Shown here one piece after another: positions 1-64,000 of a DNA stretch of 64,000 bases. Where the stretch lies: the NCBI RefSeq assembly GCF_058153355.1, contig NZ_CM177019.1. One strand, written 5' to 3'. How positions within the stretch are numbered: the stretch's first letter is position 1; the number at the start of each line of letters is the position of its first letter. Below the pieces are notes generated by a model. That model was not told the DNA's origin. It was given only the letters and a program-made list of their open reading frames with translations, and did no database searches. The translations under genes were made by a program, and so were the position numbers.

Positions 1-478
1 AAGGAATCAGCGCCAGCAACAGAATGCCAGTTTTTTTCTTATTGTTGTCAAGGATGTTGTCTTTCCCATAACAAAAGAGCGCCAGCGAGGTTAAACAAAT
101 GAAACTGAGTTGGCGGAAAATATAGAAAATAGAAACATCATTCGACTTTGTCTGGATCAGTGTACTGCCGTTGATTGGTTTATGGATAATTACAATGGTT
201 TCAACTAAATAGATAAGGCCACTTAAAAATGCAAGGCTTAAAATGAGTGTTGGTAAAATTTGTTTGTTAGTGAAATACTTCATTAACATGAAAAGAAAAA
301 TGACGGCGTTAAGGAAAAACAAAGCCACAACAACCATCAGGTAATTCATCTGTGGAATGAGTTTTACATTCGTGTTTTCGTTATATAAGGTGGTGATGCA
401 AAATAAAATTAACGTCAGCAATAAGCTGAAAATAAAAAAGCCTTGAGCTTTTAATTTTTGTGTACCCATAGAAACCAT
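1..478 (-). CDS. 5' part of a polytopic membrane protein gene (N-terminal sensor-like domain); continues beyond window start. Possibly the yeaI-like GGDEF protein that follows yeaH in K-12
   Basis: Hand translation of minus strand from ATG at 478 gives MVSMGTQKLKAQGFFIFSLLLTLILFCITTLYNEN... with no stop through position 1 (159 codons), several hydrophobic helices; not in ORF track because it is truncated by the window edge. Confidence 0.45.
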   Translation of the reverse strand, partial: MVSMGTQKLKAQGFFIFSLLLTLILFCITTLYNENTNVKLIPQMNYLMVVVALFFLNAVIFLFMLMKYFTNKQILPTLILSLAFLSGLIYLVETIVIIHKPINGSTLIQTKSNDVSIFYIFRQLSFICLTSLALFCYGKDNILDNNKKKTGILLLALIP

Positions 479-756
479 AAAAAGGAGAGCAATGTGAGTG
501 CTGGATTTTATTGATGGCAGAGATATATGGTTTTGACCAGGATCAATTTTCGTTGACGATAAAAAATAATTAAAGAATAACCCCAGGGAAATACGTGTTG
601 ACCGAATCATTTTTCCGAATGATTGTTTTCTGAAACTAAATTGTGTAAAGGTTATGCTGTCATATTTAAAGCGATTGTAAGCTAATGTATGTAATAAATG
701 AGATAATTTACAGTGAGCTAAAAATCAGCCAGGCGATAATGACCCGGCTGACAGTT

Positions 757-2052
<1,296 letters not shown>

Positions 2053-2152
2053 CTACATTTGCCAACTGTTTGCTACGCCTGTGTTGCCGCTTCTCTGGCC
2101 CACGGTTCGCTGTCGTTGTAGGCCCGGTAGCATGCGTACCGGGCCATGGTTG

Positions 2153-4087
2153 TTAAGACGATTTACGTACGCGCAAATACCATTCGCACAGTAAACGCAC
2201 CTGTTTACGGGTGTAGCCTTTTTCCATCATACGGTCGACAAAATCGTCGTGTTTCTTCTGCTCGTCGGTTGACGTTTTGGCGTTAAACGAAATAACTGGC
2301 AACAGCTCCTCGGTATTAGAGAACATTTTCTTCTCAATAACCGTGCGCAGTTTTTCATAGCTGGTCCAGTTCGGATTGCGTCCGCTGTTATTCGCTCTGG
2401 CGCGCAGTACGAAGTTGACAATCTCGTTGCGGAAATCTTTTGGATTACTGATCCCCGCCGGTTTCTCAATTTTCTCTAGCTCAGCGTTGAGAGATTCGCG
2501 GTCAAATAGCTGCCCGGTATCCGGGTCGCGATACTCCTGATCCTGAATCCAGAAATCTGCATACGTGACATAACGGTCAAAAATGTTTTGTCCATATTCA
2601 GAATAGGATTCAAGATACGCAGTCTGAATCTCTTTACCGATAAACTCGGCATATTTCGGAATCAAGTAACCTTTCAGGAACTCGAGATAACGCTCAGCCT
2701 GCTCCTGAGGGAACTGCTCGCGCTCGATCTGCTGTTCCAGGACGTAGAACAGATGAACAGGGTTTGCTGCCACTTCCACGTGGTCGAAGTTGAACACGCG
2801 AGAGAGGATCTTAAACGCAAAACGCGTGGACAGACCGTTCATCCCTTCATCAACGCCTGCGTAGTCTCGATATTCCTGATACGACTTGGCTTTCGGATCG
2901 GTGTCTTTCAGACTTTCGCCATCATAAACCCGCATCTTCGAATAAATGCTGGAGTTTTCCGGCTCTTTCAGACGCGAAAGAATGGAAAAACGAGACAGCG
3001 TTTCCAGCGTGCCAGGTGCGCATGGGGCGTGAGTCAGTTCACTGTGATTAAGCAATTTCTCGTAGATTTTGATCTCTTCGGAAATACGCAAGCAATATGG
3101 CACCTTCACGATATAAACACGATCGAGGAAGGCTTCGTTGTTCTTGTTATTACGGAAAGTGACCCATTCGGATTCGTTCGAATGGGCGAGAATAATCCCG
3201 TTAAACGGCAGGGCGGAGATACCTTCCGTCCCGTTGTAGTTACCTTCCTGAGTGGCGGTTAACAGGGGATGCAGCACTTTAATCGGTGCTTTAAACATCT
3301 CGACAAACTCCATGATCCCCTGGTTGGCGCGGCATAGTGCACCGGAATATCCGTAGGCGTCCGGATCGTTCTGCGCGTAGTGTTCGAGTTTACGGATATC
3401 GACTTTCCCTACCAGCGCTGAGATGTCCTGGTTGTTCTCATCGCCAGGTTCCGTTTTGGCGATAGCAATTTGTTGCAGAATTGACGGCCAGACCTTTACC
3501 ACCCGGAACTTAGTAATATCGCCACCAAATTCATGCAGGCGTTTTGCTGCCCACGGCGACATGATGGTGCCAAGATAGCGTCGAGGAATGCCATACTCTT
3601 TTTCCAGAATCTGCGCATCTTCTTGCGGATTGAAAAGACAGAACGGATGATCGTTGACCGGGCTCCGCTCACCGTTAGCGCTTAATACATAGATCGGCAC
3701 GAGCTGCATTAATGATTTCAGTCGCTCAGCAAGCGATGATTTACCCCCACCCACAGGCCCCAGCAGATACAGGATTTGTTTCTTCTCCTCCAGCCCCTGA
3801 GCCGCGTGTTTCAGATAAGAGACAATCTGTTCAATCGCGTCTTCCATGCCGTAAAACTCTTCAAAGGCCGGGTAACGTGCAATGACCCGGTTAGAAAAGA
3901 GTCGAGAAAGTCTGGGTTCCTGGGCTGTATCGACCATGACAGGCTCACCGATAGCCATCAATAGCCGCTCAGCCGCGTTGGCATAAGCACTGCGATCTTG
4001 CCGACAAGTGGTAAGAAACTCCTGCAGTGTGAACTCTTCGTCCTTGGCAGCTTCATATCGCTGGCGATAGTGATCGAATATATTCAT
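2153..4087 (-). CDS. yeaG: PrkA-family Ser/Thr protein kinase YeaG
   Basis: 644-aa ORF with Walker A-like GPVGGGKSS motif; synteny. Confidence 0.9.
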   Translation of the reverse strand: MNIFDHYRQRYEAAKDEEFTLQEFLTTCRQDRSAYANAAERLLMAIGEPVMVDTAQEPRLSRLFSNRVIARYPAFEEFYGMEDAIEQIVSYLKHAAQGLEEKKQILYLLGPVGGGKSSLAERLKSLMQLVPIYVLSANGERSPVNDHPFCLFNPQEDAQILEKEYGIPRRYLGTIMSPWAAKRLHEFGGDITKFRVVKVWPSILQQIAIAKTEPGDENNQDISALVGKVDIRKLEHYAQNDPDAYGYSGALCRANQGIMEFVEMFKAPIKVLHPLLTATQEGNYNGTEGISALPFNGIILAHSNESEWVTFRNNKNNEAFLDRVYIVKVPYCLRISEEIKIYEKLLNHSELTHAPCAPGTLETLSRFSILSRLKEPENSSIYSKMRVYDGESLKDTDPKAKSYQEYRDYAGVDEGMNGLSTRFAFKILSRVFNFDHVEVAANPVHLFYVLEQQIEREQFPQEQAERYLEFLKGYLIPKYAEFIGKEIQTAYLESYSEYGQNIFDRYVTYADFWIQDQEYRDPDTGQLFDRESLNAELEKIEKPAGISNPKDFRNEIVNFVLRARANNSGRNPNWTSYEKLRTVIEKKMFSNTEELLPVISFNAKTSTDEQKKHDDFVDRMMEKGYTRKQVRLLCEWYLRVRKSS

Positions 4088-4522
4088 GGTATGCCGTCCT
4101 TTCGTTTTTTAGCACAGGTTAAGAGCCGTTCATATGAATAGTAGAGGCTCCCGGAAGAGGTAAACTGAACGACGTCTCTTGCTAAAACACAGCAACTCTC
4201 ATGCCATTTTAACGACGATGAGAACAACGTGCCCGGTGATACACCTTCAAAATTAAGCGTAGATGGCAAATGGAAAACTTGCCTGCACGGCTTTCTTAAT
4301 TTCAATGGCATATCAACAACTCATCCATAAAATTTGCATAATTAATGTAAAGACCAGGGTCGCCAGTAACGCGTAATTCATTTGGCTGTAAGCGTGGTGT
4401 CATCTGCGTCAGGAAAATTAAACAGTTACTTTAAAAAATGAAAACGTAAAAAGGTTGGGTTTCGATGTATTGACGGGTAAACTTTGTCGCCCGCTAAACA
4501 TTTGTTTAAGGAATGATTAATT

Positions 4523-5269
4523 GTGACCAAACTCAAACTTCTGGCACTTGGAGTGCTTATCGCAACGTCTGCAGGCGTAGCGCACGCTGAAGGTAAATTT
4601 TCCCTGGGCGCAGGCGTAGGTGTCGTTGAACACCCATATAAAGATTACGATACCGATGTTTACCCAGTACCGGTAATCAACTATGAAGGCGATAACTTCT
4701 GGTTCCGTGGCTTAGGTGGTGGTTACTACCTGTGGAATGACGCAACGGATAAACTTTCAATTACCGCTTACTGGTCGCCGCTTTACTTCAAAGCTAAAGA
4801 CAGTGGCGATCACCAAATGCGTCACCTGGATGACCGTAAGAGCACCATGATGGCTGGTCTGTCTTATGCTCACTTTACCCAGTACGGTTACCTGCGTACC
4901 ACCCTGGCTGGCGATACCCTGGATAACAGCAACGGCATCGTCTGGGATATGGCCTGGTTGTATCGTTACACCAACGGTGGCCTGACCGTGACTCCGGGTA
5001 TTGGTGTGCAGTGGAACAGCGAAAACCAGAACGAATACTATTATGGCGTATCGCGCAAAGAGTCCACTCGCAGCGGTCTGCGTGGCTATAACCCGAACGA
5101 CAGCTGGAGCCCTTACCTGGAGCTGAGTGCCAGCTACAACTTCCTCGGTGACTGGAGTGTTTACGGTACCGCGCGCTACACCCGTCTGTCTGATGAAGTT
5201 ACTGACAGCCCAATGGTGGATAAATCCTGGACTGGCCTGATTTCTACCGGGATCACCTACAAATTCTGA
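4523..5269 (+). CDS. mipA: MltA-interacting outer membrane protein MipA
   Basis: 248-aa ORF with signal peptide MTKLKLLALGVLIATSAGVAHA; C-terminal aromatic residue typical of beta-barrel OMPs. Confidence 0.9.
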   Translation: MTKLKLLALGVLIATSAGVAHAEGKFSLGAGVGVVEHPYKDYDTDVYPVPVINYEGDNFWFRGLGGGYYLWNDATDKLSITAYWSPLYFKAKDSGDHQMRHLDDRKSTMMAGLSYAHFTQYGYLRTTLAGDTLDNSNGIVWDMAWLYRYTNGGLTVTPGIGVQWNSENQNEYYYGVSRKESTRSGLRGYNPNDSWSPYLELSASYNFLGDWSVYGTARYTRLSDEVTDSPMVDKSWTGLISTGITYKF

Positions 5270-5304
5270 TAATGCATCTTTCCAGGGCATTTTGTGCATA
5301 AAAA

Positions 5305-5326
5305 CAGGGCGTAATGCCCTGTTTTG
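5305..5326 (+). terminator. Rho-independent terminator after mipA
   Basis: Hairpin CAGGGC-gtaat-GCCCTG followed by TTTTG. Confidence 0.5.
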
Positions 5327-5358
5327 CATTACGGTGGTGCAATACCTGGGAGGAAACA

Positions 5359-6213
5359 ATGCAACAAAAAATGATTCAATTTAGTGGCGATGTCTCACTG
5401 CCAGCCATAGGGCAGGGAACATGGTATATGGGCGAAGATGCCAGTCAGCGTAAAACAGAAGTTGCTGCACTACGCGCGGGCATTGAACTCGGTTTAACCC
5501 TCATTGATACCGCCGAAATGTATGCCGATGGCGGTGCCGAAAAAGTGGTTGGGGAAGCATTAACCGGTCTGCGTGAGAACGTCTTTCTCGTCTCTAAAGT
5601 CTATCCGTGGAATGCTGGCGGGCAAAAAGCGATAAATGCATGCGAAGCCAGTTTACGCCGTCTCAATACTGATTATCTCGATCTCTACTTATTACACTGG
5701 TCTGGCAGTTTCGCTCTCGAAGAGACTGTCGCAGCGATGGAAAAATTGATCGCCCAGGGAAAAATCCGCCGCTGGGGCGTTTCTAACCTTGATTATGCCG
5801 ATATGCAGGAACTCTGGCAGCTGCCGGGGGGAAATCAGTGTGCCACTAATCAGGTGCTTTACCATCTCGGTTCACGAGGGATTGAGTATGATCTACTCCC
5901 CTGGTGCCAGAAACAGCAGATGCCGGTGATGGCTTACAGTCCATTAGCCCAGGCCGGGCGGTTGCGCAATGGACTGTTAAAAAATGCGGTAGTCAACGAA
6001 ATTGCACATGCTCACAATATCAGTGCGGCACAAGTATTGTTGGCGTGGGTAATCAGCCATCAGGGTGTGATGGCGATTCCAAAAGCGGCAACTGTCGCAC
6101 ATGTCCAACAAAATGCGGCTGTGCTTGAGGTTGAACTTTCGTCAGCGGAATTAGTTATGCTGGATAAAGCGTATCCGGCACCAAAAGGAAAAACTGCGCT
6201 GGATATGGTGTGA
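5359..6213 (+). CDS. yeaE: Aldo-keto reductase YeaE
   Basis: ORF 5314-6213; start placed at internal ATG giving MQQKMIQFSG (284 aa). Confidence 0.85.
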   Translation: MQQKMIQFSGDVSLPAIGQGTWYMGEDASQRKTEVAALRAGIELGLTLIDTAEMYADGGAEKVVGEALTGLRENVFLVSKVYPWNAGGQKAINACEASLRRLNTDYLDLYLLHWSGSFALEETVAAMEKLIAQGKIRRWGVSNLDYADMQELWQLPGGNQCATNQVLYHLGSRGIEYDLLPWCQKQQMPVMAYSPLAQAGRLRNGLLKNAVVNEIAHAHNISAAQVLLAWVISHQGVMAIPKAATVAHVQQNAAVLEVELSSAELVMLDKAYPAPKGKTALDMV

Positions 6214-6263
6214 TGTTGATACGTGCCGGATGCATCGCACCCGGCACACAATATTAACGCAAA

Positions 6264-7148
6264 TTAACGTTTCGCAACGCGAATGGATTGCGCCAGATGT
6301 GCAGGTTTCTCTTTGGTGACTTTTTGCGTTTCTGAAGCGTATGCCGTTTCTACACAAACAAAGGTCTTGTAGCCATCATCCGGCATATCGCCCATGCTAA
6401 CTGAAAGCGCCGGTCCTGGGTTCCAGCCTACAACGTTCAGATGATGCTGGTGGCCTACGGCGATAATACGATTCAGCGCTTCGTCATTAATTACGCTGCA
6501 ATCTTGCGGATTCAGATACACGCGATCGGTACGGTCAGGGAAGGTCTGAATACCGTCGGTCAGTACATCTTCTTTCGCGTCATTTACTTTATCAATGAAG
6601 CGATCGCCTAGTCCACTGACGCTTACCTTAGCGATATCACCCACGTTAAAGTAGGTATGCAGAGCAGAGGTAGTTTCAAATTCGCCGTGTGCTTCAAGAT
6701 CGATTTCACAGGCTTTACCTACGCGGAAATGCGCTAACAGCGTAAAGTCGTGCGGCCAGAATTTTTTCGTCTCTTCGCTTTGTGTCAATTCAAAAGTCAG
6801 CGCTACACCATCAGCATCTTCACGATGTGATTTCAGCGTCCACGGCAGGTTGCGGGCAAAACCGTGCGCAGGCAGACCTTGTTGTGCAGCCGGACCAAAC
6901 CACGGCCAGCAAACCGGTATGCCACCGCGAATGGCGACGCCATTTTTGAACGGTGTGTTGTTACTCAACCACAGAACTTCTTCTTCACCCGCAGGTTTCC
7001 ACGAGAGAAGGTGTGCGCCCTGTAATGCAAAAGAGGCTTTTACCTGGGGATGATCGACCACAATGAGGTCCAGTTCATCCAGTTTACGACGGGAGAGGAC
7101 AGGGGAGATTTGTTCGATGACCGGAAGGGCAAAAATTTTCTTAATCAT
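6264..7148 (-). CDS. yeaD: Glucose-6-phosphate 1-epimerase YeaD
   Basis: ORF 6264-7169; start trimmed to MIKKIFALPV (294 aa); synteny next to gapA. Confidence 0.85.
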   Translation of the reverse strand: MIKKIFALPVIEQISPVLSRRKLDELDLIVVDHPQVKASFALQGAHLLSWKPAGEEEVLWLSNNTPFKNGVAIRGGIPVCWPWFGPAAQQGLPAHGFARNLPWTLKSHREDADGVALTFELTQSEETKKFWPHDFTLLAHFRVGKACEIDLEAHGEFETTSALHTYFNVGDIAKVSVSGLGDRFIDKVNDAKEDVLTDGIQTFPDRTDRVYLNPQDCSVINDEALNRIIAVGHQHHLNVVGWNPGPALSVSMGDMPDDGYKTFVCVETAYASETQKVTKEKPAHLAQSIRVAKR

Positions 7149-7178
7149 GACGCAGTCCTTTAACTTCATTTTATCAGG

Positions 7179-7211
7179 TAAAAAAAAGAGCGACCGAAGT
7201 CGCTCTTTTTA
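7179..7211 (-). terminator. Rho-independent terminator downstream of gapA (palindromic, potentially bidirectional)
   Basis: AGAGCGAC-cgaa-GTCGCTCT hairpin flanked by A8 on one side and T5 on the other. Confidence 0.6.
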
Positions 7212-7231
7212 GATCACAGAGTCATCTCAAC

Positions 7232-8239
<1,008 letters not shown>

Positions 8240-8568
8240 CTATTTGTTAGTGAATAAAAGGTTGCCTGTAAAATTACAAAAACCTTACGCAGCGTCAAGC
8301 GGAATCGTGTCAATCATTGCGACAAATCAATCCTGTGCCTAAGCATTATGCGACTGACTCGCCTCACTCTTCCTTTGGGCTTGAGACCACATGGGGTCGG
8401 CGCCCCGAATTTTAAAGGGCAATTACGATAAAAATGTGATTTTCATCACGATTTAGGTGCAGCCATTTCGTCGAGATCAAGTTTAGGACAAAATTTTGCC
8501 AGTTGGTGTTAATGTTTTGTTGGAATCAGTCACGTAATGTGAGTACGATTAAAGTGAGATGTGAGCAA

Positions 8569-8982
8569 ATGGCTAATAAACCTTCGGCAGAAGAACTGAA
8601 AAAAAATTTGTCCGAGATGCAGTTCTACGTGACGCAGAATCATGGGACAGAGCCGCCATTTACGGGTCGTTTACTGCATAACAAGCGTGACGGCGTATAT
8701 CACTGTTTGATCTGCGATGCCCCGCTGTTTCATTCCCAAACCAAGTATGATTCCGGCTGTGGTTGGCCCAGTTTCTACGAACCGGTGAGTGAAGAATCCA
8801 TTCGTTATATCAAAGACTTGTCACATGGAATGCAGCGCATAGAAATTCGTTGCGGTAACTGTGATGCCCATCTGGGGCATGTCTTCCCCGACGGGCCGCA
8901 GCCAACGGGTGAACGTTATTGTGTTAACTCAGCCTCTTTACGCTTTACCGATGGCGAAAACGGCGAAGAAATCAACGGTTGA
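8569..8982 (+). CDS. msrB: Methionine sulfoxide reductase B
   Basis: 137 aa from [12 protein letters not shown]; two CxxC zinc motifs ([19 protein letters not shown]). Confidence 0.9.
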
Positions 8983-9023
8983 AAAAACGATTCAGCAACT
9001 TATTCCACAGGAGCGGAAAAATT

Positions 9024-9296
9024 ATGAATCTTGATGACATTATCAACAGCATGACGCCTGATGTATACCAGCGTTTGTCGACTGCCGTTGAGCTGGGGAA
9101 ATGGCCCGATGGCGTTGCGCTGACCGAGGAACAAAAAGAGAACTGCCTACAGCTGGTGATGCTGTGGCAAGCCCGCCATAATACCGAAGCACAGCATATG
9201 ACAATTGACACACATGGTCAGATGGTTATGAAGAGCAAACAACAGTTAAAAGAAGATTTTGGTATCTCAGCAAAGCCTATTGCCATGTTTAAATGA
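9024..9296 (+). CDS. yeaC: DUF1315 family protein YeaC
   Basis: 90 aa from MNLDDIINSMTPD; synteny downstream of msrB. Confidence 0.8.
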   Translation: MNLDDIINSMTPDVYQRLSTAVELGKWPDGVALTEEQKENCLQLVMLWQARHNTEAQHMTIDTHGQMVMKSKQQLKEDFGISAKPIAMFK

Positions 9297-9464
9297 TTGA
9301 ATTATTCAGCTTTTTGAGTCTGTTATTAAGTGCGAACAAAAATACTTGTTTGACGTCTTGATTGTTCGATTTAGCGGTTGATAGGTTAAATGCAACACTG
9401 ACGAGTATAACCTGGCCTACGATGTCAATGAGGAAATGTAGGCCAGAGATGTATTCAACTAATA

Positions 9465-10106
9465 TTACTCCTGCGTCTCTTCCCAGTCTGCCAGCGTATA
9501 TAGCGTTGCCCCAGCTGCTGACATCTCCATAAACGCGTGCGCACTGTCCTGTGGCTGGATATTCACGCCACGACAACCATCGGTAATCACATTAACCTTA
9601 TAACCTAACTGTAACGCGTCCAGCACGGTAAACTTCACGCAATAGTCAGTAGCCAGGCCCATAATGATCAATTCATCGATTTCATGATCGCGTAACCAGT
9701 CATCGAGCGTGGTTTTCTGCCGACGGCCGTTATCAAAAAAGGCACTGTAACTGTCAACTAAAGGATTTTCGCCTTTATGGAACACCGCTGCGATCGCTTT
9801 TTGGTTCAGTAACGGATGTAATTGTGCGCCTTCACTGTTCTGCACACAGTGATCTGGCCAGAAGGTTTGTGGCAAACCGTCGAGTTGGCCTGGCGTATAA
9901 GGCTCTACACCGTGCTGACTGGCAAAACTGCCGTGATTCGCCGGGTGCCAGTCTTGACTGGCGATAACCGCTTCACCGCGCGACTGGCACCAGTCAATCA
10001 GGCGGTTAGCGACATCCACCGTACTGTCACCTTCCGGCACGGCGAGCGCGCCACCAGCACAGAAATCATTTTGTAAATCGACCAGTAACAGGGCGCGAGG
10101 GGGCAT
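9465..10106 (-). CDS. pncA: Nicotinamidase/pyrazinamidase
   Basis: ORF 9465-10124 trimmed to MPPRALLLVDLQNDF (213 aa); isochorismatase-like fold motifs. Confidence 0.9.
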   Translation of the reverse strand: MPPRALLLVDLQNDFCAGGALAVPEGDSTVDVANRLIDWCQSRGEAVIASQDWHPANHGSFASQHGVEPYTPGQLDGLPQTFWPDHCVQNSEGAQLHPLLNQKAIAAVFHKGENPLVDSYSAFFDNGRRQKTTLDDWLRDHEIDELIIMGLATDYCVKFTVLDALQLGYKVNVITDGCRGVNIQPQDSAHAFMEMSAAGATLYTLADWEETQE

Positions 10107-10116
10107 TGCAGTCTCC

Positions 10117-11133
10117 TTAATCATCCGGCGTCAGTTCGCCGCGCAGGTTTTGGCTCATGGCCTTGCGAATGGTTTCAGTATCCAGTTCCTGGCTAAGCAG
10201 GTAATGCAGTTTGGTTAGCGTGGCTTCTACAGTCATATCTGCACCGCCAATAACGCCGGCATGGGCGAGGGCGTTACCGGTGGCATAACCCCCCATGTTC
10301 ACTTTACCGGACATACATTGTGTCAGGTTGACTACCACAATTCCGCGATCGCTGGCTTCTTGTAATTCTTGCAGGAAGGCTTTGTTTTGTGGCGCATTAC
10401 CCACGCCATATGAGCGCAGAATCAATGCTTTCACCGGTTGGCGCAGAAAATTGCGCACGACGTCAGCAGAAATCCCCGGATAAATCGTCACTACGCCAAT
10501 TGGTTGTGGGGTGATTGGATGAACGATCAATTCCCCTTCACCGTGCGGGGCTGGGGGGGTATTCAAACGACGAATGTGGATACCTGCTTCCAGTAACGGA
10601 GGAAGGTTTGGAGAGGCAAACGCATCAAAACCATCGGCATGGGCTTTGGTGGTACGGTTGCCACGATAAAGTCGATTATTAAAAAAGAGAGTTACTTCGT
10701 TGATAGGATAATTCGCCGCAACGTACAACGCATTCAGCAGATTAATTTGTCCGTCAGAGCGTAACTCAGCCAGCGGGATTTGTGACCCTGTCACAATGAC
10801 CGGTTTACCGAGATTCTCGAGCATGAACGACAGCGCAGAGGCGGTATACGCCATCGTGTCGGTGCCGTGCAGAATGACAAAACCATCATAGTCGTCATAA
10901 TGCGCTTTAATATCTTCAGCAATATGCTGCCAGTCTTCTGGCGTCATATCTGAAGAGTCCATCAGCGGCGTATATTCATGAATGGTGAAATCTGGCATCT
11001 CCGGGCGATGGAATTCCGGCATCAGCGCCAGTTGGCGTTGTAGATGACCTGACACCGGAATATAACCCTGCTCGGAACGCTGCATCCCGATGGTCCCGCC
11101 CGTGTAGGCGACGTAAATTGATTTCTTTTGCAT
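10117..11133 (-). CDS. ansA: Cytoplasmic L-asparaginase I
   Basis: 338 aa, MQKKSIYVAYTGGTIGM with TGGT active-site threonine motif. Confidence 0.9.
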   Translation of the reverse strand: MQKKSIYVAYTGGTIGMQRSEQGYIPVSGHLQRQLALMPEFHRPEMPDFTIHEYTPLMDSSDMTPEDWQHIAEDIKAHYDDYDGFVILHGTDTMAYTASALSFMLENLGKPVIVTGSQIPLAELRSDGQINLLNALYVAANYPINEVTLFFNNRLYRGNRTTKAHADGFDAFASPNLPPLLEAGIHIRRLNTPPAPHGEGELIVHPITPQPIGVVTIYPGISADVVRNFLRQPVKALILRSYGVGNAPQNKAFLQELQEASDRGIVVVNLTQCMSGKVNMGGYATGNALAHAGVIGGADMTVEATLTKLHYLLSQELDTETIRKAMSQNLRGELTPDD

Positions 11134-11264
11134 GATATTGATATGAATGATATCGAAAGAGCAAAAGTATATACGTGAGGGGCAGCGAGCGCACCTGGTT
11201 ACTCTGTGGATATGAGAAAAGTCCGGCAGAACGGAGGGATTAGTGTCCCGCCGGAGAAAAGTGG

Positions 11265-11987
11265 TTAATCCTGCAACGCATAGGTTACGGTGGTGACTAC
11301 GCGTACCGTTTTATTAATCGCCGTAGGATCATCTTCATCACTGCCACTGGCGAAGATCTGGAACACGCCTTGTGAGGCATCGCTAATTGACCCCACCTGG
11401 CTACCTGAGTCCGTTGCAAATTGTAATGCTGCGTTGCGTGCATCTTTGGTGGCGGCGGCAATCATCTCAGCGCGCAGTGCGCCAATACCATTAAAGCGAT
11501 AGGCGACTTTGCTCTCAGCGATAGCGCCCTCCGTAGCGACTTGCAGTTCGTTTAATTTCGCGACGACTTTTTCGACAGCAGCAACATTATGGGTTTTTAT
11601 CGTCACTGACCCGTCTGCGTTATAGCGTGGCATTGTGGGATCATCTTTCAGATAAAAGGAATCTGTTCGCTTGCTTTTCCATTGGCCCAGGGTTATCTCT
11701 TTCTCGTTAATCCCCTGAGCATTGAGTTCGGCAACAATTTTTTTCTGCGCGTCTTCCAGTTTCGGGAACAGTTCGCCGGGAATATTACCCTTAAAGTTAA
11801 TCGCAATTGTTAATTCTGCCGTATCTGCGCGAACTTCTTTTTCAGAAAGCCCACGCACATTTACATAACGGTTATTGGTTTTTAAATGTTTAACACCATC
11901 GCCAACAAAATAACCACAGGCGCTAATCCCCAGTCCGAGGACGATAGCGGCAATTAAAGAGGGGGCCTTATTCACTGATAACTCCAT
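11265..11987 (-). CDS. Putative lipoprotein, tentatively SIMPL/DUF541-like periplasmic protein; not recalled at this position in K-12
   Basis: ORF 11265-12077; most plausible start ATG at 11987 giving MELSVNKAPSLIAAIVLGLGISAC (signal peptide plus lipobox ISA-C); about 240 aa; codirectional between sppA and ansA. Confidence 0.6.
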   Translation of the reverse strand: MELSVNKAPSLIAAIVLGLGISACGYFVGDGVKHLKTNNRYVNVRGLSEKEVRADTAELTIAINFKGNIPGELFPKLEDAQKKIVAELNAQGINEKEITLGQWKSKRTDSFYLKDDPTMPRYNADGSVTIKTHNVAAVEKVVAKLNELQVATEGAIAESKVAYRFNGIGALRAEMIAAATKDARNAALQFATDSGSQVGSISDASQGVFQIFASGSDEDDPTAINKTVRVVTTVTYALQD

Positions 11988-12090
11988 ATCAGATGCTAAA
12001 TGAGCAAGGGAATGTAGTGGAGAGAGGGAGTGAAAGACAGTCCGATTCAGGAGTGTGGCCGACAGCATATCGGCCACATTTTTGCAGGAT

Positions 12091-22532: not shown

Positions 22533-23153
22533 GTGTTAGACCGCCATCTTCATCCCCGAATTAAACCTTTGTTGCATCAGTGTGTGAAGGTGCTGGATAA
22601 ACCCGGCATTACGCCAGATGGTTTAACATTAGTGGGATTTGCCATCGGCGTGCTGGCACTGCCGTTTCTGGCGCTGGGCTGGTATCTGGCGGCGCTAATC
22701 GTCATTTTGTTGAACAGGCTGCTGGATGGTCTGGACGGCGCGTTGGCGCGGCGAAGAGGACTTACCGACGCGGGTGGCTTTCTCGATATTTCTCTCGATT
22801 TTCTTTTTTACGCACTGGTGCCTTTTGGGTTTATCCTCGCCGCACCGGAGCAAAACGCGCTGGCAGGCGGCTGGCTGCTGTTTGCGTTTATCGGCACGGG
22901 CAGCAGTTTTCTCGCTTTTGCTGCGCTGGCGGCGAAACATCAGATTGATAATCCCGGTTATGCGCATAAATCGTTTTATTATCTGGGCGGGTTAACCGAA
23001 GGCAGCGAGACGATTTTGCTGTTTGTTCTGAGTTGCCTCTTGCCAGCTTATTTTCCGTGGTTTGCGTGGGTATTTGGTGCGTTGTGCTGGATGACGACCT
23101 TTACGCGGGTGTGGAGTGGGTATCTGACGCTGAAGTCGCTCCAGCGCCAGTAA
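22533..23153 (+). CDS. ynjF: CDP-alcohol phosphatidyltransferase family membrane protein YnjF
   Basis: ORF from 22527; GTG at 22533 preceded by TAAGGAG gives MLDRHLHPRIK; DGxxAR motif (DGLDGALARRRG). Confidence 0.75.
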   Translation: MLDRHLHPRIKPLLHQCVKVLDKPGITPDGLTLVGFAIGVLALPFLALGWYLAALIVILLNRLLDGLDGALARRRGLTDAGGFLDISLDFLFYALVPFGFILAAPEQNALAGGWLLFAFIGTGSSFLAFAALAAKHQIDNPGYAHKSFYYLGGLTEGSETILLFVLSCLLPAYFPWFAWVFGALCWMTTFTRVWSGYLTLKSLQRQ

Positions 23154-23161
23154 TTGCAATG

Positions 23162-24469
23162 TTATTTGCTGCTGTCCGGGCCGCGCTCACCGGTTGCTAC
23201 GGGATTTTTCGGATCGCTGCTCCATTCGTACCAGCCGCCGTCGTAAACGGAGACGTTATTCCAGCCCATTGCTCGTGCGTACATAAAGGTTTCGGACGCG
23301 CGCCAGCCGGTGCCGCAGTAGAATGAAACTTGCTGATCTGGTTTGATATTCCATGCTTTCCACATAGCGGCAATATCATCGGCGCTACGCATGGTGCCAT
23401 CCGGGTTATGGAAATCCTCCATATGCGTCGAGTCGCTACCAGCGTGTCCCCAACGGGCTCCGGCTATTTCACCTTTTGGCTTAATATAGCTGTAACCACT
23501 GGTCGTACCGATAAATTCTGGCCACGAACGAATGCTCACCAGCGATGCATCCTGGCGATGCAGCAGCCCACGGGCCTGTTCCATATCAAGCATCAACTGC
23601 GGTTGCGCCGGGATCTTCACGCCGAAATCCGGTTCAGCTTTCACTTTCGGTGGCGTTCCGCGCTCAACAGGCAGTCCCGCGTCGGACCAGGTTTGCCAGC
23701 CGCCGTCCAGCAGGCGCACATCTTTCACCCCTGCATAGAGCATAATCTGTGCTACACGCGCTGCTGCGTATACATCACGACCATATAGAATCACCGTGGT
23801 GTCATGACGAATGCCATGCTTTGCCAGCATCGCTTTCAGTTGTTCATCAGAGACTTTATTCCACAGCGGTTCGCTTTCCACTTCATTGGTATCGATGTAA
23901 TCCGCGCCGGGAATATGGCTGATAAGGTAAAGCTTAGGAGCGCCCCAGGCCGCTTCAATGACTTTCCAGTCACCGGCAGGTTTCGCCGTAACCTCTTTAC
24001 CCTGTTGCAGGTCATGCAGCCATTGCGGATAAACCAGCTGCTCAAAGTGCGGCAGTTTTTGCAGACGGGAAGGTTCGCTTAGCGCGTCACTCAGGATGGA
24101 GATATGCGTAAAACCTGCTTTTTGCAGTCGCGTTTTGACGGCGTCGACATCTTTGTCATTACCGTACAGCGCCACCGGAGCGTCGGTTTTCAGGTTATGT
24201 TGCTTGATCCACGCGTTGAGCTGTTCGGTGCTCATTTTGTCGAGCCAGCTAGCAGAGAGGTTTAAGGCGGCAGGTTCATGACCAGAAGGGCCATTTAAGG
24301 TTTGTGGCCAGCCGTTATAAAACGCGCTGGGGCGAGTATCTATCGCTTTGCCATTTTGTTGTTGAAGCTGGTCAAGTGTAAGAGGCTTCGCCAGTTCAGC
24401 GGCCCACGAAGAAGCGCAAGCCAGCCCTAAAGCCATTGCCAGCGCGGTCATTTGAGAAACACGTTTCAT
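23162..24469 (-). CDS. ynjE: Periplasmic thiosulfate sulfurtransferase (rhodanese domains) YnjE
   Basis: ORF trimmed to MKRVSQMTALAMALGLACASSWA signal peptide (435 aa). Confidence 0.85.
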   Translation of the reverse strand: MKRVSQMTALAMALGLACASSWAAELAKPLTLDQLQQQNGKAIDTRPSAFYNGWPQTLNGPSGHEPAALNLSASWLDKMSTEQLNAWIKQHNLKTDAPVALYGNDKDVDAVKTRLQKAGFTHISILSDALSEPSRLQKLPHFEQLVYPQWLHDLQQGKEVTAKPAGDWKVIEAAWGAPKLYLISHIPGADYIDTNEVESEPLWNKVSDEQLKAMLAKHGIRHDTTVILYGRDVYAAARVAQIMLYAGVKDVRLLDGGWQTWSDAGLPVERGTPPKVKAEPDFGVKIPAQPQLMLDMEQARGLLHRQDASLVSIRSWPEFIGTTSGYSYIKPKGEIAGARWGHAGSDSTHMEDFHNPDGTMRSADDIAAMWKAWNIKPDQQVSFYCGTGWRASETFMYARAMGWNNVSVYDGGWYEWSSDPKNPVATGERGPDSSK

Positions 24470-24535
24470 CGAAAATCCCGACATTGTAGTTTTGAGTGCG
24501 CCATTCTGAACTGACGCATTGGGAAAAACTTTGCG

Positions 24536-25189
24536 TTATCGCAGTTTGTTGTAATTTTCTGACCACTGCGCCATATCCAGAACAGAACTATCAGCAGGAA
24601 CATCCTGGAGATCGTGCGTTACCTGAACGACGGGGATCGCCAGTTCGCGAACTTCGCTGAACACCCACTGGCGAAAATTATCGCGCAGAGCTACATCAAG
24701 ACGGCTGAACGGCTCATCCAGGAGTAACGCTTTTGGCTGGGCGAGAAGGGCGCGTAGCAGAGCAACGCGCGCTCGCTGACCACCAGACAAAGTGGCAGGA
24801 TCCTGATGGAAAGCTCCGTCAAGGCCTGAACGCTCAAGTGCATCATTCACGGCATTACGTCGGGCATTCCCCTTAAGTGTCTCCGGTAGCGCCAGCAATA
24901 AATTTTGCCCGACGCTGAACTGGTCAAATAACAGCGCATCCTGGAAAAGAATGCCAATCTGACGCTGTGCGGTGGGTAGCATGTCAATCCGTTGCTCATT
25001 GAGCCATAGCTCACCTGTACAAGAAAACTGTCCTGCCAGCGCACCAATCATCCATGAAAACAGAGAAGATTTACCACAGCCTGAGGGACCCATTAACGTG
25101 ACAATGTCACCTTTATTGACCGTAAAGTTAACGTTTGTCAGCAAAGGCCTTTCAGGCAAACGTAGCGAAACATCTTTCACGCAGAGCAT
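24536..25189 (-). CDS. ynjD: ABC transporter ATP-binding protein YnjD
   Basis: Walker A GPSGCGKSS, signature LSGGQRARV; start trimmed to MLCVKDVSL (217 aa); start codon overlaps ynjC stop. Confidence 0.8.
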   Translation of the reverse strand: MLCVKDVSLRLPERPLLTNVNFTVNKGDIVTLMGPSGCGKSSLFSWMIGALAGQFSCTGELWLNEQRIDMLPTAQRQIGILFQDALLFDQFSVGQNLLLALPETLKGNARRNAVNDALERSGLDGAFHQDPATLSGGQRARVALLRALLAQPKALLLDEPFSRLDVALRDNFRQWVFSEVRELAIPVVQVTHDLQDVPADSSVLDMAQWSENYNKLR

Positions 25190-26724
25190 TAGCGGAGTCC
25201 TTGTCTGACATAACCTACCCATTTTGCAAGCAGGGCGGTCAGGGCAAAAATAATAAGCGGTAATAGCAGTTGCCAAAGGGCCTGGGCAGCGAGAATACCG
25301 TTACTGCCGCCGCTGCTTAATGCCACCGCTTCAGTGGTGAGCGTCGGAAAACGCCCCGCGCCCAGCCACAGCGTCGGCATATACTGCGCAATACTGACTG
25401 AAAATCCCACCGCGAAGGTAATCAGCGCAGGGCGCAACATGAGTGGGCATTTCACGTAAAAGAAGATTTTAGCCCGCGACCAGCCCAGTGTTTGCGCAAT
25501 CAAAATTAACCGTGAATCAATGCGCTGCCAGGCGGGTTGCAGGATAAACAGCATCCACGGCATTACCCACAGCAGATGCCCCCAGACCACCGCTGTCCAG
25601 CTCCCATCTATGTTCAGCCATAGCGCCAGCATGTACTGGCCCGCCACCAGCGGCAGAGCGGGTAACAATATGGGCAACCATAGCCAGAATTGCCTCCGTA
25701 GTGATCCCCATTCCAGCCAGGCCAGTAACAGGATTAAAGCGAGAAACGTCGCGGTAAGTCCCATCGTCAGGCTGTTGATGAGCGCTTCACTATTGATCGT
25801 CGACTGATCCGCGAGGATCGCCAGCAGAGCCACACAGAGCACACCGGTTAAGGGTAAAAAAATCGCCAGTGTATTACCGGGTAATAAAGGCGTGGCGTGC
25901 TTACGAACGCCATCTTCCTGGGGGATCGTGCGTCGCCAGGCGCGCCATAACAGATAACCCAGCAAAACGTAGGCGGCGAGTAACAGCATCAGCAGCAGGC
26001 TGGCAAGCGCGCCTTTTGTCTGTTGGTCAATGCCACCCTGGGTTAGCCACTGCCAGCTAATTACCGCCAGCGTCGGTGGATTACCCGGCCCGAGAATAAT
26101 TGCCACATCCACGACCGACAACGACCATGCCACAATAGCCAGCATCGCCATTGCCAGTGCAGGCGCGACGGAGGGCAACAACAACCAGTTCAGACATTGC
26201 CAGCGGCTGTAGCCCAGCGAATCCAGTACAATAACCTGCTGCAACAGCCGTTTCTCGCTCAATACTGCCGCTAAGATCCACAGCAGAAATGCGCTTTCTT
26301 TCACCGCCAGGGTAAGGCCCAGCCCAATACCCAATTTATCCATCGGCGGAGTGAGAAAAGGAAAAAACTGATAAACCAGGCCACCTTCAGCAAACAGCAA
26401 CAGGGCGCTGGTGGCAAAAGCCACATGGGGAATGGCGAGCAGCCACGGCAGACGGGCGCACATACGCTGCCATTTCGGCCCAGGCCACAGCGCCATAATT
26501 ACCAGCAGGGCAATCGTCAATGCGCCGAGCGCCGCGATGGTTGTTGACACCAGCGTCGCCAGTAATGCCTGCGGTAGCTGCGGATCGGCAAATAACGCCT
26601 GCCAGTGTGCCAACGACAAAGCAGGCGATATCAGCGTGAACGCCGCCGGAATCAGCGGTGCGTAAATCACCGCCATCAGTGACCACAGCAGAAAGATTAA
26701 TGCGTACCGTAACGGCGTAGCCAT
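25189..26724 (-). CDS. ynjC: ABC transporter permease YnjC
   Basis: 511-aa polytopic membrane ORF; synteny. Confidence 0.8.
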   Translation of the reverse strand: MATPLRYALIFLLWSLMAVIYAPLIPAAFTLISPALSLAHWQALFADPQLPQALLATLVSTTIAALGALTIALLVIMALWPGPKWQRMCARLPWLLAIPHVAFATSALLLFAEGGLVYQFFPFLTPPMDKLGIGLGLTLAVKESAFLLWILAAVLSEKRLLQQVIVLDSLGYSRWQCLNWLLLPSVAPALAMAMLAIVAWSLSVVDVAIILGPGNPPTLAVISWQWLTQGGIDQQTKGALASLLLMLLLAAYVLLGYLLWRAWRRTIPQEDGVRKHATPLLPGNTLAIFLPLTGVLCVALLAILADQSTINSEALINSLTMGLTATFLALILLLAWLEWGSLRRQFWLWLPILLPALPLVAGQYMLALWLNIDGSWTAVVWGHLLWVMPWMLFILQPAWQRIDSRLILIAQTLGWSRAKIFFYVKCPLMLRPALITFAVGFSVSIAQYMPTLWLGAGRFPTLTTEAVALSSGGSNGILAAQALWQLLLPLIIFALTALLAKWVGYVRQGLR

Positions 26725-27866
26725 TCTTGTTCCAGCGCATTTACCCAGCCAGCATGCGGTTCCGCCAGTACCGGCGGCAGATCCTGCGGCATTCTTGATT
26801 GTAAAGTTTCACGCTGCCCGGCAGGCAGTTTTTGTGGATCGAGAACCGATGGATCACCCCAGACAGCAGGATCTGCCTTACGTAGCTGTGCATCAGGTGA
26901 GAGCAGGAAATTGGCAACCACCTTCGCCGCAGCACTGGCATTCGCGTTGGCAGGAACGGTGACGAAATGCACGTTGCCAATCATCCCCTCGCGAAAGCCA
27001 AAACTGTAACTGCTTGCTGGCAATTCGCCACTGGCGATTTTTTGCTGGGCATGTGCAGGATTAAAGGTCAGCGACAGGCGCAATGTGCCAGTTTTCAGCA
27101 GAGCATCCATCCGCGCGGGCGAAGGTGGGAAATCCTTTCCTTCGCGCCATAGATACGGATGCAGCGCATCAAGATATTGCCACAAGGGCGCAGTGATACG
27201 GGCGAAAGTCGCATCGTTCGGCGCTTTCTTTAATGCTGCGGGATCTGGCGTCAGCATAATCAGTAACTGTTCAAGAAATGCGGTGCCAGTAAAGTCTGGC
27301 GGGCGCGGATAGGTAACCGTGCCAGGATTGGCTTTAGCGAATTCCAGTAAGGCTTGCGGTGTTTGTGGTGGCAGTGGCGTAACATCGCGGCGGGCGATAA
27401 ACGTCAGTTGTGCGCCGCCCCACGGCGATTCTGCGCCTTCGACAGGTACAGAAAAATCTTCCCGTACCGGCAGTTGTGTATCGACATAACGCCAGTTTGG
27501 CAGAGTCTCAGCCCAGCCGGTTTGCAGTAAATTGGCCTCTTTTAAGGTGCGGAAGTTTTCGCCGTTCACCCAGAGCAGATCCACCGAACCGCCTGTCTCG
27601 CGCCCGGCTGCGGCTTCGGTCTGAATGCGCTTCACCGCGTCTGCGGCATCCGCCAGGCGGACAATCTTCAGGTTTATATCATAATGGGTTTTCATCTCGC
27701 CGCTAACCCAGTCGAGATAGCGGTTAATTGCGGTATCGCCGCCCCAGGCGTTAAACCAGACGGTTTGCCCTTTGGCCTCATTTTTAACTTCCTGCCAGTC
27801 ACTGGCATGTGTTGCCAGAGAAAACAGCGATAACAATCCCAGCAACCACCCACAATGGCGCATCAT
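26697..27866 (-). CDS. ynjB: ABC transporter periplasmic substrate-binding protein YnjB
   Basis: 389-aa ORF with signal peptide MMRHCGWLLGLLSLFSLATHA. Confidence 0.8.
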   Translation of the reverse strand: MMRHCGWLLGLLSLFSLATHASDWQEVKNEAKGQTVWFNAWGGDTAINRYLDWVSGEMKTHYDINLKIVRLADAADAVKRIQTEAAAGRETGGSVDLLWVNGENFRTLKEANLLQTGWAETLPNWRYVDTQLPVREDFSVPVEGAESPWGGAQLTFIARRDVTPLPPQTPQALLEFAKANPGTVTYPRPPDFTGTAFLEQLLIMLTPDPAALKKAPNDATFARITAPLWQYLDALHPYLWREGKDFPPSPARMDALLKTGTLRLSLTFNPAHAQQKIASGELPASSYSFGFREGMIGNVHFVTVPANANASAAAKVVANFLLSPDAQLRKADPAVWGDPSVLDPQKLPAGQRETLQSRMPQDLPPVLAEPHAGWVNALEQEWLRRYGTH

Positions 27867-27872
27867 CTCTCC

Positions 27873-28421
27873 TTAAGAACGTTTTTCAGGAATACGGCAC
27901 AGCCCCTGAGCGGGAATGTCCATGGCAGAATTAAAACGGGCTGACAGGTTTTGCAGGCCGATCAATGCCGTCAGTTCGGTGAGCGCCTGGGCGTCAAAAT
28001 GCGCAGCCAGTCGGGTACGCAGGGCATCATCGACCGTTGGCGGCGTTACGCTTGCGGCTTCGGCGTACTCCAGCGCCAGCCGTTCTTCATCGCTAAAGAG
28101 CGGGCTTTGCCGCCAGTCAGCCACTGCCAGCAGTTTATCGGTGCTGCCAGTGCGCTCGGCGACTTTCATACTGGTGATATCCACGCAAAATTCACACAGG
28201 CACATTTGCGCAATGCGTGCGCTGACAAGCGATCGCACTACCGGATCGAGCGGTGAGCGTTTACGCTCCAGCCAACCGACAAACATCGACACCAGATAAA
28301 AGATAAACGGGATCCGTCCCCACCAGCGAATTGGACTTAGCACCTCGCCGTAATGGCGACGATGCAGCCACGCCTGCGGACGTAAACTTAAAGGAATTTT
28401 GCTAAGCGGTGGTAAACCCAT
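27873..28421 (-). CDS. ynjA: Carboxymuconolactone decarboxylase-family protein YnjA
   Basis: 182 aa; synteny. Confidence 0.8.
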   Translation of the reverse strand: MGLPPLSKIPLSLRPQAWLHRRHYGEVLSPIRWWGRIPFIFYLVSMFVGWLERKRSPLDPVVRSLVSARIAQMCLCEFCVDITSMKVAERTGSTDKLLAVADWRQSPLFSDEERLALEYAEAASVTPPTVDDALRTRLAAHFDAQALTELTALIGLQNLSARFNSAMDIPAQGLCRIPEKRS

Positions 28422-29128
28422 CAGGCATTCCTCTTCTGGCGTTCAAGCCATATTTTTTTCGCCATAAAAATCACCACGGTCAGGGCAAACAGAATAAACA
28501 GTCCGGTGACAAACCAGAAGGTACCGCCCGTTAACATACTGCCCGCCCAGGAATAAACAATAGTCGCCGGTAATTGACCAAGCCCGGTGGCGATAAAAAA
28601 CGAGCGAAAACGTATTGACGTCAAACCGGCAGCATAGCTGATTGGATCGAAAGGGACAAAAGGCAATAACCGGCATACCAGGATAGTGTGTTTGCCGTAG
28701 CGAGTGAAAAAGCCGTCCATACTGTCAAGCACGGTTTTACCGGTTAATTTTTCCACCACTTCGCGGCCCATCACTCTGGCGATAAAAAAGCATAGCGCCG
28801 CGCCTGCCATAGAACTGGTCCACGACAGCAAGCCCCCCCAGAACGCGCCAAACAACGACGCATTAGCAAAGGTAATTAAAAACGCAGGCAGCGGTGCAGC
28901 AATGGCCTGTAAAATCATCAAAATGAACGAGACAACGGCTGCCAGTGCGCCGTAAGACTGAATAAAGCGCTCTATACCCTGTTGGTCCACGGCGGCAAAC
29001 GCCGCAACGCTGCGATTGATAAACTGATGGACGCCGGGAAGCAGTGCCCATGCCAGCAGCATAGCGAACAACAGGATGATGAGGGTTATACGGTAGTACC
29101 AGATTTTACGCGATTGCATCTTCATCAT
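28421..29128 (-). CDS. ydjZ: DedA/TVP38-family inner membrane protein YdjZ
   Basis: 235-aa membrane ORF; synteny. Confidence 0.8.
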   Translation of the reverse strand: MMKMQSRKIWYYRITLIILLFAMLLAWALLPGVHQFINRSVAAFAAVDQQGIERFIQSYGALAAVVSFILMILQAIAAPLPAFLITFANASLFGAFWGGLLSWTSSMAGAALCFFIARVMGREVVEKLTGKTVLDSMDGFFTRYGKHTILVCRLLPFVPFDPISYAAGLTSIRFRSFFIATGLGQLPATIVYSWAGSMLTGGTFWFVTGLFILFALTVVIFMAKKIWLERQKRNA

Positions 29129-29142
29129 CCTTTATCGTGGCT

Positions 29143-29820
29143 TTATTCGGTGATTTTAAAGGTAACCGTAGCCAGCGTGTTATCTGCCGGGAGAACCGAG
29201 GCATTGCCTTTGAATTGCACTTCACCACGTTTTTCCACCGCACCATAAGTGTATGTTGCATTGCTGACGATGCCGACCGGGCAGCTATCCAGACATACCA
29301 GGCAGCCCGTTTTCTTCTCTTCTGCGGCGGCTAAATTACCGCCAAAGCGCATGTCCAGTTTTTTACCGTTATTGTCGACAATCACCTCATCGAATGAATA
29401 CGCTTTTGCTGCCCCTTGCCAGTTGACCGAAATATCCAGTTTGCTGCCCGCTACATGAGTCGTTTCTTTATTATCCATCGTCATGTTTTCGCCCGGGATA
29501 CCACCGGCTTGTTTCAGTGCTTCATAAAATGCTTTCGGGGTCGCATAACCCATAAACAGCGATTTATGTCCGTTGGAGCCATCTTTAAACACTATGCCGT
29601 GTCGAGTGTCGTCTGTCAGGAAACGGCCATTAATTTGTACCAGCATGGTGACCGTATGGTTATTGGTATCGACACGCAGTGGTTGGCTGTCTGAAAGACC
29701 GTCGTATTCCACTTTTGCTGCCGCATTCTCTTTTTGATCGCAGCCACTAAGCCCCGCAACGGCCAGTAAACACAGTGCAGCCAGTCCTTTTTTCCATGAC
29801 GCTGAATAATGTTGCAACAT
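29143..29820 (-). CDS. ydjY: Lipoprotein YdjY
   Basis: ORF trimmed to MLQHYSASWKKGLAALCLLAVAGLSGC (lipobox); 225 aa. Confidence 0.75.
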   Translation of the reverse strand: MLQHYSASWKKGLAALCLLAVAGLSGCDQKENAAAKVEYDGLSDSQPLRVDTNNHTVTMLVQINGRFLTDDTRHGIVFKDGSNGHKSLFMGYATPKAFYEALKQAGGIPGENMTMDNKETTHVAGSKLDISVNWQGAAKAYSFDEVIVDNNGKKLDMRFGGNLAAAEEKKTGCLVCLDSCPVGIVSNATYTYGAVEKRGEVQFKGNASVLPADNTLATVTFKITE

Positions 29821-29824
29821 CGTT

Positions 29825-30535
29825 CTATCCTTCTTTTTTTGGGTGAGTAAGTGGGCTGCGGCGCGAAGCAGACAGATCCACGTGTTTGTGTCGGGCGTAG
29901 AGTTTGGCAAGCTGGACGAGAATAAACAGTGCAAGGCCCGCCAGACAGAGTTGTAAAATAAAGCGCAGCGTAATGCCTTCACTGGCGAGATCGCTGGCCA
30001 TCACGGTATAAATAACGATACCGGGCAGGGTAGTGAGTGCCGAAATAAAGGTATAAGGCCAGAAGGCGATAGTGGTTAATCCGTAGGCGTAATTTTGAAT
30101 ATTGTAAGGAAACAGCGGGATTAAGCGGGTAAGAATTAAAAAATCGATACCGTTATGTGCAATGCCTTTTTCAATGGCCTGGAAGGTATGGCTGTGACCA
30201 ACGTATTTCAGCAATAAATCGCGCCCCAAAAAGCGTGCCAACAGGAATGAACTCGAGGAGGCCAGCGTAGCGGCAATTAATGAGAGTAGTGTCCCTAAGA
30301 TCGGGCCAAAAACTATGCCTCCAGTGATCACCAGTATGCTTCCTGGTAACAGAAAGAGGGTGGCAATGATGAATAACACAATATAAAGGCAATAACCGAA
30401 CAATCCGCTCTGGCGAATGAGAGTTTGTAAGTGGGGTAAATCGGTGAGCAGATCGAATAAACCGCAAGCGTGGATAGCGTAAATGACCAGCGCAAAAATA
30501 AAACAGGCAAAAAGAAATTTACGCTCAGCGTTCAT
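29825..30535 (-). CDS. ydjX: DedA/TVP38-family inner membrane protein YdjX
   Basis: ORF trimmed to MNAERKFLFACFIF (236 aa). Confidence 0.8.
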   Translation of the reverse strand: MNAERKFLFACFIFALVIYAIHACGLFDLLTDLPHLQTLIRQSGLFGYCLYIVLFIIATLFLLPGSILVITGGIVFGPILGTLLSLIAATLASSSSFLLARFLGRDLLLKYVGHSHTFQAIEKGIAHNGIDFLILTRLIPLFPYNIQNYAYGLTTIAFWPYTFISALTTLPGIVIYTVMASDLASEGITLRFILQLCLAGLALFILVQLAKLYARHKHVDLSASRRSPLTHPKKEG

Positions 30536-30701
30536 TGTGGAGTTTCCTATATCAAACTTGATAATAGAGAAGTGGTCAGACAACTAAAAACGCTGTGACG
30601 GTATAACAAAGGACGACAAGCAACAAATCATTACTGACAGTTTGTTGATTTTTCTCAAGGTTAATTCTCCTGACTCCGTTTGAGCCAGGAGAGCAGCTAA
30701 A

Positions 30702-31508
30702 TTAGCGGCGGAAGGTCGCCCACACAGGCGCGTGATCGGACGGTTTTTCCATGCTGCGGATTTCATAGTCGATGCCGGTTTCTACGCAACAGTCTGCCAG
30801 CGGTTGGCTGGCGAGCAGCAGGTCGATACGCAGACCACGGTTATCGTCAAAACCTTTTGAGCGGTAATCAAACCATGAGAAACGATCTGCTGTTTCCGGA
30901 TTCGCATGGCGGAAGGTATCCACCAGCCCCCAACTTATCAGCCTGTCCATCCATTCACGTTCTTCAGGCAGGAAAGAACATTTACCAGTACGCAGCCAGC
31001 GTTTGCGGTTCTCTTCGCCAATGCCGATATCCAGGTCGGTGGGGCTGATATTCATATCGCCCATAATCAGCACCGGATTTTCGCGCTTAAGTTCGGTTTC
31101 GAGATAGTTTTGCAGGTTCTGATAAAACTGCGCTTTCGCCGGGAATTTAATCGGATGGTCGCGACTTTCGCCCTGTGGGAAGTAACCGTTGATCACGGTG
31201 ACATTACCCAGCGGCGAGGGGATTTCCGCCATAATAATTCGCCGTTGTGCCTCTTCGCCGTCGTCAGGGAAGCCGCGACGCACAGCAATCGGCGTCTCTT
31301 TGGTCAACAATGCCACGCCGTAATGGCCTTTCTGCCCGTGATAAAACACGTTGTAGCCGAGCTTTGCCACCTCTTCGAGCGGAAACATATCGTCATGAAC
31401 TTTTGTCTCCTGCAGGCCAATCACATCTGGTTGGTGCTTTTCGACGATGGCTTCAAGCTGGTGAGGTCTGGCGCGCAGGCCGTTGATATTAAAAGAGACA
31501 AATTTCAT
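30702..31508 (-). CDS. xthA: Exodeoxyribonuclease III
   Basis: ORF trimmed to [14 protein letters not shown] (268 aa), EEP-family motifs. Confidence 0.95.
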
Positions 31509-31865
31509 AGTCGCTGCCATTAATTCAGATAAAGAATGCGTGGATGGTAGCAGAATTTCGCTTTGCTTACCGCCTGTTGTTAAGTGATTTGATCGATGGT
31601 TGTTAATGATGTCAACGATGGCGCAAAAAATGCCCGCTTTTGGTGCGCGCTGCGTCAGAATGGCGCAGTAATTTCCAGTAAATTTCGTCAATGATCACAA
31701 TTCCAGAATTATATTTTACTTCTGCATAACATTGCGTTTTTTATTCTTTTTATTCACCTACATCGCAAACGTATTCACTTTATATGCACTTTAAATGCAT
31801 ATGGTTTGGTTATAACTCCTTGATTTCCAGTTAGCCACCGCGGTTTATGCACTTTTATCACTGGC

Positions 31866-31881
31866 TGGCACGAACCCTGCA
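31866..31881 (+). promoter_or_regulatory. Sigma-54 (-24/-12) promoter of astCADBE
   Basis: TGGCAC-gaacc-CTGCA matches TGGCAC-N5-TTGCA, about 75 nt upstream of astC start. Confidence 0.5.
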
Positions 31882-31932
31882 ATCTACATTTACAGCGCAA
31901 ACATTACTTATTATTAACATATAAATAACTAA

Positions 31933-37981
<6,049 letters not shown>

Positions 37982-38310
37982 TACTTACCCGCAGAAATCA
38001 TTCTGCGGGTATTAAGTTACTTTCTTATAAATTAATACAGATTAATCCTGGTTATTTGCTTTATTTATCACCAGTCATCCGGTATAGTTCTTCATAATCT
38101 CTGCAAAATCATCATGTTGTAATATTCTCTCATCACTCTCCATCAAATTTTCTTTTTTTCTCCATAATTGGCGCAAAAGTGTTTTTTACACTTTCATTGT
38201 TTTACCGTTGCTCTGATTAATTGACGCTAAAATCAGTAAAGTTAATCTCGTCAACACGGCACGCTACTTAAGAAAGCCGTAATAAATAACTGAAAGGAAG
38301 GATATAGAAT

Positions 38311-38796
38311 ATGCGTAAATTAACTGCACTGTTTGTTGCCTCTACCCTGGCTCTTGGCGCGGCTAACCTGGCCCATGCCGCAGACACCACTACCGCAGCA
38401 CCGGCTGACGCGAAGCCGATGATGCACCACAAAGGCAAGTTCGGTCCGCATCAGGACATGATGTTCAAAGACCTGAACCTGACCGACGCGCAGAAACAGC
38501 AGATTCGCGAAATCATGAAAGGCCAGCGTGACCAGATGAAACGTCCGCCGCTGGAAGAACGTCGCGCAATGCATGACATCATTGCCAGCGATACCTTCGA
38601 TAAAGCAAAAGCTGAAGCGCAGATCGCAAAAATGGAAGAACAGCGCAAAGCCAATATGTTGGCGCACATGGAAACCCAGAACAAGATTTACAACATCCTG
38701 ACGCCGGAACAGAAAAAGCAATTTAATGCTAATTTTGAGAAGCGTCTGACAGAACGTCCAGCGGCAAAAGGTAAAATGCCTGCAACTGCTGAATAA
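38311..38796 (+). CDS. spy: Periplasmic ATP-independent chaperone Spy
   Basis: 161 aa, signal peptide MRKLTALFVASTLALGAANLAHA, LTPEQK motif. Confidence 0.9.
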   Translation: MRKLTALFVASTLALGAANLAHAADTTTAAPADAKPMMHHKGKFGPHQDMMFKDLNLTDAQKQQIREIMKGQRDQMKRPPLEERRAMHDIIASDTFDKAKAEAQIAKMEEQRKANMLAHMETQNKIYNILTPEQKKQFNANFEKRLTERPAAKGKMPATAE

Positions 38797-38919
38797 TCTT
38801 TCAGCCAAAAACTTAAGACCGCCGGTCTTGTCCACTACCTTGCAGTAATGCGGTGGACAGGGGCGGCGGTTTTCTTTTTTGTTCTCAAACAGATGCAAAA
38901 AAAAACTGATCGCCACTAA

Positions 38920-40420
<1,501 letters not shown>

Positions 40421-40433
40421 TGTTGACTCCGAA

Positions 40434-40453
40434 TGCTGGTTATCTATCCAGTG
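40434..40453 (-). promoter_or_regulatory. Probable LexA (SOS) box upstream of cho
   Basis: Minus strand CACTGGATAGATAACCAGCA, variant of CTG-N10-CAG SOS box, 14 nt upstream of cho start. Confidence 0.45.
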
Positions 40454-40570
40454 TAACAGGCGGGGAGCGATTAAAAAAGAGGCGGGTCGATGACAAAGGT
40501 TACACCATGAGACGTGCTACGCCTGTCAGGCCTATTCGACTCCTGCAATGTATTGAATTTGCATAGTTTT

Positions 40571-40604
40571 GTAGGTCGAATAAGGCGTTCACGCCGCATC
40601 CGGC
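40571..40604 (-). repeat. REP element
   Basis: Minus strand GCCGGATGCGGCGTGAACGCCTTATTCGACCTAC between cho and nadE. Confidence 0.6.
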
Positions 40605-40648
40605 GTGAACAAAGTACTCTTTTTCGCACAAACCAAATGTGCAAATTA

Positions 40649-64000: not shown

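Follow-up and report, generated by a model that had tools for sequence, protein, structure and literature searches.

Results

Gene layout at the yeaC-pncA junction

The junction analyzed here raises the question of how yeaC and pncA, which are separated by an eight-gene block in E. coli K-12, came to adjoin each other, and whether this arrangement is an ancestral empty site or the product of a deletion. The DNA consisted of a single stretch of 64,000 nucleotides (the window), in which the gene order around the junction is gapA (-), msrB (+), yeaC (+), pncA (-), ansA (-), a SIMPL-domain gene (-), and sppA (-). The genes yeaC and pncA are convergent, and the RefSeq annotation of the nearest genome gives the same genes in the same order. 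The sequence and the list of open reading frames bear out the original prediction that yeaC ends at 9296 and pncA, on the minus strand, at 9465, with 168 bp between them. The features of the junction are as follows.

9024-9296, + strand: yeaC (DUF1315 protein, 90 aa; stop codon TGA at 9294-9296), from the ORF list, Pfam DUF1315 (E = 1e-27), and the annotated yeaC of EC42405
9297-9464, unstranded: yeaC-pncA spacer of 168 bp, ydj-less haplotype, from the sequence
9297-9345, unstranded: yeaC-proximal part of the spacer, weakly homologous to the initial ~50 bp between yeaC and ydjL in K-12, from local alignment
9346-9376, unstranded: approximate zone where ydj+ haplotypes hold the ydj block (ydjL promoter region to ydjE stop), placed where the K-12 junction homology ends on either side
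9377-9464, unstranded: pncA-proximal part of the spacer, homologous to the entire ydjE-pncA intergenic region of ydj+ genomes, from alignment
9465-10106, - strand: pncA (nicotinamidase/pyrazinamidase, 213 aa), from the ORF list, Pfam isochorismatase (E = 5e-34), and the annotated pncA of EC42405

The two ends of the spacer are related to the K-12 junctions to different degrees. Local alignment of the left-hand part gave 23/35 identities to K-12 and 25/34 for the spacer of the SCPM-O-B-8794 genome, which is borderline evidence of homology; given this weakness, the limits of the 9346-9376 zone are approximate and the breakpoints uncertain. The pncA-proximal part has 53/78 identities both to K-12 and to MFDS1019527, a ydj+ genome of the same lineage as the window, and 61/78 to Escherichia sp. 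E1V33. When the left 99 bp of the spacer were compared by low-stringency BLAST with all fetched loci, only window-type genomes were matched, and this part of the spacer is thus not derived from any ydj sequence. The last codon and stop of yeaC are AAA TGA in the window and AAG TAA in ydj-carrying genomes.

The absence of the ydj block was confirmed by a comparison of the Ydj proteins with the whole 64-kb window, in which there was no true match, the sole hit being that of YdjG to its paralogue yeaE at 27% identity. An Rfam scan of positions 8300-10300 at a permissive threshold returned one chance-level hit inside pncA and no known RNA family in the spacer, and promoter and terminator scans of the spacer gave nothing convincing.

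Two further observations were made close to the junction. The SIMPL-domain (DUF541) gene between ansA and sppA (11265-11975, - strand, within a polymorphic region at 11134-12090) constitutes a second presence/absence polymorphism, two genes away; K-12 does not have it, 943 of the 5,426 complete E. coli genomes (17%) do, and it also occurs in Escherichia sp. MOD1-EC7003. In E200086 (locus L004, 8220-8678) and eight similar genomes, all close relatives of the window, an IS200/IS605 transposase gene lies between the SIMPL gene and sppA, and it is absent in the window.

Distribution of the ydj block in E. coli

The gene order of K-12 given in the original prediction proved to be correct: two MG1655 records agree on the order yeaC, ydjL, ydjK, ydjJ, ydjI, ydjH, ydjG, ydjF, ydjE, pncA, in which the eight-gene block takes up ~9.1 kb and about 9.17 kb separate the yeaC stop from the pncA stop. 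The block is present in 4,336 of 5,426 complete E. coli genomes (79.9%), with IS insertions in some copies, and yeaC and pncA are contiguous in 1,089. These two states together account for 5,425 of the 5,426 genomes, an 80/20 dimorphism, and in the complete ydj-less genomes the block has no match anywhere in the genome. Huddleston and Raushel, of the Raushel laboratory that studied YdjH and YdjI, reportedly put the ydj cluster in 2019 at about 80% of sequenced E. coli genomes.

The products YdjH and YdjI are named L-glycero-L-galacto-octuluronate kinase and aldolase in NC_000913.3, and the block contains metabolic, transporter, and regulator genes only. Across E. coli the block is 97.7-100% identical, which amounts to core-like divergence, and its GC content is 46.4% compared with 48-52% for the flanks. 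No sign of a mobile island (integrase, transposase, tRNA, or IS element) was seen in or around the block, and no direct repeats of at least 7 bp were found at its borders in K-12. In a published survey the ydj genes were treated as an accessory operon, with ydjI prevalences of 97% and 30% in phylogroups A and B1, respectively, and of 100% in each of B2, D, and E (PMC9602453, Table 2).

The window shares with this presence/absence polymorphism of ydjLKJIHGFE both the locus and the two states, and the ydj-less state seen here is an ordinary accessory-gene polymorphism that has already been documented. It differs from the ydj-less state found mostly in B1 in that its spacer variant is rare and its closest match, EC42405, belongs to cryptic clade I and not to B1. 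The suggestion that the locus is an indel hotspot needs a qualification: within E. coli the pattern is a clean two-state dimorphism with occasional IS insertions, and a variable slot is supported only across the genera of the Enterobacteriaceae, as described below.

Spacer variants and closest relatives

Among complete genomes, N96 and EC42405 come closest to the window, both with 99.4% identity over 10 kb, and the genome is therefore not K-12, as had been proposed from the missing block. The spacer is matched at 100% only by EC42405 and at 96% by N96, and a variant at least 96% identical to it occurs in 3 of the 5,426 genomes. Over its full length it is ~79% identical to the common ydj-less form, which is 160 bp long and occurs in ~1,044 genomes, including the O111:H- strain 11128, a strain of phylogroup B1. 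The ydj-less spacers form a family of 160-173 bp that comprises the window lineage, the common E. coli form, and the divergent Escherichia SCPM-O-B-8794, whose msrB-yeaC flank is 10-13% diverged; the mutual divergence within this family is about 25-30%.

One study (PMC10100065) shows EC42405 together with strains of cryptic clade I, and another (PMC9203756) uses it as the outgroup of E. coli. By sequence similarity at the yeaC-pncA locus, the genome of the window is most like cryptic clade I.

The spacer was observed to be much more diverged than its flanks and to be mosaic (9297-9464 of the window against 5298-5457 of locus L004, 5298-5465 of L005, and 6398-6557 of L003). E200086 differs from the window by 0-0.7% in the flanks and carries a left spacer half of the common type, which is about 30% different. 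In N96 the left half of the spacer is of the window type and identical, and the right half has six differences within about 60 bp. This mosaicism suggests either very short recombination patches or the reshuffling of old haplotypes.

One fetched locus was of another kind. The 1.3-kb contig CALMKU010000237.1 (L010), assigned to an 'uncultured Tolumonas sp.' metagenome-assembled genome, encodes an MsrB identical to that of K-12 and a YeaC 98% identical to that of the window, and is most likely E. coli contamination of the Tolumonas bin.

The spacer hairpin and its relation to REP elements

The spacer contains an inverted repeat that had been described as a 9-bp perfect repeat ending in a REP-like GGCCTAC motif. 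Its two features are the following.

9412-9420 / 9438-9446, unstranded: hairpin, 9-bp perfect inverted repeat CTGGCCTAC / GTAGGCCAG with a 17-nt loop, from the repeat search
9403-9456, unstranded: extended imperfect palindrome GAGTATAACCTGGCCTAC ... GTAGGCCAGAGATGTATTC, from the minimum-energy fold of the + strand, its stem lengthened by G-U pairs

The arms are 100% complementary, and they form the sole inverted repeat found in positions 9200-9560. A comparable repeat (9 bp perfect, loop of 3-25) arose in 314 of 20,000 shuffles of the spacer (1.6%). The fold energy of the hairpin was -16.9 kcal/mol in the pncA sense (z = -3.3) and -23.8 kcal/mol on the + strand (z = -6.0). When nine diverged Escherichia alleles, some of them ydj+ and others ydj-, were aligned, the arms (8 bp, TGGCCTAC / GTAGGCCA) proved invariant, and 70 of the 92 other columns and 10 of the 17 loop positions were variable. 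Fisher's test for the invariance of the arms gave p = 4e-9, a significance that is overstated since the alleles are related.

The relation of the GGCCTAC motif to REP elements was upheld in two ways. A canonical REP at 20161-20194 of the window opens with the same 9-mer, GTAGGCCAG, as the hairpin arm, and intact BIMEs (REP...GGCCTAC, a short linker, GTAGGCC...REP) lie directly after the pncA stop in other genera, namely in Enterobacter hormaechei, Kosakonia cowanii, Silvania confinis, 'Escherichia' sp. ESNIH1, and others. As in a REP/BIME, the GTAGGCC heads of the hairpin (9438-9444 on the + strand and 9414-9420 on the - strand) face each other over a short linker, 17 nt apart, and are extragenic at the 3′ end of convergent genes, in the same position as the intact BIMEs after pncA. 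In contrast to a REP/BIME, the hairpin has the internal GC-rich palindrome GCCGGATG...CATCCGGC on neither side, so that the heads alone remain; the sequences that flank them (GAGTATAAC... / ...AGATGTATTC) do not contain the GC-rich stem found inside the imperfect REP palindrome of about 35 nt. The hairpin resembles what would be left of a degenerate BIME, its core, the BIME being two inverted REP elements that would once have stood downstream of pncA.

No repeat feature is annotated in the K-12 pncA-ydjE intergenic region (NC_000913.3), and GTAGGCC is not enriched in the window (6 observed compared with 4.7 expected). The canonical REP itself, GTAGGCCAGATAAGGCGTTCACGCCGCATCTGGC (20161-20194), follows closely on the 3′ end of an ORF (20222-21565) that from the K-12 gene order is presumably gdhA.

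A classical intrinsic terminator was also considered for the hairpin. An intrinsic terminator scan of positions 8900-9900 on both strands returned no terminator-like site, and neither arm is followed by a T-run; despite the stable stem, this candidate is ruled out by the absent U-tract.

The yeaC-pncA slot across the Enterobacteriaceae

An ancestral empty site would mean that the adjacency of yeaC and pncA is original in Escherichia, that ydj was inserted later, and that the ydj-less genomes never received the block. We regard this history as possible but on balance unlikely. It draws on the gap of about 50-330 bp between yeaC and pncA in Salmonella arizonae/diarizonae, Kosakonia, Phytobacter, and several Enterobacter and Citrobacter genomes, on the spacer having parts homologous to both block junctions, as expected for an insertion into a pre-existing spacer, and on the GC content of the block, which is slightly below that of the flanks. 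However, the ydj block occupies exactly the same slot in other Escherichia, Citrobacter, the Klebsiella oxytoca group, and Intestinirhabdus, and in E. coli it is mainly in B1, a nested phylogroup, that the slot is empty.

The block lies exactly in the slot in E. whittamii, Escherichia sp. E1V33, Citrobacter amalonaticus S646, Intestinirhabdus alba, and an uncultured Enterobacteriaceae genome, and it follows about 2 kb of extra sequence in C. braakii, C. youngae, C. portucalensis, C. gillenii, Klebsiella oxytoca, K. grimontii, K. michiganensis, and K. spallanzanii. Because it is found in the same slot across Escherichia, Citrobacter, and Klebsiella, the occupancy of the slot is at least as old as the genus. 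Insertion of the block into a spacer leaves the same junction pattern as a deletion that spared its ends, and the polarity of the change is thus unreadable from sequence. The adjacency of the two core genes does not, by itself, tell an ancestral empty site from a deletion.

A layout like that of the window is seen in S. enterica subsp. arizonae and diarizonae, where gaps of about 270 and 180 bp, free of genes, lie between the convergent yeaC and pncA. The Salmonella spacers, however, do not align with the window spacer and carry their own REP-like sequence. S. Typhimurium LT2 presumably has the same yeaC-pncA order.

In other genera the slot holds further genes (loci L015, L022, L032, L054, L059, L070, L075, and L079). 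A gene for an HNH nuclease (about 114 aa) and/or a secreted GH18 glycosyl hydrolase (417 aa) was seen there in Citrobacter, Enterobacter, Klebsiella, Trabulsiella, and Kluyvera; the extra ~2 kb of C. braakii (L032) is read as an HNH gene plus a GH18 gene, and the GH18 gene is seemingly fragmented in K. pneumoniae ATCC 13883 and in Citrobacter sp. On2M. In Kluyvera and Pseudocitrobacter the slot carries a cluster of at least 8 kb with putative monooxygenase, ABC-transporter, and regulator ORFs. The slot is variable across the family, which supports the term hotspot in that wider sense.

Two other Escherichia loci differ from those described so far. In the type strain of E. albertii, NBRC 107761 (L008, 8882-9330), the 449 bp after yeaC match neither ydj, nor pncA, nor any fetched spacer type, and the contig ends there; the slot may hold yet another occupant. 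Escherichia sp. MOD1-EC7003 (L007, 10271-10378) has a third kind of ydj-less junction of 108 bp, in which K-12-type sequence follows yeaC, with an identity of 52/58 to the left junction. This junction does not contain the GGCCTAC hairpin and has a different one, AAATGCCCG...CGGGCATTT, adjoining pncA. It looks like an independent deletion.

Comparison with ydj-carrying genomes of the same lineage

A recent deletion would consist of a single loss of ydjL-ydjE, illegitimate or by short homology, from an ancestor that resembled the ydj+ genome MFDS1019527. The existence of very close relatives that carry ydj and have identical flanking proteins speaks for such an event, as does MOD1-EC7003, whose junction does resemble one. 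MFDS1019527 shares its YeaC, PncA, and SIMPL protein accessions with EC42405 and N96, and yet it carries the full ydj block; its flanks are identical to those of the window at 1487 of 1500 and 1690 of 1700 positions (99.1-99.4%). A second ydj+ genome that is nearly identical to the window, 2013C-4282, has been placed in clade I (PMC10100065).

The junctions of MFDS1019527 are of the K-12 type, and its ydjE-pncA intergenic region is only ~68% identical (53/78) to the corresponding part of the window spacer. A recent deletion would have left both this pncA-proximal half and the stop context of yeaC unchanged, and both differ from MFDS1019527. In addition, the common E. coli form and a divergent Escherichia lineage have spacers of the same family, and the borders of the block are without repeats. 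A recent deletion is thus highly improbable. As far as comparison of the junctions can date it, the state of the window is shown to be that of an old ydj-less haplotype, and the alignment of the region, which had been put forward as the way to choose between an ancestral empty site and a deletion, serves to exclude a deletion of recent date.

An assembly collapse or misjoin at the junction has a negligible likelihood, as yeaC and pncA are likewise contiguous in 1,089 genomes that were finished independently, and the EC42405 spacer is 100% identical.

Discussion

The reading that we favor, and consider probable, is that yeaC-pncA is the site of a long-standing polymorphism with two alleles, of which the window has the ydj-less one, that the alleles have been exchanged as cassettes, and that the hairpin is a BIME core. 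The first allele consists of the ydjL promoter region and ydjLKJIHGFE, ~9.1 kb in all, a cluster for sugar-acid breakdown, and the second of the 160-173 bp spacer. Since the alleles are strongly diverged between the two stop codons and the flanking genes are near-identical, the alleles behave as old cassettes. Most likely the strains would exchange these cassettes through homologous recombination, with yeaC/msrB and pncA/ansA as the anchors on the two sides, and the copy in the window would have been inherited or imported as such a cassette. The evidence for recombination is the mosaicism of the spacers, with no recombination tract directly detected. Old balanced alleles and repeated import from other Escherichia appear indistinguishable in the present comparisons.

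REP/BIME elements act as barriers to 3′-exonucleases and can attenuate transcription. From this general property and from the conservation of its arms, the hairpin is probably a shared 3′ stem-loop that would protect or delimit the converging pncA and yeaC transcripts.

A bolder account, which is speculative and in our judgment rather improbable, would make the ydj+ and ydj- cassettes a trans-lineage polymorphism long kept by balancing or niche-dependent selection. Such a polymorphism would be shared by E. coli sensu stricto, cryptic clade I, and one or more further lineages of Escherichia. The stop codons of yeaC and pncA would be its exact boundaries, and the conserved BIME-core hairpin would have a part in delimiting the exchange or in promoting it.

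The significance of the two-allele polymorphism described here is small, in that this is a locus-level description of a known accessory-gene polymorphism. What is added is that the ydj-less state represents an old haplotype that has a diverged and mosaic spacer of its own, the window variant of which is a possible lineage marker, and that the presence or absence of ydj segregates not only in E. coli proper but also within cryptic clade I.

Follow-up and report, generated by a model that had tools for sequence, protein, structure and literature searches.

An apparently ancestral SIMPL-domain gene between sppA and ansA, lost from K-12-type Escherichia coli through a shared deletion

The stretch of 64,000 nucleotides analysed here (contig NZ_CM177019.1 of RefSeq assembly GCF_058153355.1; hereafter the window) holds, between sppA and ansA, an open reading frame that K-12 lacks, and the locus thus raises the question of whether some Escherichia coli strains have gained a gene at this position or K-12 has lost one, and of what the encoded protein may do. 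An earlier note, made from the letters of the window alone, took the frame for a strain-variable addition. The setting is as that note described it, with sppA, the frame, ansA and, after ansA, pncA all on the same strand (Table 1), and its statement that fewer than 200 bp separate sppA from ansA in K-12 agrees with the 166-bp spacer found in K-12 (C600). The longest mechanical minus-strand frame ending at the stop codon at 11265 reaches back to GTG 12077, and the earlier note had an approximately 240-residue protein begin at Met 11987. The frame itself stands, but that start does not: in a comparison of upstream spacers the ATG at 11987 of E. coli is AAG in the other Escherichia species, and in E. 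coli, MOD1-EC7003, E1V33, E. whittamii, E. albertii and E. fergusonii alike GTG follows (A/T)GGAG after six nucleotides, which places the start at GTG 11975 and yields a gene of 711 nt encoding 236 residues, as in the RefSeq annotation. The N-terminal peptide of this protein (MNKAPSLIAAIVLGLGISAC...) matches the description of a signal-peptide stretch LGLGISA-C. A chance reading frame can be set aside because the whole Pfam SIMPL model is matched (PF04402, SIMPL/DUF541; E 4.9e-18, model positions 1-205 of 205, residues 42-236), the protein search returned 404 homologues, and dN/dS lies between 0.05 and 0.13; the concern that the frame might have no homologues and poor coding potential is removed by the same results. 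The frame is a real, expressed, functional and already annotated gene. It is labelled ECs_2473 in O157:H7 Sakai, Z2800 in EDL933 and WP_001030438/WP_001030441 in RefSeq, these orthologues lying at the identical position with 97.6-99.9% nucleotide identity to the window gene, and its product is called "SIMPL domain-containing protein" by RefSeq in carrier genomes and "putative lipoprotein" for ECs_2473 of Sakai. The gene is therefore a known one, whose orthologues have locus tags, expression data and homologues of solved structure.

Table 1. Positions in the window of the SIMPL-domain gene, its parts and its surroundings
Feature	Coordinates	Strand	Details
SIMPL-domain coding sequence, 236 residues, GTG start, TAA stop	11265..11975	minus	RefSeq coding sequence of identical extent
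Ribosome-binding site GGAG	11982..11985	minus	6 nt 5' of the GTG start, read from the sequence
N-terminal hydrophobic helix, residues 5-27, lipobox-like LGISA-C20	11895..11963	minus	Cys codon 11916-11918
SIMPL two-lobed alpha/beta domain, residues 36-236	11268..11870	minus	AF2, Foldseek and PDB sequence matches
sppA (signal peptide peptidase), upstream neighbour	12091-13947	minus	
ansA (asparaginase I), downstream neighbour	10117-11133	minus	
Hairpin 13 nt past the sppA stop	12055..12078	minus	Fold -19.7 kcal/mol, z -4.4
Hairpin (11222-11255) with U-rich tail, 3' of the SIMPL stop	11213..11255	minus	-18.3 kcal/mol, z -4.3
Segment missing in K-12-type genomes, net 791 bp	~11261..12053		Alignments to K-12/C600 and O55:H7
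Tract of ~1.2 kb, nearly identical to the AVS0171 allele	~11000..12200		Mismatch counts per 200 bp

The assignment to SIMPL/DUF541, which the earlier note had offered tentatively, is borne out both by the Pfam profile and by the predicted fold. In the AF2 model (33 homologues; mean pLDDT 85.9) a helix of low pLDDT at residues 4-30 precedes a confident alpha/beta domain that begins at residue 36, pLDDT exceeding 85 across the SIMPL domain. Foldseek against the PDB ranked first the SIMPL-like protein of C. jejuni (7C50; E 5.9e-17, TM 0.76 on the target) and second Brucella BP26 (4HVZ; E 4.7e-12), the next hits standing at E of about 1e-4 and TM under 0.3 and all others being far weaker than the first two. 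Sequence matches obtained with phmmer among PDB entries likewise fell on the C. jejuni protein (10am_A, E 1.4e-27; 7c50, E 6e-26; approximately 31% identity). Entry 10AM holds nine chains of a full-length, 231-residue 'Periplasmic protein' nearly identical to 7c50, and its alignment begins at residue 8 or 9 of the window protein, so that the hydrophobic helix is included in the match. The C. jejuni protein (7C50/7C51; 10AM) is hence the best match in both sequence and structure and agrees in length, architecture, N-terminal hydrophobic helix and C-terminal KTxRVVxT strand, although it comes from a different phylum-level lineage and its helix has neither Cys nor lipobox. The window protein belongs to this subfamily: it has the hydrophobic helix with A14, G16, G21, G25 and G27 followed by R-x-V-x-V-[RK]-G-x-x-E, and each of G16, G21, G25, R36, V38, V40, G42 and E45 is shared with it by 90% or more of 112 full-length homologues. 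Brucella BP26/Omp28 (4HVZ) has the same SIMPL fold (profile E 2.9e-6) and is a periplasmic envelope protein, but it is only about 16% identical to the window protein and has no counterpart of the conserved glycine-rich membrane helix. Immunodominant and periplasmic, BP26 has a cleaved Sec signal and assembles into a channel-like 16-mer. Outside the Enterobacteriaceae the nearest relatives, 46-58% identical, are found in uncultured or aquatic bacteria, and further ones of about 35% identity in Bacteroidales, Thalassospira, Parasutterella and others. No match to the window protein came from PADLOC or PHROGs, and none in the region from Rfam, searched on both strands at E up to 1.

The earlier description of the gene as strain-variable holds, since it occurs in 943 of the 5,426 complete E. 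coli genomes, in each case as one chromosomal copy, and is absent from K-12. Carriers include ST131 and O157:H7/O55:H7/O145; alleles at least 99% identical to the window gene occur in 585 genomes (O25b:H4-ST131, MNCRE44), and alleles of 95-99% identity in 358 (O157:H7, O55:H7 and O145 at about 97.6%). With K-12 and approximately 83% of E. coli lacking the gene, the reservation that K-12 and most E. coli might carry it falls away. Genomes without the gene match the flanks only, and the sampled ones uniformly span 258-260 bp there (24 of 24), so that a single junction type is present among them. The same slot between sppA and ansA is filled in Escherichia sp. MOD1-EC7003 (95% amino-acid identity to the window protein), Escherichia sp. 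E1V33 (93%), E. whittamii (92%), E. albertii (86%) and E. fergusonii (69%; 6 of 6 places examined), and also in a metagenomic contig (67%) whose SppA is 97-98% identical to that of the Citrobacter freundii complex; the contig scan was not exhaustive, since it passed over E. albertii and E. fergusonii, two carriers of the gene. In Salmonella and other genera the gene is absent, a result that rests mainly on protein search.

Divergence at the locus was estimated by the Nei-Gojobori method, each lineage being compared with the window. The dS values for the SIMPL gene, sppA and ansA were, respectively, 0.29, 0.30 and 0.19 for MOD1-EC7003; 0.55, 0.42 and 0.36 for E1V33; 0.56, 0.56 and 0.43 for E. 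whittamii; 1.20, 0.71 and 0.68 for E. albertii; and 1.66, 1.65 and 3.2 for E. fergusonii, where, as in the Citrobacter comparison, dS is saturated. The low dN/dS of the SIMPL gene is accompanied by a dN 3-6 times above that of the flanking genes. Because the same slot is occupied across the genus and dS follows that of sppA and ansA, the state of K-12 is attributed to loss and not to addition elsewhere; on the evidence of these sequences the SIMPL gene is ancestral to Escherichia and vertically inherited, purifying selection has maintained it, and K-12-type E. coli have lost it.

The anatomy of the locus in K-12 is consistent with such a loss. The missing segment takes in what follows the hairpin in the left spacer, the entire coding sequence and about 5 nt past its stop. 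The hairpin 13 nt past the sppA stop is retained in K-12 (GTGGCCGA...TCGGCCAC) and is followed by ATTATTTTTT, after which K-12 is colinear with the spacer from about 5 nt past the SIMPL stop. K-12-type genomes share one old deletion of 791 bp, by which the sppA hairpin was joined to a T-run and the remaining downstream spacer. The spacer retained in K-12 is 78% identical to gene-carrying E. coli alleles and 85% identical to E. whittamii, against 98-99% identity between K-12 and O55:H7 in the flanking genes, and the deletion allele is therefore old or imported, recombination having homogenised all but the stretch linked to the indel. The first 53 bp of the K-12 spacer align with the E. coli allele no better than shuffled sequence does, and the approximately 75 bp proximal upstream of ansA hardly differ between alleles that carry the SIMPL gene and alleles that do not. 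A deletion between CCAC microhomologies was considered and dropped, as local alignments put the resumption of K-12 about 5 nt past the SIMPL stop, in diverged sequence. The earlier note's reading of the gene as an addition is therefore reversed: with the slot filled across Escherichia, dS resembling that of the flanks and a 791-bp deletion in K-12, the locus records loss, not gain. Recombination has also touched the gene-carrying allele, as the approximately 1.2-kb tract shared with AVS0171 is probably a recombination tract: the flanks of the tract differ by about 2.7% between the window and AVS0171, and dS between the two is 0.000 in the SIMPL gene, 0.107 in sppA and 0.106 in ansA. A strain labelled O25b:H4-ST131 has the window gene at 99.9% identity.

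A recent, horizontal and strain-specific insertion into a core sppA-ansA operon would account for the absence of the gene from 83% of E. coli genomes, for a GC content (47.7%; GC3 46.0%) slightly under that of sppA and ansA (GC3 52-55%), for the aquatic and uncultured sources of the nearest relatives beyond the Enterobacteriaceae, and for the empty slot of most Citrobacter, which have short, unrelated spacers of 55 or 127 bp. However, the slot is the same in all Escherichia species and lineages examined, the dS of the gene scales with that of its neighbours, K-12 retains the hairpin next to sppA together with a diverged version of the spacer downstream of the gene, and neither mobile-element features, terminal direct repeats nor any PHROG or PADLOC match that would indicate phage or defence cargo was found; on the time-scale of E. 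coli such an insertion is largely refuted and is regarded as very improbable. A 10-nt inverted repeat that brackets the gene was rejected as a candidate boundary, since 1.5 kb should contain about one such repeat by chance and the ends of this one lie off those of the deletion. An enterobacterial ancestor may, however, have received the gene by a much older transfer, the nearest relatives outside the Enterobacteriaceae being proteins of 46-58% identity from aquatic or uncultured bacteria. The gene might instead be a decaying, non-functional remnant, or pseudogene in waiting, in keeping with its loss from most E. coli, with the occurrence in some strains of damaged copies (IS1 insertions, a 712-bp copy, frameshifts and truncations) and with its raised dN. 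This too is judged extremely improbable, as dN/dS does not exceed 0.13 across long divergences, the frame of 236 codons is intact in six other Escherichia species or lineages (237 codons in the Citrobacter contig), a transcript is induced and a peptide has been detected. Vertical inheritance followed by deletion in K-12-type genomes is thus retained, and confidence in the identity, the ancestry and the deletion of the gene is high.

Evidence for expression comes from O157:H7. In strain Sakai, ECs2473, whose locus tag ECs_2473 was verified as that of the orthologue of the window gene, was up 11.65-fold in a microarray under lettuce cell-wall polysaccharide (PMC4940412). In EDL933, mass spectrometry assigned the phosphotyrosine peptide TNnRyVNVR (TNNRYVNVR) to Z2800 (PMC3681748 supplement); this peptide corresponds to residues 33-41 of the window protein, so the published pY68 of Z2800 would be Tyr37, the old EDL933 start apparently lying 31 codons upstream. 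Phosphorylated Tyr37 is the sole peptide evidence and is unusual for a residue predicted to be periplasmic; a false assignment or a different topology is possible. A scan of 10900-12400 for sigma-70 promoters and simple terminators found nothing, the hairpins of Table 1 having come from folding, and the hairpin at 11222-11255 was missed by the simple scan because its loop is 12 nt. Since no sigma-70-like promoter was detected, the model of transcription is an inferred one. Read-through from sppA may bring transcripts to the gene, as the hairpin there has no U-tract in gene-carrying alleles, whereas a U-run follows it in K-12 and E. fergusonii; these transcripts would end at the SIMPL gene's own hairpin, which is likely, judging by its fold and tail, to be the terminator of an sppA-SIMPL or a SIMPL transcript.

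How the protein is held in the envelope turns on its N-terminal segment, which the earlier note took for that of a lipoprotein. The hydrophobic stretch reaches a Kyte-Doolittle maximum of 2.12 at residues 7-25, and the E. coli protein fits the PROSITE-like lipobox rule exactly (K3, hydrophobic residues 7-17, I-S-A-C20, Gly at +2), MNKAPSLIAAIVLGLGISA-C20 agreeing with the pattern [LVI][ASTVI][GAS]C behind a basic n-region. Were the protein an outer-membrane lipoprotein, LspA would cut at LGISA|C20, Cys20 would be acylated, and Gly at +2 would direct it to the outer membrane via Lol; the motif [IL]-[ST]-A-C common to E. coli, E. albertii and the Citrobacter orthologue and the Sakai annotation speak for this. 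However, the motif is confined to five of the 112 full-length homologues (four Escherichia, from E. coli and E. albertii, and one Citrobacter), and the Cys is missing from the other 107, including P0009 and P0010, which at 65-67% identity have Gly or Ala in its place. E. fergusonii reads ITVC at this site, a non-canonical form with Val at -1, and the full-length C. jejuni chain (10am) aligns through the helix segment. The residues flanking the Cys are, moreover, nearly invariant (G16 in 109 of the 112 homologues, G21 in 111, G25 in 103; also A14 in 92 and G27 in 89), G16 among them even though cleavage would remove it, which is atypical of a cleaved signal peptide. The earlier claim thus survives as to the pattern in E. 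coli and fails as to the conservation of the Cys, leaving the call uncertain; lipidation is plausible but on the whole doubtful, and the label 'putative lipoprotein' depends on Cys20, a residue that the family otherwise lacks. The conserved glycine-rich segment looks like a retained transmembrane helix with small-residue packing, which its conservation pattern suggests as the ancestral state of the family. The same helix bears on whether the protein is a second YggE, that is, a soluble periplasmic protein of oxidative-stress defence with the role of YggE in K-12. The two share a Pfam family and are envelope proteins of the same organism, the NCBIfam YggE model (NF008299) gives a weak match (E 3.9e-4), and expression of yggE is reported to protect E. 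coli against tellurite-generated oxidative stress (Acuna 2009, cited in PMC12489995). However, the core gene for YggE lies at a different locus, the match scores 19.9 bits against a curated whole-protein cut-off of 249, and the window protein falls in a separate subfamily that conserves a membrane helix. The resemblance to YggE/SIMPL that had been noted is accordingly correct for SIMPL and not for YggE itself, to which the window protein is distantly paralogous, and a shared role in oxidative stress is considered quite unlikely.

Taken together, the data are probably best explained by an ancestral, functional SIMPL envelope gene whose product is anchored by a helix and which has been deleted in K-12-type genomes. 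The family and fold, the purifying selection, the expression in O157:H7, the genus-wide slot and the absence from K-12-type genomes by a shared deletion form the firm part of this explanation. The SIMPL domain would face the periplasm, by analogy with BP26, YggE and the name of the C. jejuni PDB entry, and would be held at the membrane by the uncleaved glycine-rich helix, the family-wide state, or possibly in E. coli by a lipidated Cys20. There it may act as an oligomerising or binding module without catalysis, dispensable under many conditions. It is accordingly no more than tentatively proposed that the protein is a non-enzymatic, membrane-tethered and probably oligomeric periplasmic module that aids envelope robustness and can be dispensed with in many niches, a reading suggested by the lack of a catalytic family signature, the helix-packing glycines and the repeated losses; that the gene is dispensable follows from the IS1 insertions, the 712-bp copy and the truncations in some strains. 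Clustering of neighbours across 80 related loci (75 with a detectable homologue) gave a best partner in 12 of the 75, all of it synteny within Bacteroidales, and with no conserved neighbour the gene would act alone or with partners encoded elsewhere. The literature search located no published function for the C. jejuni SIMPL-like protein or PDB 10AM, and no experimental work on where the E. coli protein lies, whether it is lipidated, how it oligomerises or what phenotype it confers. An unlikely but more far-reaching reading is left open by the near-invariant helix glycines and the nine-chain 10AM entry, namely that SIMPL proteins form a membrane-embedded ring or cage, a distinct envelope machine that ST131 and O157:H7 possess and K-12 lacks, the deletion polymorphism being kept by a trade-off. 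Such a trade-off would set, for example, exposure as a surface antigen or phage receptor against protection of the envelope, and in a variant of this reading Escherichia would have re-targeted the protein from the inner to the outer membrane via a lipobox that evolved inside the ancestral helix.

The practical value of these results is modest, and the understanding of any pathway or mechanism is unchanged. At the sppA-ansA locus K-12 represents the derived state, and ST131 and O157:H7, two much-studied pathogenic lineages, keep and express an ancestral envelope protein that is invisible to work based on K-12. The link to the solved C. jejuni structures could steer experiments on the E. coli protein.

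Within the window, a short segment from ~11000 to 12200, which spans the SIMPL gene, matches the corresponding sequence of AVS0171 almost perfectly, whereas its flanks are ~2.7% different, and on the basis of this near-identity against diverged flanks the segment is likely a recombination tract. A strain that bears the label ST131 has the SIMPL gene at 99.9% identity. The arms of a perfect inverted repeat (AATCCTGCAA and TTGCAGGATT) enclose the SIMPL gene together with its upstream spacer; they do not coincide with the ends of the deletion in K-12-type genomes that lack the gene. A 10-nt inverted repeat of this kind is expected by chance ~1 time per 1.5 kb.

Features located in the window and in loci of related genomes
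Feature	Location	Remarks
Inverted repeat, AATCCTGCAA / TTGCAGGATT	window 11267-11276 and 12082-12091	perfect, 10 nt
Tyr37 codon	window 11865-11867	
pncA, then directly yeaC and msrB	window 8503-10106	from gene order
C. freundii complex sppA-ansA spacer	L091:4358-4412	55 bp, own hairpin terminator
C. koseri sppA-ansA spacer	L095:4358-4484	127 bp, REP-like palindrome

Because pncA directly adjoins yeaC and msrB, the window lacks at this point the ydjE-ydjL cluster that K-12 and Sakai both carry. The SIMPL gene occurs together with this ydj-less pncA-yeaC junction in only 16 complete E. coli genomes; ydj is also missing there in many genomes without the SIMPL gene, and likewise in E. fergusonii and C. 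koseri. In genome matches H33-H41, E. coli isolates of mostly human and one canine source that carry the SIMPL gene and are missing ydj, an IS200/IS605 tnpA is annotated (e.g., in NZ_CM148325.1) at the equivalent of window ~9300-9460, inside the stretch matching window 8400-12150.

Damage to the SIMPL gene is sporadic (NZ_OX030701.1, H1; NZ_AP022032.1, H71; NZ_CP040316.1, H129; and related locus L103:1675-2280). Two E. coli strains carry IS1 within the gene, one E. fergusonii copy is truncated to 201 aa, and the copy of strain CV261, at 712 bp, exceeds the 711-bp gene by 1 bp and so is probably frameshifted.

As regards the protein, a published EDL933 phosphotyrosine peptide, TNnRyVNVR, equals residues 33-41, which unexpectedly places phosphotyrosine at Tyr37, a residue predicted to be periplasmic and lying shortly after the membrane helix. 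The full-length C. jejuni homologue is represented by nine chains in PDB 10am, its sole label being “Periplasmic protein”; the PDB copy searched with Foldseek did not include this entry, and a literature search found no paper on it.

The spacers of the empty Citrobacter alleles (L091 and L095) share no relationship with each other or with that of K-12; the sppA-ansA intergenic site is one of fast turnover.

What the first reader, a model, noticed from the sequence alone, without database searches (positions are those of the whole stretch)
31866..31881. Sigma-54 promoter element upstream of astC
TGGCAC-N5-CTGCA matches the -24/-12 consensus at the right distance from astC, consistent with NtrC-dependent expression of the arginine succinyltransferase operon.
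Basis: partly seen in the sequence, partly recalled or inferred. Interest (0 to 1): 0.15.

Follow-up and report, generated by a model that had tools for sequence, protein, structure and literature searches.

The report
Known astC sigma-54 promoter
The 16-base motif is real. It is the already characterised sigma-54 (nitrogen-starvation) promoter of the Escherichia coli arginine-breakdown operon astCADBE, so the finding is correct but ordinary.

Summary
TGGCAC-GAACC-CTGCA sits exactly at window 31866-31881 (+). It lies in the 445-bp xthA/astC intergenic region, 73 nt upstream of the astC ATG (31954). The region is 98.4% identical to E. coli K-12, and the motif and its flanks are identical. The 17-mer CTGGCACGAACCCTGCA is the site listed for astC in a published sigma-54 ChIP-seq map. 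There the peak centre is 1 bp from the motif centre, the predicted start is 62 nt before the ATG, and EcoCyc flags the promoter "experimentally confirmed". NtrC ChIP-seq, RpoN/NtrC gSELEX and a Salmonella sigma-54 ChIP-chip site agree.

My own tests support this. It is the top-scoring sigma-54 matrix match in the 64-kb window. It is present in 5424 of 5426 complete E. coli genomes. In 58 astC loci from about a dozen enterobacterial genera, CTGGCAY-N6-TGCA holds a fixed position while the spacer varies (17 variants). The only tandem pair of NtrC-like sites in the window lies about 233 and 253 bp upstream. ARG-box-like conserved blocks lie between that pair and the promoter.

One gap remains: the primary start-site mapping paper (Kiupakis & Reitzer 2002) could not be read here. 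Novelty: already known. Interest: very low.

The parts
31865..31881 (+). Sigma-54 core promoter astCp2: CTGGCACGAACCCTGCA. The -24 element is TGGCACG (31866-72, GG at 31867-68). The -12 element is TGCA (31878-81, GC at 31879-80). The variable spacer is 31873-77.
   Evidence: Sequence read. Identical to the K-12 sigma-54 ChIP-seq motif OS17. Top matrix hit in the window. Identity across 59 enterobacterial sequences is 0.99 for -24, 1.00 for -12 and 0.73 for the spacer.
31892..31892 (+). Predicted sigma-54 transcription start. It is 19 nt downstream of the motif centre (31873) and 12 nt downstream of the -12 C.
   Evidence: Uses the rule of PMC4591121 Table 1. It gives a 62-nt leader in the window, the same as the 62 listed for K-12 astC. 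This is a predicted start; I could not read the primer-extension mapping.
31892..31953 (+). A 62-nt AT-rich 5' leader with Shine-Dalgarno GAGG (31947-50). Blocks 31916-41 and 31945-53 are conserved.
   Evidence: Alignments. No conserved secondary structure was found.
31883..31891 (+). Sigma-S-type extended -10 (TCTACATTT), immediately downstream of the -12 element. It is a candidate for the RpoS-dependent astC promoter that overlaps the sigma-54 promoter.
   Evidence: My own inference from the sequence and the consensus KCTAYRCTT recalled from memory. The block AATCTACATTTACAG is 0.92 conserved. RpoS dependence of astC is stated in PMC1413537 and bioRxiv 10.1101/082537. The exact element was not verified.
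31631..31647 (.). NtrC-like site TGCCCGCTTTTGGTGCG, with 3 mismatches to TGCACC-N5-GGTGCA. Its centre is about -253 from the predicted start.
   Evidence: The site keeps 3 or fewer mismatches in 46 of 58 aligned species, and TGC and GC are near-invariant.
31651..31667 (.). Second NtrC-like site TGCGTCAGAATGGCGCA, with 3 mismatches. Its centre is about -233, which is 20 bp (two helical turns) from the first.
   Evidence: This is the only pair of such sites at 18-23 bp spacing in the window (0.056 expected per shuffled window). It is weaker in other genera (mean 4.1 mismatches).
31619..31625 (.). Conserved TGGYGCA half-site, which could be a third, partial NtrC site.
   Evidence: Alignment and identity profile. 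The left half is poor in all species.
31676..31730 (.). Strongly conserved block AAATTTCG...GATCACAATTCCAGAATTATATTT...TGCATAA, about -216 to -162. It contains a TCACA (CRP-type) half-site and an ARG-box-like 18-mer (31703-20, 12/16).
   Evidence: CRP and ArgR control of the operon are stated in PMC3590144. Assigning proteins to this block is my inference.
31772..31803 (.). Conserved ARG-box-like block TATTCACTTTATATGCAC-TTT-AAATGCATA, centred about -105. It is a candidate ArgR operator lying between the NtrC sites and the promoter.
   Evidence: It holds the best ARG-box consensus score in the intergenic region (31773-90, 13/16). There are 2 hits of 13 or more against 0.27 in shuffles. Conservation is shown. 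ArgR is named as an accessory factor for this promoter.
31846..31864 (.). Conserved TTTATGCAYTTTT...CTGG block abutting the -24 element. Its function is unassigned.
   Evidence: Identity 0.87 against an intergenic mean of 0.70.
31954..33174 (+). astC, succinylornithine transaminase, first gene of astCADBE.
   Evidence: NCBIfam PRK12381, 840 bits. RefSeq annotation of the K-12 counterpart.
33171..34205 (+). astA, arginine N-succinyltransferase.
   Evidence: NCBIfam PRK10456, 731 bits.
34202..35680 (+). astD, succinylglutamate-semialdehyde dehydrogenase. The start is approximate: the longest ORF begins at 34145, but the family match begins at residue 20.
   Evidence: NCBIfam PRK09457, 872 bits.
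30702..31508 (-). xthA, exonuclease III, the divergent neighbour that bounds the 445-bp regulatory region.
   Evidence: NCBIfam PRK11756. K-12 annotation transferred through the alignment.

Best explanation
This is astCp2, the sigma-54 (RpoN)-dependent promoter of the arginine succinyltransferase operon astCADBE of Escherichia coli.

Proposed mechanism:
- RNA polymerase carrying sigma-54 binds the -24 (TGGCACG) and -12 (TGCA) elements and sits there as a closed, inactive complex.
- Under nitrogen limitation, phosphorylated NtrC assembles on a distal enhancer. The best candidates are the tandem sites at 31631-47 and 31651-67, about 233-253 bp upstream.
- The enhancer reaches the promoter by DNA looping. 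NtrC then uses ATP hydrolysis to open the promoter, and transcription starts near 31892, giving a 62-nt leader before astC.
- ArgR with arginine, bound to ARG-box-like sequences between enhancer and promoter, acts as an accessory, architectural factor that raises expression.
- A sigma-S promoter overlapping the region just downstream of -12 drives the same operon in stationary phase or carbon starvation.

What is shown: the motif and its identity to the ChIP-verified K-12 site; its conservation pattern; the published occupancy by sigma-54 and NtrC.

What is inferred: the exact start nucleotide; which sequences are the NtrC, ArgR and CRP sites; the sigma-S -10 assignment.
For: - The motif is at the stated coordinates with canonical GG-N10-GC spacing.
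- It is the best sigma-54 matrix match in the window: 17.98 bits, rank 1, reached by 7 of 200 shuffles.
- The region is the E. coli xthA/astC spacer, 98.4% identical to K-12, with no difference between 31846 and 31937.
- PMC4591121 Table 1, row OS17: sigma-54 ChIP-seq peak centre 1830088; motif CTGGCACGAACCCTGCA centred at 1830087; gene astC; distance 62; EcoCyc 'C' = experimentally confirmed.
- astCADBE is an NtrC ChIP-seq target (PMC4066584).
- RpoN and NtrC gSELEX peaks fall in the astC/xthA spacer, and astC is named among the experimentally confirmed RpoN targets (PMC8743547).
- A Salmonella LT2 sigma-54 ChIP-chip site, TGGCACGAATGCTGCAAT, lies upstream of astC (PMC3844500).
- astCp2 was tested as an NtrC-activated sigma-54 promoter in synthetic constructs, and an astCp-lacZ fusion responds to the Ntr system.
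- The 60-nt core is present in 5424 of 5426 complete E. coli genomes and identical in 4571.
- In 58 astC loci from other enterobacterial species, CTGGCAY-N6-TGCA is at a fixed position with 17 spacer variants.
- No sigma-70-type -35/-10 promoter is detected on the astC strand anywhere in the spacer.
- The only tandem NtrC-like pair in the window lies about 233 and 253 bp upstream. The chance of such a pair falling 100-400 bp upstream of a given promoter is about 3e-4.
Against: - The primary start-site mapping (Kiupakis & Reitzer 2002; Fraley et al. 1998; Lu & Abdelal 1999) could not be read. The start at 31892 is therefore a rule-based prediction, and 'experimentally confirmed' is second-hand.
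- Each NtrC-like site has 3 mismatches, and singly such sites are no commoner than chance (32 found, 31.8 expected). The second site degrades in other genera.
- The NtrC ChIP-seq interval reported for astCADBE (1830021-1830101) overlaps the core promoter, not the position about 240 bp upstream where I place the enhancer. This may reflect ChIP resolution or looping, but it is unexplained.
- ARG-box matches are modest, 13/16 at best.
- The -12 element has C instead of the consensus T at -14. The promoter is reported as weak.
- No experiment exists for this particular strain.
Confidence: 0.95

Rival explanations
1. The motif is conserved for another reason. It could be part of the overlapping sigma-S (or sigma-70) promoter, or of an ArgR/CRP operator, with the sigma-54 resemblance incidental or only a silent binding site.
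For: The operon is also RpoS-, CRP- and ArgR-controlled. Sequence on both sides of the motif is as conserved as the motif itself: TTTATGCAYTTTT upstream and AATCTACATTTACAG downstream. A sigma-S-like -10 abuts the -12 element. Most sigma-54 sites in E. coli are bound but transcriptionally silent under any one condition (PMC4591121).
Against: The conservation pattern fits sigma-54: invariant GG and GC exactly 10 nt apart, with a freely varying 5-nt spacer of 17 variants. Sigma-54 occupies the site in vivo and in vitro. Nitrogen-limited, NtrC-dependent expression of astC is documented. No sigma-70-type promoter is detected on this strand. An overlapping sigma-S promoter is an addition to the sigma-54 promoter, not an alternative.
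Confidence: 0.03
2. It is a functional sigma-54 promoter, but it is activated mainly by an enhancer-binding protein other than NtrC, or from an enhancer elsewhere than 31631-31667.
For: The NtrC-like sites are poor matches, 3 mismatches each. The published NtrC ChIP-seq interval does not coincide with them.
Against: astCADBE is listed as a direct NtrC target by ChIP-seq, with citation of direct binding, and by gSELEX with purified NtrC. It is assigned to NtrC in Salmonella. The tandem 20-bp-spaced arrangement is unique in the window, and its first site is conserved.
Confidence: 0.04
3. It is a chance match to a short degenerate consensus, with no function.
For: With one mismatch allowed, the 11-base consensus occurs 6 times in the window against 3.4 expected. 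The exact TGGCAC-N6-TGCA pattern appears in 26 of 100 shuffles.
Against: It has the top matrix score in the window, correct orientation and distance to astC, near-universal presence in E. coli, positional conservation across about a dozen genera, and published ChIP-seq occupancy.
Confidence: 0.005

Closest known systems
E. coli K-12 astCp2, the sigma-54/NtrC promoter of astCADBE (EcoCyc/RegulonDB; Kiupakis & Reitzer 2002, J Bacteriol 184:2940)
   Same: Same 17-mer CTGGCACGAACCCTGCA, same flanks, same gene order xthA<->astCADBE, and the same 62-nt predicted leader. The 445-bp spacer is 98.4% identical to K-12.
   Different: Seven substitutions in the 450 bp compared, all outside the core promoter: window 31524, 31537, 31563, 31760, 31838, 31843 and 31931. 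None touches the -24/-12 element or the NtrC-like sites. The window comes from a different E. coli lineage than K-12.
Salmonella enterica astC sigma-54 promoter (ChIP-chip site TGGCACGAATGCTGCAAT, PMC3844500; Lu & Abdelal 1999)
   Same: Orthologous position, the same -24 and -12 elements, and NtrC assignment. The S. enterica subsp. arizonae locus aligns column for column.
   Different: The spacer sequence differs (GAATG/GAACG against GAACC). The upstream enhancer region has diverged.
glnHp2 and glnAp2, the other NtrC-dependent sigma-54 promoters of E. coli
   Same: -24/-12 architecture and a remote NtrC enhancer. Like glnHp2, astCp2 is a weak promoter that depends on an architectural protein between enhancer and promoter (IHF at glnHp2, ArgR at astC).
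   Different: The enhancer is further away here, about -233/-253 by my assignment, compared with about -110/-140 at glnAp2 (from memory). ArgR-arginine rather than IHF is the accessory factor. A sigma-S promoter overlaps.
yeaG sigma-54 promoter, in the same window at 4191-4207 (-)
   Same: It is the second-best matrix hit in the window and is identical to ChIP-seq site OS18, ATGGCATGAGAGTTGCT. It is also in the NtrC regulon.
   Different: A different gene (PrkA-family kinase yeaG), the opposite strand, and a 93-nt leader.

Membership tests
Sigma-54 (RpoN) -24/-12 promoter | GG and GC dinucleotides separated by exactly 10 nt within TGGCAC-N5-TTGCW | tested here: met
   GG at 31867-68 and GC at 31879-80. 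Ten of 11 consensus positions match.
Sigma-54 (RpoN) -24/-12 promoter | Matrix score in the range of experimentally bound sites and above the local background | tested here: met
   17.98 bits with a matrix from 40 independent ChIP-seq sites. This is rank 1 in the window, above 78% of the training sites, and reached by 7 of 200 shuffles.
Sigma-54 (RpoN) -24/-12 promoter | Intergenic, oriented towards a gene, with a leader of typical length | tested here: met
   Plus strand, predicted start at 31892, 62 nt before the astC ATG. Table 1 leaders for confirmed promoters range from 1 to 84 nt.
Sigma-54 (RpoN) -24/-12 promoter | Occupancy by sigma-54 holoenzyme | tested here: met
   Not measured in this strain. 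It is met through literature on an identical sequence: K-12 ChIP-seq peak centred 1 bp from the motif, gSELEX with RpoN holoenzyme, and Salmonella ChIP-chip at the orthologous site.
Sigma-54 (RpoN) -24/-12 promoter | Evolutionary conservation of the two elements with a free spacer | tested here: met
   In 59 sequences from about a dozen genera, identity is 0.99 for -24, 1.00 for -12, 0.73 for the spacer and 0.70 for the whole spacer region. There are 17 variants.
Sigma-54 (RpoN) -24/-12 promoter | Transcription start mapped about 12 nt downstream of the -12 GC, and lost in an rpoN mutant | not testable with these tools
   The primary papers (PMC135064, PMC107428, PMC93598) are not held. Only the EcoCyc 'experimentally confirmed' flag is available, second-hand.
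NtrC (nitrogen-regulated, Ntr) regulon | Upstream enhancer with two or more NtrC sites (TGCACC-N5-GGTGCA) | tested here: inconclusive
   Two sites with 3 mismatches each, 20 bp apart, at about -253 and -233. This is the only such pair in the window (0.056 expected), and the first site is conserved. However, the single sites are no better than chance, and the published ChIP interval lies over the promoter rather than here.
NtrC (nitrogen-regulated, Ntr) regulon | NtrC binding and NtrC-dependent expression | tested here: met
   Literature only, for the identical K-12 locus: NtrC ChIP-seq, NtrC gSELEX, and the astCp-lacZ response to glnK deletion. Not measured in this strain.
ArgR-modulated promoter | Tandem 18-bp ARG boxes (WNTGAATWWWWATTCANW) separated by 3 bp | tested here: inconclusive
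   The best box is 31773-90 at 13/16, with a partner scoring 10/16. Two hits of 13 or more compare with 0.27 in shuffles, p about 0.03. The blocks are conserved. ArgR's role is stated in the literature, but I could not obtain footprint coordinates.

The most novel reading that the evidence does not exclude
Several conserved blocks in the spacer are not accounted for by the sigma-54, NtrC or ARG-box consensus. These are TTTATGCAYTTTT abutting the -24 element (31846-58), the invariant GATCACAATTCCAGAATTATATTT (31693-31716), and the conserved AT-rich leader (31916-41). They might bind an undescribed factor, or allow ArgR or another protein to act directly on the closed sigma-54 complex or on the overlapping sigma-S promoter, for example as a switch between the two sigma factors. 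They may equally be the published ArgR and CRP footprints, which I could not read.
Probability: 0.07. Interest if true: 0.25.

Novelty: already known. Interest (0 to 1): 0.04.

Why it matters
It matters little beyond correct annotation. The element is a textbook example of a nitrogen-regulated sigma-54 promoter, which links arginine catabolism to NtrC, ArgR and RpoS control. Confirming it shows that the first-stage reader can recognise such promoters from raw sequence. The matrix scan also recovers the two known sigma-54 promoters of this window, astC and yeaG, as its top two hits. No open question is advanced.

Tried and rejected
- I tried to read the primary mapping papers: Kiupakis & Reitzer 2002 by DOI and PMC135064; Reitzer & Schneider 2001, PMC99035; Lu & Abdelal 1999, PMC93598; Fraley 1998, PMC107428; Schneider 1998, PMC107427; Cho 2012, PMC3777760; Thomason 2015, PMC4288677. 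None is held, so the mapped start site could not be compared directly.
- Literature searches for 'astCp', and for astC with primer extension or transcription start site, gave no paper with start coordinates.
- The supplement of the RpoS preprint, which holds the oligonucleotides for the astC core promoter, is not held.
- Single-site NtrC consensus scan: 32 hits against 31.8 expected, so it is uninformative on its own. Only the tandem arrangement and its conservation carry weight.
- ARG-box consensus scan: modest scores, and site boundaries cannot be assigned with confidence.
- Sigma-70 promoter scan: nothing on the astC strand; the one weak hit on the opposite strand is within chance.
- The 5' leader was tested for conserved RNA structure. 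Only a 5-pair hairpin over the start codon appeared, with no covariation, so I rejected a structured leader.
- Rfam found no RNA family in the spacer.
- I checked whether the next matrix hits (29040-56, 30225-41, 3978-94) are published sigma-54 sites. They are not in the main text of PMC4591121.

Full report
**Observation.** GG (31867-68) and GC (31879-80) are separated by 10 nt, which is the defining geometry of a sigma-54 -24/-12 promoter. The only departure from TGGCAC-N5-TTGCW is a C at 31877.

The motif lies in a 445-bp intergenic region. On one side is xthA (30702-31508, minus strand). On the other is a 406-codon ORF starting at 31954 that matches the astC family models (PRK12381, 840 bits). 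It is followed by astA and astD.

**Is it more than chance?** The bare consensus is weak evidence. With one mismatch allowed there are 6 matches in the window against 3.4 expected. The exact TGGCAC-N6-TGCA occurs once against 0.29 expected.

I therefore built a position weight matrix from 40 other ChIP-seq-verified intergenic sigma-54 sites of E. coli, taken from Table 1 of PMC4591121. The astC and yeaG sites were left out. The astC site is the best match on either strand of the 64-kb window, at 17.98 bits. It scores above 78% of the training sites, and only 7 of 200 shuffled windows reach that score anywhere. The second-best hit is the known yeaG promoter (see "Other things seen" below). So the scan recovers exactly the two documented sigma-54 promoters of this stretch.

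**Identity of the locus.**
- The spacer matches 5424 of 5426 complete E. coli genomes and is annotated as the region upstream of astC.
- Aligned to K-12 it shows seven substitutions in 450 bp, none between 31846 and 31930.
- A 60-nt core (31846-31905) is found in 5424 genomes and is identical in 4571.

**What is published for this exact sequence.**
- Bonocora et al. [quoted passage not shown] The motif CTGGCACGAACCCTGCA is centred at 1830087, the downstream gene is astC, the predicted start is 62 nt before the gene, and the flag is 'C'.
- The table legend defines 'C' as experimentally confirmed in EcoCyc. It defines the predicted start as 19 nt downstream of the motif centre. Applied to the window (motif centre 31873), this gives a start at 31892 and the same 62-nt leader.
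- Brown et al. 2014 (PMC4066584) list astCADBE among NtrC ChIP-seq targets, with 'direct binding' and 'gene expression analysis' as prior evidence.
- Shimada et al. 2021 (PMC8743547) recover the astC/xthA spacer by gSELEX with RpoN holoenzyme, with NtrC, and with both. They name astC among the few experimentally confirmed RpoN targets.
- In Salmonella Typhimurium, a sigma-54 ChIP-chip site TGGCACGAATGCTGCAAT lies upstream of astC, and the operon is assigned to NtrC (PMC3844500).
- astCp2 has been used as an NtrC-activated sigma-54 promoter. It is described as weak and as naturally bound by ArgR (bioRxiv 10.1101/086108; PMC7045595). An astCp-lacZ fusion responds to the Ntr system (PMC4958250).
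[quoted passage not shown] They also state that ArgR is accessory rather than essential (PMC3037356).

**Independent comparative test.**
- I scanned one genome per species for a codon-degenerate pattern of the AstC N-terminus (ENFDEWM). The search was thus blind to the promoter. It returned 58 astC loci from Escherichia, Salmonella, Citrobacter, Enterobacter, Lelliottia, Leclercia, Silvania, Kosakonia, Phytobacter, Huaxiibacter, Pseudenterobacter and unnamed Enterobacteriaceae.
- In every one, the best GG-N10-GC match is CTGGCA(C/T)-N6-TGCA. It sits 108-110 nt upstream of the anchor.
- Across the 59 sequences, identity to the window base is 0.99 for CTGGCACG, 1.00 for TGCA, 0.73 for the five spacer positions and 0.70 for the spacer region as a whole. 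There are 17 different versions of the 17-mer.
- Invariant elements with a freely drifting spacer are what selection on sigma-54 recognition predicts. They are not what an operator covering the whole segment would give.

**Surroundings.**
- About 233 and 253 bp upstream of the predicted start lie two NtrC-like sites, TGCCCGCTTTTGGTGCG (31631-47) and TGCGTCAGAATGGCGCA (31651-67). Each has 3 mismatches to TGCACC-N5-GGTGCA.
  - Singly, such matches are at chance level (32 against 31.8).
  - This is, however, the only pair at 18-23 bp spacing in the window (0.056 expected).
  - The first site keeps 3 or fewer mismatches in 46 of 58 species.
  - A conserved TGGYGCA half-site precedes them (31619-25).
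- Between this putative enhancer and the promoter there are two conserved blocks, 31676-31730 and 31772-31803. They contain the best ARG-box-like 18-mers of the spacer (13/16 at 31773-90) and a TCACA half-site. This fits the published roles of ArgR and CRP, but I could not obtain footprint coordinates.
- Immediately downstream of the -12 element, AATCTACATTTACAG is 0.92 conserved and contains TCTACATTT, a good sigma-S-type extended -10. That reading is my own inference. It would place the RpoS-dependent start a few nucleotides from the sigma-54 start.
- No sigma-70-type -35/-10 promoter is detected on the astC strand.
- The 62-nt leader is AT-rich and conserved but has no conserved fold.

**Mechanism.**
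- Sigma-54 holoenzyme occupies the -24/-12 element as a closed complex. This is shown by ChIP-seq for the identical sequence.
- Under nitrogen limitation, NtrC-P bound upstream contacts it by looping and opens the promoter. NtrC binding and dependence are shown in the literature. The location of the enhancer at 31609-31667 is my inference.
- ArgR-arginine bound in between assists. Its role is stated in the literature, and the site assignment is inferred.
- In stationary phase, sigma-S uses an overlapping promoter. The dependence is stated in the literature, and the element is inferred.

**Weak points.**
None of the primary papers is in the held library.
- The NtrC ChIP-seq interval reported for astCADBE (1830021-1830101) lies over the core promoter. 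It does not lie about 240 bp upstream, where I place the enhancer. The same paper's intervals for nac, rutA, ddpX and yeaG also coincide with the sigma-54 motifs of Table 1. This probably reflects resolution or looping, but I cannot show that.

**Verdict.** The element is the known astCp2 promoter, so it is already known and of very low interest.

**Other things seen in the window.**
- The yeaG sigma-54 promoter is at 4191-4207 (-): ATGGCATGAGAGTTGCT, 16.05 bits, identical to ChIP-seq site OS18. It lies upstream of a 644-aa PrkA-family kinase gene.
- A group II intron with a reverse transcriptase/maturase ORF lies between topB and gdhA.
- There is an ES036 (CssrF) sRNA match.

Noticed in passing
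window 4191-4207 (-), upstream of ORF 2153-4087 (-): A second known sigma-54 promoter. ATGGCATGAGAGTTGCT is the second-best matrix hit in the window (16.05 bits) and is identical to the K-12 ChIP-seq site OS18 for yeaG. The downstream 644-aa ORF is a PrkA-family serine kinase (YeaG). The predicted start at 4180 gives the same 93-nt leader as in the published table.
   Followed up: yes
window about 17800-20106 (-): A group II intron. Rfam matches RF02012 (D1-D4, 19959-20106, 112 bits) and RF00029 (domains V/VI, 17800-17876, 65 bits). They flank a 580-aa reverse transcriptase/maturase ORF (17881-19623, TIGR04416, 371 bits). The intron sits in the gap between the convergent genes topB (ends 17779) and gdhA (ends 20222).
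   Followed up: partly
window 40528-40570 (-): An Rfam match to the ES036 (CssrF) sRNA: 42.9 bits against a gathering score of 37.6.
   Followed up: no
window 31511-31960 compared with E. coli genomes: The astC/xthA spacer is 98.4% identical to K-12, and only 2 of 5424 complete genomes reach 99% or more (the best is strain MFDS1022581 at 99.1%). The window therefore comes from a sparsely represented E. coli lineage. Two of the matches are on records typed as plasmids.
   Followed up: no
K-12 coordinates 1830021-1830101 (about window 31859-31939): The published NtrC ChIP-seq interval for astCADBE overlaps the sigma-54 core promoter, not the NtrC-like sites about 240 bp upstream. The same holds for that paper's intervals at nac, rutA, ddpX and yeaG when compared with the sigma-54 motif centres. 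This is unexplained; it could reflect resolution, looping cross-links or binning.
   Followed up: partly
window 29040-29056 (-), 30225-30241 (-), 3978-3994 (+): The next-best sigma-54 matrix hits: CTGGCATGGGCACTGCT at 14.1 bits, TTGGCACGCTTTTTGGG at 12.9 and TTGGCATAAGCACTGCG at 12.9. All are below the mean of the maximum score in shuffled windows (14.7). None is listed in the main text of the ChIP-seq paper. They are probably chance matches.
   Followed up: partly
window 31846-31858, 31693-31716 and 31916-31941: Blocks of near-invariant sequence across about a dozen enterobacterial genera that I could not assign to sigma-54, NtrC or a clear ARG box: TTTATGCAYTTTT abutting the -24 element, GATCACAATTCCAGAATTATATTT, and the AT-rich leader segment AACATATAAATAAC...ATTTAC.
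   Followed up: partly

Follow-up and report, generated by a model that had tools for sequence, protein, structure and literature searches.

The LexA operator (SOS box) of Escherichia coli cho and its conservation among Enterobacteriaceae

The 20-mer CACTGGATAGATAACCAGCA, located at 40453..40434 on the minus strand of the window (the whole 64-kb stretch of DNA analysed here), was identified with high confidence as the single LexA operator of E. coli cho, a classical member of the SOS regulon that would be repressed by promoter occlusion and derepressed upon DNA damage. The source of the window is E. coli, for which the cho operator is already known; it is a textbook SOS operator, real, conserved, and ordinary, and the significance of finding it is small beyond correct annotation. 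The site serves as a case of a real, moderately degenerate LexA box that is recognizable from sequence alone. The gain lies in the comparative data. Across Enterobacteriaceae, they yield a phylogenetic footprint that covers the operator and, with it, the GTG start of cho, its Shine-Dalgarno sequence, and a likely extended −10 element.

The 20-mer occurred exactly once in the 64-kb window. Its surroundings on the minus strand read ...cctgt TA CACTGGATAGATAACCAGCA ttcGGAGtcaaca GTG gta cgg..., in which the 13 nt of ttcGGAGtcaaca separate the box from the GTG start codon of cho at 40420..40418. This spacer contains a GGAG Shine-Dalgarno sequence (40427..40430, minus strand), which 77 of the 78 aligned sequences carry 6–7 nt ahead of the start codon. 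The CTG arm (40451..40449) and the CAG arm (40438..40436) are exactly 10 bp apart, as is required for the class of LexA operators with the consensus TACTG(TA)5CAGTA. Against the 20-nt consensus TACTGTATATATATACAGTA, six mismatches were counted at positions 1, 6, 10, 14, 15, and 19, all of which are low-information positions; such mismatches are typical of real operators, for example, that of ruvA. The initial annotation had proposed a LexA operator at 40434..40453 (minus strand) just before the GTG of cho, and this is borne out by its position and exact sequence match, its matrix score, the published motif, and its conservation. It had also called the box a variant one, a term that rightly reflects the six mismatches but is overstated in that every one of them falls where the motif carries little information.

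The gene that follows the box is cho (ydjQ), which encodes the 295-residue excinuclease Cho from a GTG start (39533..40420, minus strand). This open reading frame matched the Cho equivalog model NF007833 of NCBIfam with 576.6 bits (cut-off 367) over residues 1–287 of 295, as compared with at most 84 bits for the UvrC models. RefSeq annotates it as cho in E. coli genomes, and the K-12 gene also starts with GTG. The next gene upstream is nadE (40649..41476, minus strand), assigned from its open reading frame and annotation, which lies on the same strand at a distance of 228 nt; the 3′ end and terminator of nadE leave limited room for a cho promoter. In K-12 MG1655, the gene order is chbBCARF-osmE-nadE-cho-ves-spy, with cho at 1823515..1824402. 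Matches to the 401 nt surrounding the site were present in 5425 of 5426 complete E. coli genomes, where the annotated features beneath the matches were cho and nadE.

For scoring the box, 17 published E. coli operators, not including that of cho, were combined into a symmetric LexA matrix; they were taken from the LexA sites of 18 UV-induced genes listed in PMC3009722 (Table 4). The initial annotation had suggested position weight matrix scoring and named a poor score as evidence against the site. The cho box gave 19.4 bits with the cho-excluded matrix, the highest value among approximately 64,000 positions on both strands of the window, followed by matches of 15.5 and 13.2 bits. When all 18 published operators were scored by leaving one out, the cho box ranked 11th, between sulA and lexA. 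A heterology index of approximately 7.9 was evaluated in the manner of Berg–von Hippel and Lewis from the same counts as the matrix, and the published value is 7.5 (PMC11228462, Table 1, quoting Courcelle et al. 2001). The threshold quoted in PMC11002266 is a heterology index below 15; both the index and the matrix score of the cho box fall within the range of experimentally accepted operators. A matrix scan of the nadE–cho spacer detected no second LexA box, the next best match there having −5 bits.

Comparison with the published cho (ydjQ) operator, the other check that had been proposed, recovered the same site. The box and its flanks (TA...TTC) are identical to the cho motif TACACTGGATAGATAACCAGCATTC in Table 4 of PMC3009722, a list of LexA motifs that precede annotated MG1655 genes induced by UV, cho among them. 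In the review PMC6590174, cho (ydjQ) is entered under "known SOS box", with Fernandez De Henestrosa et al. 2000 and Courcelle et al. 2001 given as sources. In the alignment with K-12 MG1655, the box corresponds to 1823482–1823501 and is identical, so that the published K-12 operator has the same 20-mer, the same flanks, and the same 13-nt distance to the GTG, with no difference inside the operator. A single base distinguishes the present strain from K-12; it is the C at 40465 (T in K-12), which stands 11 nt before the box in an unconserved spacer column, and the alignment is otherwise identical from a conserved T-run through the start codon.

Two further operators are close relatives of the cho box. 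The ruvA box CGCTGGATATCTATCCAGCA shares its CTGG...CCAGCA arms (G at position 6, C at 15 and 19), and the two are close in matrix score (18.5 bits for ruvA versus 19.4 bits for cho) and in published heterology index (7.6 versus 7.5). It controls another gene, however, and its positions 1–2 and central bases are unlike those of the cho box. The ydjQ (cho) box of Salmonella enterica occupies the orthologous place before the GTG of a damage-induced gene and keeps the ACTGGAT...ATAACCAG pattern of the E. coli box. The boxes of the S. enterica subspecies, TACTGGATGAATAACCAGTT, are nearer to the consensus than the E. coli cho box and gave 21.9 bits. The published heterology indices are 6.69 for the Typhimurium ydjQ box (PMC8072944) and 7.5 for E. 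coli cho (PMC11228462).

Conservation of the box was examined by scanning for the Cho protein in one genome per species, which gave 80 loci, 76 of them with enough upstream sequence to be tested. In all 76, the best matrix match within 300 nt upstream was located 11–16 nt before the cho start, with scores between 15.3 and 24.9 bits, and the orthologous start codon was nearly always GTG. These loci span more than 20 enterobacterial genera, including Escherichia, Salmonella, Citrobacter, Enterobacter, Klebsiella, Raoultella, Kosakonia, Leclercia, Lelliottia, Phytobacter, Franconibacter, Pluralibacter, Cedecea, and Buttiauxella. An alignment of 78 distinct orthologous upstream regions revealed that box positions 2–5 (ACTG) and 16–18 (CAG) are invariant (78/78), the arms reaching 2.0 bits, and position 20 was A in 76 sequences. 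The centre of the box (positions 10–11) held only 0.15–0.45 bits, and the spacer columns on both sides (−14 to −6 and +29 to +32, relative to box position 1) held 0.06–0.30 bits. Because substitutions have saturated the neutral columns and left the LexA contact triplets untouched, the relatedness of the sequences is controlled for. The per-position conservation of the orthologous boxes also correlated with the information content of the independent LexA matrix (Spearman 0.67, p = 0.001). The cho box is hence a conserved island in variable surroundings across Enterobacteriaceae.

The site is nearly universal in E. coli: of 5426 genomes, 5411 matched a 60-mer spanning the box at 95% identity or above. 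Six other Escherichia sequences were aligned to the window. Four of them came from the E. coli genome collection, namely K-12, two of the 60-mer matches of lowest identity, and one of the most divergent 401-nt matches; the remaining two were divergent loci from the species-representative scan. The sole change inside the box among these six sequences was C to T at position 1 (40453), which was present in E. coli strains GCM39-10-2-9-3-1 and CP52E (TACTGG...). The T lifts the LexA score from 19.4 to 22.0 bits. T also occupies position 1 in roughly half of the other enterobacterial genera; this strain and K-12 have C.

The same alignment pointed to a promoter element that runs into the box. A candidate extended −10 element, TGtTACACT, was assigned from conservation to 40450..40458 of the minus strand, with its putative TG at 40458–40457 and its hexamer TACACT at 40455–40450, the hexamer and the box overlapping by four bases (box positions 1–4). 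The bases CTGnTA directly before the box, combined with box positions 1–4, make up TGnTA(C/T)ACT, which was found in 75 of the 78 orthologous regions, and the longer pattern TGnTAnACTG was likewise kept in 75/78. Three bases of this element, G(−3), T(−1), and A(0), are invariant in the 78-sequence alignment; LexA alone does not explain them, because they lie outside its 20-nt motif. TGnTA(C/T)ACT is therefore likely to represent an extended −10 promoter element. A consensus scan for sigma-70 promoters and terminators between 40300 and 40750 gave no hit, with no promoter passing the 9-of-12 threshold, so the proposal is based on conservation and not on a consensus match. The transcription start of cho would be located 5–9 nt (approximately 7 nt) after the hexamer, that is, inside the box at 40441..40445 (minus strand), which corresponds to approximately 1823492 in K-12. 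The tables of Kim et al. 2012 contain no transcription start site for b1741, which fits a repressed gene and is uninformative on the position of the start.

A conserved T-run (cTTTTTTaa) was further aligned at −24 to −19 (40473..40478, minus strand), with an invariant T at −24 and at least 81% T at −23 to −20 among the 78 sequences. It sits 17 nt upstream of the −10 hexamer, in the location of a weak −35 element, so that the −35 position holds only TTTTTT. If the hexamer is read rightly, this would fit a promoter that depends on its extended −10. In many genera, a GC-rich hairpin precedes the T-run, as in Kosakonia (the arrangement is another one in Klebsiella), and often no more than about 50 nt separate the nadE stop codon from the box. 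On account of this short distance, the hairpin and T-run were read as the nadE terminator, the T-run being its tail in most genera. The E. coli hairpin before the T-run did not fold significantly (z = −1.2). A promoter further upstream, which the initial annotation had named as grounds for refutation, is unlikely, because no promoter-like element is conserved other than the one that runs into the box.

These features allow an interlocked arrangement to be drawn, to which we assign about even chances. An extended −10 element would abut directly on the T-tract of the nadE terminator and have four bases in common with the LexA box, whose position 1 would be the third base of the hexamer. The C/T alternation at this base would then tune promoter strength and repressor affinity together; the T that raises the LexA score also improves the −10 hexamer (TATACT). 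The conserved extended −10 interlocked with the box, along with the C/T polymorphism at the common base, is perhaps not explicit in the literature. The point is a minor one, and the interlock may already stand in curated databases.

Occlusion of the promoter by the repressor is the classical arrangement for SOS genes. At cho, the predicted positions of the promoter and the transcription start would make it the mode of repression as well, since the box overlaps the last four bases of the extended −10 and the predicted start, and LexA bound there should exclude RNA polymerase. In the undamaged cell, a LexA dimer would occupy both the CTG and CAG half-sites and thereby cover the −10 hexamer and the start site, so that RNA polymerase would be kept from the only promoter-like element between the nadE terminator and cho. 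Upon DNA damage, RecA filaments on single-stranded DNA would stimulate the self-cleavage of LexA, leaving the operator empty. The derepressed gene would then be transcribed with a leader of approximately 25 nt bearing the GGAG ribosome-binding site, and its product, the Cho nuclease, would make the 3′ incision in nucleotide excision repair that depends on UvrAB.

Fernandez De Henestrosa et al. 2000 reportedly gave the first demonstration that LexA binds at ydjQ and that DNA damage induces the gene, and the first demonstration of the nuclease activity of Cho is said to be that of Moolenaar et al. in 2002. PMC518961 describes the Cho work of Moolenaar et al. 2002 second-hand. For the damage inducibility and LexA dependence of cho, we refer to published expression data. 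The gene was UV-induced in MG1655 (PMC3009722), and its mRNA increased after ciprofloxacin with a log2 fold change of up to approximately 1.5 (PMC11002266, Table 1). Its expression after AZT was 5.1-fold lower in the non-cleavable lexA3 mutant (PMC11228462). In the same study, cho was not induced by AZT (0.77-fold), and the authors mark it as an exception (PMC11228462). The Salmonella ydjQ gene, whose box has the heterology index of 6.69, was increased 3.3-fold with nalidixic acid (PMC8072944, Table 1).

A different mode of repression was also considered, in which the site is a true LexA operator that represses chiefly as a roadblock, stopping transcription that arrives from nadE or from a more distant upstream promoter. 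Such read-through is conceivable in E. coli, where nadE lies on the same strand 228 nt from cho, where the T-run follows a weak hairpin (z = −1.2), and where the consensus scan gave no canonical promoter. Against this, TGnTA(C/T)ACT is kept in 75 of 78 upstream regions, including bases outside the LexA motif, and many genera possess a clear terminator hairpin and T-run just upstream. In addition, nadE is absent from the SOS-gene tables of PMC6590174 and PMC11228462. We therefore consider a roadblock improbable; it would in any case leave the identity of the site as a LexA operator unchanged.

The possibility that the box is a fortuitous CTG-N10-CAG palindrome without regulatory function is effectively refuted. 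The initial annotation had drawn attention to the CTG/CAG arms and the AT-rich core, both of which are present, but the arms alone do not discriminate. The bare CTG-N10-CAG pattern occurred in 32 copies in the window, as compared with 12.2 expected from dinucleotide shuffles, an approximately 2.6-fold excess that likely arises because E. coli coding sequence is rich in CTG/CAG and CTGG/CCAG. This is a warning against calling SOS boxes from the arms only, and together with the six mismatches to the 20-nt consensus, it is what would favour a coincidence. The full motif is far rarer. The exact probability of at least 19.4 bits is 1.6e-7 per position, from which approximately 0.01 occurrences are expected per 64 kb and approximately 0.7 per 4.6-Mb genome, and this score was attained in 2 of 200 first-order Markov simulations of the window. 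Coincidence is equally at odds with arms that, in every one of the 76 loci tested, stay invariant and keep a near-fixed distance to the start codon while the neighbouring columns are saturated with change, and with the published damage inducibility and LexA dependence of cho.

Equally negligible is the notion that the box is an RNA hairpin in the cho leader or the site of another DNA-binding protein: the arms can pair as a 4-bp stem, but the predicted fold of the box region was no better than shuffles (−5.7 kcal/mol, z = −0.27), and the hairpin was rejected. The arms are invariant and do not covary while the loop is variable, the 5′ arm would be untranscribed if the start lies inside the box, and the conservation profile agrees with the LexA matrix.

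Several other elements were observed in the intergenic region and elsewhere in the window. Between nadE and cho, approximately 75 nt upstream of the LexA box, the Rfam family ES036 (CssrF) sRNA (RF02751) matched 40528–40570 on the minus strand with 42.9 bits (gathering score 37.6), beside REP-like repeats. One REP-like element, GCCGGATGCGGCGTGAACGCCTTATTCGACCTAC, lies at approximately 40575–40610 (minus strand), between the nadE stop codon and the T-run, and part of the 401-nt query repeats elsewhere in E. coli genomes, at up to four places per genome. Most other genera have the terminator hairpin and T-run directly 3′ of nadE. The Escherichia spacer looks as if it was expanded by the insertion of repeats, with a hairpin before the T-run that appears degenerate.

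Approximately 13 kb from the cho box, two overlapping LexA-matrix matches were located at 53532–53569 on the minus strand, TACTGTACGTATCGACAGTT (15.5 bits) and CACTGTATAAAAATCCTATA (13.2 bits), which are the second and third best of the window. They directly precede the GTG of an open reading frame of the YdjM family (52927..53529, minus strand; Pfam PF04307, 123.7 bits), and the pair is the known double SOS box of ydjM, a gene listed as a classical SOS gene with a heterology index of 9.0 (PMC11228462). The ydjM operator belongs to the same regulon as that of cho and likewise stands directly before a GTG start, but it consists of two overlapping, weaker boxes, whereas cho has one. A complete group II intron was also found at 17800–20106 of the minus strand. 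Rfam matches to group-II-D1D4-7 (19959–20106, 112.5 bits) and to domain V/VI of Intron_gpII (17800–17876, 65.5 bits) flank its open reading frame (17881..19623, minus strand), which encodes 580 residues with RVT_N, RVT_1, GIIM maturase, and HNH domains.
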